Below the pieces are notes generated by a model. It was given only the letters and a program-made list of their open reading frames with translations, was not told the origin of the DNA and made no database searches. The translations under genes were made by a program, and so were the position numbers. DNA of 64,000 nt from Gemmatimonadota bacterium (GTDB lineage: Bacteria; Gemmatimonadota; Gemmatimonadetes; Gemmatimonadales; GWC2-71-9), in the NCBI GenBank assembly GCA_003221005.1, contig QHTZ01000078.1:9466-73465 (forward strand), read 5' to 3'. The number at the start of each line of letters is the position of its first letter. Position 1 is the stretch's first letter. Of the stretch, positions 1 through 64,000 are shown piece by piece.

Positions 1-715
1 AGAGAAACACCACCTCTCGACCGTCCGTGCGCACTGTTGCTCCTGTGCCGGGGCTGAGCTCCGGTACGAGCACCGCCGGTCCGCGAGCCTTCCCGTCCCT
101 GGTGAGGGGCGCAACGTACATGCTAAAACCGACGCCCGTCACCGGCGCTCGACCGAAATAGAAGTTCAGCTCTCCGTCTTCGGCACTCTGGAGGTATTCC
201 GGCCCAGCTTCGAAAATCGCCGTGTTGATGTTCGGGCCGAGATTCACCGGGGCTTCCCACGCGAAGTCATCCTTCGGGTTGGCCCGGCGCGACACATAGA
301 TGTCGTTGCTGCCCTCACCGCCGGGACGGTCGCTGTAGAAAAACAGCAGGTGGCCGTCCAGCGAGATGCTGGGCCCCTGGTCACCGCTGGCGGTGTTCAC
401 GGTCGGCCCGAGGTTCACCGGTGTCTCCCAAGGACATTCGACGCAGGCGCGATGCGCCACCCAGATGTCTGCGCCACCGAAACCGCCGGCGCGGTTCGAC
501 GTGAAGTAGAGGCTGAGGTCGTCAGGTGACAACGCGCAGTTGTTCTCTGTTGCGTCGGTGTTGATCGGCGCTCCCACATTCACGGGCGGAGACCACTCGG
601 AATTGCCGAAGAAAAAAGCCGAGAGGCCCGAGGGAAGCGGATCGGGGTCGCTTCCACACGCGAGCAGCAGGGTGAGGGGGGCCAGCAAGGTCAAGAGGCG
701 GGCTGTGGTTGTCAT
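1..715 (-). CDS. PD40/TolB-like beta-propeller lipoprotein, paralog 3 (3' end runs off window)
   Basis: Manual translation from ATG 715: MTTTARLLTLLAPLTLLLACGSD...SEWSPPVNVGAPINT...LYFTSNRAGGFGGADIWV; lipobox LLAC; ATGA overlap with upstream paralog stop; AAGGAGG SD. Confidence 0.85.
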   Translation of the reverse strand, partial: MTTTARLLTLLAPLTLLLACGSDPDPLPSGLSAFFFGNSEWSPPVNVGAPINTDATENNCALSPDDLSLYFTSNRAGGFGGADIWVAHRACVECPWETPVNLGPTVNTASGDQGPSISLDGHLLFFYSDRPGGEGSNDIYVSRRANPKDDFAWEAPVNLGPNINTAIFEAGPEYLQSAEDGELNFYFGRAPVTGVGFSMYVAPLTRDGKARGPAVLVPELSPGTGATVRTDGREVVFL

Positions 716-1680
716 GGGACCTCCTTACCGCTCGGTGTGCGGGTCGACATCCAGAGATCGTTCCCTCCACTCCCGCCCGGCCGGTTCGACGTGAAGATCA
801 GCGTCCGGCCGTCCCGCGACAGACTCGCCTGCGAGTCGATGTAGCTCGTGTTGAGCGGGGCTCCGAGGTGCTCCGCTGCGGACCACGCATCGTGGATCGC
901 TTGGCGAGTGAACCGCCAGATGTCCAGGTCGCCGAACGTCCCAGCCCGGTTCGAGGACAGCAGCAATTCGTGCCCATCCGTGCGCACCGCCACTTTTTGG
1001 TCGGTGCTCGTCGAATTGAGCTCGGACACGGCGACGGCGGGGCCGAGCGGCTCACCGTCGCTCGACAGGGAGACCTTGTAGATGTCTTGGTCGCCGCCGG
1101 AGGGACCCCGATTGAAGTACAACGTGGCGGTTCCTTCCCCGTCTCCTCGCACGTAAGACGCCCCCTGCTCGCTCCCAGCGGTATTCACGTCAGGGCCCAG
1201 GTTCACCGGGTCGCCCCAGAGGTCACCGTCTGCGCCGGTGCTGATCCGCTGCGACACCCAGATGTCAGAGCCTCCCTGGCCACCCGATCGGCCGCTGTAG
1301 AAGAACAGCAGCCGCCCGTCGTCCGAGAGAGTCGGCGCTCCCTCGTTCGTGGAGGTGTTGATGGCGGTCCCGAGGTTCACCGGCGTTTCCCAGGCGCACT
1401 GCAAGCACGTGCGGTGGGACACCCAGATGTCGTTTCCGCCCATTCCGCCCGGTCGATTCGAGCCGAAGTAGAGCGCGTGCTGGTCGGGGGAAAGCCCGGC
1501 GTTCATGTCGGCAGCGCTCGAGTTGACCACCGGGCCGAGGTTGACGGGCACGGACCACTCGGAATTGTCGAAGCGGTCGGCCAGGATCGACCCGAGCCGA
1601 GCCCCCGGCGCGACGGTCGTGTCGTTACAAGCGAGCGCGGCGAGGGCCGCGGAGAGCGAGAGCAACGAGTTCCTCACCAT
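712..1680 (-). CDS. PD40/TolB-like beta-propeller lipoprotein, paralog 2
   Basis: Repeated PVNLGxxVN...P.LS.DG..L.F.S.R.GG.G..DIW blades; lipobox ALAC. ATG 1680 has GGAGG 6 nt upstream; the ORF extends in frame to ATG 1722. Confidence 0.85.
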   Translation of the reverse strand: MVRNSLLSLSAALAALACNDTTVAPGARLGSILADRFDNSEWSVPVNLGPVVNSSAADMNAGLSPDQHALYFGSNRPGGMGGNDIWVSHRTCLQCAWETPVNLGTAINTSTNEGAPTLSDDGRLLFFYSGRSGGQGGSDIWVSQRISTGADGDLWGDPVNLGPDVNTAGSEQGASYVRGDGEGTATLYFNRGPSGGDQDIYKVSLSSDGEPLGPAVAVSELNSTSTDQKVAVRTDGHELLLSSNRAGTFGDLDIWRFTRQAIHDAWSAAEHLGAPLNTSYIDSQASLSRDGRTLIFTSNRPGGSGGNDLWMSTRTPSGKEVP

Positions 1681-1718
1681 GAAGCACCTCCCTGGAGGCA
1701 GAATGCGGAGTGCAGTGG

Positions 1719-2681
1719 TCATGGAACCTGCTTACCGCTCGGTGTGCGGGTCGACATGTAGATGTCCGTGCCACCAAAACCGCCGGACCGACTCGACGCG
1801 AACAGCAGCGTCCGGCCGTCGCTCGACAGACCGGGTTGCTGGTCAGCCGCCGCCGAGTTCAGCGGCCCCAGATTCACGGGCGTGGACCAGGGATCGTGGA
1901 GGCTGCGACGGGTGGACGTCCAGAGGTCGTTCCCGCCCAGTCCACCGGGGCGGGTCGAGAAGAAAAAGATCTCCCGGCCATCGGTGCGCAGCGTCGAGCC
2001 CTGGTCGGTGGCAGTTGGGTGGCTCAGTTCGGTGACCAGTGTCGCGGGGCCACGAGTCTCACCGTCCCGGGTCAGCGGTGCATAGTAGATGTCCGCGGTC
2101 CCGCCCGGTGGTGCTCTGTTGAAGTAGAGGTTACCCGCCCCATCCTCCGCGTTCTGCAAGTACTCCGCCCCAGCCTCGGACCCGGCCGTGTTCACGTCGG
2201 CGCCCAGCCCCACCGGGGGTTCCCAGCCGAAGTCGTCATTCGGGTTGGCTCGGTGAGATATGTAAAGGTCGCTCAGTCCCTGCCCGCCGGGCCGCGTGCT
2301 CGTGAAGAAAAGCATGTGTTCGTCGATCGAGAGGCCGGGTCCGGTCTCGCTGGCTGTCGTATTGACCACTGGTCCGAGGTTCTCGGGCGGCTCCCATGGG
2401 CAGTCGGAGCAGGCGCGCCGCGCCACCCAAAGATCGAACGAGCCCGATCCACCCGCCCGGTCCGAGCCGAAGTAGAGAGTGCGTCCGTCCTTCGAGAGTG
2501 TCGGACCCTGCTCGTTGGCGGCAGTATTGATCGTCGCTCCGAGGTTCCCCGGCGCGGACCACTCGGAGTTGGCGAAGGATTGGGCTTGGATGCGGTACGT
2601 GGGCCCTTGGGACTCCGTGACGCAGCCGAGCAGCAAGGCGAGCGGGGTGAGCGAAGCGAGTATGCGGGGCGCGATTGTCAT
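1719..2681 (-). CDS. PD40/TolB-like beta-propeller lipoprotein, paralog 1
   Basis: Same repeat motif; lipobox LLGC; GGAGG SD upstream of ATG 2681. Confidence 0.87.
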   Translation of the reverse strand: MTIAPRILASLTPLALLLGCVTESQGPTYRIQAQSFANSEWSAPGNLGATINTAANEQGPTLSKDGRTLYFGSDRAGGSGSFDLWVARRACSDCPWEPPENLGPVVNTTASETGPGLSIDEHMLFFTSTRPGGQGLSDLYISHRANPNDDFGWEPPVGLGADVNTAGSEAGAEYLQNAEDGAGNLYFNRAPPGGTADIYYAPLTRDGETRGPATLVTELSHPTATDQGSTLRTDGREIFFFSTRPGGLGGNDLWTSTRRSLHDPWSTPVNLGPLNSAAADQQPGLSSDGRTLLFASSRSGGFGGTDIYMSTRTPSGKQVP

Positions 2682-2822
2682 TGAACCTCCTAGGGATTGC
2701 GCTCCCGTCGGTGGCGGAGGCGGTCTCGGTGTCGGAGGGGCGTCCTGGGGGCGTCGGTTCGACAGCAGGGGCCGTAAAGACCATCGGCGGAGCAGGGAAC
2801 TCCCGCCACCGTAGCGGGTCCG

Positions 2823-2850
2823 AAGCTACACCCAGCCGCTGGTGCCGCAA
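2823..2850 (-). promoter_or_regulatory. Candidate sigma70 promoter for the PD40 operon
   Basis: TTGCGG-N16-TAGCTT on minus strand, ~140 nt upstream of ATG 2681. Confidence 0.4.
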
Positions 2851-2858
2851 GTTGCCGC

Positions 2859-3060
2859 TTAACAGCAGCGCGCGACCTGGCCCTTTCGTTCGAAGCAGTC
2901 GGCTAGGTATTCGCGCTCGCTCAGCGGAGGACGCCCCGCCCGCCGACAGTGCTCGACGTAAGCCGCGTAATCGGGCGCGCCGATGATGCGCCGCAGCACG
3001 CGCGTGACGCGGGTGGGGAGGGGCTGGGCCCCTTCCCCCTTCCCTCTTCCCCCTTCCCGT

Positions 3061-3077
<17 letters not shown>
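2859..3077 (-). CDS. ybdD: YbdD/YjiX family small protein (CstA-associated)
   Basis: GAPDYAAYVEH...PLSEREY...ARCC C-terminus; directly downstream of cstA as in known cstA-ybdD pairs. Start uncertain. Confidence 0.85.
3029..3058 (-). repeat. G-rich heptamer tandem array (GGGAAGR x4)
   Basis: Minus strand GGGAAGG GGGAAGA GGGAAGG GGGAAGG GG. Confidence 0.8.
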
Positions 3078-5097
<2,020 letters not shown>

Positions 5098-5104
5098 GCG
5101 GGCT

Positions 5105-5133
5105 AAGTTACGGTGCGCCTTGCCGCTGTTCAA
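5105..5133 (-). promoter_or_regulatory. Leaderless sigma70 promoter of cstA
   Basis: TTGAAC-N17-TAACTT-N7-ATG on minus strand. Confidence 0.7.
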
Positions 5134-5148
5134 ATTCGAACATAGGTT
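5120..5148 (+). promoter_or_regulatory. sigma70 promoter of the SDR gene
   Basis: TTGCCG-N17-TAGGTT. Confidence 0.55.
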
Positions 5149-5152
5149 CGAA
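5135..5152. promoter_or_regulatory. Palindromic operator resembling a Gram-positive/actinobacterial LexA (SOS) box
   Basis: TTCGAAC-ATAG-GTTCGAA, perfect 7-bp arms, overlapping the plus-strand -10. Confidence 0.5.
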
Positions 5153-5170
5153 CTCCTTGAACCCGATTTC

Positions 5171-5968
5171 TTGGACGTTGGCTGCGCGCGCGACCACGCC
5201 GGGGGGGAGACGGTTCAGGGCCGCGTCGCGATCGTCACCGGCGGCGCGACTGGCCTGGGGCGCGCCACCGGCCTCGAGTTCGCCCGGCAAGGCGTCGCGA
5301 TCGCCTTCAACTACGTCGAGCTCCCCGAGCGCGACGTCGGCGCGCAGGCGTTGCTCACCGAAACGGCCATCCGCGCGCAGGGCGTCCCCGTCTACTGCGC
5401 CCGCTGTGACGTCCGCAACCACGACGAAGTCGAGCGCTTCGTCACCGAGACCCGCGAGCGACTCGGCGGCGTGCACTACCTGGTGAACAACGCTGGGGTG
5501 ACGCACGATGGCGCCCTGTGGCGGCTGTCGGCGGACGCCTGGCAGGAGGTGCTCGACACTAATGTGACGGGCGCGTTCAACTGCATTCAGGTGGTGTCCC
5601 GCCACATGCGCGCTCAGCGTTATGGCAAAGTCGTGAACGTGGCGAGTCATCAAGCCTTCCGGCCCGGTTTCGGGATCTCGAACTACGCGACCAGCAAGGC
5701 GGCGCTGATCGGTCTCACCAAGGCCGCCGCCGTCGACCTGGGCTCCTCCAACGTCAACGTCAATGCGGTCGCACCGGGGTTCGTGAAGACCGAGCTGCTC
5801 GCGAAGCTGCCGCGCGAGGTATTGGAGCGCGCCGAGCACGAATCGGTGCTGGGACGCGTCGCCGAGCCCGAGGACATCGCGCGCGTCATCGTGTTCCTGT
5901 GCAGTGACGCGGCGCGGCACATCACGGGGCAAGTGATCGTGGTGGACGGCGGGCTGACGCTCGCTTGA
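5171..5968 (+). CDS. Short-chain dehydrogenase/reductase, FabG-like
   Basis: TGGATGLG, NNAG, YATSK, NAVAPG motifs. Start uncertain (TTG 5171 chosen; ORF track begins 5096). Confidence 0.9.
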   Translation: MDVGCARDHAGGETVQGRVAIVTGGATGLGRATGLEFARQGVAIAFNYVELPERDVGAQALLTETAIRAQGVPVYCARCDVRNHDEVERFVTETRERLGGVHYLVNNAGVTHDGALWRLSADAWQEVLDTNVTGAFNCIQVVSRHMRAQRYGKVVNVASHQAFRPGFGISNYATSKAALIGLTKAAAVDLGSSNVNVNAVAPGFVKTELLAKLPREVLERAEHESVLGRVAEPEDIARVIVFLCSDAARHITGQVIVVDGGLTLA

Positions 5969-5999
5969 AAAATGTCGCCCCGGGCGCGATCTTGGCACG

Positions 6000-6692
6000 G
6001 TGACTAATCCGTTGAAATTCAAATACTTAAAGGGTGGCGCGTGGGCGGTGGGGGCGTGGGTTGCGCTGGGGTGCGGCCACAAGCCGGCCGATTCCGCCGC
6101 GCCGCAACCCACGGCGCCGCTGCCCACGGCAGCGCTCGCAGGCCAGCGGGTGATCCTGCTTCCGTTCACGCTCGTGGTGGCGGAGGATTCGCTCCGCTGG
6201 GAAGCGGCGCTCGCCGATCGGCGCGCCACGCTGGCGCGCGCGGACAGCATCCTGGGCGCGTTGCTCGGCGCGCGCGCGCCCGAGATCAGCTGGGTGCCGC
6301 CCGATGAGTTGCGCCGTGCCGCACGCCGCGCGCCCGGGATCGCCAGCGACCCGGACCAGCTGGCCACCGCAATCCTCCGTGCCAAGAACTTGAAGGTCGT
6401 GCCCGATCCGCTACGAACCCAGCTGCGCACCATCGCCGCCCTCGCGGGCGGCGACGCCGGACGCTACGCGCTCGTCCCCGCGGCTCTGATCTACCGGCGT
6501 CCGAGCGGGGGAGCGGACGGGCGAACGGCCCGCCCCATCCCTCCCGGAGTCGGCATCGCCGAGCTGGCCATCGTGCTGGCGGACGTGCGGCTGGGGCGTA
6601 TCGGGTGGCGCACCGTGGCGACCGGCGCCGGGGGCGATCCCTGGAGCGCGCTCACGCGCGCCGTGAAGGCTCTGACCCCAGGGCTGCCGTGA
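6000..6692 (+). CDS. Hypothetical lipoprotein
   Basis: Lipobox-like ALGC followed by a Pro/Ala linker; overlaps next gene. Confidence 0.65.
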   Translation: MTNPLKFKYLKGGAWAVGAWVALGCGHKPADSAAPQPTAPLPTAALAGQRVILLPFTLVVAEDSLRWEAALADRRATLARADSILGALLGARAPEISWVPPDELRRAARRAPGIASDPDQLATAILRAKNLKVVPDPLRTQLRTIAALAGGDAGRYALVPAALIYRRPSGGADGRTARPIPPGVGIAELAIVLADVRLGRIGWRTVATGAGGDPWSALTRAVKALTPGLP

Positions 6693-7000
6693 CGACCATG
6701 GGCGCGCCCTTCGCCACGAGCCACTCCTGCGCGCGCTGCGGCGCGCAGACGGCGGGGATCGCGGTCGGTGGGCTGTGTCCCAACTGTACTCGTAGCGTGG
6801 AGTTGCGCGCATCCCGGCTGGGACGGTGGGTGGCACTCGGCAGCACGGCGCTCCTGGCGGCGTATCTCAGTTTCGCGCTGCGCGCGGTCGTGCCCGCGTG
6901 GCGGGGAACGGGCCGCGCCATCGCGGCCGCGGCGGTCGTTGCGTGGTGCCTGCTGACGTACCGCATCGTGAAGCGGATCGGAATCGAATGGCTGAAATGA
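6689..7000 (+). CDS. Small membrane protein with N-terminal Zn-ribbon
   Basis: CARC...CPNC then two hydrophobic helices; GTGA/ATGA overlaps on both sides. Confidence 0.65.
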   Translation: MTTMGAPFATSHSCARCGAQTAGIAVGGLCPNCTRSVELRASRLGRWVALGSTALLAAYLSFALRAVVPAWRGTGRAIAAAAVVAWCLLTYRIVKRIGIEWLK

Positions 7001-8376
7001 CGCGGTCCGCTTTCAGCCCAGCGCTCCTCCTCCTACTCGCGGGGCCGCTCGCCGGTCAGACCTCTCTATCCATCTATTCGGACGGGCGTGCGGTCGTGCG
7101 CCGGACGCTCCCGCAAGCGCTGGCGAAGGGGCGGAACGCCCTCACCCTCGAGCTCGACGGAGTCGATCCCGCGACGGTGTTTTCCCCCGACACGGCGGTG
7201 ACAGTGGCCGCGGCGGTGCTGCGGCCCGCGACGGGACGCGGCGCGGCGCTCGAGAGCGCGGCCGGGCAGACGCTCTCGTTCGTGCGCGCCAAGGGCGACA
7301 CCGTGCGGGCCACCGTCGTGCGAGCGAGCCCGCCGCAGTACCGTCTCCCGGATGGACGCTTCCTGCTCGTGGAGCCCGGGGAGCCGCTCTTCCCCGCGGA
7401 GCTGGTGCGGACCACGTCGCAGTTGAGCCTGGTCCTCGACGCCGGGCGCGCGCGCCCGGCCACGGAGCTGGCGTACGTCACAGAAGGGGTCAGCTGGCAC
7501 GCGGTCTATCAGGTGGTGCTGACGGGCGCAGGCGGTGCGGCGGTATCGGGGACGGCCACGGTCACCTCGCAGCGGGTCCGAGCGGACAGCTCCGCGGTGC
7601 AGCTCGTGGCGGGCACGATCTTCCGGGCGCGGCCCGGCAGTCCGCTGCCGATGGCGGGCTTCGTGCGCGCCGACATGGCGATGGCGGCGCCGGAGCCCGC
7701 GATGAGCGAGGAGGCGGTGGGCGAAGCGCATGTGTACACGCTCCCCACGCGAATCACGCTCGAGCCCGGCGTGCCGGTGACGGCCGCGCTGTTTCCGCGG
7801 GTGGTGGTGTCGGCCGTCCAGGAGCTGATCGCGCCAGGTGTGGTGCCGTGGCGCGGCTACCTGGCAAACTCGCCCGGCCCCGCCGAGGCGAACCGAGTAC
7901 CGGTGCAGGTGTGGTACACGCTCAAGCGGCCGCGCGGCACGCCGTTCGGCGACCGGCCCGTGCCGGGCGGCACCGTGCAGGTGTACCAGGCCGACTCCCT
8001 GGGGCGGGTACAGCTCGTCGGGGAGGCGAGGAGCAGCCACACCGCGCCTGGACGCGACCTGCGGGTGCAGGCGGGGGAGGCCTTCGACGTCACCGCCGAG
8101 CGCGTACAGACCGACTACAGCCAGGAACAGCTGCCGCCGCCGCGTCGCGGGTTGCCTGCGCGGCAGCGCGTCACGGCATCGTACCGCGTGATGATCGCGA
8201 ACGCGAAGCCGCTGCCCGTGACGGTCGACGTGCGGGAAGCGCGCGCCGGTGTCTGGACGGTGACGACGAGCAGCCTGCCGCTGGAGAAGCTGTCCGCGAC
8301 CGAGGTCCGCTTCCGCGTGTCCGTGCCGGCGGGCGGCGAAGCGACGCTCACGTACACGGTCCAGGTGGAATCGTGA
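6997..8376 (+). CDS. DUF4139-domain secreted protein
   Basis: Signal peptide; SLSIYSDGRAVVR; ELAYVTEGVSWHAVY; C-terminal FRVSVPAGGEATLTYTV. Confidence 0.75.
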   Translation: MTRSAFSPALLLLLAGPLAGQTSLSIYSDGRAVVRRTLPQALAKGRNALTLELDGVDPATVFSPDTAVTVAAAVLRPATGRGAALESAAGQTLSFVRAKGDTVRATVVRASPPQYRLPDGRFLLVEPGEPLFPAELVRTTSQLSLVLDAGRARPATELAYVTEGVSWHAVYQVVLTGAGGAAVSGTATVTSQRVRADSSAVQLVAGTIFRARPGSPLPMAGFVRADMAMAAPEPAMSEEAVGEAHVYTLPTRITLEPGVPVTAALFPRVVVSAVQELIAPGVVPWRGYLANSPGPAEANRVPVQVWYTLKRPRGTPFGDRPVPGGTVQVYQADSLGRVQLVGEARSSHTAPGRDLRVQAGEAFDVTAERVQTDYSQEQLPPPRRGLPARQRVTASYRVMIANAKPLPVTVDVREARAGVWTVTTSSLPLEKLSATEVRFRVSVPAGGEATLTYTVQVES

Positions 8377-9221
8377 CGGTCCAGCTGCTTCACGTCTCCG
8401 ACCCGCATTTCGGCGGCCTCGCCGACGTGGGACAGGTCGAGGCGCTCGAGGCAATGATCCCGGACCTGCGTCCCGACGCCGTCGTCCTGTCGGGCGATCT
8501 CACCCAGCGTGCCCGGCACGGAGAGTTCCAGCGGGCGCGGGCGTTCGTGAACGTTGCGTCGAAGAGCGCGCCGGTCTACGTCCTCCCCGGCAACCACGAC
8601 GTAGCCTGGTGGTGGCGCCCGTTTTTCCCATTCGGGCGCGGAGCGCTGTACCGCAAGTATCGCCGCTATTTCGGTGAGGAGCTCACGCCGACGCTCACCA
8701 TCCCCGGTGCCGTGATCGCCGGGGCGCTCACGGCGAACGGAGTCGGCTGGCTTTCCCTGACGTGGCGTCCGCGAGACCTCGCGGTGATGGGCCACCTCCC
8801 CAAGCGCGAATTCCTGCGGGTCCAGAAGGTGTTCGCCGAGGCGCCGCTCGGGTTGGCGCGAGTGCTCGTGGTGCACCACAACGTGCTGCGGGGCGAGATC
8901 TCGCGGCGCATGGGCCTCGCGCGCTGGCGCCAGGCCCAGCGGCGCATCCTGGCCTCGGGAGCCGAGGTGGTGCTGTGTGCGCACGATCACCAAGAGGGTG
9001 CGGAGATGTTGGGCGACCGGGTGGTGATCTCGACGGCCAGCACGGTGTCCACGCGCGCGCGTGGGGGACTGCCCGCGAGCTTCAATTTCGTCACGATTGA
9101 GCCGACGGCCGTGCAGATCACGTTCTTTCGCTGGGACCGGGAGCGGGGGCGGTTCCAGCCGTCGGACACGTTCGCGTTCGCCCGGGCTACGGGCCGCGCC
9201 GCGCCGGCGGCGGTCGGCTGA
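8373..9221 (+). CDS. Calcineurin-like metallophosphoesterase
   Basis: HVSDPHFG, SGDLTQ, PGNHD, VHH, AHDH motifs. Confidence 0.88.
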   Translation: MTVQLLHVSDPHFGGLADVGQVEALEAMIPDLRPDAVVLSGDLTQRARHGEFQRARAFVNVASKSAPVYVLPGNHDVAWWWRPFFPFGRGALYRKYRRYFGEELTPTLTIPGAVIAGALTANGVGWLSLTWRPRDLAVMGHLPKREFLRVQKVFAEAPLGLARVLVVHHNVLRGEISRRMGLARWRQAQRRILASGAEVVLCAHDHQEGAEMLGDRVVISTASTVSTRARGGLPASFNFVTIEPTAVQITFFRWDRERGRFQPSDTFAFARATGRAAPAAVG

Positions 9222-9239
9222 GGGGAAGGGAAGACTGAC

Positions 9240-10427
9240 ATGGCACTGAGATTCCAGGGCGTCGACTTCTACGACGCCGATGGCCTGCTAACCGAAGAGG
9301 AGCGCGCCGTCCGCGACACGGTGCGCGCCTGGGTGGACGACAACGTCATCCCGGTGATCGGCGAGCACTACGTCGCGGGCAAGTTCCCCACCCACCTCGT
9401 TCCCCAAATGGCCGAGCTGGGGCTGTTCGGGGCGAACCTCCCCGAGGAGTTCGGCTGCGCGGGCCTCAATAACGTCGCCTACGGGCTGATCATGCAGGAG
9501 CTGGAGCGCGGCGATTCCGGGGTGCGCTCGTTCGCATCGGTGCAGGGAGCGCTCGTGATGTATCCCATCTACGAATTCGGCAGCGACGAGCAGAAGCGGC
9601 GCTGGCTGCCCGAGCTGGCGAGCGGGCGGCGCATCGGCTGCTTCGGGCTGACCGAGCCCGACTACGGCTCGAACCCCGGTGGGATGATCACGGTCGCGAA
9701 GGAGACGAAGGAGGGGTGGGTACTGAACGGGGCCAAGATGTGGATCACGAACGGCTCGACCGCGGACGTCGCGATCGTGTGGGCCAAGACGGCACGGTTG
9801 GACGATCCGGGCTCGATCCGCGGGTTCATCGTCCCCACCGACGCCAAGGGCTTCGCGGCGAAGGACCAGCAGGGGAAGCTCTCCTTGCGCGCGAGCGACA
9901 CGAGCGAGCTCGTGCTTCAGGACGTGTGCGTCCCCAAGGAGGCGCTGCTGCCGAAGTCGGCCGGGCTCAAGTCGCCCCTCATGTGTCTCACGGCCGCGCG
10001 CTACGGCATCGCCTGGGGGGCGGTCGGATCCGCGATGGCATGCTACGACGAAGCGGTGCGTTACGCCAAGGCGCGGGTCGTGTTCGACCGGCCCATCGGT
10101 GGCTTCCAGTTGCAGCAGGCCCGGCTCGTGGAGATGCTGACGGAGATCACCAAGGCGCAGCTGCTGTGCCTCCAGCTGGGCCGGCTCAAGGACCAGGGGA
10201 AGATGTCGCCGCAGCAGGTCTCGCTCGCCAAGCGCAACAACGTGAGCATGGCGACCGATGTCGCCCGCGAGAGCCGGCGCCTGCTCGGGGCCAGCGGCAT
10301 CCTCGCCGAGTATCAGGCGATGCGACATCTCGCGAACCTCGAGTCCGTGTACACCTACGAAGGGACACACGACATCCACACGCTCATCCTCGGGCAGGAG
10401 ATCACGGGGCTGAGCGCATTCAACTGA
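9240..10427 (+). CDS. Acyl-CoA dehydrogenase, glutaryl-CoA dehydrogenase-like
   Basis: GCFGLTEPDYGS, LNGAKMWITNG, NLESVYTYEGTHDIH. Confidence 0.92.
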   Translation: MALRFQGVDFYDADGLLTEEERAVRDTVRAWVDDNVIPVIGEHYVAGKFPTHLVPQMAELGLFGANLPEEFGCAGLNNVAYGLIMQELERGDSGVRSFASVQGALVMYPIYEFGSDEQKRRWLPELASGRRIGCFGLTEPDYGSNPGGMITVAKETKEGWVLNGAKMWITNGSTADVAIVWAKTARLDDPGSIRGFIVPTDAKGFAAKDQQGKLSLRASDTSELVLQDVCVPKEALLPKSAGLKSPLMCLTAARYGIAWGAVGSAMACYDEAVRYAKARVVFDRPIGGFQLQQARLVEMLTEITKAQLLCLQLGRLKDQGKMSPQQVSLAKRNNVSMATDVARESRRLLGASGILAEYQAMRHLANLESVYTYEGTHDIHTLILGQEITGLSAFN

Positions 10428-10527
10428 ATGCGGAGTGCGGAGTGCGGAATGCGGAATGTAAGTGTAAGCTTCTTGAGGCGAACGACTCTTCACTGAAATT
10501 CCGCGTTCCGCATTCCGCGTTCCGCGT
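10426..10527. repeat. Inverted pair of heptamer arrays (GARTGCG x4-5 / RTTCCGC x4)
   Basis: Left arm 10426-10458, right arm 10498-10527, complementary with G-U wobble; AT-rich spacer. Confidence 0.88.
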
Positions 10528-10536
10528 TTGCTCGCG

Positions 10537-11289
10537 ATGAAGATCGCCGTCTGCATCAAGCGCGTCGCCGACAGTGAGACCCGCGTGAAGATCGCCGCGG
10601 ACGGGAAGGCGCTCGACGAGGCCGGCGTGAAGTTCGTCCTCAACCCCTACGACGAGTTCGCGGTCGAAGAAGCCCTGCGGCGCAAGGAGCAGGCCGGTAG
10701 CGGCGAGGTCGTCGTCGTGGCGCTCGGGCCGGCGGCGGCCCAGGAGACGATCCGCGCCGCGCTCGCGATGGGAGTGGACCGTGGCGTCCTGCTCCAGGTG
10801 GATCGCATCCCCGCCGACGGCCTGGTCGTCGCGCAGGCGCTGGCGGCGGAGCTCAAGGATGGCGGCTACGACCTCATCCTCTGCGGCAAGATGGCGATCG
10901 ACGACTACAACCATCAGGTGGGCCCGATGGTGGCCGAGCTGCTCGGCCTGCCGTGCGTCACGTCCATCGCGCACCTCGAGCTCCAGGGGAACACGGGGGT
11001 CGCCGAGCGCGAGGTTGAGGGTGGGATCGAGGTGTGCGAGTTCCCCCTGCCGGCGGTCCTGACGACAGACAAGGGGCTCAACGAGCCACGCTACCCGGCG
11101 CTCAAGGGCATCATGGCCGCCAAGAAGAAGCCGTTGGACATCAAGCCCACGGCGTTGGCCGTGGGCGGGCTCGAGGTGCTCGCGATGACGCCACCACCCG
11201 ATCGCAAAGATGGACGCATCGTCGGTGAAGGTGTGGCGGCGATCCCCGAGCTGCTGCGCCTGCTGCGCGAGGAAGCAAAGGTCCTGTGA
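10537..11289 (+). CDS. etfB: Electron transfer flavoprotein beta subunit
   Basis: MKIAVCIKRV, NPYDEFAVEEAL, GKMAIDD, NEPRYP. Confidence 0.95.
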   Translation: MKIAVCIKRVADSETRVKIAADGKALDEAGVKFVLNPYDEFAVEEALRRKEQAGSGEVVVVALGPAAAQETIRAALAMGVDRGVLLQVDRIPADGLVVAQALAAELKDGGYDLILCGKMAIDDYNHQVGPMVAELLGLPCVTSIAHLELQGNTGVAEREVEGGIEVCEFPLPAVLTTDKGLNEPRYPALKGIMAAKKKPLDIKPTALAVGGLEVLAMTPPPDRKDGRIVGEGVAAIPELLRLLREEAKVL

Positions 11290-12266
11290 CCGCCGTGCTC
11301 GCCGTGCTCGAGCAGCGCGACGGCGCCCTGCGCAAGGTGTCGCACGAGGTAGTCACGGGAGCGCGACGCCTCGCGGACGCGGGGAGTGGGACGGTGGAGG
11401 CGCTGGTCCTCGGCGGGGGCACGGTGAGCGGCGCGGACCAGCTCGGCCGCTTCGGGGCGGACAGGGTGACCACGGCCACGCATGCGGCCCTCGGGCGCTA
11501 CACCCCCGAGGGATACACGCGGGTCGTGGTGGAACGGGTGCGTGCGCGGCAGTACGACGCGGTCGTGTTCCCAGCGAGCGCGACCGGGAGAGACCTGGCG
11601 CCCCGGGTCGCCGCCCGGCTCGGCGTCCCCCTTGCGGCGGACGTCACGGACCTCGGGATCGAGGGGGGCGCGATTTGGGCCACGCGGCCGGTGTACGCCG
11701 GCAAGGCGCTGCTGAAGGTAAAGCTCCTCGCCCGGCCGGCACTGCTGTCGCTGCGGCCCAATGTGTTCACCCCGGTTGAGCGTCCCCGCGCGGCCGCGGC
11801 GGAGACCGCGAAAGTGGACGTGCCGGAGCGCGGCGGGCGGGTTGTGGTGCGCGAGATCAAGGCTGCGGCGGCTGGAGCACTCGACGTGGCCGAAGCGCCG
11901 ATCGTCGTGTCGGGGGGGCGGGGGCTCAAGGAGCCCGCGAACTTCAGGCTGCTGGAGGAGCTGGCGCGCGCGTTCGGCGGCAAGGCGGCGGTGGGGGCCT
12001 CGCGCGCCGTGGTGGACGCGGGCTGGCGCCCACACGCGGATCAGGTGGGCCAGACAGGGAAGACCGTGAGCCCCACCCTGTACGTCGCGGTCGGCATCTC
12101 GGGGGCGATCCAGCACCTCGCGGGGATGCGCACGTCCAAGGTCATCGTCGCGATCAATCGCGACAAGGACGCGCCCATCTTCAAGGTCGCGGACTACGGG
12201 ATCGTGGGAGACCTGTTCGAGATCGTGCCGAGGCTTACCGAGGAGATCAGGAAACTGCATGCCTAG
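11286..12266 (+). CDS. etfA: Electron transfer flavoprotein alpha subunit
   Basis: [37 protein letters not shown]. Confidence 0.96.
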
Positions 12267-12293
12267 GGACCGGGGACGAGGGACGAGGGAAGG
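12266..12293 (+). repeat. G-rich heptamer array filling the intergenic space
   Basis: GGGACCG GGGACGA GGGACGA GGGAAGG between the etfA stop and GTG 12294. Confidence 0.75.
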
Positions 12294-13943
12294 GTGCTAG
12301 TTCCGGCCCAATACCAGCCGCCGCTGCCCCTCGAACGGCTGATCCTGCAAGCCGGCGCGCCCGGGGCGGGCGATCGGATGGAGCTCGATGTGCTCATCGT
12401 CGGGGCGGGCCCGGCCGGACTCGCCTGCGCCATCGAGCTGGCGCGCGTGGCGCGGGCCGGAGGCCGCGACCTCAGTATCGGGGTACTCGAGAAGGCGGGC
12501 GCCCTGGGCGAGCATTCGCTCTCGGGCGCCGTCGTGAACCCCCGCCCGTTTCGCGAGCTCTTCCCCGAGTTGAAGGACTGGGAGTTCCCGTTCCGCGCGC
12601 CGGTCGGGAGAGAAGCGGTGTATCTGCTGACCGCTCGAGGGCGGCTGCGTCTTCCCGTTCCTCCCACCATGCACAACAGCGGGAATTATGTCGCGTCGCT
12701 GTGCGAGATCGTGCGCTGGCTCGGCACCTGCGCGGAAGGGCTGGGCGTCAACGTCTTCACCGGCTTTCCGGCGGCGAACCTGCTCGTTGACGGAGCGCGC
12801 GTGGCAGGTGTGCGCACCGCCGCCACCGGGCTCGATCGTGCGGGTCAGCCGCAGTCGAGCTACGTCGCGCCGAACGATGTCGTCGCGCGGGTGACGGCCC
12901 TCGCGGAAGGGACGCGCGGCTTGCTCGCCCAGGCCTACCTCGAGTGGCAGCGGGTCGGCTCCGAGAATCCGCAGATCTTTGCCCTCGGCGTCAAGGAGAT
13001 CTGGGAGACTAAGCGACCGCTCGATACGATCGTGCATACGCTCGGTTGGCCGCTGGAGAGTTCCGCGTTCGGCGGGAGCTTTATGTATCCGCTCGAGCCG
13101 AACCTCGTGGCGCTGGGGCTCGTGGTCGGACTCGACTACTCGGACGCCACACTCGACGTCCACGTGCTGTTCCAGCGTATGAAGACGCACCCCCTGTTCC
13201 GGCGCTACCTGGAGGAAGGAGAGCTCGTCGAGTGGGGCGCCAAGACGATCCCCGAGGGTGGCTATTACTCAGTGCCGGAGCGCCGCTCGGGCGAAGGCGT
13301 CGTCCTGCTCGGTGACTCCGCGGGCTTCGTGGACGTCCCCTCCCTCAAGGGGATCCATTACGCCATGCAATCCGGGATCTTTGCCGCACGCGCGATCTTC
13401 CAGGCGCTATCGGGGGACGGCCCCACCGCCGCGCGCCTGGCGGAGTACGATCGGCTCGTCAACAGCTCGTTCGTCATGCACGACCTCTACCGCACCCGGA
13501 ACATGCGACTCGCGTTCAAGGGCGGCTTCTATGCCGGGGGCCTCAAGGCGAGCCTCATGACGCTGACAGGCGGGCGGTTCCCGGGTCGGAAGATCGCCAC
13601 GGAGCCGGACGCCGAGATAGCCCGGCGCGTCAGAACCGCGCGCGCAGCCCCGGGGCCGTTCGTCCCGGACGGCCGTCTCACCTTCTCGAAGGTGGACGGG
13701 GTCTTCAAGTCAGGGAACGCGACGCGTGATACGATCCCGACCCACCTCGTGGTTGGCCGGGATGTAACCCCGGAGCTCGCGGACTTCTACTCCCACGTCT
13801 GCCCCGCTGGCGTGTACGAGCGCACCGACGGGACCCTGCGCGTCAACGCGCCCAATTGCATCGACTGCAAGGCGACGGACGTGTTGGGGCCGCGCTGGAC
13901 GCCGAGAGAGGGGGGGAGCGGGCCGAAGTACAAGAGGATGTGA
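12294..13943 (+). CDS. ETF-quinone oxidoreductase
   Basis: GAGPAGL FAD motif, HSLSGAV, KGIHYAMQSG, C-terminal CPAGVY...NCIDCK; follows etfAB. Confidence 0.92.
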   Translation: MLVPAQYQPPLPLERLILQAGAPGAGDRMELDVLIVGAGPAGLACAIELARVARAGGRDLSIGVLEKAGALGEHSLSGAVVNPRPFRELFPELKDWEFPFRAPVGREAVYLLTARGRLRLPVPPTMHNSGNYVASLCEIVRWLGTCAEGLGVNVFTGFPAANLLVDGARVAGVRTAATGLDRAGQPQSSYVAPNDVVARVTALAEGTRGLLAQAYLEWQRVGSENPQIFALGVKEIWETKRPLDTIVHTLGWPLESSAFGGSFMYPLEPNLVALGLVVGLDYSDATLDVHVLFQRMKTHPLFRRYLEEGELVEWGAKTIPEGGYYSVPERRSGEGVVLLGDSAGFVDVPSLKGIHYAMQSGIFAARAIFQALSGDGPTAARLAEYDRLVNSSFVMHDLYRTRNMRLAFKGGFYAGGLKASLMTLTGGRFPGRKIATEPDAEIARRVRTARAAPGPFVPDGRLTFSKVDGVFKSGNATRDTIPTHLVVGRDVTPELADFYSHVCPAGVYERTDGTLRVNAPNCIDCKATDVLGPRWTPREGGSGPKYKRM

Positions 13944-14073
13944 GCGGTGTAGCGAGCACGCACCATTCTCAGACCCACCTGGCTCCCTCCCGCACCGGCA
14001 CATGGCGGTCCACTTCATGCAGCCGTCCTTCGGCAAGAGCCCTTAAGTCGTGCCTTTCAGGGGGAGGCGAGCC

Positions 14074-15057
14074 ATGATCGGCGACCGACGGGCAGGAGAG
14101 TTCCAGGCTACGGACCCCGGGCTGCCCCTTACGGAGCGGCGTGGGCCAACGGACCGACGCAAGGGGCGGCGGCGCCAGATGGACAAGGCTGTGCCACTCG
14201 ACCGACGGACTGGTTTCGACCGGCGCACCCTCCGCGAGCGGCGGGGGATGTCAAGCCGGCAGGGTGGTGGCGTGATCCCGGAGTGGGTCGCCCAGGCGTT
14301 GTCACCGGCGGCGCCCTCCCCCGCGCTCTCCGCCCTGTTTCGCAGCCGCCTGCGCCAGCTGACGCGCATCGAGCTTTCTGAGGCCGAAGCGGAGCGGCAC
14401 GGGAAGGCGTTCGCTCGGCACCGCAGGAACCTGACGGACCGCCTCGGCCGCGATGTGGGCGACGAAGTGGCCATCCTCGACTACTTCCTCAACGTGAGCC
14501 CCCGGCTGCTGCAGCCGGTTATCATCGAGAGCGCCGACCTGGCGGTGGTGGAGCACGACGCGCTGACCGATGCGCTCACGGGTCTCTTCAACCGTCGCTG
14601 CCTCGAGTCCTCGCTGAAGCGGGAAGTGGCGCGCTGCCGCCGCCATGGCGTCACATCGTCCCTCGTGCTGCTCGACCTGGACGCCTTCAAGGCGGCGAAT
14701 GACCGGTTCGGTCATGGGGTGGGCGACGCCGTGTTACGGGCGCTGGGCGAGCTGATCTGCCGCCACCTGCGCGCGGTCGATATCCCATGCCGCTACGGTG
14801 GCGACGAATTCGGCGTGGTGCTGCCGGACACGGACCGGAGCCATGCCCAGCTCGTGGCCGAGCGGATCCGCTCCGACGCGCGGTCGCATTTCGCGGAGCG
14901 GGTGGTGGGGGGATGCAAGGTAGCGGTCACGGTCAGCGTGGGGGTGGCGACGTACGGCCCGACTTGCGCCACGCTCGACGCGTTGCTGCAGGCTGCGGAC
15001 CGCGCACTGTACGAAGCCAAGGCTGCGGGCGGCGATCGCGTCGCCGTCGGGCCGTGA
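14074..15057 (+). CDS. Diguanylate cyclase with Arg-rich N-terminus
   Basis: DALTGLFNRR, GHGVGD, RAVD I-site, GGDEF; GGAGG SD before ATG 14074. Confidence 0.9.
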   Translation: MIGDRRAGEFQATDPGLPLTERRGPTDRRKGRRRQMDKAVPLDRRTGFDRRTLRERRGMSSRQGGGVIPEWVAQALSPAAPSPALSALFRSRLRQLTRIELSEAEAERHGKAFARHRRNLTDRLGRDVGDEVAILDYFLNVSPRLLQPVIIESADLAVVEHDALTDALTGLFNRRCLESSLKREVARCRRHGVTSSLVLLDLDAFKAANDRFGHGVGDAVLRALGELICRHLRAVDIPCRYGGDEFGVVLPDTDRSHAQLVAERIRSDARSHFAERVVGGCKVAVTVSVGVATYGPTCATLDALLQAADRALYEAKAAGGDRVAVGP

Positions 15058-15063
15058 GGCGCG

Positions 15064-16236
15064 CTAGCGGTCGATGTCCGTCACGTCGAGGATGAGCAAC
15101 GCCGGCTCGGGCGGATCCTCCGCGCCGAACGCATACAACCGGCCGCCGATCGTCCCGAACTTTCCCGTGTGCACGCCGCTCGAAACGAGGTACCTGGCGA
15201 CGTAAGCTGGCGTCGCGGGATCGCTCAGGCTGTAAAACCAGAACCCGGCGTTCGGACCCCGCTCCGCGGTGAACATGAGCAGCTTGCCGTCGGGGCTCAC
15301 CTTGATGTCGCTCACCGTTCCGATTCCCGCCGTGACGATCGAATCCACCAGCAGCGGGGCGCTCGAGGCCCCGAGTATCCAGATCTTGACCGCGTCTCCG
15401 ACCACGCCGGGCCGATTCGATCCCCAGGTGCCGGTGTATCCGAACCCGTTCGCCACGGTGAGGTCTGAGGTGTACCGGTCGGGCACGTTGTCGCCTCCGC
15501 GCTTGGCTGAGAAGTGCCCGGCGGTCAGTCCGATCTGCCAGAAACCGCTGAGCATGTCGCTCGCGTATAGCGTGCCGTGGTCGAGCTGCACGCCCCAGGT
15601 GTACGTGTCGCCCGCGCCTCCCGGCCGGAGGCTGTCGACAAGCCGGTTGGACAGGCTCCCGGAGAGATTCCCCGACACGTCGAGCGCCACTATGCCTTGG
15701 TTGTAATAGGCGGCGTAGAGAATCTGCGCGCTTTCATCCATCCAGAAGTTGTGCGTGCCGGCGCCGTTCACATGAAACGACGCCACCTCAGTCGGATGGG
15801 AGAGGTCGGAGACATCGAGGATATGGATGTCGCCCGAGGAGGTCGCGCCCAAGGCGCCGGGTCCCTCCTGCCCCACGAACAGGTACTTTTTCTCGCCGGT
15901 GTTCGGGTTCCAGAACCACCAGGCGTTGTGGGTCTCCCCTCCTGGCGTCGCGTAGGTGGCGATGAGCTGCGGGCTCGACGGGCTTCCCCCCTGCACACCG
16001 TTGCCTACATCGAAGATCATCACCCCGGTGTTCCACGCGCTGACGAAGGCCAAGCCATCCCGGACGAACGTGTCATGGATGCCGTAGGCAGGCGGGATAC
16101 TCACCGTCGCGACGAGCGTCGGGGTTGCAGCCGGCACGATCGGTGGCTCCTCGGTGTCGGTGGGCCTTTCGCTGCACGCCCCGCTTATGACCGCGAGGCA
16201 CGTGACGAGCAGCGTGAGTCCCCGCTCAGCGGGCAC
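15064..16236 (-). CDS. LVIVD-repeat-like beta-propeller lipoprotein
   Basis: Lipobox-like SGAC; repeated HD/HN..V...AY..G..I.DVSD..P blades. Confidence 0.7.
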   Translation of the reverse strand: MPAERGLTLLVTCLAVISGACSERPTDTEEPPIVPAATPTLVATVSIPPAYGIHDTFVRDGLAFVSAWNTGVMIFDVGNGVQGGSPSSPQLIATYATPGGETHNAWWFWNPNTGEKKYLFVGQEGPGALGATSSGDIHILDVSDLSHPTEVASFHVNGAGTHNFWMDESAQILYAAYYNQGIVALDVSGNLSGSLSNRLVDSLRPGGAGDTYTWGVQLDHGTLYASDMLSGFWQIGLTAGHFSAKRGGDNVPDRYTSDLTVANGFGYTGTWGSNRPGVVGDAVKIWILGASSAPLLVDSIVTAGIGTVSDIKVSPDGKLLMFTAERGPNAGFWFYSLSDPATPAYVARYLVSSGVHTGKFGTIGGRLYAFGAEDPPEPALLILDVTDIDR

Positions 16237-17473
16237 GGTCGGGCTCGGTCATCGCGGGCATGTCCATCGTCCTCGTCGGTACCCCGTACCTCCCCATGCG
16301 GTGCCCGCGCATTCCCCACGCGATTCGCAGACCGCCGCTCGCGGACCAGAAACTATCGCGGCCGTAGAACGTGGTCGGGTCGAACAGCCCCCCGTCCACT
16401 GTAGCGATCCGGCCGTACGAGACCTCGATGAATGGCACCACGTCCGGGTGACCGATGGGGGCGCCGAGGCGCAGCCCGTACCCCAGCGTGTGGATGGACC
16501 AGCGGCTCGTGCCGAGAATGGAATTGTCGAGATGCGGGCGCACGCTACGGAACGGATCGAGTGTGCGCATATCCTCAGGCCGCTCAGTGCGCTCGAAACG
16601 GTAGTACGGCTGGTGCCGCCCGGCGGTGACAGCTGCTTCGGCGAGCACACTGTGGAACACGAAGACCCCGTCGGCCTCGGACGTGCGTGCCCACTCGACG
16701 AGCGCATAGAGGTGAGCGGGGCCGGCGCGGCGGTCGGCGCGTACCGAGGTGCTCCACTTGCGCGCGTCCGTCCCCGCGCCCGCGCGGTTCTCCGGGGAGT
16801 GAACCACGGCCCTCGAGCCCTGCCACTCGAGGCCGGGGAGCGGGCGCAGGGTGAGCCGCGCGGCCCAGGAGTCGCCGACCCGGCTGAGGCTGGGTGACTG
16901 GCCCGGACTCTCGGGCTCATCGCCGTTGAAGACGGCCCCCTCGATCGTCGCAGGGCCGACGTCAACCTCAGCCATCACGAGGGCACGCTCGAGGATCTGG
17001 CTCAGGTGGTGGTTCACGGGGAACCGCTCGACCGGCCGACTCATCGGGTCGTCGGTCCCGAAGGGGACGAATCCCTTACCGACACTGAGCGTCGTGCGTG
17101 CCTTGCCGTCGAAGTGGCCGAGGACGTCCTCGGCCGAGAGCATCAGCTCATGCACGTACGTGTGGGGGTGGCGACGGTCCACGTAACCTTCGCCCCAGTC
17201 GCCGGGAGCGAGCTCGCCGTGCGGCATCGTCCAGCCTTCGAAGTCCGCGGTCGCGTGGAACGTGAGTCGCAGGCGGGGGAGGCCGACATCGAGCATGATG
17301 ATCGGCTGCACGAGGCGTACTTCACCGAGAGACTGTCCGCCTGCCACGGGGTCGGCGTACGTGCCGACGAGGATCCCTTGGCCCGAGAGGCGGGCCGTCA
17401 ACCCGTGTTGCGCTCCGAGGGGGGCGAGCGGTGCCCACGCCGCAACGAGGCCGAGGAAGGAAGCACGGGTCAC
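16226..17473 (-). CDS. Secreted/outer-membrane hypothetical protein
   Basis: GTG 17473 overlaps the marC stop; signal peptide; DRRHPH, GTDDPMSRP, NHHLSQ motifs; amphipathic beta strands. Confidence 0.7.
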   Translation of the reverse strand: MTRASFLGLVAAWAPLAPLGAQHGLTARLSGQGILVGTYADPVAGGQSLGEVRLVQPIIMLDVGLPRLRLTFHATADFEGWTMPHGELAPGDWGEGYVDRRHPHTYVHELMLSAEDVLGHFDGKARTTLSVGKGFVPFGTDDPMSRPVERFPVNHHLSQILERALVMAEVDVGPATIEGAVFNGDEPESPGQSPSLSRVGDSWAARLTLRPLPGLEWQGSRAVVHSPENRAGAGTDARKWSTSVRADRRAGPAHLYALVEWARTSEADGVFVFHSVLAEAAVTAGRHQPYYRFERTERPEDMRTLDPFRSVRPHLDNSILGTSRWSIHTLGYGLRLGAPIGHPDVVPFIEVSYGRIATVDGGLFDPTTFYGRDSFWSASGGLRIAWGMRGHRMGRYGVPTRTMDMPAMTEPDRAR

Positions 17474-18108
17474 GCGCTCCCGGCCAATCCCGTGATCTTG
17501 ATTCCGTCTACGATGAACTGGACGGCGATGGCGCAGAGCACGAGCCCCATGAGCCGTGTGAGGATGCGCATGCCGGTCTGGCCGAGGCGGTGCTCCACCG
17601 CCGTCGCCGCCGCGAGGACGACGTAGGAGACGTAGGCGGTGAGCGCGACGGACACGTACAGCGCGGCCGTGCTGGCGGCGCTGCGCGAGCCCAGCGCCAG
17701 CACCATGACGGTGGAGATCGCGCCCGGCCCGGCGAGCATCGGCACGCCGAGCGGAATGATCCCGACATCCTCCTTCTGAGTCCCCTCGGCCTGCTCGACC
17801 GGTGTCTCGCGCTGCATGCTGCGGCGCGCCTGCACCATCTCGAGCGCGTTCAGGCCGATGAGCACCCCGCCGGCGATCTTGAACGCGCCCAGCGTGATCC
17901 CGAAGAGCGTGAAGATCAAGGAGCCGCCCAGCGCGAACACGGTGAGGGTGACGGCGCAGGTCCACGCGCCGCGGCGGGCCATGGCGCGCCGCTGGGCCGG
18001 GGTGTCGCGCGCGGTCATGGCGAGGAAGCTCGGGACGGCGGCGAAGGGGTCCACGATGAAGAGGACCGACGTGAAGATGAGCAGCAGTTCCTTGAGAAGC
18101 GGGATCAC
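17470..18108 (-). CDS. marC: MarC family membrane protein
   Basis: IVDPF, IAGGVLI, IPLGVPMLAGPGAI, TRLMGLVL. Confidence 0.92.
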   Translation of the reverse strand: MIPLLKELLLIFTSVLFIVDPFAAVPSFLAMTARDTPAQRRAMARRGAWTCAVTLTVFALGGSLIFTLFGITLGAFKIAGGVLIGLNALEMVQARRSMQRETPVEQAEGTQKEDVGIIPLGVPMLAGPGAISTVMVLALGSRSAASTAALYVSVALTAYVSYVVLAAATAVEHRLGQTGMRILTRLMGLVLCAIAVQFIVDGIKITGLAGSA

Positions 18109-18932
18109 AGCGCGACTTGCACCACCCGGTCCTTCCCCGCGCGCTTCGCCTCGTACATAGCTTCGTCGGCGCGCCGCAGCAGCTCCTCGACCCCCCGCTC
18201 CGCGCCGAGCGAGGAGACCAGGCCGATGCTTGCGGTCACGGAGGGCGTGCCCCGGAACACCGTGCGGATGCCGGCCGCGAGGCGAGTGGCGGCGGCATGG
18301 GCGACCGACCCCTCAGTCTCCGGCATCAGCACCGCGAATTCGTCGCCGCCCAGCCGGCCGACGATGTCCGACTGGCGCACCGCGCTCCGCGTGGCCTCGG
18401 CGACGAGCCGCAGCACGGCATCGCCCGTCTGGTGGCCGTGCCGGTCATTCACGGCCTTGAAGTCGTCGAGATCGAGGTAGAGGAGCGCCAGCGGCCGGTT
18501 GTAGCGCCGGTTGCGGTCGAGCTCCTGGCTCAGCCGCTCGGCGAACGCGCGGGAGTTGAGGACCCCCGTGAGCGGGTCGTGAGCCGCCATTCCCTCGAGC
18601 TGCGCCTGGGTGCGCCGCAGTTGCACCAGCCCCGCCATCGCGACGCCCACCACGGTCAGGTAGGCCGCCTCGTTCGCGATCCGCACGGTCACGCCGGTGT
18701 CCGGTGGCATTTGCTCGAGCCCGATCACGTAACGCAGCACCGCGGTGCCGACGGCGAACGCGCTCCCCCAGCCGAGCCCGTCGTGCCACGTCACGAGCAG
18801 CACGGGAACGATATACAGGATCCCCAGGCGCACGTCGGGCGGTGACTGCGCGTTGACCCAGTACACGAGGCCGACGAGGAGGACGGCGCCGAGCAGCCGC
18901 GCGGCGCGGCGCAGCCTGTCAGGGGGGCGCAT
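18105..18932 (-). CDS. Membrane-bound diguanylate cyclase
   Basis: Four N-terminal TM helices; HDPLTGVLN, RQSD I-site, GGDEF. Confidence 0.9.
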   Translation of the reverse strand: MRPPDRLRRAARLLGAVLLVGLVYWVNAQSPPDVRLGILYIVPVLLVTWHDGLGWGSAFAVGTAVLRYVIGLEQMPPDTGVTVRIANEAAYLTVVGVAMAGLVQLRRTQAQLEGMAAHDPLTGVLNSRAFAERLSQELDRNRRYNRPLALLYLDLDDFKAVNDRHGHQTGDAVLRLVAEATRSAVRQSDIVGRLGGDEFAVLMPETEGSVAHAAATRLAAGIRTVFRGTPSVTASIGLVSSLGAERGVEELLRRADEAMYEAKRAGKDRVVQVAL

Positions 18933-20185
18933 CAGAAGGGGGGCGGGGCCACGTGCACCGGGTCGTCGAACAGCAGCGCGTGCAGCGTGGTGCCCGCGGG
19001 CACCGCCGGGCGGTCTTCGGGCACGATGAGCAGGGCGTTGGCGCGCGCCATCGACGTCAGGATGCCGGAGCCCTGCGGGCCCGTCAAGCGCGCGGTGAGC
19101 GCGCCGTCCGGGGGCTCGGGCTTGACAAGCGCCCGCAGGAAGTGCCGCAGCGGCGGCCCGAGCGTAATCTGCTCGGCGACGCATACGGGCACGGTCCGGC
19201 GGAACGGCAGGGCGTGCCCGAGCAGGCGGCGGAGCGCCGGCCGGGCGAACAGCTCGAACGTCACCATCGTGCTCACGGGGTTGCCGGGCAGTCCCAGCCA
19301 GGGGCGGCCCGCGAGCGTGCCGAAGCCGAGCGGGGCGCCAGGGCGCATGCGGATGCGCCATAGCTTCATGTCGCATCCCAGCTCGGCCAACACGTCGCGC
19401 ACCAGGTCGTGCTCACCTACGCTCACCCCGCCAGTCGTCACGAGCATGTCGGCGTCCGCCGCCGGGGCCAGGTGCTCCCGCAGGCTCGCTTTGGTGTCGC
19501 GGGCAATCCCGAGTTCGACGGGGATGCCGCCGGCCCGGCGGATCAGGCCGAAGAGGGTGTAGGAGTTCGAGGAGGCGATCTTGCGGCCGGCGAGGATCTC
19601 CTCCGCCTGGTCGAGATCCACGACCTCTTCCCCTGAGGCGAGGACGGCCACGCGCGGCGGGCGATGCACGAGGGGGGTGGCGTGGGCGATCGACGCCAGC
19701 ACACCGAGCTGGGCGGGCCCGAGCGCGGTCCCCGTGGTGAGCACGACGTCTCCGCGGCGCAGGTCTTCGCCGCGGCGGCGGACGTTGTGGCGGGCATCGC
19801 GGTCGTCCAGGATGGCGACGCGTCCCTCGGCGAGCGCTTCCGTGTCTTCCTGGCGGATGACGCTGTCGGCCCCCGGCGGGAGGGGCGCCCCGGTGAAAAT
19901 CCGCGTCGCCGCCCCCGGACCGAGCGGCTGCTCGGGAAACCGCCCGGCAGGTACCGTTTCGACGATCCGCAGGGTCTTGCGGCGGTCGCGCGTCGCTCCG
20001 GCCACGTCGGCCGCGCGTACCGCGTAGCCGTCCATTGCGGAGTTATCCCATCCCGGGAGGTCGATCGGGCTGGTGACGTCCTCCGCCAGCACGAGGTCGA
20101 GCGCCTCTTTGAGCGGCCGCCGCTCGGCGGGGAGGGGGGCGCAGTGGTCGACGATGAGCCGCGCGGCTTCCGCCGGAGTCAACAC
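18932..20185 (-). CDS. moeA: Molybdopterin molybdotransferase
   Basis: NSAMDGYA, IFTGAPLP, TGGVSVG, GLPGNPVS. Confidence 0.96.
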   Translation of the reverse strand: MLTPAEAARLIVDHCAPLPAERRPLKEALDLVLAEDVTSPIDLPGWDNSAMDGYAVRAADVAGATRDRRKTLRIVETVPAGRFPEQPLGPGAATRIFTGAPLPPGADSVIRQEDTEALAEGRVAILDDRDARHNVRRRGEDLRRGDVVLTTGTALGPAQLGVLASIAHATPLVHRPPRVAVLASGEEVVDLDQAEEILAGRKIASSNSYTLFGLIRRAGGIPVELGIARDTKASLREHLAPAADADMLVTTGGVSVGEHDLVRDVLAELGCDMKLWRIRMRPGAPLGFGTLAGRPWLGLPGNPVSTMVTFELFARPALRRLLGHALPFRRTVPVCVAEQITLGPPLRHFLRALVKPEPPDGALTARLTGPQGSGILTSMARANALLIVPEDRPAVPAGTTLHALLFDDPVHVAPPPF

Positions 20186-20186
20186 G

Positions 20187-20705
20187 TCAGGGGGGGAGGA
20201 TCTTGGCGCGGTCCCAGGCCAGGTTCGCCAGGGTGACGAGCCAGGCCGTGTCGTTGAACCGGAACACGGGGAACGGCGCCCGATAGGTCGGGTTGTCGGT
20301 CACCATGGCGACCCAGTCGCTCGCTGCGTGGACGGTAGGATCGAACACGGGGTCGGGCCCCGCCACGAGGCGGTACACCTCGATCTTGGGGAGTGGCGCG
20401 CGCTTGAAACCTTCGACCAGGATAATGTCCGCGCCCTCGTGATAGCGGCGGGCGAGCGAAATCGGGTCCGACTCCTGGGACGTGCGCTCGAACAGCACCC
20501 GCTCCCCGGGGGCCTCCAGCAGCACCCGCTCGGCCTTGCCCTCGTGCCAGTGGCGCCACGTGTCCTTGCCCCGCTGGTCCAGGTCTGCCTTATGCGTGCC
20601 GTGCTTGATCGTCATGACGCGAAACTTGCGGCGGTCGAGCTCCGCGGCGAGCGCGACGAGCAGCGTCGTCTTGCCGGCGTTCTTGCGGCCGATTACCGAG
20701 ATCAT
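20187..20705 (-). CDS. mobB: Molybdopterin-guanine dinucleotide biosynthesis protein B
   Basis: GRKNAGKTT P-loop, TIKH, GKDTWRH, LVEGFK. Confidence 0.92.
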   Translation of the reverse strand: MISVIGRKNAGKTTLLVALAAELDRRKFRVMTIKHGTHKADLDQRGKDTWRHWHEGKAERVLLEAPGERVLFERTSQESDPISLARRYHEGADIILVEGFKRAPLPKIEVYRLVAGPDPVFDPTVHAASDWVAMVTDNPTYRAPFPVFRFNDTAWLVTLANLAWDRAKILPP

Positions 20706-21300
20706 CCGCGTCGCCGCCACAGCGCCTCCGCCCGCTCGAGGTCCTCCGGGCGGTTGATGTTGAAGAACAGCACCTCCGGGTCGCCGCAGCGGCGTACCCG
20801 CTCGAGGGGTAGTGTACCGATCCGCACATCGGGGTGGAAGGCGATGGCCTCGAGCTCGCCACGCGCGACCCGCCGCTCGATCGCCGGCGCGCACGCGGGG
20901 CCGTACACGGCGCAGAGCGGCTCCACTCCGCGGCGGCCGCCGCTCTCGGGAAGGAACGCGTCCCACGGGGCGAAGCCCTCCGCCAGCGCAACGAGGAGCT
21001 CCGGCGTCACGAACGGCATGTCCCACGCCACGCACAGTACGGCGTCGGGGCCCGCGAGCACGGCGCTGTAGATGCCGCCCAGGCTGCCGCACCCGGTCGT
21101 ACGTCGGGCACGGTGCGCAGATCGGTTCGCCACGAGGGGGCGCGAGGGTCGTTGGCGACGAGGAGGGGAGGCGCGCCGGTCGCCGCGGCGACGGCGTCGG
21201 CGACGCGATCGAGAATGCGGCGGCCGCCGATTTCCTCGAGCCCCTTGGGGAGGCCCCCGTAGCGCCGGGCGGCGCCACCGGCGAGCACGGCGCCGCGCAT
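20702..21300 (-). pseudogene. mobA: Molybdenum cofactor guanylyltransferase, frameshifted (possibly sequence error)
   Basis: N-half VLAGGAARRYGGLPKG (frame of 21007..21300) and C-half GSLGGI...AWDMPF...EPLCAVY...FFNIN (frame of 20702..21133); switch at ~21092-21094. Confidence 0.85.
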
Positions 21301-21304
21301 TGCG

Positions 21305-22156
21305 TCAGTAGCGGCGGCCGCGCCGTTTCTCGAAGATCACGTCGAGCGCGACGGTGAACACCAGGTTGTGGAAGAAGCGCCCGCCGTGGGGCGGAGCCAG
21401 CGCGCCGGTGGCTGGGTTGCTGGGGTCGGCGAGCCCCGTCACTCGGTCGACTCGCGCGATCACGTCGCGCCCCTCGACGCGCAGCTGGTACCCCTTTCCT
21501 TCGGCGAGCGCCAGGCCGGCGCCCACCGAGACATGCACGTCCGTGGTCCGGGGGCGCGAATCCTCGACGACGGTCGCGGGGATGGGGAGGCCGTTGGCGT
21601 CCGCGAACGTGCCCGTCAGCTCGATCGTGCTGCGCGTGCGCGCGATCAGGCCGGCGTCGAGGCGGACGTAGGGAGAGGTGGTGCCGCCCGGGTTCACCCG
21701 CCCGACTACGCCGAGCGACAGGCTTACGGCGCTCGTCGGAACCGACTGTCCCAAGAGGCTGAGGCACAGCTCCGGATCGAGGTCGCCTGCCTGGGGGGGC
21801 TGGGCCTGCCGGATCGCGCAGCGGCTTTCGACGCTCATCCCGAGGAAGACGACCTCGGCCTCGAATCCCACGGTGGGCTCGGGAAAGTAGGCTCCCGCGG
21901 CGCCGACCACGAACCCGGGGTTGAACCGCCGCACCAGGTCCAGCGTGTCATAGCCTCCGGCGGGCACCGCGGAATCGCCGTGCGCCACGAGCACGGCGAA
22001 CGGCTGGTCGTTCACCACCCAGAGCTGCTGGCCGCTGCGGTACCCGCCGAACACGGACAGAAACAGGCGCGGCTCGCCGGGGGTCTGCGCGGCCGCGCCC
22101 GAGGCCGCCGCGAGCCACGCGACGGCGAGGCGCAGCGCGACGGCGCGGCGCGTCAC
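21305..22156 (-). CDS. Outer-membrane beta-barrel-like hypothetical protein
   Basis: Signal peptide ending AAAQ; alternating beta strands; GTG 22156 overlaps upstream stop. Confidence 0.65.
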   Translation of the reverse strand: MTRRAVALRLAVAWLAAASGAAAQTPGEPRLFLSVFGGYRSGQQLWVVNDQPFAVLVAHGDSAVPAGGYDTLDLVRRFNPGFVVGAAGAYFPEPTVGFEAEVVFLGMSVESRCAIRQAQPPQAGDLDPELCLSLLGQSVPTSAVSLSLGVVGRVNPGGTTSPYVRLDAGLIARTRSTIELTGTFADANGLPIPATVVEDSRPRTTDVHVSVGAGLALAEGKGYQLRVEGRDVIARVDRVTGLADPSNPATGALAPPHGGRFFHNLVFTVALDVIFEKRRGRRY

Positions 22157-22560
22157 GTCAGCAGCTGTCGATGATCTACCATCAGACAGCGGTCCATGAC
22201 AAAGGATATACCGGCCACCAGGGCGCGCTCGCACGCCGCCGTGTCCCGCACGCCGACCTGCAGCCAGATCAGCTTGGGCCTGAGCTCGATGGCCTCGTCC
22301 ACGATCGGTCCAACGAGCTCACTGCGACGGAACACGTCCACGATGTCGATCGCCTGCACGCGGGCGGCGGCGGCGAGTGTCGGAAAGCTCGGCTCGCCCA
22401 GAATGATCGGGTGCCCCGGGTTCACCGGCACGATGCGGTAGCCGGCCTTCTGGAGGTAGCGCGCCACGTGATGGCTCGGGCGCTCCGGACTCGGGGACAA
22501 CCCCACCACCGCAACCGTTTTCGCTTCCTGGAGGAGCGCCCGCAGCGCCTCCCGCGTCAT
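22153..22560 (-). CDS. CoA-binding protein (YccU-like)
   Basis: VAVVGLSP.PERPS, PVNP, IVDVFRRS, WLQVG, MDRC. Confidence 0.92.
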   Translation of the reverse strand: MTREALRALLQEAKTVAVVGLSPSPERPSHHVARYLQKAGYRIVPVNPGHPIILGEPSFPTLAAAARVQAIDIVDVFRRSELVGPIVDEAIELRPKLIWLQVGVRDTAACERALVAGISFVMDRCLMVDHRQLLT

Positions 22561-23276
22561 GCCTCGGGCCGATGCAGGTGCGGGGTGCCGCTCACCGCCC
22601 GCCCGATCAGCACCATCCCAGCCTGGCGGCCGATGGTGAGGGCCAAGGTCGAGGGGACGCTCGGCGTGGCGACGTAGGCGGCGCCGGCGCGCGCCGCCTT
22701 GAACGCCAGCTCCGCCGAGATGCGGCCTGTGACGAGGAGCCCCCGGTCGCGGATCGGCTGCCGCGCGAGCACCGCCGCGCCGATCACCTTGTCGACGGCG
22801 TTGTGCCGCCCGATGTCCTCCGCGTGGAACTCGAGGCGCGCATCGTCCGTGAGCGCCGCCGCATGGATACCGCCGGTCTCGTTGTAGCGCTCACCCTGCG
22901 CGAACAGCTCCTTGAAAAGCGCGCGCAATCGCTCACCGGCGGGCGGCTCCCGGCGCGCGGGCGCACGCCTCAAGGTGTGCGGGTCGGCGAGCAGCGTGGA
23001 CACGGCTCCGCAGCCCGACGCGAGCACGCGGTGGCGGTTCTCGGCCCTGACGAGGGCCACGCGCTCCGGGCGCACATCGGCCCAGAAGCCCAAGTCCGTG
23101 GCGCAGGGGCGGAGCTTGAGGAGGTCGTCCAGCGTCTCGATGTAGCCCTCGCCGTGCAGCCACCCTGCGGCGAGCTCCTCGAGCTGATCGGGCGTGCACA
23201 TCCACGTCACGGCGGGCGCGCCATTCACCTCGAGCCACACCGCGACTTCTTCGACCACCGCGGACTCGACGCTCAT
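22557..23276 (-). CDS. fdhD: Formate dehydrogenase accessory sulfurtransferase
   Basis: SGCG, TGGIHAAAL, EDIGRHNAVDKVIG, TGRIS. Confidence 0.93.
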   Translation of the reverse strand: MSVESAVVEEVAVWLEVNGAPAVTWMCTPDQLEELAAGWLHGEGYIETLDDLLKLRPCATDLGFWADVRPERVALVRAENRHRVLASGCGAVSTLLADPHTLRRAPARREPPAGERLRALFKELFAQGERYNETGGIHAAALTDDARLEFHAEDIGRHNAVDKVIGAAVLARQPIRDRGLLVTGRISAELAFKAARAGAAYVATPSVPSTLALTIGRQAGMVLIGRAVSGTPHLHRPEA

Positions 23277-23316
23277 GCGACCCCGGCGCGCCCCGGGCTG
23301 GCGCCCGGGGGTGGCG

Positions 23317-23736
23317 TCAGGCTTCGCCGAAGTACTCGGAGTAGAGATGCGGTCCCTCCTGCACGCGCACCGCGTGCAGCTTCACGCCAGGAGGCAGCCG
23401 CCGGGCGAGCCGCTGCCAGACGTACTGCGCGAGCGCTTCCCCGGTCGCGAGCCGCGCGCCGTCGGCGAACTCGGGGACGGCCTCGTTGATGTGGCGTCCG
23501 TCGAAGCGGGCGGTGATCTCCTCGGCGAGGAGCGCGTCGAGTGAGACCAGGCTCATCACGCCGCCGGCCTCGGGCGCGAGCGCCCCCTTCACCGTCACGC
23601 GGCACTGGTAGCGGTGCCCGTGATCCACCGCCGCCTTGCCGAACTCTAGCGCGTTTCGCTCGGCCGGCCAGTCGGCGCGGCGGATGCGGTGCGTCGCCGT
23701 AAACTCGACGATGCGGGTAAGATAGCTGATCGGCAT
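23317..23736 (-). CDS. PTPS/QueD family (T-fold) protein, atypical active site
   Basis: FTATHR...HGHRY...TGEALA...VQE; lacks the Cys before HGH. Confidence 0.85.
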   Translation of the reverse strand: MPISYLTRIVEFTATHRIRRADWPAERNALEFGKAAVDHGHRYQCRVTVKGALAPEAGGVMSLVSLDALLAEEITARFDGRHINEAVPEFADGARLATGEALAQYVWQRLARRLPPGVKLHAVRVQEGPHLYSEYFGEA

Positions 23737-23739
23737 CGG

Positions 23740-24756
23740 TTAGAAGACGCGCACCGCGCTGGCCTTGAAGGCGAAGATCGCCTGGCTTCCGGGTGTGAGC
23801 CCCAGATCGCGCACCGCCTCCTCGGAGATCGCCGCTACGAGCTCGACCCCGACGTCTGCCGTCACGTGTACCGCCCCCCCTCCCCTCCCTCCCCCCGCTC
23901 CCCCCGCTCCGTCTTGCCGCTCGAGCCGCGTCACGCGGCCCGCGAAGACGTTGCGGGCCGACGACGGCGTCGGCTGCTTGCTCACGAAGATGTCGGTAGG
24001 GGACACGGCGAGGATGGCGGGGCCCGATTTGTCGGTGAGGACCGCGATCGCGATCGGCCCCACGGGCACGTGCTTAAGCACGCCGGCGGGCGTGGCAGGC
24101 AAGTCCACGCGGAACAGGTTCTCGGGTGTCACAGGCGAGAGCCGGCCCTCCGCCAGCGCCCGGATGTCGTCGGCCCAGCGATAGGCGTCTTCCAGCTGGT
24201 GCGAGGCGAGGCAGATCGCGAAGGGTCGGCGCCGGCGCTCCTCCGCGAGTGCGCGATACAGCGTGGCCGCGGCCGCGCGATCGGCCGAGCTCACCGGCTC
24301 GTCGAGCAGCAAGAACTTGGGCTCGACCGCGAGCGCCCGCGCGACTGCCACGCGCTGTACCTCGCCGTCCGACAGGTCGTGGGCCCGTCGTGCGAGCAGC
24401 GGCGCGATGCCGAGCAGCTCGGCCACCTCGTGCACTTTCCTGTGGACCGCGGGGTGTCTCATCCCTCTCACCCGCAACCCATATCCCAGATTGTCGAGCG
24501 TGGTGCCGCGGAACAGGACCGGCCGCTGCTCGACCAGCGTGACGTGCCGGCGGGCGCCCGATGGGGGGCGGCCGTCCACGAGCACCGTGCCCTCGGTCGG
24601 TCGCTCGAGCAACGCGAGGATCCTGAGTAGCGTGCTCTTGCCGGACCCGTTGTGCCCCACGATCGCGAGCCGCGCGTCCGGGGCCACGCGGAACCCGTCA
24701 AGCTCGAGCACAAGGCGGTCGCCGTACCGGTGGCGCACGCCGCGCAACTCAAGCAT
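23740..24756 (-). CDS. tupC: Tungstate/molybdate ABC transporter ATPase with TOBE domain
   Basis: GHNGSGKST, LSDGE, LLLDEP, SSARN, C-terminal FKASAV. Confidence 0.85.
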   Translation of the reverse strand: MLELRGVRHRYGDRLVLELDGFRVAPDARLAIVGHNGSGKSTLLRILALLERPTEGTVLVDGRPPSGARRHVTLVEQRPVLFRGTTLDNLGYGLRVRGMRHPAVHRKVHEVAELLGIAPLLARRAHDLSDGEVQRVAVARALAVEPKFLLLDEPVSSADRAAAATLYRALAEERRRRPFAICLASHQLEDAYRWADDIRALAEGRLSPVTPENLFRVDLPATPAGVLKHVPVGPIAIAVLTDKSGPAILAVSPTDIFVSKQPTPSSARNVFAGRVTRLERQDGAGGAGGGRGGGAVHVTADVGVELVAAISEEAVRDLGLTPGSQAIFAFKASAVRVF

Positions 24757-25362
24757 GACCCCCTCCTCGGCCCTGAAGCAGCTGCAGTCCCACGTTCACG
24801 ACGAGCGCGAGCACGATGAGGATGATCCCGAGGGCGAGGGCGAGGCCGAACTCTCCTTGGGACGTGTACAGCGCGACCGCGGTCGTCAGCGTGCGAGTGG
24901 ACCCCCGGATGTTGCCGCCAACCATCATCGCGGCGCCGACCTCCGCCACCGTCTGCCCGAACGCCGCCGTGAGGACGGCCGCAAGCGCGAACCGTGCCTC
25001 GCGCGCCACCGTCCACGCGGTGCGCCACGGTCCTGCCCCGAGCGTCTGCGCGGTCCGCCGGATGCGGGGGTCCACGCCCTGTACGGCCGCCGCGGAGAGC
25101 GCCGCGGCGACGGGGAAGGCGAGCAGCACGTCGCCGATCATGTGGGGAAGGCGAGCGCCGTGTTCACGACGGTGAGTGCAGCGCGCCGGCCCCAGAACGG
25201 CCGCGTCGCGAGCACGAACCCCAGGGGAATCCCCGCGGCGCAAGCGATGGCCGTGGCGATGAGCGCAATCTTCGTGGTGAGCAGCGCGACGCCGTAGACC
25301 TCCGCGTCGCCCGAGAAGAGAAGAGCGAGAGCCCGGTGCAGCCCGTCCGCTAGAAAGTCCAT
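24749..25362 (-). pseudogene. tupB: Tungstate ABC transporter permease, disrupted by internal deletion plus frameshift
   Basis: MDFLADGLHRAL...VVNTALAFPT then stop; C-half MIGDVLLAFP...EVGAAMMVGGNIRGSTRTLTTA in another frame; junction 25141/25142. Confidence 0.82.
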
Positions 25363-26090
25363 CCCACGGCGAGGTTGATCCAGGGGTGGCTGGTCCACTG
25401 CTTGAGGTTGTCGTCGAGCGACAGGACGGGGTTGCAGCCGGTCGTGCACTGCGTGGGTGGCACGCGGTATTCGAGCGGGTAGCTGAGTCTCCAGTAAAGC
25501 AGTTCGGCGCCCGCGCGCAGCGACAGCCGTCGCGCGGGATACCAGCGGAGCTCGGCCTCCGGGCCGAGCGTGAGCTTGGCCTTGAAGTCGTACTGGCTGG
25601 GATCCCCCGGCGCGGGTCCCGCGTAGGCCACGCCGGCCGAGACGCCGATCTCCGGGGCGAACCCGTGCCACGTCTTCCCGCCCATCAAGCGCAGGTGGAG
25701 GCCAGCATCGATCAGCGCGACGGTGTTGTCCACCGGGCCGGAGGTGCGGGACGCGGAGTCCTTCGTGGGGTCCACGATGTAACGCGTCGTCAGCGCACCG
25801 GCGGCGCCAAGGATCGCGACCAGGTTCCGGCCGAGGGGCCGCTCATAGCGGATCCCGAAGACGTTGCCGTCGGACGGACCGACGCCGACCATGCCCCGGC
25901 TCCCGCCCAGGTAGCCGAAACTGAAGACGAAGCTGCCGCCGATCTTGAGGTCCCGGAACGGCGAGCGGTCGGGGGGGTGGCCGACCTGTGCGGCGCAGTC
26001 GTTCCACGACGCCACCACGCCAAGCCACGCGAGAGCGGCGACAGTGGCTGCAGTCCGGGTAAGTCGTGCAACGTGGCGTCGTGGCGTCAT
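25350..26090 (-). CDS. Outer-membrane beta-barrel-like hypothetical protein
   Basis: Signal peptide; beta-strand pattern; C-terminal aromatic (VGWTF). Confidence 0.7.
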   Translation of the reverse strand: MTPRRHVARLTRTAATVAALAWLGVVASWNDCAAQVGHPPDRSPFRDLKIGGSFVFSFGYLGGSRGMVGVGPSDGNVFGIRYERPLGRNLVAILGAAGALTTRYIVDPTKDSASRTSGPVDNTVALIDAGLHLRLMGGKTWHGFAPEIGVSAGVAYAGPAPGDPSQYDFKAKLTLGPEAELRWYPARRLSLRAGAELLYWRLSYPLEYRVPPTQCTTGCNPVLSLDDNLKQWTSHPWINLAVGWTF

Positions 26091-27634
26091 GCGTCCTCTC
26101 TGAGATCCCGCCCCGTCATCTGCGGCGGCCGCTCGATGCCCAGCAGCGCGAGCAGTGTGGGCCCGACGTCACATAACGCGCCGCCGTGACGCAGCGGGCC
26201 CCGCACGCCGTCGCCCACGATCACCAGCGGCACCGGGTTGGTGGTGTGCGCCGTGTGTGGGCCGTCCGTCGCGGGGTCGATCATCAGCTCGCAATTGCCG
26301 TGGTCGGCCGTGACCAGCACGGGGACGCGCTGGCGTTCCGCGCTCTGCAACACGCGGGCGAGGCAGCGGTCCACCGTCTCCACCGCTTTCACGGCCGCGC
26401 TTAGTACCCCCGAGTGCCCCACCATGTCCCCGTTGGCGTAGTTGCAGAGGATGAAGTCGTGTTCCCCCGCGTCAATCGCCTTGCACAGTACATCGGTCAC
26501 GCCGGCGGCGCTCATCTCCGGCATCAGATCGTACGTGGCTACCTTCGGCGACGGTACGAGCAGGCGCTCTTCCCCGGGATACGGGGGCTCGAATCCGCCG
26601 TTGAAGAAGTACGTCACATGGGCGTATTTCTCCGTCTCCGCCGTCCGGAACATAGTCATCCCGTGCGCCGAGAGCACCTCGGCCAGGATGTGCGAGAGGA
26701 CGACCGGCGCGAACGCGGACGGGAAGGGGAAGGTCTCGTCGTACTGGGTCATCGTGACGAGCGCGACCAGCGGCCGGTCGCTCACGTCGAAGCCGTCGAA
26801 CCCCTCCACGGCGAGCGCGCGCACGATCTGGCGCATGCGGTCGGCCCGGAAGTTGACGCAGAACACCCCGTCCCCGCTACGGATGCGCGGCGTGCCGGTG
26901 ATCACGCGCGGCTTCACGAACTCGTCGGTCTCCCCGGCTTCGTAGGCCTGGCGAACCGCCGCTACGGGATCGGGCACAGCCGCCCCGATGCCGCGCACCA
27001 TCGCGTCGTAGGCCACCTTGGTGCGCTCCCACCGCTTGTCCCGGTCCATGGCGTAATACCGCCCGACAACGGTGGACACCACACTCTTCCCTCGTCCGTC
27101 ACTCGTCCCCAGCTGCTCGACCAGGTCCTCCATGAACCCGAGCCCCGACTGCGGTGCGGTGTCCCGGCCGTCGAGCCAGGCGTGGACGGCCACCGGCAGG
27201 TCGTGCTGCCGCCCCAGCTCGAGGGCAGCGGCGAGGTGCATGTCCAGGGCGTGCACGCCGCCCGTGCCAATGAGCCCGAGCAGGTGCAGCGTGCCGCCGG
27301 TCTGCTTCACGGCGCGGCACAGGTTGGTGAGCGGCGGCAACCGGAAGAACTCGCCGGAATCGATCGCGTGCGAAATCCGCACGATGTCCTGAGGCACGAC
27401 GCGCCCGGCTCCGAGATTCAGGTGCCCGACCTCGCTGTTCCCGATGAGGCCTTCGGGGAGTCCGACGGCGAGGCCCGACGCGGCGAGCAGCGTGCGTGGG
27501 GCGCGCGCCCACAGGCGGTGCCAGGTCGGCGTCTCACCTAGCTCGATCGCATTGCCTTCACGGCCGGGGCGAAAGCCCCAGCCGTCGAGGACGATCAGGA
27601 CGACCGGGGTGCGCTGCCCGCGCCGCTTCGCCAT
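26087..27634 (-). CDS. gpmI: 2,3-bisphosphoglycerate-independent phosphoglycerate mutase
   Basis: LDGWG, GNSEVGH, DGRDT, GRYYAMDRD, AETEKYAHVTYFFNGG, TADHGN. Confidence 0.97.
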   Translation of the reverse strand: MAKRRGQRTPVVLIVLDGWGFRPGREGNAIELGETPTWHRLWARAPRTLLAASGLAVGLPEGLIGNSEVGHLNLGAGRVVPQDIVRISHAIDSGEFFRLPPLTNLCRAVKQTGGTLHLLGLIGTGGVHALDMHLAAALELGRQHDLPVAVHAWLDGRDTAPQSGLGFMEDLVEQLGTSDGRGKSVVSTVVGRYYAMDRDKRWERTKVAYDAMVRGIGAAVPDPVAAVRQAYEAGETDEFVKPRVITGTPRIRSGDGVFCVNFRADRMRQIVRALAVEGFDGFDVSDRPLVALVTMTQYDETFPFPSAFAPVVLSHILAEVLSAHGMTMFRTAETEKYAHVTYFFNGGFEPPYPGEERLLVPSPKVATYDLMPEMSAAGVTDVLCKAIDAGEHDFILCNYANGDMVGHSGVLSAAVKAVETVDRCLARVLQSAERQRVPVLVTADHGNCELMIDPATDGPHTAHTTNPVPLVIVGDGVRGPLRHGGALCDVGPTLLALLGIERPPQMTGRDLREDA

Positions 27635-27644
27635 ATTGAGGGGG

Positions 27645-28694
27645 ATGCAATCTAGCCAAGCCCTTCGCGCTCTTCCAGTTGTGCTGTGCCTCGCCGTGCC
27701 GCCGGCCCCTCCCGACTCCCTCGTCGCGCAAGCGCGCTATCGCGTCACCGGGGATGGGGAGTGGTTCTACCAGCAGCAGGGCGGGAAACGGCTGGTGCGC
27801 CTCCCGCCGGGCACCGAGCTGGTCGGGACAGGCGGTGAGAGTCAGGGTGACTGGCAGGCGGTGACGCTCGAGGGCTGGATCTTCGTGTCGTCCGTCGGCC
27901 CGACGCCCCGCCCGGGCTTCGACCTCGCGGTCACGCGCGCGCCCGACGAAAACCTGCGCGCAGCGCCCGGCGGAGCGCTAGTCGTGAAGCTGCCGCAGGG
28001 CTTTGCACTCTCCCGCATCAGCGAGGAGCGCAGCTGGGTCCACGCGCAGCGCGCCGGCTGGATGCCGCGCGGCTCCCTGGAGCCGGTGGAGGCGACCGTG
28101 GGTGCGCGCGCCGGGGCTTCCGACACCGGAAGGGGTAGACCCACCCCGGGGCGTAGCCCCGGGGACTCCGGCGCCGTGGACAGTTCCCGCGCCCAGCCGG
28201 CACGCCGCACCGCGCTGTACCGCGCTCCGGAGGGGCCGCAGGCCGGGATGATCACGGCCTTGACGCCGATGCGCGTGCTCTCCCGGTCGGGGGACTGGAC
28301 GCGCGTGCAGTTCGAGGGCTGGGTGAAGTCGGCGGACCTCGAGGTTGCGCCCGCGGGGGTGCTGGTGGGCGTGAGCGCAGCGGAGCTGCGCACCGATCCC
28401 GAGCGCTACATCGGGCAGATGCTGCGGTGGAGGCTGCAGTTCATCGCCCTCGAGCGAGCCGACGAGCTGCGCCCGGAGATGCCGGCCGGCGCCACGTACC
28501 TGCTCGCCCGTGGGCCGCTGCCCGAGCGCGGCTTCGCGTACGTCGTCGTTCCCGACTCGAAGCGCGCCTTGGTGGCGGCTCTCACCCCCCTTACGGTCAT
28601 CCAGGTCACCGCCCGCGTGCGGGCCGGGCGCAGCCGCTACCTCGGCAATCCGGTGGTGGACCTGCTCTCGCTGGAGGTGCAGTCCCAGCCATGA
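27645..28694 (+). CDS. Secreted protein with SH3-like repeats and C-terminal OB-like domain
   Basis: Signal-like N-terminus; repeated W..V..EGW motifs. Confidence 0.65.
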   Translation: MQSSQALRALPVVLCLAVPPAPPDSLVAQARYRVTGDGEWFYQQQGGKRLVRLPPGTELVGTGGESQGDWQAVTLEGWIFVSSVGPTPRPGFDLAVTRAPDENLRAAPGGALVVKLPQGFALSRISEERSWVHAQRAGWMPRGSLEPVEATVGARAGASDTGRGRPTPGRSPGDSGAVDSSRAQPARRTALYRAPEGPQAGMITALTPMRVLSRSGDWTRVQFEGWVKSADLEVAPAGVLVGVSAAELRTDPERYIGQMLRWRLQFIALERADELRPEMPAGATYLLARGPLPERGFAYVVVPDSKRALVAALTPLTVIQVTARVRAGRSRYLGNPVVDLLSLEVQSQP

Positions 28695-29026
28695 ACGAGA
28701 TCCTGCTGGAGCGGCTCCGGCGCAAGCTGGAGGCGCTCCCCGACGAGAAGGCGTACCAGGTACTGGACTACATCGAGTTCCTCGAATCGAAGTACGCGGA
28801 GCGGCCCGCCGGCGCCCCCGGGTTCCAGAAGGTGGCGGAGAGCCTCGAGGACACGTTGCGCGCCGGTCGCGTGCCGGTCTCGATGATCACGGGGACGATG
28901 GACGCCGTGGCCAAGGCGGGGAAGTTTCTCGAGCGCGTCGCGGCCGCCGGGAAAGCGGCGGTGGATGAGGCGACGCACAAGCCGGCGGAGCCGCCGCCGG
29001 TTGAGGAACGGCAGCCGCCCGGATAA
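28691..29026 (+). CDS. DUF2281-like small protein
   Basis: [23 protein letters not shown]; ATGA overlap with upstream gene. Confidence 0.7.
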
Positions 29027-29029
29027 CTT
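29001..29029 (+). promoter_or_regulatory. Leaderless sigma70 promoter of guaB
   Basis: TTGAGG-N17-TAACTT-N5-ATG. Confidence 0.6.
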
Positions 29030-29034
29030 TCGCC

Positions 29035-30492
29035 ATGGGAACCTTCCGTCCGGGCGTCGCCCTCACGTTCGACGACGTGCTGCTGGTCCCGCGGCACGCG
29101 AGCGTGCATCCGCGCGACGTGGACGTCCGCAGTCGCTTCACCCGCCAGATTCCGCTCAACATCCCGCTCGTCTCGGCCGCGATGGACACCGTGACCGAGG
29201 CCGACATGGCCGTCGCTATGGCGCGCGAAGGCGGCGTGGGCGTGATCCACAAGAACATGCCGATCGACCGCCAGGCCGCCGAGGTGGATCGCGTCAAACG
29301 GAGCGAGTCGGGGATGATCCTGCACCCCATCACGCTCGGACCCGACCGGCCGCTACGCGAGGCGCACCAGCTCATGACCCGGTTCAAGATCTCGGGCGTG
29401 CCGATCGTGGATGGCGCCGGGAAGCTGATCGGGATCATCACTAATCGCGACCTCCAGTTCGAGCGCGAGCTCGACCGCCCGATCCGCGAGGCGATGACCA
29501 AGGACAACCTGATCACGGCGCCCGTGGGCACGACGCTCGAGGAGGCGGAGCGCATCCTCGGGCGCCATCGCATCGAGAAGCTGCCGGTGGTGGACGAGCG
29601 CGGCGTGCTCAAGGGTTTGATCACCGTGAAGGACATCTTCAAGCGGCGCCAGCACCCGAACGCGAACAAGGACCAGCACGGCCGCCTGCGCGTCGCGGCG
29701 GCGGTGGGTGGCAACCGGGAGTCGCTCGCCCGCGCGCGCGCCCTGATCGACGCCGGCTGCGACGTCATCGTCGTGGACTCGGCGCACGGTCATTCGGCCG
29801 GGGTGCTCGACGCCGTGGCGTGCCTGCGCGAGGCGTTCCCCGACGCGCAGCTCGTGGCGGGCAACGTCGCCACCGAGGCGGGTGCGCGGGAGCTGGTCGA
29901 GCGCGGCGTCGACGCCGTCAAGGTGGGCGTCGGGCCCGGGTCGATCTGCACTACGCGCGTAGTGACGGGCGTGGGGGTCCCGCAGATCACCGCGATCGTG
30001 GACGCGGTGGCCGGCGCGGGCGACGTCCCGGTCGTGGCGGATGGCGGGATCAAGTACTCGGGCGACCTGGTGAAGGCCCTCGCCGCCGGCGCCTCCAGCG
30101 TGATGATGGGCTCGATGCTCGCCGGCACGGAAGAGAGCCCGGGAGAGTCGTTCCTGCTCGAGGGCCGGCGCTTCAAGGTGATCCGCGGCATGGGATCGTT
30201 GAGCGCGATGGAGGAGGGCTCCGCCGACCGCTACTTCCAGGAAGGCGAGGTGTCACCGACCAAGCTCGTACCCGAGGGGATCGAGGCGCGCGTGCCGTAC
30301 AAGGGACCGGTGGCCGACGTGATCTTCCAGCTGGTGGGCGGCCTGCGCAGCGGGATGGGCTACTGCGGCGTGTGCGACGCCCCGGCCCTCCGCACCGAGA
30401 CGCAGTTCATCCAGATCACCTCCGCGGGTCTGCGCGAGTCCCACCCCCACGACGTCGTCATCACGCGCGAAGCTCCCAACTACAGCTTGTAA
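29035..30492 (+). CDS. guaB: IMP dehydrogenase
   Basis: [20 protein letters not shown] pair, [21 protein letters not shown]. Confidence 0.98.
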
Positions 30493-30504
30493 CTCAATAG
30501 CTGC

Positions 30505-30533
30505 TTGACAGGCTCCGGGGCGGGGCCTACTCT
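30505..30533 (+). promoter_or_regulatory. sigma70 promoter of the first APC permease
   Basis: TTGACA-N17-TACTCT. Confidence 0.75.
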
Positions 30534-30581
30534 AGCGCGCGTTTCGAGGACCCGCAGCTTCCCCATCGCCGCGAGGCGGTC

Positions 30582-32093
30582 ATGGACCTGTTCCGACGCA
30601 AGAGCGTCACCGATCTGCAGGCCGAGGCGCTCACCGACCACAGCCTGAAGCGCGCTCTGGGCGCGCTGAACCTCACGATGCTCGGAATCGGGGCGATCAT
30701 CGGGACCGGCATCTTCGTGCTCACGGGCACGGTTGCGGCGCTCAACGCCGGGCCGGCGGTCGTGCTCTCCTTCGTGCTGGCCGGCGTGGCGTCGATCTTT
30801 GCGGCGCTGTGCTACTCTGAATTCGCCTCCCTCGTGCCCATGGCGGGGAGCGCCTACACCTACGGCTACGCGACCCTCGGGGAGGTCATCGCCTGGATCA
30901 TCGGGTGGGACCTGATCCTCGAGTACGCGCTCGGGGCGGTCACGGTCGCGATCGGCTGGTCGGGCTACGTGGTCTCGTTCCTGCACGATGTCGGCTTTGA
31001 CGTGCCCGGCGCGCTTGCCGCGGCTCGCGGCACAGCGCTGATCGAGGTCCCCGGCGGGGGGTGGCGGGCGGTGACCGACGCGCTGTTGCAGAGTCTCACC
31101 GCGCGCGGCGTCGACCCCAACACGCTGCCGCACGTGACGGCCGTCTTCAACCTGCCGGCGGTGATCATCATCGCGATCATCACTACGCTGCTCGTTATCG
31201 GCATCAAGGAATCGGCCAACGTCAACAACGTCATCGTGTTCGTGAAGGTGGCCGTGGTGCTGCTATTCATCGTTGGGGCGGCGCACGCCATCAACCCGGC
31301 GAACTGGCATCCGTTCATGCCGCCGAACACCGGCGCCCGCGGCGAGTTCGGGTGGACTGGCGTGATGACGGGGGCGGGGATCGTGTTCTTCGCCTACATC
31401 GGCTTCGACGCCGTGAGCACCGCGGCCCAGGAGGCGAAAAACCCGCAGAAGGACATGCCGATCGGCATCATCGGCTCGCTCCTCATCTGTACGGTCCTGT
31501 ACATCCTCGTGTCCGGGATCGCGACGGGCGTGGTGTCGTACAAGGAGCTCAACGTCCCCGACCCGATCGCGGTCGCAGCGGACCACGCGGGGCTCGGGTG
31601 GATGTCCACGCTCATCAAGCTGGGCGCGATCGCCGGACTCTCCTCGGTGATCCTCGTCATGTTGCTCGGGCAATCGCGCGTGTTCTATTCGATGTCGCGG
31701 GACGGCCTCCTCCCGCCATTCGTCAACAAGGTCCACCCGAAGTTCCAGACTCCCTACATCACCTCCATCATCACCGGCATCGCTGTGGCGTTCGTGGCGT
31801 CGCTCCTGACGGTGCGCGAGGCGGGCAGCCTCGTCTCGATCGGCACGCTCCTAGCCTTCGTGATTGTCTCGGTGGGTGTGGTGTTCCTCCGGGTCCGCGA
31901 GCCGGGCCTTGTGCGCCCGTTCAAGACGCCGATCGTGTGGGCCGTGGCGCCGCTGGGAGCGGTCTCGGCGCTGTATCTCATGGTCTCGCTGCCGTGGCGC
32001 ACCTGGGAGCGGTTGATCATCTGGTTCGTCTTCGGGATCGTGATCTACTTCGCGTACGGCGTGCGGAACTCGATGCTCTCGAAGCGGCCCTAG
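30582..32093 (+). CDS. APC family (CAT-like) amino acid permease
   Basis: GAIIGTGIF, GSAYTY, IGWDLILEY, FFAYIGFDAVST. Confidence 0.95.
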   Translation: MDLFRRKSVTDLQAEALTDHSLKRALGALNLTMLGIGAIIGTGIFVLTGTVAALNAGPAVVLSFVLAGVASIFAALCYSEFASLVPMAGSAYTYGYATLGEVIAWIIGWDLILEYALGAVTVAIGWSGYVVSFLHDVGFDVPGALAAARGTALIEVPGGGWRAVTDALLQSLTARGVDPNTLPHVTAVFNLPAVIIIAIITTLLVIGIKESANVNNVIVFVKVAVVLLFIVGAAHAINPANWHPFMPPNTGARGEFGWTGVMTGAGIVFFAYIGFDAVSTAAQEAKNPQKDMPIGIIGSLLICTVLYILVSGIATGVVSYKELNVPDPIAVAADHAGLGWMSTLIKLGAIAGLSSVILVMLLGQSRVFYSMSRDGLLPPFVNKVHPKFQTPYITSIITGIAVAFVASLLTVREAGSLVSIGTLLAFVIVSVGVVFLRVREPGLVRPFKTPIVWAVAPLGAVSALYLMVSLPWRTWERLIIWFVFGIVIYFAYGVRNSMLSKRP

Positions 32094-32105
32094 GGTCGCC
32101 GGGCC

Positions 32106-32897
32106 ATGCCGCGCTGGCTGAAGTGGTGTGGCTTGTGGACGCTGCTGGGGGTCGTGTCGAGCCTCCCCGCCGGGCCGCACCGCTGGGGGCAGGCACTCGC
32201 CGCGAGCCTGCCGGCCTGGTATCTGTGGGGACTGCTCTCACCGGTCGTGGCGTGGCTCGCGCGGCGCTTTCGGGTGGACCGAGCCAGCTTCGGCCGCTAC
32301 TTCTTCATCCACCTCGGGGCGAGCCTCGATCTCGCGCTGCTGCATCTCGTTGCCGCGGTAGGGGTGCAGGACCTGCTGCACGCGGCGGCGGGCGAGCCGT
32401 ATCCCTTCGCGCAGAAGCTGGTGGACACCTTTACGGTCCTCTATCACTGGAATGTCCTCACCTATTGGGCGATCCTCGCGGTGGTGCACGCGCACGACTA
32501 CCATCGCGACCTCGAGGCGCGTCGCGCGCTGTCCGCGCCGCTCGAGCCGCGGTTTGCCGAGCGCGGGCCGGCCCATCGTCTCCTCGTCGAAGACGGGGGG
32601 CGCAGCGTGTTCGTGCGCACCGAGGAGGTCGACTGGGTCGAAGCGGCGAAGAACTACGTGCGCCTCCACGTCGGTGAGCGCACGCACCTCGTACGCACGA
32701 CCCTCACGGCGCTCGAGCGCCGGCTCGACCCGCAGCGATTTCGCCGCGTCAGTCGTTCGGCGCTCGTGAACCTGGACCGGGTGCGGGAGCTGCAACCCTG
32801 GTTCCACGGAGACGCGATCGTCGTGCTGCACACGGGCGCCCAGGTCACCCTCAGTCGGCGCTACCGCCACAACCTGCTCGAGCCGGCCGCGCCCTAA
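32106..32897 (+). CDS. Membrane-anchored LytTR DNA-binding protein
   Basis: About four TM helices, then WVEAAKNYVRLH...LDPQRFRRVSRSALVN...LSRRY (LytTR); no receiver or kinase domain. Confidence 0.85.
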   Translation: MPRWLKWCGLWTLLGVVSSLPAGPHRWGQALAASLPAWYLWGLLSPVVAWLARRFRVDRASFGRYFFIHLGASLDLALLHLVAAVGVQDLLHAAAGEPYPFAQKLVDTFTVLYHWNVLTYWAILAVVHAHDYHRDLEARRALSAPLEPRFAERGPAHRLLVEDGGRSVFVRTEEVDWVEAAKNYVRLHVGERTHLVRTTLTALERRLDPQRFRRVSRSALVNLDRVRELQPWFHGDAIVVLHTGAQVTLSRRYRHNLLEPAAP

Positions 32898-32948
32898 CCC
32901 GTTCGTCCCGCCCCGAGTCCCGCTCGTCCCGCTCGCGTTCGCTCGCAG
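32898..32948 (+). repeat. Imperfect C-rich ~9-mer array (CCCGYTCGT)
   Basis: cccgttcgt cccgccccgagt cccgctcgt cccgctcgc. Confidence 0.55.
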
Positions 32949-32973
32949 GGGTTGCGGCGCGAAATTCGGAGAC

Positions 32974-34473
32974 GTGTCCCTCTTCGCTACCAAGCCCATC
33001 GCCGCGCTCCGCGCCGAGGCGGAGACGATGTCCGAGCGGTCGCTGCGCCGCACGCTCGGACCGCTGCACCTCACGGCGCTCGGCGTGGGCGCGATTATCG
33101 GCGCTGGGATCTTCGTTCTCACTGGGGTCGCGGCCGCCCTGTACGCGGGGCCGGCGGTGCCCGTCTCCATGGTGGTCGCCGGGGTCGCCTGCGGATTCGC
33201 GGGGCTGTGCTACGCCGAGATGGCGAGCGCGGTCCCGGTGGCGGGGAGTGCCTACACGTACGCGTACGCCACGCTGGGAGAGATCGTCGCGTGGATCATC
33301 GGCTGGGATCTGATCCTCGAGTACGCCATGGGTGCGGCGACCGTGGGTGTCGGTTGGTCCGCCACGTTCGTGAGCTTCCTCAGGCTGGTCGGTATCGACG
33401 TTCCCGGTTCACTCGCGAGCGCTCCCTTGGCGTTCTGCACCGCCACCCAGGCGGCCCGCGGGGTGGGGGGCTGCGCCACGGCAGGCTGGCACGCCACGGG
33501 GGCGCTGCTCAACCTCCCCGCGGTCTTCATTATCCTCGCCATCACCGCGATCCTCGTCATCGGCATCCGCGAGTCGGCGCGGTTCAACAGCCTGATCGTG
33601 ATCGTGAAGACCGCGGTGCTGCTCGTGTTCGTGGTCGCGGGCTACCGGTACGTGCAGGCCGCGAACTGGCAGCCGTTCATTCCGCCCAATACCGGGGTGT
33701 TCGGCGAGTTCGGCTGGTCGGGAGTGCTCCGGGGCTCGGGGCTGATCTTTTTCGCGTACATCGGCTTCGACGCGGTGAGCACGGCCGCCCAGGAGGCGCG
33801 TAATCCCCAGAAGGACATGCCGGTGGGCATCCTCGCGTCGCTCGGCATTTGCACGCTCCTGTATTGCCTGGTGTCCCTCGTGCTGACCGGCATGATCTCG
33901 TACAAGGAGCTGAACGTGCCGTCCCCCGTGATCATGGTGGTCGAGCGCGTGCCACAGCTCGCCTGGTTCCGGCCGGTGATAACGCTCGGCGCGGTGCTGG
34001 GCCTCGGCTCGACGATCCTCGTGATGTTGCTGGGCCAATCGCGCGTCTTCTATGCGATGTCCCGCGACGGCCTGCTCGGCGGCTGGGCGGGGAGGGTGCA
34101 TCCGCGATTTCGGACGCCCTACCTGTCGACGATCTACACCGGGATCGCGGTCGCGGCGTTCACCGGCCTGTTCCCGATCCAGATTCTCGGCCAGCTGGTG
34201 AACATCGGCACCCTGCTCGCGTTCGTGCTGGTGTGCGCCGGCGTGTGGATCCTGCGGCACACGCGACCCGATCTCGAGCGACCATTTCGCGCGCCCCTCG
34301 TGCCGCTCGTTCCCATCCTCGGCATCCTGTCGTGTCTCGGTCTCATGCTGACGCTCCCCTTGGACACATGGATCCGCCTGCTCGTGTGGCTCGTGATCGG
34401 GTTCGCGATCTACTTCGCGTACGGGCGGAAGCACAGCTTCCTCACTGCCAAAGATGTCGAGGAGAGGCGTTGA
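32974..34473 (+). CDS. APC family amino acid permease (paralog of 30582..32093)
   Basis: GAIIGAGIF, GSAYTY, IGWDLILEY, FFAYIGFDAVST. Confidence 0.95.
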   Translation: MSLFATKPIAALRAEAETMSERSLRRTLGPLHLTALGVGAIIGAGIFVLTGVAAALYAGPAVPVSMVVAGVACGFAGLCYAEMASAVPVAGSAYTYAYATLGEIVAWIIGWDLILEYAMGAATVGVGWSATFVSFLRLVGIDVPGSLASAPLAFCTATQAARGVGGCATAGWHATGALLNLPAVFIILAITAILVIGIRESARFNSLIVIVKTAVLLVFVVAGYRYVQAANWQPFIPPNTGVFGEFGWSGVLRGSGLIFFAYIGFDAVSTAAQEARNPQKDMPVGILASLGICTLLYCLVSLVLTGMISYKELNVPSPVIMVVERVPQLAWFRPVITLGAVLGLGSTILVMLLGQSRVFYAMSRDGLLGGWAGRVHPRFRTPYLSTIYTGIAVAAFTGLFPIQILGQLVNIGTLLAFVLVCAGVWILRHTRPDLERPFRAPLVPLVPILGILSCLGLMLTLPLDTWIRLLVWLVIGFAIYFAYGRKHSFLTAKDVEERR

Positions 34474-34565
34474 AGAGAAACGTCGAGGGTGAGGCGTAGC
34501 GAGCGACGTATTCTCTCAACGCTTCTTCTTGACGGTTTTCCTCGACGCCTTTCCTTGACGTAGTT
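34450..34565. repeat. Inverted pair of 13-mer tandem arrays
   Basis: Left aaagatgtcgagg/agaggcgttgaag/agaaacgtcgagg; right tctcaacgcttct/tcttgacggtttt/cctcgacgccttt/ccttgacgtagtt. Confidence 0.75.
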
Positions 34566-34571
34566 TTATGC

Positions 34572-35603
34572 ATGACCGTCCCCATTCCCCCCGACCGCGT
34601 GCGTGGTGCGCAGGAAATCGCCGCGGTGCTCACGCCCGGCCGCAAGGTTGCCTTGACGACGCACGTCAATGCAGACGGTGACGGCGTGGGCAGCGAAGTC
34701 GCGCTGTGGCACCTGCTCACCGCGCGCCGCCTGGCCCCCGTGATCGGCAACCCGACGCCTATCCCTTCACGGTTCGACTTTCTCGTCCCGAGTGGCGCCG
34801 ACCGCTCCGATCGTGCCGCGAAGGAGATCGAGGCGGCGGACGTGGTCGTGGTGCTGGACATTTCGGACCTCTCGCGCCTGGGGGATTTGGCGTCGGCGGT
34901 CAAGAAGACGCGCGGGCCGACGGTGTGCATCGACCATCACGTCAGCCCTCCCCGCGGCGCGATGCCCGGAGGTCCCCGCCTCATCGCCCCCGAGGCGTCC
35001 GCCACGGCGGAGCTCGTGTTCGACCTCGCCACCGCGCTCACCTGGGAGCTCACGCCCGAAGTCGCCCGCGCGCTCTACGTGGGCATCCTGACCGACACCG
35101 GCGCGTTCCGGTTCGCGAACACCACGCCGCGGGTGCTTCAGGTCGCGAGCGCGCTGCTGGGCGGGGGGCAGGGCCTCGATCCCGAGTCCATCTATGAATC
35201 GGTGTATGCCAGCGCCCCGGAGGGCCGGATCCGGCTCACCGCCGAGGTGCTCCAGACGCTGGTCGTCGAGCCGGATGTGGGGCTCGCCTGGGTCACGGTC
35301 CCCCCGGACGCCCTGGCCCGCCACGGTGCCACGCCCGACGATCTCGACGGCATCGTGGAGTTCCCCCGCTCGATCGCCGGGGTGCGGCTGGCGCTCCTGT
35401 TCCGGCAACTCGCGAACGGGCGGATCAAGGTGTCGTTCCGGTCGCTCGGGAACGTGGATTCCGCGGCGCTGGCGCACGAGTTCGCTGGCGGCGGCCATCG
35501 CAAGGCCGCGGGAGCGTCGCTGGAGGGCTCGCTCGCCACGGTGCAGCAGCGGGTGCTGGACGCCGCGCGGCGCCATTTGCGACTCCAGCCCGCTGGGTCT
35601 TGA
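34572..35603 (+). CDS. nrnA: DHH/DHHA1 phosphoesterase (nanoRNase/pAp phosphatase)
   Basis: HVNADGDG, IDHH, TDTGAF, GGGHRKAAG. Confidence 0.9.
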   Translation: MTVPIPPDRVRGAQEIAAVLTPGRKVALTTHVNADGDGVGSEVALWHLLTARRLAPVIGNPTPIPSRFDFLVPSGADRSDRAAKEIEAADVVVVLDISDLSRLGDLASAVKKTRGPTVCIDHHVSPPRGAMPGGPRLIAPEASATAELVFDLATALTWELTPEVARALYVGILTDTGAFRFANTTPRVLQVASALLGGGQGLDPESIYESVYASAPEGRIRLTAEVLQTLVVEPDVGLAWVTVPPDALARHGATPDDLDGIVEFPRSIAGVRLALLFRQLANGRIKVSFRSLGNVDSAALAHEFAGGGHRKAAGASLEGSLATVQQRVLDAARRHLRLQPAGS

Positions 35604-35654
35604 GCGAGGGAAGGGGCGGGTCGGGCCGGCGAGCGTTATACTCCTCAGGACGCC

Positions 35655-35930
35655 GTGCCGACCCCGTCTCGACTGTCGTTCCGCGTCGCACTCCTCTTGG
35701 CCGCCGCGCCGCTCCCCGTCCCGGCCCAGTCGCCCGTCTCCGCTGCGACCGGCCGCATTGCCTACGACGCAGAGGTCGGCCTCGGCGTGCGCGCTAATGC
35801 GGGCACGATCATTAAGGCGAGCTACCGGCACTCCTGGTGGCACGGAGCCGCGCTACGGGATGGCTACGCCCTCGCCCTTCAGGTCTCCTACCACGTCGAC
35901 GTGATGGACTTGTTCGAGCGCAAGCGCTAG
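35655..35930 (+). CDS. Short secreted hypothetical protein, possibly an internally deleted outer-membrane protein
   Basis: Signal peptide (PAQ) followed by only about three beta strands; TATACT at 35637-35642. Confidence 0.5.
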   Translation: MPTPSRLSFRVALLLAAAPLPVPAQSPVSAATGRIAYDAEVGLGVRANAGTIIKASYRHSWWHGAALRDGYALALQVSYHVDVMDLFERKR

Positions 35931-35936
35931 GGGATC

Positions 35937-36536
35937 GTGCTACCCCTGCTCATCGCAGGCCTCACGCTCACGGCCGCGCCAGCAGACAGCGCGGACTCGG
36001 TCGTCTACGTGCTCACCGCACTGAGCCGCTTCGAGGTGCGGGTGGGGAAGTCCGGGATGTTCGGGTTCCTCGGGCACGATCATCTCATCCGCGCGCATGC
36101 CGCCCGCGGTCGCGTCGTGTACCATCCGGTCGTGCCGGCCGACTCGCGGGTCGAGATCGTGGTGCTCGCGGACAGCCTGGAAGTCCTGACGCCTCCCGAC
36201 ACCGCCGAGCTCCGCCAGGTGACCGAGGTGATGCGGACCCAGGTGCTCGGCGTCCGCGATCACCCCGAGATCGTCTTCACGGCGCGGGAGGTGACGCCGA
36301 TCGCCGGAGGGGTTCGCGTGCGGGGCGCGTTCACGCTGGTGGGCGTGACCCGCGACGTGGTCGCCGATGTCGCCCTCACCGTCGGAGCCGACACCTTGTG
36401 GGCAACGGGCAAGTTCGCGGTGAAGCAGACGGACTTCGGGATCAGACCGGTGCGGGCCGGCGGGGGCACCGTGCGCGTTGCCGACCGTGTCGCCATCGAG
36501 TTCGCGGTGGTCGCCGTGCGCGAGCCCGGCGACTGA
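35937..36536 (+). CDS. YceI family lipid/polyisoprenoid-binding protein
   Basis: Signal peptide; GHDHLI, HPEIVF, GAFTLVGVTR, KQTDFGIRP. Confidence 0.85.
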   Translation: MLPLLIAGLTLTAAPADSADSVVYVLTALSRFEVRVGKSGMFGFLGHDHLIRAHAARGRVVYHPVVPADSRVEIVVLADSLEVLTPPDTAELRQVTEVMRTQVLGVRDHPEIVFTAREVTPIAGGVRVRGAFTLVGVTRDVVADVALTVGADTLWATGKFAVKQTDFGIRPVRAGGGTVRVADRVAIEFAVVAVREPGD

Positions 36537-36538
36537 CC

Positions 36539-37021
36539 TCAGGGGCGCAGCTGGCGCTGGATCGCGTCGGCCACGTCGTGCGCGCACTCGACCAGCGCCC
36601 ACATGGGCCTGATCCCTTCCTCCAGCACCGATGCGACGATCTCCCCGATGCGCCGGCCGGTGTGCGCGTCCCGCAGCTCGCTGCGCAGCGTGCAGCCGGT
36701 TACGCCCGGACCCTCGAGCTGAAGGGTGAAGGGCATGCCTCTGAACCCCTCCAGGGCGCTCGTGACCAGGAGCGCTGCAACCGTCGTGTCGGGCGGCGGC
36801 GCTGCGGCAACCGTGAGGCCGTGCGACTGCAGCCGCGCGGCGAGCTGCGTGCGCAGGGAATCGGTGACGTTGAGGTTGAAGCGGGAGCCTGTTTCGTCGG
36901 TGACCGGCCCCACGACGAAAACGCGATAACCCTTGAGCGAAGCGCCGGGCTCGAGCATGACTTGAGGACGCACCGGGGTGCAGGCGCTCACCACCAAGAG
37001 CAGAGCCGTTCTCCATTTCAT
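36539..37021 (-). CDS. Hypothetical lipoprotein
   Basis: MKWRTALLLVVSAC lipobox. Confidence 0.65.
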   Translation of the reverse strand: MKWRTALLLVVSACTPVRPQVMLEPGASLKGYRVFVVGPVTDETGSRFNLNVTDSLRTQLAARLQSHGLTVAAAPPPDTTVAALLVTSALEGFRGMPFTLQLEGPGVTGCTLRSELRDAHTGRRIGEIVASVLEEGIRPMWALVECAHDVADAIQRQLRP

Positions 37022-37065
37022 GCATTGGGAGAACCCGCGGACCGGCAGCGTGGTTCCATCTCTCG

Positions 37066-37095
37066 TTGACCCCCTCCCGCGCGAGCGGGTACATT
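37066..37095 (+). promoter_or_regulatory. Leaderless sigma70 promoter of mrp
   Basis: TTGACC-N18-TACATT-N7-GTG. Confidence 0.65.
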
Positions 37096-37102
37096 CCCGC
37101 CG

Positions 37103-38197
37103 GTGGCCGCTTCCAACACACTCCAGGCGCAGGTCGAGCGCGCCCTCGCCAAGCTCCCGAACCCCCGCCTCGCCAAGGACGTCGTCTCGGCCGGGATGGT
37201 GAAGGACCTCGCCGTGGATGGCGGGGCGGTCACGTTCACGTTTCTCCTCGCCCGCGATGACCCCGGGACGCTGGTGCGCGAGGCGCGCAAGACGGTGAAG
37301 GCCGTGCCGGGCGTGACCGCCGTGACGATCAACGTGAAGGACTCGGGAGGAGGGACGGGGGAGGGGGGACGAGTCGCCGCGGCGACGGCCGCGGCCCGTG
37401 GCGGCGTGCCGCCCCCACCCACGCCCATCGAGCAACCCAATCTCGGTGCGGCCCTCGCGATCTCGTCCGGCAAGGGCGGGGTCGGGAAGTCCACCGTTTC
37501 CGCCAACCTCGCCGCCGCCCTGGCGCGCGACGGCCACCGCGTCGGACTGATGGACGCCGACATCTACGGCCCCAACATCCCCCGGATGATGGGGGTGGGG
37601 GGAGGCCGGAAGCCGGAAGTTCACGGCGGCAGGATCCAGCCGCTCGAGGGACACGGCGTCAAGCTGATGTCGCTCGGCTTCCTGGTCGAGCGCGACGCGC
37701 CCGCCATCTGGCGGGGTCCGATCATCATGAAGGTCATCCAGCAGTTCCTGCGGGAGGTGGCGTGGGGCGAGCTGGACTACTTCCTCATCGACCTCCCGCC
37801 CGGCACGGGAGACGCCCAGCTGTCCCTGGCGCAATCGATCACGCTCCGGGGTGCCATCATCGTCACGACGCCGCAGGAGATGGCGGTCGGCGACAGCCTG
37901 CGCGGCGCGAAGATGTTCGAGCGCGTGGGCGTGCCCGTGGTCGGCGTGGTCGAGAACATGAGTTACTACATCTGCCCGCATTGCGGCGAGCGCACCGAGA
38001 TCTTTCTCACGGGCGGTGGTGAGCGGCTTGCGCGCGAGCTCGACGTGCCGCTGCTCGGCCAGGTGCCCCTGCAGGCGCGCATGGCGGACTTCGCGGACGC
38101 CGGCAAGCCGATTGTGCTGGCCGAGCCGTCGTCTCCCGCCGGCGTGGCGCTCGCGGAGATCGCCGCGCGGTTGAGCCAGCGGCTCGCCGCGCGCTGA
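37103..38197 (+). CDS. mrp: Mrp/ApbC Fe-S cluster carrier ATPase
   Basis: SGKGGVGKST, DADIYGP, WRGP, DLPPGTGD, ENMS..CPHC. Confidence 0.95.
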   Translation: MAASNTLQAQVERALAKLPNPRLAKDVVSAGMVKDLAVDGGAVTFTFLLARDDPGTLVREARKTVKAVPGVTAVTINVKDSGGGTGEGGRVAAATAAARGGVPPPPTPIEQPNLGAALAISSGKGGVGKSTVSANLAAALARDGHRVGLMDADIYGPNIPRMMGVGGGRKPEVHGGRIQPLEGHGVKLMSLGFLVERDAPAIWRGPIIMKVIQQFLREVAWGELDYFLIDLPPGTGDAQLSLAQSITLRGAIIVTTPQEMAVGDSLRGAKMFERVGVPVVGVVENMSYYICPHCGERTEIFLTGGGERLARELDVPLLGQVPLQARMADFADAGKPIVLAEPSSPAGVALAEIAARLSQRLAAR

Positions 38198-38199
38198 CC

Positions 38200-39546
38200 G
38201 TGCCGGTCGTCGGCGGGGGGACCGTCCCGGGCGTCCTCACCGTCGGTCCGCTGCAGCGCGCCATCCTGCGTCTCGCGGCGCCCGCCGTCGCGATGATGGC
38301 GTGCCACTTCTGCTTCAACCTCATCGACAGCATCTGGGTGGGGCGCCTGATCGGCCCTGCGGCGCTCGCCGCCGTGTCCACCGGCGGGTTCTACGTCTGG
38401 ATCCTGCTGAGCCTGGGGGAGATGGTGGAGGTCGGGCTGATCGCCGTCGCGGCCCGCCGGCACGGCGAGGGGTTGCCCGAGGCCGCGGCGCGCGCGGCGG
38501 GGGCGGCGGTGCTGTACGCGCTTGGCGCCGGAGCGGCCGTGAGCCTGCTCGGCCTCGCGCTCACCGACGCGCTGTTCCGACTGATGACGGTGCCCCCTGA
38601 GGTCGCGCGCCTGGGGCACGAGTATCTCGCGACCTGGCTGCTGGGCGGTCCGCTTGTGTTCGGGTTCTTCGCGGTCGAGGCGACGTTCCGCGCCTCGGGC
38701 GACACGCGCACGCCGTTCCTCCTGCTCGCCGCCTCGGTGCTGCTCTCGGTCGGGCTCGACCCCCTGCTGATCGCGGGGCTGGGTCCCTTCCCGAAGCTGG
38801 GCGTCGAGGGGGCGGCCACCGCGTCCGTGATGGTGCGAGGCGGCGGGTTCCTCATCGGCGTGGTGATCGCGCTCGAGCGCGGGCTGATCAGGCTGCGCGC
38901 GCCTGATTGGCGCGCCGTGCCGGCCGTTTTCCGGATCGGCGCGCCGCTGTCGCTCGCCGGGGTGTTGCTCTCGGTGATCTACATGTGGCTGACCCGCTTC
39001 ACCTCGCGCTTCGGTACGCCGGCGCTCGCAGCGCTCGGCGTCGGACACAAGGTGGAAGGGCTGGGATTCATCGCCATCTCGGGGTTCGCCCTCTCGGCGA
39101 GCGCGCTCGTGGGACAGAATTTGGGCGCGGGGCTGGAGCAGCGCGCCCGGCAGGCCGTGCGGCTAACGATCCGCTACTGTTTGGTCGTGACGGTCACGAC
39201 CGCCGTAGCCTTTCTCACGCTGCCGGGCACCTTGGTCGCGCTGTTCACGTCCGATCCGGCGGTGATCGCGGACGGGAGCCTGTACCTGCGGGTGATCGCG
39301 TTCGCGCAGATCGGGCAGACGTTCGAGATCATCCTCGAGGGCGCACTCGCGGGCGCGGGGTACACGTTCTGGCCGCAGCTCGCGAGCACCTCGCTCACCC
39401 TGACGCGCGTCCCACTGGCGGCGTGGTGGTCCGCGACCTTCGGGCTGCTCGGTATCTGGCTGGCGCTGTCGGTGACGGCGGTGGCGCGCGGAGTGGCGAT
39501 GACGGTCTTCTGGCGCAGCGGGAGGTGGCAGGGGAGAAGGGTCTGA
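38200..39546 (+). CDS. MATE family efflux transporter
   Basis: IDSIWVGRL, GDTRTPF, GVEGAATA, GQNLGAG; about 12 TMs. Confidence 0.92.
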   Translation: MPVVGGGTVPGVLTVGPLQRAILRLAAPAVAMMACHFCFNLIDSIWVGRLIGPAALAAVSTGGFYVWILLSLGEMVEVGLIAVAARRHGEGLPEAAARAAGAAVLYALGAGAAVSLLGLALTDALFRLMTVPPEVARLGHEYLATWLLGGPLVFGFFAVEATFRASGDTRTPFLLLAASVLLSVGLDPLLIAGLGPFPKLGVEGAATASVMVRGGGFLIGVVIALERGLIRLRAPDWRAVPAVFRIGAPLSLAGVLLSVIYMWLTRFTSRFGTPALAALGVGHKVEGLGFIAISGFALSASALVGQNLGAGLEQRARQAVRLTIRYCLVVTVTTAVAFLTLPGTLVALFTSDPAVIADGSLYLRVIAFAQIGQTFEIILEGALAGAGYTFWPQLASTSLTLTRVPLAAWWSATFGLLGIWLALSVTAVARGVAMTVFWRSGRWQGRRV

Positions 39547-40289
39547 TGCCGGCGATTATCACGCTGCTCACCGATTTCGGCACTGCCGACAGCTACGTGG
39601 GCGAGGTGCGCGCCGTGCTCGCCTCGCAGGCGAATCCGGCGCTGCTCGTCGACATCACGCACGAGGTGCCGCCCGGGGACATCCGCGCGGCCCAATACAT
39701 CTTCTCGCGGGTGTGGCACCGCTTCCCGCGAGGCACCGTGCACCTGGTCGTGGTCGATCCCGGCGTGGGGACGGCGCGGCGCGCGCTCGCGGCCGAGACT
39801 GCGGGACAGTTCTTCGTCGCGCCCGACAACGGTCTGCTCTCATCGCTCCCGGCTGGCGCGCGCTTCGTGGCCCTCCCTGTGCCGGTGGGTGCCGCGCCGA
39901 CGTTTCACGCGCGCGACGTCTTTGCCCCCGCTGCCGCGCAGCTCGCGAATGGGACCGCACCGGCGCATCTCGGCCACGCCATCACTGACCCCGTGCGCAC
40001 ACCACTGCCCGCGGCGCGGCTGGACGGAGGAGTTTGGGTGGGGGAAGTGATCTACATCGACCGTTTCGGCACGCTGATCACCAACGTTCCCGGCGGAGAC
40101 GTGAAGCCCGGGGCCCGCGTGAGGATTGGCGGTGCGGAGGTGAGCGCGCTGCGTCGCACGTTCGGCGATGTGCCGCGCGGTGAGGTCGTCGCTTTCGTCG
40201 GGAGCGGCGGGACAGTGGAGATCGCGGTGCGGGATGGGAGTGCGGCGAAAGTTCTTGGCGTGGGCGTGGGAGTGGAAATCAGAGCATGA
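39546..40289 (+). CDS. SAM hydroxide adenosyltransferase (DUF62; chlorinase/fluorinase family)
   Basis: ITLLTDFG, VVDPGVGT.RR, APDNGLL, TFHARDVFAP, IDRFG. Confidence 0.93.
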   Translation: MPAIITLLTDFGTADSYVGEVRAVLASQANPALLVDITHEVPPGDIRAAQYIFSRVWHRFPRGTVHLVVVDPGVGTARRALAAETAGQFFVAPDNGLLSSLPAGARFVALPVPVGAAPTFHARDVFAPAAAQLANGTAPAHLGHAITDPVRTPLPAARLDGGVWVGEVIYIDRFGTLITNVPGGDVKPGARVRIGGAEVSALRRTFGDVPRGEVVAFVGSGGTVEIAVRDGSAAKVLGVGVGVEIRA

Positions 40290-40311
40290 GGCGGCAGGGG
40301 CGGCACACCAC

Positions 40312-41613
40312 CTAGGTTCCTTCCGACGCGCGCACCAGCATCTCCCGCGTGATCTCCCGCGGCGTCCGGCACCCGGCGAGCCCGACGGTGAGGTCGAAAT
40401 CCGCGATCAGGTTCTCCAGCACCTCCCGCACGCCCGCCTCTCCGGCGAGCGCGAGCCCATAGACGTACGGGCGCCCGATCAGTACAGCCCGCGCGCCCAG
40501 GGCCAGTGCCTTGAAGACATCGGCCCCGGTTCGGACACCCGAGTCGAACAGCACCGGGTCCCGGTCGCCGACCGCGGCAACGACGTGCGGAAGCGCGTCG
40601 AGTGCGGCGATGGCGCCGTCCACCTGCCGCCCGCCGTGGTTCGACACGATCACGCCGTTCACCCCGTGATCCACCGCCCGGCGCGCGTCGTCCGGGTGCA
40701 GGATGCCCTTCAGGAGCACGGGCAACTTCGTCATCCGGCGCAGCGTGGCCACGTTGTCCCACGTGAGCGACGGGCGGGCGAACGTGGCGAGAAAGCGCCG
40801 CACGGCCGCGCGCGGGGCCCCCGAACGCAGCTTCTCGACGAGCCCACCGGGATAGCGCCGCACCATTTCGGCGAATGCTGTGATAGTCGAAAGCGTGAGG
40901 GGCGGCTTCAGCTCTAGTCCCTCCGTCGCTGCGGGAGCCGCAAGGCTCGCGCGAAACGTGGGATCGCTCGTGAACTGCGCGATCCCGCGGGCCCGGATGA
41001 ACGGCACGTAGCCAAGCTCGAGGTCGCGCGGACGCCAGGCGAGCATCGTCGTGTCGAGCGTGAGCACGATCGCGCCACAGCCGCACGCCTCGGCGCGCCG
41101 CACGAAGCTCGCCGCGAGCTCGTCTGACTTGGTCCAGTACAGCTGGAACCAGCGCGGGCTGCCGCCCATCGCCTGCGCACACGTCTCCATGGGGACCGAT
41201 CCTGCACTCGAGAACACCATCGGAATACCAAGTCGCGCCGCGGCGCGCGCGACGGCGAGGTCCGCTTCCCGGTGCGCCATCTCGAGCACGCCGATCGGCG
41301 CGAGGAGGAGCGGCGCCGGGAGACGGGTGCCGAACAGCTCGACCGAGAGGTCCCGTTGCGAGACGTCGCGCAGCATGGGCGGCACGATGCGCCACTGGTC
41401 GAACGCCGCGCGGTTCGCGGCCACGGTGCGCTCGAGCCCCGCGCCCCCCGCAATGTAGGCAAACGCCTCTGGCGACAACGCTCGTTGCGCCGATGTCTCG
41501 AGCCGTGCGGCGTCTACGGGGACCCGCGGCTTCCTGCCTCCGAGCCCAGCGACGAAGATCGTCGCCTGGCGGCGCGGACCGGCGTCGGGAAACGGTGCGC
41601 TGAGATCGGTCAC
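40312..41613 (-). CDS. FMN-dependent alpha-hydroxy acid oxidase (lactate 2-monooxygenase-like)
   Basis: [40 protein letters not shown]. Confidence 0.92.
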
Positions 41614-41659
41614 TGCGGAGCTCCGTCAGGCGATTGGAGAAGGCCCCGCAATGTAGTGG

Positions 41660-41905
41660 CTACTGCTTGAAGCCGCCGGAGGGTGTGGGGATCCGAACCT
41701 TCGCCATCACGCGCTCGACAAATCCGAACTCGGGGCTGAAGCGCTGGAGCTGCGCGAGCTCGACGAACAGCTTGCGCTCCCGCTCCGCCGTCGCGAGGCA
41801 CGCAGGACACTGCGACAGATGCAGCGCGCGGGCCGCGGGAAGCAGGCCCTGGGCCCACAGCTCGACTTCGTCGGGGGTGAGGTGCTGAAGATCGGTGTCG
41901 CTCAT
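41660..41905 (-). CDS. Small zinc-binding anti-sigma factor (ZAS)
   Basis: HLSQCPAC (HxxxCxxC) directly downstream of an ECF sigma factor. Confidence 0.75.
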   Translation of the reverse strand: MSDTDLQHLTPDEVELWAQGLLPAARALHLSQCPACLATAERERKLFVELAQLQRFSPEFGFVERVMAKVRIPTPSGGFKQ

Positions 41906-41939
41906 TTTCCTCTCCTACGGCACGCGGGAAAACCGGGTT

Positions 41940-42551
41940 TCAGACCCGCCGGTCCTCGAGGTAGCCCCGCAATTCGTTGCGCGCCCGATGGATATACGTC
42001 TTCACCGTGCCCAGCGGCAAGTCCAGCATCTGGGCGATCTCCTCGTACGCGTACCCCTCGACGTGGCGCAACAGGATGCACGCGCGGTACTCGGGCCGGA
42101 GGCGGCCGATGGCGCGGTCGATGGCGCCACCGAGCTCTCGCGCTTCCACTTCCTGCAGCGGCGTCTCGCCGTGGTCGCTGAGCTGCAGAGCGCTCGCGGC
42201 GCGCGCATTGGGGGTCATGGCGTCGGGGGCGCCGTCCAGGGACATCGTATCGATGCTGCGCCTGCGGAGGTGATCGATCGCCGCGTTGTTCGCCACCTTG
42301 AAGATCCAGGACGAAAACTTGAACTCGGGACGATACGACTTGATGCCGTTCAGGACCTTGATGAAAGTCTCCTGGGCCAGGTCTTCCGCGAGGGCGCGGT
42401 CGCGCACCATGCGGTAGAGCAGCGAAAACACGGGCCGTTCATAGCGGCGCACCAGCTCGCGGAAGGCCGCCTCGTGGCCCTGCTTCGCGCGCGCGGCGAG
42501 CTCCTGGTCGCTGGCGCCGGTCGCGTTGAACGGCCTATCTTTCGCGCCTAT
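41940..42551 (-). CDS. ECF RNA polymerase sigma factor (SigW/RpoE-like); start uncertain
   Basis: AEDLAQETFIK, FSSWIFKVANN, YEEIA..LDLPLGTVKTYIHRAR. The conserved SDQELAARAKQGHEAAFREL lies upstream of the first canonical start (GTG 42452). Confidence 0.88.
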   Translation of the reverse strand: MGAKDRPFNATGASDQELAARAKQGHEAAFRELVRRYERPVFSLLYRMVRDRALAEDLAQETFIKVLNGIKSYRPEFKFSSWIFKVANNAAIDHLRRRSIDTMSLDGAPDAMTPNARAASALQLSDHGETPLQEVEARELGGAIDRAIGRLRPEYRACILLRHVEGYAYEEIAQMLDLPLGTVKTYIHRARNELRGYLEDRRV

Positions 42552-43305
42552 GACGCCGTCTCCTGCGCTGGACGTGGCCGTGGCGGGCGGACAAGAACGA
42601 CAAGGCGGGAGGAGGGGCGAGTCGAAGCGCTCCTATGTGCGGAGCATGTTCACCGCCATCGCGCCGCGCTACGACTTTCTCAATCATCTCCTGAGCCTCA
42701 ACGTGGATCGCCGCTGGCGCCGCACAGCGGTGGCGCGGCTCGGCTGGGAGGCGAGACCGGGCGGCGTGTACCTCGACCTGTGCGCCGGCACGCTGGACCT
42801 CGCGGCTACGCTGGCCCGCGCGCCCGGCTTCACGGGGACGGTGATCGGCGCGGACTTCGTGCTGCCGATGCTCCTGCGCGGCCGGGGCAAGGCGGTACGC
42901 GCCCGGCCGGTCGGGGCCGATGCGCTCACGCTGCCGTTCGCGGATGCGCGATTTGACGGCGCCATGTGCGCGTTCGGTGTGCGCAACCTCGCCGACCTGG
43001 ACGCAGGTCTCGGGGAAGCGGCGCGGGTGCTCAAGCCGGGGGCACGCTTCGTGGTGCTCGAGTTCGCCACCCCGCGCCGCGCGCCGCTGCGCGCCCTCTA
43101 CCTCTTCTATTTCCGGCGCCTGCTCCCCGCCATCGGCCGCGCGGTGTCGAAACATAGGGACGCCTATACCTACCTGCCAGAGTCGGTACTCGAGTTCCCC
43201 GAGCCGGCCGCGCTCGCGCGCCGGATCGAGGCGGCGGGCTTCAGCGACGTGCGCTTCGAGCTGCTTTCCGGCGGGATCTGCGCCGTCCATCATGGCGCTC
43301 GATAA
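42550..43305 (+). CDS. menG: Demethylmenaquinone methyltransferase
   Basis: MFTAIAPRYDFLNHLLS, DLCAGT, FGVRN, RVLKPG, AYTYLPESV. Confidence 0.93.
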   Translation: MTPSPALDVAVAGGQERQGGRRGESKRSYVRSMFTAIAPRYDFLNHLLSLNVDRRWRRTAVARLGWEARPGGVYLDLCAGTLDLAATLARAPGFTGTVIGADFVLPMLLRGRGKAVRARPVGADALTLPFADARFDGAMCAFGVRNLADLDAGLGEAARVLKPGARFVVLEFATPRRAPLRALYLFYFRRLLPAIGRAVSKHRDAYTYLPESVLEFPEPAALARRIEAAGFSDVRFELLSGGICAVHHGAR

Positions 43306-44770
43306 CCTGCGCGCCTTTCTCGGCGCGATCGACACGGCCGGCGCCCTCGTCCGCGTGGACCATCCGGTGTCGGTGAATCGCGAGATGACGGAAATCGCGG
43401 ACCGCTGCATGAAATCGCCGGGCGGCGGCCCGGCGCTCCTGTTCGAGCACCCGACGCTCGTCGGCGGCGGCCGCTCGCGCCAACCGGTGGCGGTCAACCT
43501 GTTTGGCTCCGAGCGCCGCATGGCGCTGGCGCTGGGCGTCGACTGCCTGGACGAGATCGGCGAACGGATCGCGGCGCTCCTGAACCTCAAGGTGCCGGAT
43601 ACGCTGCTCGGCAAGCTCGCCATGCTGCCGCAGCTCGCGGAGGTCGCCAAGTTCCCGCCCAAGGCCATCGGGGGGCGCGCTCCCTCTCAGAAGACGGTGC
43701 TCCAGGGGGCGGAGGTGAACCTCGCGGAGCTCCCGATTCCTATCTGCTGGCCCGAAGACGGCGGGCCGTACATCACGCTGGCGGGCGTGATCACACGCGA
43801 CCCCAAGAGCGGCGTCAGGAACGTGGGCATGTACCGCGTGCAGGTGATCGGCAAGAACGAAGTCGCGATGCACTGGCAGCGGCACAAGGTGGGCGCGGCG
43901 CACTGGCGCGAGCTCGCGGCACGGGGGGAGACGATGCCGGTGGCGATCGCCCTGGGCGGTGATCCCGCGAGCATCTACGCCGCGTCGGCGCCGCTGCCGC
44001 CCTCGATCGACGAGTTCCTGTTCGCCGGCTTCCTGCGCCGCGAGCCGGTGCGCCTGGCGAAGGCCGTCACCTGCGATCTCGAGGTCCCGGCGGAGGCGGA
44101 GCTCGTGCTCGAAGGCTACATCGACCCGCGCGAGCCGCTCGTGCTCGAAGGCCCGTTCGGCGACCACACCGGGTTCTATTCGCTCGCGGACCATTACCCA
44201 AAGGTTCACATCACGGCGGTGACGCTGCGCGACGATCCCATCTATCCGCACACCATCGTGGGGCGCCCGCCGATGGAGGATTATTACCTGGGACATGCTA
44301 CGGAGCGCATCTTCCTGCCGCTCCTCAAGCTCACGCTTCCCGAGATCGTCGACATCCACATGCCGGCCGAGGGGATCTTCCACAACCTGGTATTCGTGAG
44401 CATCGACAAGCAGTACCCGGGGCAGGCGTACAAGGTGATGAACGGGTTGTGGGGGCAGGGACTGATGTCGCTCGCGAAAGTGATCATCGTAGTGGACAAG
44501 GATGTGAACGTGCGCGACCCGAAGGAGGCGTGGTGGGTGGCGCTCAACCACATCGACCCGGAGCGCGACGTGCGGTTCACGATGGGCCCGATCGACGTGC
44601 TCGATCACTCGAGCCGCGGCTTCACGTTCGGGTCGAAGATGGGGATCGACGCGACGCGCAAGTGGAAGGAAGAGGGATTCGCGCGCGAATGGCCGAACAA
44701 GATCGTGATGGACGAGGCAACGAAGCGGCGGGTGGACGAGATGTGGAAGGAGCTGGGGATTGAGCTCTAA
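43292..44770 (+). CDS. ubiD: UbiD-family menaquinone biosynthesis decarboxylase (MqnL-like)
   Basis: WPEDGG, RNVGMYR, EGPFGDHTGFY, GSKMGIDAT. Confidence 0.93.
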   Translation: MALDNLRAFLGAIDTAGALVRVDHPVSVNREMTEIADRCMKSPGGGPALLFEHPTLVGGGRSRQPVAVNLFGSERRMALALGVDCLDEIGERIAALLNLKVPDTLLGKLAMLPQLAEVAKFPPKAIGGRAPSQKTVLQGAEVNLAELPIPICWPEDGGPYITLAGVITRDPKSGVRNVGMYRVQVIGKNEVAMHWQRHKVGAAHWRELAARGETMPVAIALGGDPASIYAASAPLPPSIDEFLFAGFLRREPVRLAKAVTCDLEVPAEAELVLEGYIDPREPLVLEGPFGDHTGFYSLADHYPKVHITAVTLRDDPIYPHTIVGRPPMEDYYLGHATERIFLPLLKLTLPEIVDIHMPAEGIFHNLVFVSIDKQYPGQAYKVMNGLWGQGLMSLAKVIIVVDKDVNVRDPKEAWWVALNHIDPERDVRFTMGPIDVLDHSSRGFTFGSKMGIDATRKWKEEGFAREWPNKIVMDEATKRRVDEMWKELGIEL

Positions 44771-45656
44771 CCGCGAGCTCCAGACGTTCGCAGGCGACAG
44801 CCTGCTGGTGCGGTACGCGAACTTCGTCAGGCTCCCGCATACAGTCTTCGCGCTCCCGTTCGCCCTGCTGGGTGTGATCGTGGCGTCGCGTGAGCAGGCG
44901 GTGACGCCACGGGTGCTGGGCTTGGCGGTGCTCGCGTTCACGTGCGCGCGCTTCGTGGCGCTCGGCTTCAACCGCATCGCCGACCGCGAGCTCGACGCCC
45001 GCAATCCGCGCACCCGTAATCGCGAGCTGCCGAGCGGCCGGCTGACGCTCGCGCAGGCGTGGGTCGCCGTGGCGGTCGCCGCCGCTCTGTTCCTGTGGGC
45101 GTCCTCGGCGCTCAACCCGCTGTGCTTTGCGCTCGCGCCCGTGGCCCTCGTCTTCATTTCGGCATACAGCTACTCCAAGCGCTTCACCCACTGGTCGCAC
45201 CTGTGGCTCGGCCTCGCCGACGGGATCGCGACGCCGGCGGGTTACCTCGCGGTAACGGGGCGGTGGAGCGACCCGTGGTGGCTGCTGCCGGCGGGGGCGC
45301 TGGCGGTGACGTTCTGGGTTGGAGGTTTCGACGTGTTCTACGCTCTCCAGGACGAGGACTTCGATCGCGCGGAGCGCCTCAAGTCGCTCGTCGTGCGCGT
45401 GGGACCGGCGCGCGGCATCGTCGCCGCCAAGCTGCTGCACGGTCTCACGCTCCTCGCCCTTGTGGCGTTCGGCGCGGGGGCGGGCCTCGGCGCCGCCTAC
45501 TATGCCGGGGTGGTGATCGGTGCGGCCGTCATCGCGTACGAGCACCGCCTCGTGAAGCCGGGAGACCTGTCGCGCCTAGATGCCGCCTTCTTCGGCGCGA
45601 ACGGACTGGTGAGCATCGTCGTGTTTCTGGGCGCGCTGGTTGATCGGATCGTATGA
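44760..45656 (+). CDS. ubiA: UbiA-family polyprenyltransferase (MqnP-like)
   Basis: HTVFALPF, NRIADRELDARNPRT..RELP, YSYSKRFT, FDVFYALQD. Confidence 0.92.
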   Translation: MSSNRELQTFAGDSLLVRYANFVRLPHTVFALPFALLGVIVASREQAVTPRVLGLAVLAFTCARFVALGFNRIADRELDARNPRTRNRELPSGRLTLAQAWVAVAVAAALFLWASSALNPLCFALAPVALVFISAYSYSKRFTHWSHLWLGLADGIATPAGYLAVTGRWSDPWWLLPAGALAVTFWVGGFDVFYALQDEDFDRAERLKSLVVRVGPARGIVAAKLLHGLTLLALVAFGAGAGLGAAYYAGVVIGAAVIAYEHRLVKPGDLSRLDAAFFGANGLVSIVVFLGALVDRIV

Positions 45657-45659
45657 AGC

Positions 45660-45746
45660 GCGGGATGCGAGATGCGGGAGGCGAGATGCGTAAGCCGCGC
45701 GGCCCCCGGAACAAGCGCATCTCGCATCCCCCATCTCGCATCCCGC
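45660..45746. repeat. Inverted pair of heptamer arrays (CGRGATG / CATCYCG)
   Basis: Left 45660-45690, right 45716-45746. Confidence 0.88.
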
Positions 45747-45801
45747 CGCCCCATCCGCCGGCGCACCCGAAGCGCTCCCCCACACCGAATAGGAGAGGGC
45801 G

Positions 45802-46395
45802 CTGACGAAGCTTCCGGTCATTCTTGCCATCACCGGTGCCTCGGGAGCGATCTATGGTGTGCGGCTGCTCGAGGTGTTGGCGCGCGCTCAGGTGCCGACG
45901 TGGCTGCTCGTCTCGAGCCACGGCTGGCGGCTGCTCGCCGAGGAGTGCGGCATCGCGGACGACCGGGCGCTGCAGCGGGCTACCGGCGGGGAGTGGGCGA
46001 GCGTGCGCGTGTTCGACGACACCGATCGCGGCGGCGAGCCGGCTTCGGGCTCGGCGCGGAGCGCCGGGATGGTGATCTGCCCCTGCTCGATGGGGACGGT
46101 GGCGGCGATCGCGCATGGCACGAGCCGCAGCCTGATCGAGCGCGCGGCCGACGTCGTGTTGAAGGAGCGCCGCAAGCTGGTCCTCGTCCCGCGCGAGTCC
46201 CCGCTCTCGCTCGTGCACCTGCGCAACCTGACGCTCGCGACTGAGGCGGGCGCGGTGGTGCTGCCGGCGGCCCCTGGCTTCTATCACAAGCCCAAGGCGG
46301 TCTCCGACCTCGTCGATTTCGTGGTGCAGCGGGTGCTCGACCACCTGGGCGTCGAGTCCACACTGGTTCCGCGCTGGGGCGGCGAGAAAACGTGA
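45802..46395 (+). CDS. ubiX: UbiX-family flavin prenyltransferase; probable CTG start
   Basis: ITGASGAIYG, PASGS, PCSMGT, RAADVVLKERR, PRESP, PGFY; in-frame TAG at 45790. Confidence 0.92.
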   Translation: MTKLPVILAITGASGAIYGVRLLEVLARAQVPTWLLVSSHGWRLLAEECGIADDRALQRATGGEWASVRVFDDTDRGGEPASGSARSAGMVICPCSMGTVAAIAHGTSRSLIERAADVVLKERRKLVLVPRESPLSLVHLRNLTLATEAGAVVLPAAPGFYHKPKAVSDLVDFVVQRVLDHLGVESTLVPRWGGEKT

Positions 46396-48623
46396 AGCTC
46401 GACTTGAGGAATCCGCCGATGAGACTACCTGCGTTGGTATTCGCCGGCGCGCTTGCCGCCGCGATGGCGCTTGCTTCGGCGTGCTCTTCCAGCCGTAGCG
46501 CGGCCGCGCCCGCTGCTACTCCGGCTCCGGTCGCCGCCCCCGCTCCAGCCCCTGTCGCACCAGCGGCGCGTCCCACGCCCGCCCCCGCCCCCGCGGTCGA
46601 CACGACGGCGCAGCCAGGGCGCTTCGACACCGGAAAGATGTGGACGTTCGAGAACCCGCCGCTCGACTACTTCCGGCAGGAATACGGGTTCACGCCGTCT
46701 GCCGAGTGGCTGCAACGGTTGCGGCTCGCGGCGCTGCGGCTTCCCAATTGCTCGGCGTCGTTCGTGTCGGCGAGCGGCCTCGTAATGTCCAATCACCATT
46801 GTGCGCGCGAGTCGGCAACCGCGGTTTCGCGGGCCGGGGAAGACCTCCTCACCACTGGGTTCTACGCGCAGCGCGCGGAAGACGAGCGGCGGGTGCCCGA
46901 CCTGTATGTGGATGAGCTCGTCAGCCTGCGCGACGTAACGCAGGAGGTCACAGCCGCGACGGCCGGGCAGTCCGGGGTGGATTTGCTCGCCGCACGCGAC
47001 CGCAAGGTGCAGGAGATCGGAGAGCGCGAGAGTCGCGTCACGAACCTGCGCTGCGACGTCACCGCGCTGTACAAGGGGGGGCGCTACTCCCTGTACTGCT
47101 ACCGGCGCTACAGCGACGTCCGCCTGGTGTTCGTGCCCGAGAAAGCGATTGGATACTTCGGAGGCGATCCCGACAACTTCACGTATCCGCGCTATGACCT
47201 CGACGTCTCGTTCTTCCGTGTGTACGACGAGGCCGGCCGGCCGCTCCATCCCGATGCGTATCTCCCCTGGAGCGACGCGGGGGCCAGGGATGGCGATGCG
47301 GTCTTCGTGATCGGGAACCCGGGGTCCACGTCGCGGCTCGCCACGGTGGCGCAGCTCGAATACCGCCGCGACCTGCAGTATCCCAACCTGGTGCGACTGC
47401 TGGAGGGACGTGGCCGGATTCTCGCGGACTACATGCGCCAGCACCCCGAGACCCGCCCCCGTCTGGTCAACGACTACTTTGAGATTCAGAACGCGCTCAA
47501 GGCCTACGTTGGCGAGCTCAAGGGACTGCGGACGCCTGCGCTGATGGGCCGCAAGGTCGCGTTCGAGCGGAACTTCAGGAACGCCGTTTTGGCGAATCCG
47601 GCGCTCGCCAGCTTGTACGGCGGGTTGTGGGACCAAATCGCCGACCTGCGCCGCCAGATCGCTCAGATCGCGCCGACGCTGAATGCGTTGAACCAGGGAG
47701 GAATACTACGGTCGAAGACGCTCGGCACCGCCCTGGCCATCGTGCGCTACGGGGAAGCGGGGGCGGGGGCGGGGGCGGGGGCGTCCGACAGCGCACTCAA
47801 AGAGCGTCGAGCGGAGATCATGCGCGACGTGATCGATCCGGGGCTCGACGCGCCGGTCCTGGCGGCGCAACTCGAAGATGCGGCGCGGCTGCTGGGACCG
47901 AGCGACCCGTGGGTCGCCGAGGCGCTCGGCGGGCGCTCGCCGCGCGAGGCGGCCCAGGCGATCGTGAGCGGGTCCGCGATTCCCGACACCGTGCGGCGGG
48001 TGGCGTTGCTCGCGCGGCCGGGCGACCTCGCCACGGGTACCGATCCCGCGATACGGCTCATGCGCGACTTGTTACCGCGGCTGCGTCAGGTGGCGGGCAA
48101 GTCGCGCCAGCTCGCGCAGCAGGAAGAGGCGAGGGGGGCCGAGCTGGCGCGCGCATTCTTCGCCGTGTATGGGACCGCCATCGCGCCGGATGCGACCTTC
48201 ACGCTGCGCATCGCCGACGGAGTGGTGAAGGGCTACGACTACAACGGCACGCGCGCGCCCGTGTTCACGACGTTCTACGGCCTGTACGAGCGCCATTTTT
48301 CGAATCCCGGGGACGAGGCGTGGGAGCTGCCGCCGCGCTGGCAGACTCCGCCCGCCGGATTCGATCTGCGCACGCCGCTCGACATGGTGATGACGAACGA
48401 CATCATCGGGGGCAACTCGGGGAGCCCCGTGGTGGATAAGAGCGGCCGGCTCGTGGGGCTCATCTTCGACGGCAACATCGAGAGCCTGCCCGCCGATTTC
48501 ATCTATACCGCGGAGACGGCGCGCGCGGTGGCGGTGCATTCGGTGGGGATCCTCACGGCGCTGCGGGACGTGTACGGGGCGCGCCGCATCCTGGACGAGC
48601 TGCGTCCACCCGCCAAACGCTGA
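46392..48623 (+). CDS. S46 family dipeptidyl peptidase, lipoprotein
   Basis: GKMWT, SNHHCA, FGGDPDNFTYPR, PDATFTLR, DIIGGNSGSP, FDGN; ASAC lipobox and Pro/Ala linker. Start 46392 or 46419. Confidence 0.93.
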   Translation: MKLDLRNPPMRLPALVFAGALAAAMALASACSSSRSAAAPAATPAPVAAPAPAPVAPAARPTPAPAPAVDTTAQPGRFDTGKMWTFENPPLDYFRQEYGFTPSAEWLQRLRLAALRLPNCSASFVSASGLVMSNHHCARESATAVSRAGEDLLTTGFYAQRAEDERRVPDLYVDELVSLRDVTQEVTAATAGQSGVDLLAARDRKVQEIGERESRVTNLRCDVTALYKGGRYSLYCYRRYSDVRLVFVPEKAIGYFGGDPDNFTYPRYDLDVSFFRVYDEAGRPLHPDAYLPWSDAGARDGDAVFVIGNPGSTSRLATVAQLEYRRDLQYPNLVRLLEGRGRILADYMRQHPETRPRLVNDYFEIQNALKAYVGELKGLRTPALMGRKVAFERNFRNAVLANPALASLYGGLWDQIADLRRQIAQIAPTLNALNQGGILRSKTLGTALAIVRYGEAGAGAGAGASDSALKERRAEIMRDVIDPGLDAPVLAAQLEDAARLLGPSDPWVAEALGGRSPREAAQAIVSGSAIPDTVRRVALLARPGDLATGTDPAIRLMRDLLPRLRQVAGKSRQLAQQEEARGAELARAFFAVYGTAIAPDATFTLRIADGVVKGYDYNGTRAPVFTTFYGLYERHFSNPGDEAWELPPRWQTPPAGFDLRTPLDMVMTNDIIGGNSGSPVVDKSGRLVGLIFDGNIESLPADFIYTAETARAVAVHSVGILTALRDVYGARRILDELRPPAKR

Positions 48624-48629
48624 TTCTCG

Positions 48630-49121
48630 GTGCGGCTGGGCGTCATCGCGGACACGCACGGGTTACTGCGACCCGAGGTGTTGGAGGTATTCGCCCAGGT
48701 CGACCACATCCTGCACGGCGGGGACGTGGGGAAGTGGGACGTAGTGAGTGACCTCGAAGCCCTGGCACCGGTCACCGCGGTGTATGGCAACGTCGATGGC
48801 TTGGAGATCCGTACGCGGTTGCCACAGGTCGCGACGCTGCGGCTCGACGGGTTCGACATCGTGGTGACGCATGGAGACCAGTTCGGGAGTCCGACGCCGG
48901 CGAAGCTCGTGGCCGAGTTTCCGCGAGCGGAGATCATCGTGTTCGGGCACACGCACCGGCCGCTGCTTGAGCTGGTCGATCGGACGGTCACCGTGATGAA
49001 TCCTGGCGGGGCAGGGGCGCCGCGCTTCGGGCTGCAGCCGTCGGTGGGGATTATGGAACTCGAGCCGGGGATCCCGCCGCGGGCGCGGTTGGTGCCGCTG
49101 AGTAGGGCGGGCCGGGATTAG
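48630..49121 (+). CDS. YfcE-like metallophosphoesterase
   Basis: ADTHG, HGGD, GNVD, THG, GHTH, NPG. Confidence 0.92.
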   Translation: MRLGVIADTHGLLRPEVLEVFAQVDHILHGGDVGKWDVVSDLEALAPVTAVYGNVDGLEIRTRLPQVATLRLDGFDIVVTHGDQFGSPTPAKLVAEFPRAEIIVFGHTHRPLLELVDRTVTVMNPGGAGAPRFGLQPSVGIMELEPGIPPRARLVPLSRAGRD

Positions 49122-49160
49122 GCCGGCCCGTCTCATGTCAATGAAGCCTGAAGCATCTCT

Positions 49161-49207
49161 TGCGCCGGCGGGCGAGTCGCCCGCAGCTTACGCGCCATCC
49201 GCTAGAG
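49161..49207 (+). mobile_element. Putative degenerate 3' half of an integron attC site
   Basis: Hairpin GCGGGCG-AGT-CGCCCGC, then AGCTTACGCGCCATCC-GCTAGAG resembling L'/R' (GTTRRRY) boxes; pattern recognition only. Confidence 0.5.
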
Positions 49208-49255
49208 AACTGCAGTGTGCCCAGCCGTTGGCCGCACATGCACAGGAGGATCCAT

Positions 49256-49588
49256 ATGCGCTGCTGGCCCCTTGGCTTCCTCATCGTCCTCAGCTGCACG
49301 ACGACCACCCGCGTCGTCCGCCTCTCGCCCGCGAAGTACGAGCCGCGACCCACGGATAGCCCAGTTCAACTGTACAGCGCCAAGCTGCCCAATTGTCCCT
49401 TTGAAGAGATTGGGCTTGTCAATGCGCGGAAGGAGTACGGCGTCGTCTCGACGAATACGGTGGTGGACGCGCTTCGAAAGAAGGTGAGAGAGCTTGGCGG
49501 GGACGCCCTTGTTGGAGTCGGCTTCGTCCACGGTGGCGACCTCGCGGGCACCGTGATACGGTTCAAGCGCGACGACTGTACGCAATGA
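49256..49588 (+). CDS. Small hypothetical lipoprotein
   Basis: AGGAGG SD; MRCWPLGFLIVLSC; PFEEIGLV...RELGGDALV. Confidence 0.7.
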   Translation: MRCWPLGFLIVLSCTTTTRVVRLSPAKYEPRPTDSPVQLYSAKLPNCPFEEIGLVNARKEYGVVSTNTVVDALRKKVRELGGDALVGVGFVHGGDLAGTVIRFKRDDCTQ

Positions 49589-49648
49589 ACGGCGCCAACG
49601 AGGGTTCCACCATGTTCGAGTCCACACCGTCAGCCATGTATACCCAGC

Positions 49649-49891
49649 ATGGATGCGATCCTCAACCGGTGGTTCACAACGTACGAGGAAGCGCGAGCCT
49701 CGCTCGACGCGGAGGGTGGCTACTTGCTGCCGTACCGGAGGCAGTTCTTCGTGACCACGCGGGAGGGCATCCGAGAGCTCGGCCTGGATCCCGACGACCC
49801 GGACTGGGCGGGCATCGGATGGGATTGGGTGCGGCCGCTTGATGCGATGGCGTGGGAGCGACTGCGAGAGCGTCGAGCGATTGCGAGATGA
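49649..49891 (+). CDS. Small hypothetical protein
   Basis: LNRWFTTYEEA...YLLPYRRQFFV...LGLDPDDPDW..IGWDW; protein-like composition. Confidence 0.7.
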   Translation: MDAILNRWFTTYEEARASLDAEGGYLLPYRRQFFVTTREGIRELGLDPDDPDWAGIGWDWVRPLDAMAWERLRERRAIAR

Positions 49892-49918
49892 TCCGCTAGA
49901 CAGCGTCCGCCCGCACAC

Positions 49919-50398
49919 ATGGAACCGATTGACGCCCTGCGCACGCATCTGAAGCGGCTGCTGAGCTGGGGGGACGCTCACGCGGACCTCGATGCCGCCG
50001 TCGCCGATCTTCCCCCCAACGTCCGGGGCGTGACGCCGCCCGGCCTGCCGTACTCACCCTGGCAGCTGCTCGAGCACATCCGTCTCACCCAGGCAGACAT
50101 CCTGGCGTTCTGCGAGCGGCCCGACTACCACGAGCCGCATTGGCCGGATGAATACTGGCCTGGAGCCGCGGCTCCGCCCGACGCCAAGGCCTGGGACGCG
50201 AGCATCGCCGCGTTTCACCGCGATCGTGCGGCGCTGGAACGCATGATCGCCGACCCGGCGTGTGATCTGTTTGCCAAAGTGCCCGCCGGCACCGGGCAGA
50301 CGTTCCTGCGCGAATTCCTGCTCGTGGCGGACCACACCGCCTATCACGTGGGGCAGCTCGTAGCGGTGCGCCGCCTGCTGGGGCAGTGGGCCAAGTAG
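49919..50398 (+). CDS. DinB family protein
   Basis: AH, SPWQLLEHIR, DHTAYHVGQL. Confidence 0.88.
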   Translation: MEPIDALRTHLKRLLSWGDAHADLDAAVADLPPNVRGVTPPGLPYSPWQLLEHIRLTQADILAFCERPDYHEPHWPDEYWPGAAAPPDAKAWDASIAAFHRDRAALERMIADPACDLFAKVPAGTGQTFLREFLLVADHTAYHVGQLVAVRRLLGQWAK

Positions 50399-50430
50399 CA
50401 CGACGTAAGCGTTCAGGAGCGGCGGCGGGC

Positions 50431-50775
50431 ATGACGGCTATTGAGTACCGCACCATGGCTCTCGGTCTCCCCGAAGCGTCCGAGAACAAGCACATGAGCC
50501 ATCCGGACTTCCGGGTGGCTGGCCGGATCTTCGCAACGCTCGGCTATCCCCGGCGCGGGTGGGGCATGGTCAAACTCACCCCTGAGCAACAAGAGTTCTT
50601 TGTTCGCGCGCAGCCTGGGGCATTCGTGCCAGTGAACGGGGCCTGGGGACGCGCGGGCGCCACGAATGTCCGGTTGCCGGCCGCAAAGAAGGGCGCCGTG
50701 CGCGAAGCCCTGATGATCGCCTGGCGCAACCGAGCACCCAAACGGCTCGTCGCGCTTCACGTCCCTGATGAGTGA
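50431..50775 (+). CDS. MmcQ/YjbR family DNA-binding protein
   Basis: ALGLPE, HMSHPDFRV.GRIFATL, GAWGRAGAT, AWRNRAP. Confidence 0.85.
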   Translation: MTAIEYRTMALGLPEASENKHMSHPDFRVAGRIFATLGYPRRGWGMVKLTPEQQEFFVRAQPGAFVPVNGAWGRAGATNVRLPAAKKGAVREALMIAWRNRAPKRLVALHVPDE

Positions 50776-51928
50776 CGCGCACACGCGGGCACCGATGGTC
50801 AGTATCCTGCTCTGCTGCGCTGCCGGTGCCTGTGGGCCGATCATGGATGAACGCCTGCCGGACAGGACTGAGCGCGTCCGGGCCTATCTGAGCGCGCTCG
50901 TCGCCCAGTCGAAGGTGCCTGGCATCCAGTATCTGGTGATGGACTCCACGCGCACGCTGTTCGAATACGACGGCGGCTGGGCGGACATCCGCGGCCATGT
51001 GCCGATGGAGTCAAGCACGACCATGATGGCCTATTCGATGAGCAAGACGATCACGGCAGCGGCGGTGCTACGACTGGTCGAGGCGCGTAGAATCGGGCTC
51101 GATGATCCTCTGGACCGCTACGTGGCTTCGAGCCCATATGGCCCGAGCGTCACGGTCCGCCAGCTGGTCTCGCACACATCGGGGATTCCGAACCCGATTC
51201 CCCTGCGCTGGGTGCACGCGGCAGCGCGTCACGCCGCGTTTGACGAGAACGCGGCGCTTGCGGCGGTTCTGCGCGAGTATCACGAACTGCGGTTCCCGCC
51301 GGGGACGAAGTACGCCTACTCTAACATGGGGTACTGGCTCCTCGGCAGGGTGGTCGAGAGCGCCAGCGGCGAGGCGTTTACGTCGTATGTGACCGAGCAC
51401 GTCCTCAGCCCGCTCGGCATCTCGCCCCAAGAGCTCGGATTCGCGATCCTCGACTCCGCCCACCACGCCGCTGGCTACCTTGAGAAGTACTCCCTGCTCA
51501 ACCTGGTGAAGGGATTTCTGATCGACTCCGAGCTCGTCGGGGGATACGAAGGCCCATGGTTGCGAATCCGGAGCCACTATCCAAACGGGCCGGCATTCGG
51601 TGGGCTCGTCGGCACCGCTAGGGGTTTCGGCACGTTTCTGCAGGACCAGCTCCGTCAACACTCTGCGATCTTCAACGACACGACGCGGGCGCTCTTCTTC
51701 GAGCCACAGCGGACGGCGCAGGGACGGGACGTACTGATGACGCTCGGCTGGCACATCGGAGACCTGGGCGGGATGCGCTTCTTCTACAAGGAGGGTGGGG
51801 GCGGGGGCTTCCACAACATGATGAGGGTATATCCTGCCTATGGCCTCGCGACTGTCGTGATCACCAACGCGACGGGCTTCAACGTGAACAGATGCCTGAA
51901 CACACTGGATCGCCAGTTCCTACCTTAA
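50768..51928 (+). CDS. Serine hydrolase, beta-lactamase/AmpC-like family
   Basis: SMSK (SxxK), SHTSG, PGTKYAYSN (YxN), KEGGGGG. Confidence 0.88.
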   Translation: MSDAHTRAPMVSILLCCAAGACGPIMDERLPDRTERVRAYLSALVAQSKVPGIQYLVMDSTRTLFEYDGGWADIRGHVPMESSTTMMAYSMSKTITAAAVLRLVEARRIGLDDPLDRYVASSPYGPSVTVRQLVSHTSGIPNPIPLRWVHAAARHAAFDENAALAAVLREYHELRFPPGTKYAYSNMGYWLLGRVVESASGEAFTSYVTEHVLSPLGISPQELGFAILDSAHHAAGYLEKYSLLNLVKGFLIDSELVGGYEGPWLRIRSHYPNGPAFGGLVGTARGFGTFLQDQLRQHSAIFNDTTRALFFEPQRTAQGRDVLMTLGWHIGDLGGMRFFYKEGGGGGFHNMMRVYPAYGLATVVITNATGFNVNRCLNTLDRQFLP

Positions 51929-52443
51929 GACCGGGCCCCGAAGCCCCCTTCGTCGCCCGCGCGCAGGGGCGCGCGTACCTCGCGGCCGGGCTGTTTTCGG
52001 GTTTCTTCGTCCTCATGGGCGTCCTGCTGACCCGCGAGAGCGCGCAGACCTGGCCAGTGCTCGTGGTCGCCTGCGGCGTGGCGGCGTTCATGCTCGCGGG
52101 CCTCGCCTATCTGCGCCTCGAGGTCGGCTCCGAGGGCATCCGCTACCGCAGCGTCGGCAGCAATCGCTCGCTCCGGTTCTCGGAGATCGAGCGTGCCTAC
52201 TTCGAGACGGTCGTCAACCGTGCCGCGCCGCGCGGGCTCGTCACGTTCTGGATAAAACCGAAAGCAGGAAATGCGCTGCGGGTCAACCTGCGCACGTTCC
52301 CGCCGGGCGCGGCTACCCGCCTGCTGACCGCCCTGGAGCGACACGGCATCGCGATCGCGGTGCCCGACTCGGCGGCTGCCCTGGGGATGACGCGGGAGCT
52401 CCGGGGGCACGCCGCCCGGCCTGGGCCGCGCCGACCGGGCTGA
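51892..52443 (+). CDS. Membrane protein with bacterial PH-like domain; start uncertain
   Basis: Two TM helices, then LEVGSEGIRYR...LRFSEI. Confidence 0.55.
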   Translation: MPEHTGSPVPTLRPGPEAPFVARAQGRAYLAAGLFSGFFVLMGVLLTRESAQTWPVLVVACGVAAFMLAGLAYLRLEVGSEGIRYRSVGSNRSLRFSEIERAYFETVVNRAAPRGLVTFWIKPKAGNALRVNLRTFPPGAATRLLTALERHGIAIAVPDSAAALGMTRELRGHAARPGPRRPG

Positions 52444-52457
52444 TCTACTCGCTCCGC

Positions 52458-53285
52458 CTATCTCTGACATCGCGGGCAGAACGTCGTCGCCCGCAGGTCG
52501 ATCGTGTGCGTCGTGACCAGCTTCTTCCCGCAGCGCACGCACGGCTCGCCACCGCGGCCGTACACTGTCAGCTCGAACTGGAACCGCCCGCGCTCTCCGG
52601 TGCCGGTGCGGTAATCGCGGACGGTCGTTCCGGCTGAAGCGACGGCGCGCTCCAGCACGCTCTGCACCGCGGCGTGCAGCCGGGCGAACTCTTCGAGCGA
52701 GAGCTTGTCAGTGCGTTTCGACGGGTCGATCCCGGCCTCGAACAACGCCTCGTTGGCGTAGATGTTGCCGATCCCCGCGACACGCCGCTGATCCATGATT
52801 GCCTTCTTCACGGCGGCGCGCGTGCCTTGCAGCCGCTGCGCGAACACGAACGGCGTGAACGTCTCGTCGAGCGGCTCGGGGCCGATGCGACCGGTGTAGG
52901 TCGCCCAGCCCCGCTCGTCCAGCAGCCACACGGTGCCCAGCCGCCGCACGTCGCGGTACACGAACAGGCGGCCATCTTCCAGCGTGCACGTGAGCACGGC
53001 GTACTTCGCCTCGTCCCTCGTGAGCGGGCGATCGTACACGACGAGCGACCCGGTCATGCGCGGCTGGACCACGAGCCGGTGGCCGCTCGCGAGCCGCAGC
53101 ACGGCGTGCTTGGCGCGCCGGCTCACCTCCTCGAACGCGTTCCCAGTGATCGTCTTCAACAGCCGGGGCTTGGTGACGCGGCGCAGCACGTCGGTCTTGG
53201 CGAGGCGGGCGCGGGTGATGCGGTGGCCTTCGAGCCGCGGGGCGAGCTGCCGAACGATCGTCTCGACTTCAGGGAGTTCCGGCAC
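52458..53285 (-). CDS. mutM: Formamidopyrimidine-DNA glycosylase
   Basis: PELPEVE, RRAK, MTG, GIGNIYANE, C-terminal CVRC...CPRC zinc finger. Confidence 0.96.
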   Translation of the reverse strand: MPELPEVETIVRQLAPRLEGHRITRARLAKTDVLRRVTKPRLLKTITGNAFEEVSRRAKHAVLRLASGHRLVVQPRMTGSLVVYDRPLTRDEAKYAVLTCTLEDGRLFVYRDVRRLGTVWLLDERGWATYTGRIGPEPLDETFTPFVFAQRLQGTRAAVKKAIMDQRRVAGIGNIYANEALFEAGIDPSKRTDKLSLEEFARLHAAVQSVLERAVASAGTTVRDYRTGTGERGRFQFELTVYGRGGEPCVRCGKKLVTTHTIDLRATTFCPRCQR

Positions 53286-54555
53286 GGGCCACCTCCCGCC
53301 ACCCGATGTCGCGGCGGTACGCTTTTCCCTCGAACGTGATGCGCGCCGCCACGCCGGCGCTGCGTTCCGCCGCGGCCGCGACCGACGCCGCCAGCCCGGT
53401 CACCGCGAGCACGCGGCCGCCCGCCACCCGCAGCGTGCCGTCGGCATCACGAGCGGTCCCCGCATGGAACACGAGCACGTCATCGCCGAGGTCCGGGGGG
53501 AGCTGGATGGTCGCGCCCACTTCCGGCTGCTCGGGATAGCCGCGCGCGGCGAGCACCGTCGTGACGGCCGCGCCGGTCGCCGGGATGACGTCCCGGTCCG
53601 GCCGCCAGCCGCCGCCCGCGATGGCGGCGAGCTGGCTCGTCGCGCCGCGGGGGAGCACGGGGAGCACGGCCTCGGCCTCGGGGTCGCCGAAGCGGCAGTT
53701 GAACTCGAGCACGTACGGCGTGCCGTCGGGCGCGAGCATCAGGCCCGCGTACAGGACTCCCTGGTATGGCGCGCCGCGGGCGGCCATCTCCTGGAGCGTG
53801 GGCTCGAGCACCTGGCGGCGCACCCGCTCGAGCAGCGCGTCGGTGACGAGACCGACCGGACAGTACGCACCCATGCCGCCGGTGTTGGGGCCGGTGTCCC
53901 CCTCGAGCAGCCGTTTGTGGTCTTGCGCCGGCGGGAGAATCACGATCCGCTCCCCGTCGGTGACGGCGAGGACCGACAGCTCCTCGCCTGCGAGGAACTC
54001 CTCGACCACGATCTCGCGCCCCGCCTCCCCGAAGGCGCCTTCGCCGAGCATCGCGCGCGCCGTGCGCTGCGCGGCGGCGCGCGTGGCGCAGACGACCGCG
54101 CCCTTGCCCCCGGCGAGCCCCGACGCTTTCACCACGAGGGGCTCGGCGTGCGTGGCCAGGTAGGCGAGCGCGGGGTCGAGCTCGCGGAACGTGCGGCTCG
54201 GAGCCGTGGGGACGCCCGCCCGCTGCATCACTTCCTTCGCGAAGGCCTTGGAGGACTCGAGGCGGGCGGCGGCCTGCGTCGGCCCAAACACGGAACGGCC
54301 GGCCGCGCGTAAGCGGTCGGCGAGGCCCGCCGCGAGCGGGGCCTCCGGCCCGACGACGACCAGATCGATCCGCTGTTCGGCGGCCGCCGCGACGAGACCG
54401 TCCACGGCGCTCGCCGGAATCTTGAGGTTGGTGCCGAGCGCCGCGGTACCGGGGTTGCCCGGCGCGGTGAACAGGGTCGCCTCGGGGGTGTCGCGCTTCA
54501 GCGCCCAGCAGAGCGCGTGTTCGCGGCCACCCCCGCCGACGACCAGGATCCTCAC
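53269..54555 (-). CDS. purD: Phosphoribosylamine-glycine ligase
   Basis: GGGGREHAL, GPEAPL, QDHKR, GPNTGGMGAY, EFNCRFGDPE. Confidence 0.97.
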   Translation of the reverse strand: MRILVVGGGGREHALCWALKRDTPEATLFTAPGNPGTAALGTNLKIPASAVDGLVAAAAEQRIDLVVVGPEAPLAAGLADRLRAAGRSVFGPTQAAARLESSKAFAKEVMQRAGVPTAPSRTFRELDPALAYLATHAEPLVVKASGLAGGKGAVVCATRAAAQRTARAMLGEGAFGEAGREIVVEEFLAGEELSVLAVTDGERIVILPPAQDHKRLLEGDTGPNTGGMGAYCPVGLVTDALLERVRRQVLEPTLQEMAARGAPYQGVLYAGLMLAPDGTPYVLEFNCRFGDPEAEAVLPVLPRGATSQLAAIAGGGWRPDRDVIPATGAAVTTVLAARGYPEQPEVGATIQLPPDLGDDVLVFHAGTARDADGTLRVAGGRVLAVTGLAASVAAAAERSAGVAARITFEGKAYRRDIGWREVARAGTP

Positions 54556-55550
54556 TTCTTCTTGAACGTGTCCGTGAACGCCTGCGCCGCCCGGCGGGCC
54601 GTGTCCACCACGTCGTTCACGACGGCCTTGGCTTCCTTCATATAATGCTCGCGTGCCTCGTCGAGGTCCCGATCGAGCGGGCGCTGCTCGGCCTCGGGGC
54701 CGCGGCGCGTGTACGCCCCGCCCAGGATGCGGTCGTACGCGCCGGCTTCGATCCAGCGCTGTAGCTCCGCCGCGCGCAGCGTGTTGAACGGGTGGCTGCG
54801 GTCGAGCGTGTTCAGGATCTGGAAGATGCGGTCCAGCGCCCCGCCCGTCTCCTCGTATTCCTTGGCCTGGGCGAGGAACGCGTTTAGATCCATCTGCGCC
54901 ATGTCGCCGCCGCCCGCCATCTTGAGGAACATGCGGAGCGAGGCCGTCGCGTCCTGACTCGCGAGCAAGCCTGCGCGATCAGATGACAGCTCGCTCTTGC
55001 GGTACCACTCGAGCAGCGCGATCCGGATCGGGAGCAGGGCGATCCCTGCCAAGAACGGCAGCGACGCGAAGCTGACGTTGAGGATCAGAATGAGGATAGT
55101 GCGGTACAGCGCGTGGCCGCTTATCACGTGGCCCAGTTCGTGCCCCAACAGCGCGCGCATCTCGTCGTCATCGAGCAGGCGCAAGGCGCCCGAGTTGATG
55201 ACGATGAACGGCTGGTCCATCCCGAACGCGCCCGCGTTCACGAACGGCGTCTGCGAGACGAACAGCTCCGGGCGGGTCGGCCAGTCGAGCGACGTGAGGA
55301 CGTCGGTGTAGAGCTGCTGCAGCTTGGGGAACTGCGTCGGGCCCACACGCACGGCGTCGGCCTGGAACAGGAGCCGCACGCCGCGCTCCCCGATGAAGCC
55401 GTAGATCTTCTTCACGACCTCGTCGAAGCCGGGGACCGCGCGCATCGCTTGCAGCGCGGCGCGATCGGCCGGATGCTCCCACGACACCGCGGCGATGGCC
55501 GTGAGAATCTTGCGGGGACGGGGCATCGGGAGAGTTGTCGAGTCGGTCAT
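54552..55550 (-). CDS. M48 family Zn metallopeptidase
   Basis: WEHPAD, GHELGH, ELSSDRAG, SHPF. Confidence 0.9.
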   Translation of the reverse strand: MTDSTTLPMPRPRKILTAIAAVSWEHPADRAALQAMRAVPGFDEVVKKIYGFIGERGVRLLFQADAVRVGPTQFPKLQQLYTDVLTSLDWPTRPELFVSQTPFVNAGAFGMDQPFIVINSGALRLLDDDEMRALLGHELGHVISGHALYRTILILILNVSFASLPFLAGIALLPIRIALLEWYRKSELSSDRAGLLASQDATASLRMFLKMAGGGDMAQMDLNAFLAQAKEYEETGGALDRIFQILNTLDRSHPFNTLRAAELQRWIEAGAYDRILGGAYTRRGPEAEQRPLDRDLDEAREHYMKEAKAVVNDVVDTARRAAQAFTDTFKKK

Positions 55551-55569
55551 GGCTAGCTCCTATGTTCTA

Positions 55570-55694
55570 CGAGTTGCGGGATGCGAGATGCGAGATGCGG
55601 CGGTTCTCATCCCGCGTCTGCCTTACGGACAGCGCCCGCACGTGTTTCGTTGTTTCCCGCATCTCGCATCCCCCATCTCGCATCCCGCATCCCG
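55570..55694. repeat. Inverted pair of heptamer arrays (CGRGATG / CATCYCG), second copy
   Basis: Left 55570-55599, right 55657-55694; 55658-55688 is identical to 45716-45746. Confidence 0.88.
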
Positions 55695-55697
55695 GCC

Positions 55698-56861
55698 TCA
55701 TGCGAGCGCTTGATCGAGGTCCGCGATCAGATCCTCGACGTCCTCGATGCCGATCGAGAGCCGCACGAGGCTGTCGGTCAGCCCCATCGCCTCGCGCATC
55801 TCCCGGGGCACGCTCGCGTGCGTCATCGACGCAGGATGGCCCACCAGGCTCTCGACCCCTCCCAGCGATTCGGCGAGCGCGAAGATCTTGGTGCGCTCGA
55901 CGAAGCGGCGCGCCCGCTCGAGCGTGCCCAGCTCGAGGCTCACCATGCCGCCGAACCCGCTCATCTGCCGGCACGCGAGCGCGTGCTGCGGGTGGGACGG
56001 CAGGCCGGGATAGTACACGCGCTCCACCCGAGGGTGCGCTTCGAGCCACTGCGCGATCCGCCGTCCGCTCGCGTCGTGCTGGCGCATCCGCAGCGCTAGC
56101 GTTTTGGTGCCGCGCAACGCGAGCCAGCAGTCGAACGGTCCGGGCACGGCGCCGCTCGCGTTCTGGATGAATCCGATCCGCTCGGCCAGGTCACCGCGTT
56201 GCACGACGAGCAGCCCGCCGACCATGTCGCTGTGGCCGTTCAGGTACTTGGTCGTCGAGTGCAGCACGACGTCGGCGCCGTGCTCGATCGGCCGCTGGAA
56301 GCACGGCGTGGCGAAGGTGTTATCGACGACGAACAGCGCCTGGGCGCGTCGCGCGATCGCTCCTGTGGCCGCGAGGTCGCACAACCGCATCAGGGGATTG
56401 GTCGGCGTCTCGACGAAGATCATGCGGGTCGCCGGGGTCACAGCGTCCACGATCCGCTGCGGGTCCGCCGTATCCACGAATGTGAACGCCAGGCCGAGGC
56501 GGGCCCAGATGTGCGTCATCTGGCGGTGCGTGCCGCCGTAGACGTTCTCGCCGCACACCACGTGATCGCCCGCCGAGAGCAGCTTCATGACTGCGTCGAG
56601 CGCCCCGAGCCCGGAGCCGAAGGCGAAGCCGTGGCGGCCGCCTTCGAGCGCTGCCACGTTGCGCTCGAGCGCCTCGCGGGTGGGGTTGCGCGTCCGCGCG
56701 TACTCGTATCCCTTGTGCCGCCCCAGCCCCTCCTGCACGTAGGTGGACGTTTGGTAAATCGGCGTCATCACGGCCCCGGCGAGGGGATCCGCGATCTTCC
56801 CTGCGTGCACGGCGCGGGTGGCGAGGCGGTTACTGAGGTCCTCCCCCGATACCTCGGTCAT
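55698..56861 (-). CDS. Cystathionine gamma-synthase/gamma-lyase family PLP enzyme
   Basis: PIYQTSTY, YARTRNPT, ETPTNP, DNTFATP, HSTTKYLNGHSD, AESLGGVESL. Confidence 0.95.
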   Translation of the reverse strand: MTEVSGEDLSNRLATRAVHAGKIADPLAGAVMTPIYQTSTYVQEGLGRHKGYEYARTRNPTREALERNVAALEGGRHGFAFGSGLGALDAVMKLLSAGDHVVCGENVYGGTHRQMTHIWARLGLAFTFVDTADPQRIVDAVTPATRMIFVETPTNPLMRLCDLAATGAIARRAQALFVVDNTFATPCFQRPIEHGADVVLHSTTKYLNGHSDMVGGLLVVQRGDLAERIGFIQNASGAVPGPFDCWLALRGTKTLALRMRQHDASGRRIAQWLEAHPRVERVYYPGLPSHPQHALACRQMSGFGGMVSLELGTLERARRFVERTKIFALAESLGGVESLVGHPASMTHASVPREMREAMGLTDSLVRLSIGIEDVEDLIADLDQALA

Positions 56862-56867
56862 GGCGGG

Positions 56868-56910
56868 AACGTAAGGGCGCCTTTCGCGCCGAGCAAGCGA
56901 CCTTTACGTT
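56868..56910. promoter_or_regulatory. Overlapping divergent promoters
   Basis: Minus strand TTGCTC-N17-TACGTT-N6-ATG (leaderless); plus strand TACGTT at 56905-56910, 10 nt before ATG 56921. Confidence 0.6.
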
Positions 56911-56920
56911 AGCAACGATC

Positions 56921-58003
56921 ATGCAGCCCAACAGCATGCACTGTCTCGTGGTGGACGACGAGCCGCGGCTGCGCCGCGTGCTCGTGCGGCTGCTCGAAGG
57001 CGAGGGCTTCACCTGTCGCGAGGCGGGCTCGGGGACGGAAGCGATCGCGATGCTCGAGCAGCAGTCCGCGCCGCTCGTCATCTCCGACCTGCGCATGCCC
57101 CAGATGGACGGCGCGACGCTGCTGCGGGAGATCGTGAGTCGCTGGCCCGACACGGCGGTCATCATGGTGACCGCCGTCGCCGAGGTCGAGAGCGCGGTCG
57201 CCTGCCTCCAGCTGGGCGCGCTCGACTACGTGGCAAAGCCATTCCACCTGGATGAGGTGCGCGCGCGCGTCATGCAGGCCCTCGACAAGCGACGCCTGAT
57301 TCTCGAAAACCGGATGTACCACCAGGAGCTCGAGCAGCGGGTCCAGGAACAGGCGCGCCGCATCGAGGAGCTGTCGCTCGAGCGGCTGCAGGCTCTGGTG
57401 CACGCGCTCGAAGAGAAGGATCCCTACCTGCGCGGCCATTCGGTGCGGGTGGCGAACTACGCGTTTCGGGTCGGGCGGGAGCTCGGGCTCGAGCCCGGGG
57501 TGCTGGACATGATCTCCCTGGGCGCCGAGCTGCACGATCTCGGGAAGATCGGCGTGAGCGAGGCCGTGCTGCACAAGCCGGGGAAGCTGAGCGAGGCCGA
57601 ATACCGGCACATCATGGACCATCCGGTGATCGGCGCGCGCATCCTCGGTCCCCTCATGCGCGATGCCCCCGCGGCACTCGCCATCGTGCGCTCCCACCAC
57701 GAGCGGCTGGATGGCAAGGGGTTCCCCGACGGTCTGAAGGGGGACGAGATCCCGCTCGAGGTCCGCGTGGTCACCGTCGCCGACTCATTCGACGCGATGA
57801 CGAGCCTCCGCCCCTATCGACCCGCCCTCGCCTTCGAAACCGCGGCGCAAGAGCTCTTGGATGGGAAGGGTGTGCAGTTCGAGCGCGCGGTGGTCGAGGC
57901 GTTCCTGCGAGCGTTTCCAAACGGTGCGTCACTTCCCATGGCCAGCCCGGAGCTGCGACCGCTCCACCTTCCCACGCCCGGGGCGGCAGTCCGACGCGCC
58001 TGA
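56921..58003 (+). CDS. Response regulator with HD-GYP phosphodiesterase domain
   Basis: REC (VVDDE, SDLRMP, KPF) plus GHSVRV, LHDLGKIG, HHERLDGKGFP. Confidence 0.93.
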   Translation: MQPNSMHCLVVDDEPRLRRVLVRLLEGEGFTCREAGSGTEAIAMLEQQSAPLVISDLRMPQMDGATLLREIVSRWPDTAVIMVTAVAEVESAVACLQLGALDYVAKPFHLDEVRARVMQALDKRRLILENRMYHQELEQRVQEQARRIEELSLERLQALVHALEEKDPYLRGHSVRVANYAFRVGRELGLEPGVLDMISLGAELHDLGKIGVSEAVLHKPGKLSEAEYRHIMDHPVIGARILGPLMRDAPAALAIVRSHHERLDGKGFPDGLKGDEIPLEVRVVTVADSFDAMTSLRPYRPALAFETAAQELLDGKGVQFERAVVEAFLRAFPNGASLPMASPELRPLHLPTPGAAVRRA

Positions 58004-58014
58004 CGCGCGTCCGA

Positions 58015-58043
58015 TTGACCCGCGGCGACCGCCTCCCTACGTT
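58015..58043 (+). promoter_or_regulatory. Leaderless sigma70 promoter of glmM
   Basis: TTGACC-N17-TACGTT-N6-ATG. Confidence 0.72.
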
Positions 58044-58049
58044 GGCGCC

Positions 58050-59417
58050 ATGACGGGCACCCTGATGGTCGGTGTGTCGGGGGTCCGGGGAATCGTCGAT
58101 CGCGACCTGACGCCGGAGGTCGTCACCCGCTGGGCGGCGGCATTTGGGACTTGGGTGCGTGAGGCCGGCCGACCGTCCGTCATTGTCGGCCGCGATTCCC
58201 GCAAGTCGGGGCCCCGCTTCACCGCAGCCGTGATCGCGGGCCTGGGAGGGGCCGGCTGCCGGGTCATCGATGTCGGTCTCGCGCCCACCCCCACGATTCA
58301 GCTCGCCGTCCTGCACCACGGTGCGGGCGGCGGTATCGCGATCACGGCGAGCCACAACCCGATCGAGTGGAATGCGCTGAAGTTCATCGGGCCCGACGGC
58401 ATCTTTCTTGACGGGGCGAACAGTGCGCGGGTCTTGGACCTGGCCGCGCGAGAGGGAAGGGGGACGGGGGAAGGGGGAAGGGTAGAGAAGGATCCCGGCG
58501 CCATCGAGCGGCATCTCGCGGGCGTGCTCGCACTCCCGATCGTGCGCGTGGAGCGGATTCGCGCACGGAAATTCACAGTGGCGCTGGATGCCGTGCGCGG
58601 TGCCGGCGGACCCATCATGGGAACGCTGCTCGAGCGACTCGGCTGCAGCGTGACCGGGATCAACCTCGAGACGGACGGGGACTTCCCTCGCGCGCCGGAA
58701 CCTGTCCCCGAACACCTGGGCGACCTCGGCGCGCTGGTGCGGCGCTCTGGCGCGGACCTCGGCATCGCGGTGGACCCGGACGTCGACCGGTTGGCGATCG
58801 TGGACGAAGGCGGCACGCCAATAGGAGAGGATTACACTCTGGGTTTCGCGGTGCGGGCCGTCTTGGGGAAGGGGGACGGGGGAAGGGGGAAGGGTGCCAC
58901 CGTCGTTTGCAATCTTTCCACCAGCCTCGTCGTCGACGATGCGGCACGCGAGTATGGTGCGGACGTCGTGCGGACGCCCGTCGGCGAAGCCCACGTGGCG
59001 CGCAAGATGGAGGAGCTCGGCGCGCCGATCGGCGGCGAGGGGAATGGGGGGGTTATCTATCCCGCCCTGCACGCCGGTCGCGACGCCCCGGTCGCCGCTG
59101 CCCTGGTGCTCGAGCTGCTCGCAGGGAGCGGACGTCGGGTGAGCGAGCAGGTGGCGGCAGCGCCCCGCTATACGATCGTCAAAGCGAAGGTGCCCCGGGG
59201 TGCGGAACTCGGGCCGGTGTACGCCGCGTTGAAGCAGCGGTTCCCCGATGCGCGGGCGGATGAGCAGGACGGTCTGCGGCTCGGTTGGCGGGATCGTTGG
59301 TTGCACGTCCGACCGTCCAACACCGAGCCGATCATCCGGCTGATCGCGGAGGCCCCCGCGCCCGAGCTCGCGCGGCAACTCGTAGAGGAGGGACGTCGCC
59401 TATGTGCGGTATCGTAG
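58050..59417 (+). CDS. glmM: Phosphoglucosamine mutase (phosphohexomutase family)
   Basis: VSGVRG, GRDSR, TASHNP, DPDVDR, GGEGNGG, RPSNTEP; upstream of glmS. Confidence 0.88.
   Translation: MTGTLMVGVSGVRGIVDRDLTPEVVTRWAAAFGTWVREAGRPSVIVGRDSRKSGPRFTAAVIAGLGGAGCRVIDVGLAPTPTIQLAVLHHGAGGGIAITASHNPIEWNALKFIGPDGIFLDGANSARVLDLAAREGRGTGEGGRVEKDPGAIERHLAGVLALPIVRVERIRARKFTVALDAVRGAGGPIMGTLLERLGCSVTGINLETDGDFPRAPEPVPEHLGDLGALVRRSGADLGIAVDPDVDRLAIVDEGGTPIGEDYTLGFAVRAVLGKGDGGRGKGATVVCNLSTSLVVDDAAREYGADVVRTPVGEAHVARKMEELGAPIGGEGNGGVIYPALHAGRDAPVAAALVLELLAGSGRRVSEQVAAAPRYTIVKAKVPRGAELGPVYAALKQRFPDARADEQDGLRLGWRDRWLHVRPSNTEPIIRLIAEAPAPELARQLVEEGRRLCAVS
58454..58483 (+). repeat. G-rich heptamer array in glmM, copy 1
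   Basis: gggaagggggacgggggaagggggaagggt. Confidence 0.88.
58866..58895 (+). repeat. G-rich heptamer array in glmM, copy 2 (identical 30-mer)
   Basis: gggaagggggacgggggaagggggaagggt. Confidence 0.88.
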
Positions 59418-61106
59418 GGTACACGGGGGCCCGGCAGGCGGGGCCGTTGCTGCTCGAGGGGCTGAAGCGCCTCGAGTACCGCGGCTACGACTCCGCCGGG
59501 CTCGCGCTCGTGGCGGAGGGTCGCATCGAGGTCCACAAGGCGCCGGGCAAGATCGAGAAGCTCGAGAAGGAGCTCGGTGCCACGCTCCCCCGCGGCCAGA
59601 CCGGTATCGCCCACACGCGCTGGGCGACGCACGGTGTGCCCAACACCGTCAATGCCCACCCGCACACCGACTGCGGCGGCATGCTGGCGCTCGCGCACAA
59701 CGGCATCATCGAGAACGCGGGGGTGCTGCGGCCGACCCTCGTGAAGCGGGGCCACACCTTCCGCTCGGAGACTGACACCGAGGTGCTCACCCATCTGATC
59801 GAGGAGCTGCACGCGAAGGGGCGCGCGCTGGTGGAGGCGGTGGCGGGCGCGCTCGCCCAGGTGGAAGGGACCTACGGGATCGCGGTGATCTCGACGCGCG
59901 AGCCGGACACCATCGTGGCGGCGCGCCGCGGCTCGCCGCTGCTCGTCGCCATCGGCAATCACGAGAACTTCGTCGCCTCCGACGCCTCGGCGGTGCTGGC
60001 GCACACCCGCTCGGTGGTCTACCTCGACGACGGCGAGATCGCCGTGGTGCGGCCCAACGAGTATCACATCCTCGACCTCGACGCCGTGGAGAAGGAAAAG
60101 GCCGTGACCCATGTGGACTGGGATGTGGCGACGATCGAGCGGGGCGGGTATGCCCACTTCATGCTGAAGGAGATCATGGAGCAGCCCGAGAGCGTACGGA
60201 ACACGCTGCGCGGCCGCCTCCTCGAGGAGGAGGGCACCGCCAAGCTCGGCGGCCTCAATCTCTCAGACGAAGACCTGCTCCAGGTCAACCGTATCGTGAT
60301 TACGGCCTGCGGCACATCGTGGCACGCGGGGCTCATCGGCGAATACATGATGGAGGAGCTGGCGCGAATTCCGACTGAGGTTGAGTACGCGTCGGAGTTT
60401 CGGTATCGCAATCCCATCGTGGACGACCGCACCCTCGTCGTCGGCATCTCGCAGTCGGGGGAGACGGCCGACACGCTGGCGGCGCTGCGTGAGGCAAAGC
60501 GCCGCGGCGCGCGCACGCTGGGTCTCGTGAACGTGGTGGGGAGCACGATCGCACGCGAGGTGGAGGGGGGCATCTGTGCGCGCCCTCGCGCGGCTCCCCG
60601 ACCTGGTGCGCCAGGTGCTCGAGAAGGCGCCTTCGGAGGTGGAGGCCATCGCCGAGCGGCTGCTGCGCGCGGGCAACGTGCTGTACCTGGGGCGTGGCTA
60701 CAACTTTCCCGTCGCGCTCGAAGGCGCCTTGAAGCTCAAGGAGATCTCCTACATCCACGCGGAGGGGTACGCCGCGGCCGAGATGAAGCACGGGCCGATC
60801 GCGCTGATCGACGACCTCATGCCCGTCGTGTTCGTGGCTCCCAAGGATGCGGTGTACCAGAAGATCGTGAGCAACGTCGAGGAGGTGAAGGCGCGGGGCG
60901 GCCGGGTGATCGCGGTCGTCACCGAGGGCGACACCGGTCTCGCGAAGCTCGCCGATCACCGGCTCGAGGTGCCCGAAACCCTCGACCTGCTGACGCCGAT
61001 CCTGACGGTGCTGCCGTTGCAGCTGCTCGCGTACTACATCGCGGTGCGCCGCGGCTGCAACGTGGATCAGCCGAGGAATCTGGCGAAGAGCGTGACGGTG
61101 GAATGA
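59402..61106 (+). pseudogene. glmS: Glutamine-fructose-6-phosphate transaminase with internal deletion plus frameshift (possibly assembly artefact)
   Basis: MCGIVG, LEYRGYDSAG, HTRWATHG, SQSGETADT; frame breaks at 60575/60576; C-part EGALKLKE...[11 protein letters not shown]; the GPEIGVASTKAF segment is absent. Confidence 0.9.
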
Positions 61107-61119
61107 TCGAAGGGGTAGT

Positions 61120-61563
61120 GTGCGGGTAGTCCTGCAACGCGTCTCCAAAGCCGCGGTCCGTGTGGACGGCAAGACACTGGGCTCGATTGGGGTGGGGTAC
61201 GTGGTCCTCGCTGGCTTCGCGCCCGGCGACACCGAGCAAACGCTCGACTGGATGGCGGAGAAGATCCTCGGCCTGCGGCTGTTCGCCGACGCCCAGGGCA
61301 AGATGAATCTCGACCTCGACGAGGTGAACGGCGCCGTGCTCGTGGTCTCGCAGTTCACGCTCTACGGGGACGCCCGCAAGGGGCGGCGGCCGAGCTTCAC
61401 CGAGGCGGCGCCGCCCGCCGTGGCCGTCCCGCTATACGAGCGGTTCGTGGCGCTGCTCCGGGAGCGCAGCGGCGGTGCCCGCGTGGAGACAGGAGAGTTC
61501 GGGGCGATGATGGACGTGGAGCTGGTCAACGCTGGGCCCGTGACCTTGATCCTGGAGCGATGA
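61120..61563 (+). CDS. dtd: D-aminoacyl-tRNA deacylase
   Basis: VLQRV, VSQFTL, KGRRPSF, FGAMM, NAGPVT. Confidence 0.96.
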   Translation: MRVVLQRVSKAAVRVDGKTLGSIGVGYVVLAGFAPGDTEQTLDWMAEKILGLRLFADAQGKMNLDLDEVNGAVLVVSQFTLYGDARKGRRPSFTEAAPPAVAVPLYERFVALLRERSGGARVETGEFGAMMDVELVNAGPVTLILER

Positions 61564-62159
61564 GCCCCGCCCCGGACGCCAACCCTGCGCTCGTGCTCGC
61601 GAGCGGGAGCCCCCGCCGGCGGCAGCTCCTAGAGATGCTCGGGATCCGCTTCCGCGTGATGTCGCCGGACGTGGACGAGACGTATCGTAACGGCGAGGCA
61701 CCCGAGGCGTACGTTGTGCGCCTCGCGCGGAAGAAAGCGTCGGCCGTCGCGGCGCGCGCGCCCGGGGAACTGGTGCTCGGCGCCGACACGACGGTCGTGG
61801 TGCGCGGCGACGTGCTCGGGAAGCCGTCCTCCGAAGAGGAGGCGGCGACGATGCTCGCGAGCCTCCAGGGACGCACCCATCAGGTGATGACTGGCGTGGC
61901 GCTCGCCGCGGGAGACCGGGTAGAGCACGCCCTCGACGTGACGGACGTGACCTTCAGGCCCCTCGACGAGGCGACGATCAGGGCCTACGTGGCGACCGGG
62001 GAGCCGATGGACAAGGCGGGCGCCTACGCCGTGCAGGGGCGCGGGGCGATGCTGGTCGAGGGGATCCGGGGCGACTTCTTCGGAGTGATGGGACTGCCGC
62101 TGCGCCTCGTGCTCGAGCTGCTGGAGCGCTTCGGACGGCCTTACCGCTTGACCCGGTAG
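61560..62159 (+). CDS. maf: Maf nucleoside triphosphate pyrophosphatase
   Basis: LASGSPRR, GADTTV, LGKP, DKAGAY, VMGLP. Confidence 0.95.
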   Translation: MSPAPDANPALVLASGSPRRRQLLEMLGIRFRVMSPDVDETYRNGEAPEAYVVRLARKKASAVAARAPGELVLGADTTVVVRGDVLGKPSSEEEAATMLASLQGRTHQVMTGVALAAGDRVEHALDVTDVTFRPLDEATIRAYVATGEPMDKAGAYAVQGRGAMLVEGIRGDFFGVMGLPLRLVLELLERFGRPYRLTR

Positions 62160-63754
62160 ACCGGCAGCTTCTTGGACTTCCCCTTGACCTGAACGGGCTC
62201 CAGCGCCTCGACCGTGGGGGGCTGTTTGAGCTGCTTGTAGAACGGCTCCGAGATCAGGATCTCGTTCGGCCCCGCCGAGGAGCAGAGGCGGCTGGCGGTG
62301 TTGACCGCGTCGCCGATCACAGTGTACTCGAGCCGGCGGTCGGAGCCGATGTTGCCCGCGAACACTTCGCCGAAGTTGATCCCGATCCCGATGCCAAGCT
62401 CGGGCCGCCCCTGCTGCTTCCACCGCTTATTCATCGTCTCGAGCGCCGCGAGCTGGTCGACCGCGCAGCCCATCGCGCGGTCGGCGTCGTCCTCGTGCGC
62501 GATCGGCGCGCCCCACAGCGCCATGATCGCGTCTCCCATGAACTTGTCGAGCGTGCCCGAATGCTCGAACACGATCTCCACCATCTCGGTGAAGTATTCC
62601 GTCAGGAGGGTGGCGATCTCGTCCGGCCCCATCGTCTCCGAGAGCGGCGTGAAGCCGCGGATGTCCGAGAAGAAGATCACGACGGGACGCTTCGTGCCGC
62701 CGAGCTGCACCGCGCCTTCCTGCTGGGCGATCTGCGAGGCGAGGTTCGGGGCGAAGTAGCGCTGGAAGTTCGACAGCACCAGGGCCTCGCGGCGCAGTCG
62801 CTCGGAGCGCCGTGAGTTCTCGATTCCCACGGCCGCCAGGCTCCCGAACGCGATCAGGAACTCGAGATCCTCATCGGCGAACGAGTGCGTGGCGGTGAGG
62901 TTGTCCACGTACAGGATGCCGAGCACCGTCTGGTCCGTCCCCATCAGGGGCGTGCACATGGCGCTGCGCACGCTCTGGATCAGGATCGACTTTCCCTTGA
63001 AGCGCTCGTCCGCCGCGGCGTTGTCGGAGAGGATCGCGACGCGCTCCTCGACGGCCTTGCGTGCGATCGACTGGGGAACGTGCTTCGCCGCGCCGGAGCC
63101 GCCGGTGCGGCTCTTCGACATCCGAGGCACGAGCTCGCTCGTGGTCGGCTCGAGCAGCAGAATCGACACGCGGTCCACGTTCATGATCTGAAACGTGAAG
63201 TCCACGACCTTGTCGAGCAGGCGATCGAGCTCCTGCTGCTTCGACAGCTCCTTCGAGATCTCGAGCAGCAGCGACAGCTTCTTCTCGCGCCGCTCTTCCA
63301 GGGACTGCGCCGTCACTTTGAGATGCGACGCGCCCGAAGGGCTCGCGTCCACGATGGCCGGCACGCCCCCCGAAACGCTCACGGGGAGCTGTCGCACGAT
63401 CGTCCCGCCCGGCGGGCTGCCCGTTTTGGGCGTCGTAAACGAGGGCACGACCTGCGGCCGCGGCGCCGGGGCGGTCACGGATTTCACGCGGTAGGCCACC
63501 TTGCCGAAGGTGACGACGTCGTTCTCGCCGGCGACCGCCTCCGTGATGCGGGCGCCGTTCAGGAACGTGCCGTTCGAGGAGCCGAGGTCCTTCACCCGAA
63601 CGCCGTCGTTGGCCAGGGCGACCTCGGCGTGCTGGCGGGAGATGGTGGGGTCGTAGATCGGGACGTCGCTCGTGACCGCGCGTCCCACGACCAGCGTGCG
63701 CCCGGCCTGCAGGTCGATGGCCTGGTCGCCCGTTGTGCTCAGCAGTTTGAACAC
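62141..63754 (-). CDS. FHA-GAF class III adenylate cyclase
   Basis: FHA (VGR, ISRQHA, DLGSSNGT), GAF, cyclase (FSDIRGFT, DKFMGD, EYTVIGDAVNTASR). GTG 63754 has TATTCT 6 nt upstream; ORF track start is 63778. Confidence 0.92.
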   Translation of the reverse strand: MFKLLSTTGDQAIDLQAGRTLVVGRAVTSDVPIYDPTISRQHAEVALANDGVRVKDLGSSNGTFLNGARITEAVAGENDVVTFGKVAYRVKSVTAPAPRPQVVPSFTTPKTGSPPGGTIVRQLPVSVSGGVPAIVDASPSGASHLKVTAQSLEERREKKLSLLLEISKELSKQQELDRLLDKVVDFTFQIMNVDRVSILLLEPTTSELVPRMSKSRTGGSGAAKHVPQSIARKAVEERVAILSDNAAADERFKGKSILIQSVRSAMCTPLMGTDQTVLGILYVDNLTATHSFADEDLEFLIAFGSLAAVGIENSRRSERLRREALVLSNFQRYFAPNLASQIAQQEGAVQLGGTKRPVVIFFSDIRGFTPLSETMGPDEIATLLTEYFTEMVEIVFEHSGTLDKFMGDAIMALWGAPIAHEDDADRAMGCAVDQLAALETMNKRWKQQGRPELGIGIGINFGEVFAGNIGSDRRLEYTVIGDAVNTASRLCSSAGPNEILISEPFYKQLKQPPTVEALEPVQVKGKSKKLPVYRVKR

Positions 63755-63770
63755 GAGCGCAGAATATACG

Positions 63771-64000
63771 TCAATCACCTGCCTTGGCGAGGGCGAGCGC
63801 CTTCAGCACCGCCTGCGCCTTCGCTTCCGTCTCTGCGAACTCGCGACTCGGATCGGAGTCGGCGACGATCCCGGCACCCGCCTGCACGACCACGCGGTCC
63901 GGCAGCACGATGCCGGCGCGGATCGCGATCGCCGTGTCCATGTTCACCGCGCCCCAGCTTACGTAGCCCACCGCGCCTGCGTACGGGCCGCGGCCCTCGG
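63771..64000 (-). CDS. trpE: Anthranilate synthase component I / chorismate-binding enzyme, 3' end only
   Basis: RGPYAGAVGY...MDTAIAIR...QAGAGIVADSDP.REF.ETEAKA. Confidence 0.88.
   Translation of the reverse strand, partial: EGRGPYAGAVGYVSWGAVNMDTAIAIRAGIVLPDRVVVQAGAGIVADSDPSREFAETEAKAQAVLKALALAKAGD

Follow-up and report, generated by a model that had tools for sequence, protein, structure and literature searches.

Two identical G-rich heptamer arrays read in different frames of glmM belong to a dispersed repeat family in a Gemmatimonadota bacterium

Results

The stretch of DNA analysed here, called the window, is 64,000 nucleotides long and lies on contig C102 in the genome of a soil bacterium of the Gemmatimonadales (Gemmatimonadota), where contig coordinates exceed window coordinates by 9465. 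The gene of interest, glmM, is located at 58050–59417 on the + strand and encodes an archaeal-type phosphoglucosamine mutase of 455 residues plus stop. The protein scores 477.3 bits with the TIGR03990 Arch_GlmM profile (curated cut-off 439), and its active-site motif TASHNP (T99-A-S-H-N-P104) is invariant among 46 sequences. Its closest PDB relative is 1WQA, a solved archaeal homologue (E 7.9e-86), and glmM orthologues are present in 40 of 41 related genomes. The neighbouring glmS gene starts at approximately 59401. A suspicious internal deletion was observed in glmS in this assembly.

The single open frame 58050–59417 contains two exact copies of the 30-mer GGGAAGGGGGACGGGGGAAGGGGGAAGGGT, both on the + strand, at 58454–58483 (copy 1, site 1) and 58866–58895 (copy 2, site 2). 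They differ by 0 mismatches, and 100 dinucleotide shuffles gave no match to the 30-mer even with 3 mismatches allowed. The repeat consists of about four heptamer units followed by GGGT on the sense strand, and Tandem Repeats Finder (TRF) reports period 7 with 4.1–4.3 copies at both sites. Identity ends at the edges of the 30-mer, the preceding base being A for copy 1 and G for copy 2. The offset of 412 nt (3x137+1) places the copies in two reading frames: copy 1 begins at codon position 3 and copy 2 is codon-aligned. The corresponding peptides are E135-GRGTGEGGR-V145 and G273-KGDGGRGK-G282. An earlier note on this DNA had reported the exact pair, its spacing and the open frame, all of which we confirm. 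It had also stressed that the two frames yield different peptides. The frames do differ, but the peptides are not unrelated: a 7-nt unit gives a 7-residue period in whatever frame, with shifted phase, so the two loop peptides are permuted relatives, both drawing on Gly, Arg, Lys, Glu, Asp and Thr. The arrays use the rare codons AGG, GGA, GAA and GTA. All three array Arg codons are AGG, which represents 2.9% of Arg codons genome-wide, and none of the 11 Gly codons is GGC, which represents 50.7% of Gly codons. Judged from the differing frames and the rare codons, the identity of the 30-mers is a DNA-level phenomenon for which selection on the protein would not suffice, in agreement with the earlier note.

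In an AlphaFold2 model of GlmM (mean pLDDT 92.6), the residues of copy 1 (E135–V145) are found in a coil (134–144) at the end of domain 1, as a block of pLDDT 70. Those of copy 2 (G273–G282) occupy a coil (274–283) between helix 263–273 and strand 284–288 in domain 3, as a block of pLDDT 67. Both arrays are thus predicted to encode coil loops, and these are the lowest-pLDDT blocks in the model, which fits the tolerant loops that had been suggested for them.

The region is reproduced with 0–1 differences and no indels in Logan contigs from three soil metagenome runs of three other studies (X6, X8 and X12); these are assembled contigs and not raw reads. Copy 1 is spanned by X12 record 2 (58343–58765) and is present with its left flank in X6 record 13. 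X8 record 23 (58455–58894) extends from copy 1 through to copy 2, and X6 record 17 and X8 record 25 contain copy 2 and its right flank. Among the records listed, none alone covers copy 2 together with 31 nt of each flank. Both copies and the 382 nt between them are reproduced without indels by the contigs from these runs taken together. These contigs contain no unit-number variants of the glmM arrays, which is weak evidence because contigs drop rare variants. Some joints in metagenome contigs, of the types 'opposite strands' and 'skips', were considered as rearrangements and rejected, as their sides are short and fit arrays of other organisms. The only contig from the RNA run X19 (58556–58803, 12 differences) stops short of both arrays and is therefore uninformative on their expression.

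The 30-mer is part of a dispersed family, in support of the interpretation in the earlier note. At 0, 1, 2, 3, 4 and 5 mismatches, 2, 5, 10, 20, 41 and 65 copies, respectively, are found in the genome of 2.79 Mb, and about 80 G-rich arrays of the form (GGGGGAM)x3–5 + GGGT are distributed over many contigs. A third 30-mer copy in the window, with 3 mismatches, lies at 3029–3058 on the − strand; the family member concerned (3033–3053, −; C102:12498–12518) is located just past the stop codon of an upstream gene on that strand. Two further members in the window are on the + strand: 12271–12291, with three units plus GGGT (C102:21736–21756; TRF row 12265–12290), and 37350–37370, with three units in the sense orientation within a predicted gene (C102:46815–46835; TRF row 37352–37371). 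Genome-wide, TRF lists 174 period-7 rows with a score of at least 40 and 36 period-6 rows at the same score. Four units is the mode (about 4 copies in 112 of the 174 period-7 arrays). Among 141 inner units, GGGGGAC (56), GAGGGAC (30) and GGGGGAA (19) were counted, and the unit pattern ACAA occurs in 6 of 47 four-unit arrays. Eleven convergent pairs account for 22 of the 80 arrays; the glmM pair itself is direct and not inverted. Several further unit families, of 7–10 nt, coexist in the same genome.

Based on home-made gene calls (2186 genes, 81% coding), 52 of the 80 arrays are within predicted genes and 26 are intergenic; a stricter flank-frame test places 37 of the 80 within genes. Solo in-gene arrays are in the sense orientation in 26 cases and antisense in 2. 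Of 20 host genes tested, 17 match NCBIfam families (E<=1e-10), and eight host genes exceed curated NCBIfam cut-offs: alaS, valS, mutS2, icd, mnmE, nadE, and those for oxoglutarate dehydrogenase and a ComEC N-terminal domain. The hosts are unrelated, and no position rule shared among them was seen.

Comparison with 110 orthologues gave a different picture for each site. At site 1 the loop is 20–27 residues long in 110/110 orthologues (22 residues in 80), and the array stands where the orthologues and 1WQA have a conserved RAxW..G motif. At site 2, 64 of 110 orthologues are without insert and have a 12-residue ancestral window, and copy 2 is 6 residues longer. The expectation that both copies would be lineage-specific insertions is therefore correct for site 2 and fails for site 1, where equivalent residues are present with no indel, an outcome that the earlier note had given as refuting. 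Array-like sequence at site 1 marks a clade of 11 sequences; L002–L007, L031–L033 and L078 all fall within one clade in a FastTree phylogeny. Here, heptamer arrays are present in L002, L003, L007, L032 and L078 and decamer arrays in L031 and L033, the site is degenerate in L005, and arrays are absent in L004 and L006. At site 2, G-rich heptamer arrays are present in L078, L031 and L005, their register matching that of the window copy, and L002, L033 and L004 have whole octamer hairpins. These states are patchy on the tree, with G-heptamer arrays and octamer hairpins alternating among close relatives, so that repeated replacement or recombination between species is needed. Site 2 is, from these alignments, a lineage-specific insertion hotspot. 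As both sites are array-bearing, with matching register, in sister species, both copies are old, contrary to the fresh insertions that had been proposed.

One congener, G004, whose assembly is 100% complete, contains 0 matches to the family. It lacks period-7/8 arrays in the 216 kb sampled and has no array at five orthologous loops (glmM site 1, glmM site 2, icd, alaS and valS). The remaining congeners have arrays at most of these loops. Orthologous arrays change flavour in step with the rest of the genome: in G005, the glmM and icd arrays are of its own genome-wide GGGGGAA/GCGGGAA flavour, and six exact 21-mers are found in G005.

How unusual is the identity of the two copies? Among 3141 distant array pairs, a single one shows identity over 30 nt, and shuffling of units gives 1.35 identical pairs per 1081, i.e. 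a chance identity of about 0.03–0.1% per pair. Array pairs less than 3 kb apart (n=19) show on average 4.3 mismatches versus 6.0 (Mann-Whitney p=2e-4; the pairs are not independent). Compared with the unit-shuffle null, 2 identical pairs were observed versus 1.35 (P=0.36), and 24 pairs with at most 1 mismatch versus 14.6 (P=0.056). The linkage of units over whole arrays is thus weakly above the null, and the identity alone is moderately improbable, at about 0.006–0.024 when the 19 neighbouring pairs are allowed for. Copying and pasting of whole arrays as the sole source of similarity was rejected given this weak excess at up to 1 mismatch.

Discussion

We propose, with a probability of about 60%, that the glmM 30-mers are resident family members, (GGGGGAM)x4 + GGGT, which are in frame, sense-oriented and old, and which are kept alike by copying at the DNA level. 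The identity of the copies in this genome is best explained by recent homogenisation, and the arrays would be neither adaptations of GlmM nor fresh transposon hits. Both glmM sites were probably array-bearing already in the common ancestor of the 11-species clade. At site 1, the stretch overwritten by the array would have been rich in G beforehand and would have encoded RAGWEGVG, the length staying the same; the site 2 loop would be a family-wide hotspot for insertion and swapping of short tandem arrays. The similarity patterns suggest conversion or template switching among arrays. Arrays may be renewed genome-wide at the DNA level in this manner, by slippage together with template switching or gene conversion between arrays, and the same process could recently have made the two neighbouring glmM copies identical. 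One unit more or less would put the essential glmM gene out of frame, and purifying selection presumably removes all arrays but those that are in frame, on the sense strand and located in tolerant loops. Against this reading stand the patchy states of site 2 and the weak linkage of units over whole arrays.

A rival reading, following the earlier note, is that a small mobile element (MITE-, REP- or IVS-like) recently entered glmM twice, each time independently and in a tolerant loop, and several observations point in this direction: the insertion at site 2 relative to 64 orthologues, the dispersed family with five copies at up to 1 mismatch, the recurrent ACAA unit pattern, the complete octamer hairpins at site 2 in three relatives, and the presence in the genome of two Y1 transposase genes and six PF05635 genes, three of them framed by inverted arrays. 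However, the length of site 1 is unchanged across 110 orthologues and sister species hold in-register arrays at both sites. The 30-mer has no self-complementarity (0 kcal/mol when G-quadruplexes are disallowed), and no target duplication or terminal repeats were seen, nor any complementary array near the glmM copies. Within 600 nt of the two Y1_Tnp genes there is no period-7/8 array, and mobilisation by a RAYT was rejected on the lack of heptamer-type flanking arrays; the only TRF row near the Y1 genes is one of 9 nt, about 200 nt upstream of that on C66. Retro-copying was likewise rejected, as a search for PF00078 found no reverse transcriptase in the genome, which is 93.9% complete. We therefore consider insertion of such an element improbable. 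Selection on the protein for flexible, charged, Gly-rich loops, with DNA identity as a by-product, is more improbable still. It would agree with the coil predicted for both loops, and since every frame of a heptamer array repeats after 7 residues, both loops receive similar Gly/Arg/Lys/Glu-rich peptides, but identity of 30/30 nt across two frames is not obtainable from differing peptides, the rare codons are used while the preferred GGC never is, and 26 of the 80 arrays of the same DNA family are intergenic. Least probable is that the copies are identical by chance, as members of a low-complexity family, or through an error of assembly. The few unit types and at least one suspicious deletion in the assembly would be in its favour; against it are the rarity of identical pairs (1/3141, or 1.35/1081), the metagenome contigs that reproduce both copies and the sequence between them, and a glmM frame that stays open and aligns with orthologues across both sites.

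Alternatively, the arrays may be G-quadruplex elements selected in mRNA or non-template DNA, for example to pause ribosomes or polymerase near GlmM domain borders, the copies being alike because of a shared structural optimum. This possibility, which we regard as unlikely although somewhat less so than insertion of a mobile element, would account for some features of the family. The 30-mer has five G-tracts with 2-nt loops, and when G-quadruplex energies are included, RNAfold predicts such a fold for each copy, with −11.7 kcal/mol for the bare 30-mer, in line with the potential noted earlier. The G-tracts are intact here while the flanks are about 25% different from relatives. The four-unit mode and the 26:2 sense bias could have selection for a G-quadruplex as an alternative cause, and oligonucleotides of related Xanthomonas and Nostoc repeats form quadruplexes in vitro (Rehm et al. 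2015, PMC4692102). On the other hand, congener G004 is without arrays at the five orthologous loops, arrays decay in L031 and L005, and non-G octamer hairpins replace them in L002, L033 and L004. The array hosts are unrelated genes without a visible position rule, and Rehm et al. (PMC4692102) did not find a regulatory role.

What could renew the arrays? One speculative answer, again unlikely in our opinion, is that family-f1 Gemmatimonadales arrays, including the glmM pair, owe both their writing and their renewal across the genome to an unrecognised system connected with PF05635, the domain of small '23S rRNA intervening-sequence protein' genes. Array pairs would then be the stems of stem-loops carrying these genes, and ORF-less hairpins and solo arrays, including those within essential genes, would be non-autonomous derivatives. 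The three PF05635 genes framed by inverted arrays involve three different unit families, and the one at C118:61267–61727 is framed by arrays of the same G-rich family as glmM. The array-free G004 has no PF05635 gene. Within family f1, five genomes without PF05635 contain 2 arrays in 545 kb and five genomes bearing it contain 37 arrays in 459 kb, the samples being small and the genomes related to one another. In other families of the order, G031, G027 and G039 bear PF05635 and show 0 arrays in 54–60 kb each, so the gene is at most necessary and not sufficient. An order-wide association was rejected, as G-rich matches and PF05635 presence do not separate over 41 genomes. Matches to the reversed pattern were left aside as a control for these counts, since a heptamer array read backwards is in part the array itself.

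Comparison with known repeats may help to situate this family. Rickettsia palindromic elements are palindromic units of about 100–150 bp, true insertions that persist as in-frame selfish repeats in protein genes. Like them, the arrays survive in housekeeping genes through in-frame translation at parts of the protein surface where changes are tolerated. The glmM element, in contrast, has 30 nt, is not palindromic, shows no indel at one site and appears inherited and homogenised. As it shows neither a palindrome nor terminal inverted repeats nor a target duplication, the analogy drawn in the earlier note is limited to that of a repeat translated in frame. REP/BIME sequences are imperfect palindromes, and the gene of the RAYT (Y1) transposase is flanked by the repeat. 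They share with our arrays the short dispersed repeats, often as inverted pairs near gene ends, and two Y1_Tnp genes are present in this genome, but the present element is no imperfect palindrome, heptamer-type arrays do not flank the Y1 genes, and the repeats are tandem heptamers that are largely intragenic. Cyanobacterial STRR resemble the present case in that several tandem heptanucleotide families are dispersed in one genome; the units and the phylum are different. To our knowledge, systematic in-frame, sense-strand residence has not been reported for STRR. In Calothrix PCC7601, three tandemly repetitive heptanucleotides are described (PMC4692102).

Among known repeats, this family is closest to the G-rich heptamers described in Xanthomonas, as (GGGAATC)n, and in Nostoc, as (GGGGA(C/T)T)n (Rehm et al. 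2015, PLoS One, PMC4692102). Common features are a 7-nt unit with a G-tract, dispersed copies in the hundreds, a four-unit mode, many convergent pairs, positions kept between related species with varying sequence and length, and the potential to form G-quadruplexes. The Gemmatimonadota unit GGGGGAM differs by its G5 tracts with 2-nt loops and its usual closure by GGGT, and the host by its phylum and by the several other 7–10 nt unit families in the genome. The intragenic share, 37–52 of 80 here, compares with 7–11% in Xanthomonas and 32% in Nostoc, and the coding strand, favoured here (26:2), is given as under-represented by Rehm et al. (PMC4692102). The largely intragenic, sense-strand habit would thus be new relative to those heptamers, and our literature search found no description of such repeats in Gemmatimonadota. 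If our reading is correct, a G-quadruplex-prone simple repeat family lives in this phylum largely within essential genes and on the sense strand. Its change of flavour from genome to genome would make it a natural system to study the concerted evolution of dispersed micro-repeats, the absorption by proteins of DNA-driven loops, and the relevance of G-quadruplexes in coding mRNA. The array-free congener G004 provides a ready-made control.

Two other classes of in-gene repeats deserve mention. Phase-variable contingency repeats are also short tandem repeats within genes, with a unit that is not a multiple of 3. The arrays described here differ in having essential housekeeping hosts and in showing no length variant in contigs of three runs; a one-unit slip would inactivate glmM, whereas in contingency loci it switches a surface antigen. 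The repeats within Borg genes are reported to have unit lengths divisible by 3 and to form locally, unlike the 7-nt unit and the arrays from dispersed families common to many loci found here. Borg tandem repeats create disordered protein regions (PMC9879509), and they share with the present arrays a fast evolution and the addition of such regions to proteins.

The two arrays of glmM

The 30-mer GGGAAGGGGGACGGGGGAAGGGGGAAGGGT is found on the + strand, with 0 mismatches, at both 58454-58483 (copy 1) and 58866-58895 (copy 2), within the single open frame of glmM (58050-59417, + strand). The product of this gene exceeds the curated TIGR03990 threshold for an archaeal-type phosphoglucosamine mutase, and the next gene is glmS. 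None of 100 dinucleotide-shuffled sequences matched the 30-mer, even allowing 3 mismatches. With an offset of 412 nt the copies are read in different frames, as E135-GRGTGEGGR-V145 and G273-KGDGGRGK-G282. That an identical 30-mer occurs twice in glmM in different frames, as claimed in an earlier note, is thus real. Because the unit is 7 nt long, any frame gives the same 7-residue period in a shifted phase, and the two loop peptides are related to each other by permutation. The glmM region is matched by assembled Logan contigs, as distinct from raw reads, of three soil metagenome runs from three other studies, with 0-1 differences and 0 indels. Copy 1 is bridged by one contig (run X12, 58343-58765), and copy 2 is covered from either side by overlapping pieces from run X8 (58455-58894 and 58867-59100), no single piece spanning it among the Logan matches listed. 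No array length variants in glmM were present in the contigs of the three runs; a one-unit slip would frameshift an essential gene.

In an AlphaFold2 model of GlmM (46 sequences; mean pLDDT 92.6, pTM 0.92), copy 1 lies in coil 134-144 and copy 2 in coil 274-283. The corresponding 10-residue blocks have pLDDT values of 70 and 67, the lowest of the model except for the N-terminus. The codons of these loops are dictated by the repeat: the three Arg codons are all AGG (2.9% of Arg codons genome-wide), the 11 Gly codons are GGA or GGG, with GGT once and never GGC (50.7% genome-wide), and GAA and GTA are also used. When G-quadruplex energies are included, RNAfold places a predicted quadruplex on each copy, which is consistent with the potential proposed earlier for this element.

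A genome-wide family of heptamer arrays

In the 2.79-Mb genome of origin (69% G+C, 141 contigs), the 30-mer has 2, 5, 10, 20, 41 and 65 copies at 0, 1, 2, 3, 4 and 5 mismatches, respectively. Relatives identified through the GlmM protein put this genome in Gemmatimonadales. Period-7 arrays are strikingly over-represented in it (174 rows at a Tandem Repeats Finder score of at least 40); they split into several unit families and have about four copies in 112 cases. A direct scan (GGGGGAM, 1 mismatch allowed, at least 3 units) yielded 80 G-rich arrays, mostly ending in GGGT, 22 of which form 11 convergent pairs that would form hairpins. Five family members are in the window, where coordinates are contig coordinates minus an offset of 9465. 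Other heptamer families are represented in the window by three inverted pairs, at 10426-10458/10499-10528 (GAATGCG/TTCCGCG), 45660-45690/45716-45746 (GCGAGAT/CGCATCC) and 55570-55599/55655-55694 (CGAGATG/TCCCGCA). Their arm differences resemble one-strand G-U wobble pairs, hinting at RNA-level hairpins.

According to a crude, self-trained codon-usage gene caller (2186 genes, 81% coding), 52 of the 80 arrays are intragenic, 2 lie across gene edges and 26 are intergenic. A stricter test, in which both 150-nt flanks are best coded in one frame and the span is without a stop, leaves 37 of the 80 in genes. Among 20 host genes tested, 17 have NCBIfam matches at E<=1e-10 and three have none; eight exceed curated cut-offs (alaS, valS, mutS2, icd, mnmE, nadE, oxoglutarate dehydrogenase and the ComEC N-terminal domain). 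The two arrays of glmM thus typify a large population of in-gene arrays. Solo in-gene arrays have their G-rich strand in the sense orientation 26 times and in the antisense orientation twice, and antisense in-gene arrays are mostly the second arm of an in-gene hairpin. Avoidance of stop codons is ruled out as the cause of this bias, since T is missing from the G strand of the unit and A from its C strand, so that neither strand can hold a stop. A second direct pair of G-rich arrays (G000:C2:5232-5259 and 5617-5644, 385 nt apart, 4 mismatches) lies in sense orientation within a ComEC/Rec2-like gene of the same genome (G000). In an oxoglutarate dehydrogenase E1/E2-type gene of G000 (C120:37157-40777), some 800 nt separate two convergent G-array hairpins, both in frame.

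Site 2 insertion, and probable overwrite and homogenisation

We compared 110 GlmM orthologues, 30 from related genomes and 80 from MAGs; genome G020 is counted in the tallies alone and supports no claim. The site 1 window (LDLAARE...EKD) has 20-27 residues in all of them (22 in 80, 23 in 11, 21 in 11, 20 in 5, 25 in 2 and 27 in 1). Most orthologues, and the solved Pyrococcus homologue 1WQA, have the motif RAxW(D/E)x(I/V/L)G there. One 11-sequence clade (FastTree topology, loops masked) has G-rich array-like DNA in its place, and the flavour of this DNA depends on the species: GGGGGAC in L007, alternating GGGGGAA/GCGGGAA in L003, GAGGGAA in L078 and decamers in L031 and L033. The array is decayed in L005 and absent in L004 and L006. 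Judging from this alignment, site 1 is not an indel. The ancestral DNA was G-tract-rich already, e.g. GGGGTGGGAAGGGGTGGGT in L009, and these tracts may have offered the microhomology that enabled an array to overwrite the motif. At site 2, an ancestral 12-residue window is present in 64 of the 110 orthologues and the others have 1-22 additional residues, so that, on the same alignment, site 2 is a true lineage-specific insertion. The expectation that both sites would be clean lineage-specific insertions hence holds for site 2 and fails for site 1. The inserts at site 2 are often short tandem arrays of various families: G-heptamers in a single register (L001, L078, L031, L005), complete octamer hairpins (L002, L033, L004) or other arrays (L003, L009, L012), which points to a long-lived hotspot where arrays are swapped. 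The octamer hairpin of L002 (~2300-2400) and L033, species of different subclades, is translated in frame as (GGCGGTCA)x4 - spacer - (GACCGCCC)x4, and its family recurs in valS of genome G001. The valS match of G001 (C35:266718-269479) is split into three, and one of the parts has an internal TGA; this could mean a broken gene or an assembly problem.

Why the two copies are identical can be considered in this light. The earlier note proposed that a DNA-level element was being copied into tolerant loops of GlmM. A DNA-level repeat in tolerant loops is retained, but the idea that a palindrome-like mobile element freshly inserted twice is rejected, as site 1 is not an indel and sister species have arrays at both sites. 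Coincidence among arrays of such similar units is another, improbable explanation. Only 1 of 3141 non-neighbour pairs is identical over 30 nt (3'-end anchored), and when units are shuffled among the 47 arrays of four units, 1.35 of 1081 pairs come out identical. Chance identity of the glmM pair is thus about 0.0003-0.001, and rises to roughly 0.006-0.024 once the 19 neighbouring pairs are taken into account. These 19 pairs, less than 3 kb apart and including the identical glmM pair, average 4.3 mismatches versus 6.0 for distant pairs (Mann-Whitney p=2e-4), although they are not independent, six of them sharing one cluster. The simplest account is that copy 1 was recently homogenised with copy 2, or that a third copy homogenised them both; this genome holds three further copies within 1 mismatch of the 30-mer. 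Among known processes, short-tract gene conversion or template switching at a stalled fork would be able to do this, and either is a candidate here.

In the congener G004 (100% complete; loci L006, L141, L146, L148 and L152-L162), the family pattern is without a match, the 216 kb sampled are free of period-7/8 arrays (9.2-9.8 per 100 kb in G000 and 2.8 in G003), and there is no PF05635 ('23S rRNA intervening-sequence protein') gene that we could find. It is without an array at five orthologous loops (glmM sites 1 and 2, icd, alaS and valS), most of which are array-bearing in other congeners. Its alaS loop, which is unchanged in length and uses ordinary codons, resembles glmM site 1 of outgroups in this. 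Genome G005 has a GCGGGAA flavour of its own, seen in its glmM and icd arrays and, as exact matches, at six sites across the genome. Arrays at fixed positions thus track whole-genome state, as would be expected of a DNA process that acts on the entire genome rather than of selection at one locus after another.

Relation to known systems

Among described repeats, those closest to the glmM family are the G-rich heptamers of Xanthomonas and Nostoc, which, according to PMC4692102, share with it the heptamer unit, the four-unit mode and convergent pairs. They form G4 in vitro, whereas G4 is predicted for the glmM copies. Their intragenic share is given there as 7-11% in Xanthomonas and 32% in Nostoc, with the coding strand under-represented, while the glmM family occurs largely within genes and in sense orientation. 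Membership in REP/RAYT, in Rickettsia palindromic elements or in contingency loci was rejected, since a defining feature of each is lacking here. No description of such repeats in Gemmatimonadota was found in the literature searched, whose coverage was limited. Specific additions of this work are the strong sense-strand bias of in-gene arrays, the apparent overwriting, without change in length, of a conserved site 1 motif, sequence evidence suggestive of local homogenisation, and the array-free congener G004.

Three of the six PF05635 genes of G000 are in loops of inverted array pairs (G000:C118:61267-61727, C135:470-995 and C66:3751-4178) of three different unit families, one being the G-rich family of glmM, and a fourth has an array on its single assembled side. 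Within f1, the family of this genome, five genomes with 6-13 PF05635 genes have 37 period-7/8 arrays in 459 kb, and five without a PF05635 match have 2 in 545 kb sampled. Elsewhere in the order, G031, G027 and G039 have PF05635 and 0 arrays in 54-60 kb each, and G028, without PF05635, yet has 3 GC-only arrays. A link between PF05635 genes and arrays, in these small and related samples at most 'necessary, not sufficient', is kept as a lead that we judge improbable.

The adjacent glmS gene (about 59401-61106) is broken at 60568-60580, with about 44 codons missing, and is either a real pseudogene or the site of an assembly deletion. The L005 and L009 orthologues align to glmS 59324/59402-60574 in one frame and from 60576 onward in another.
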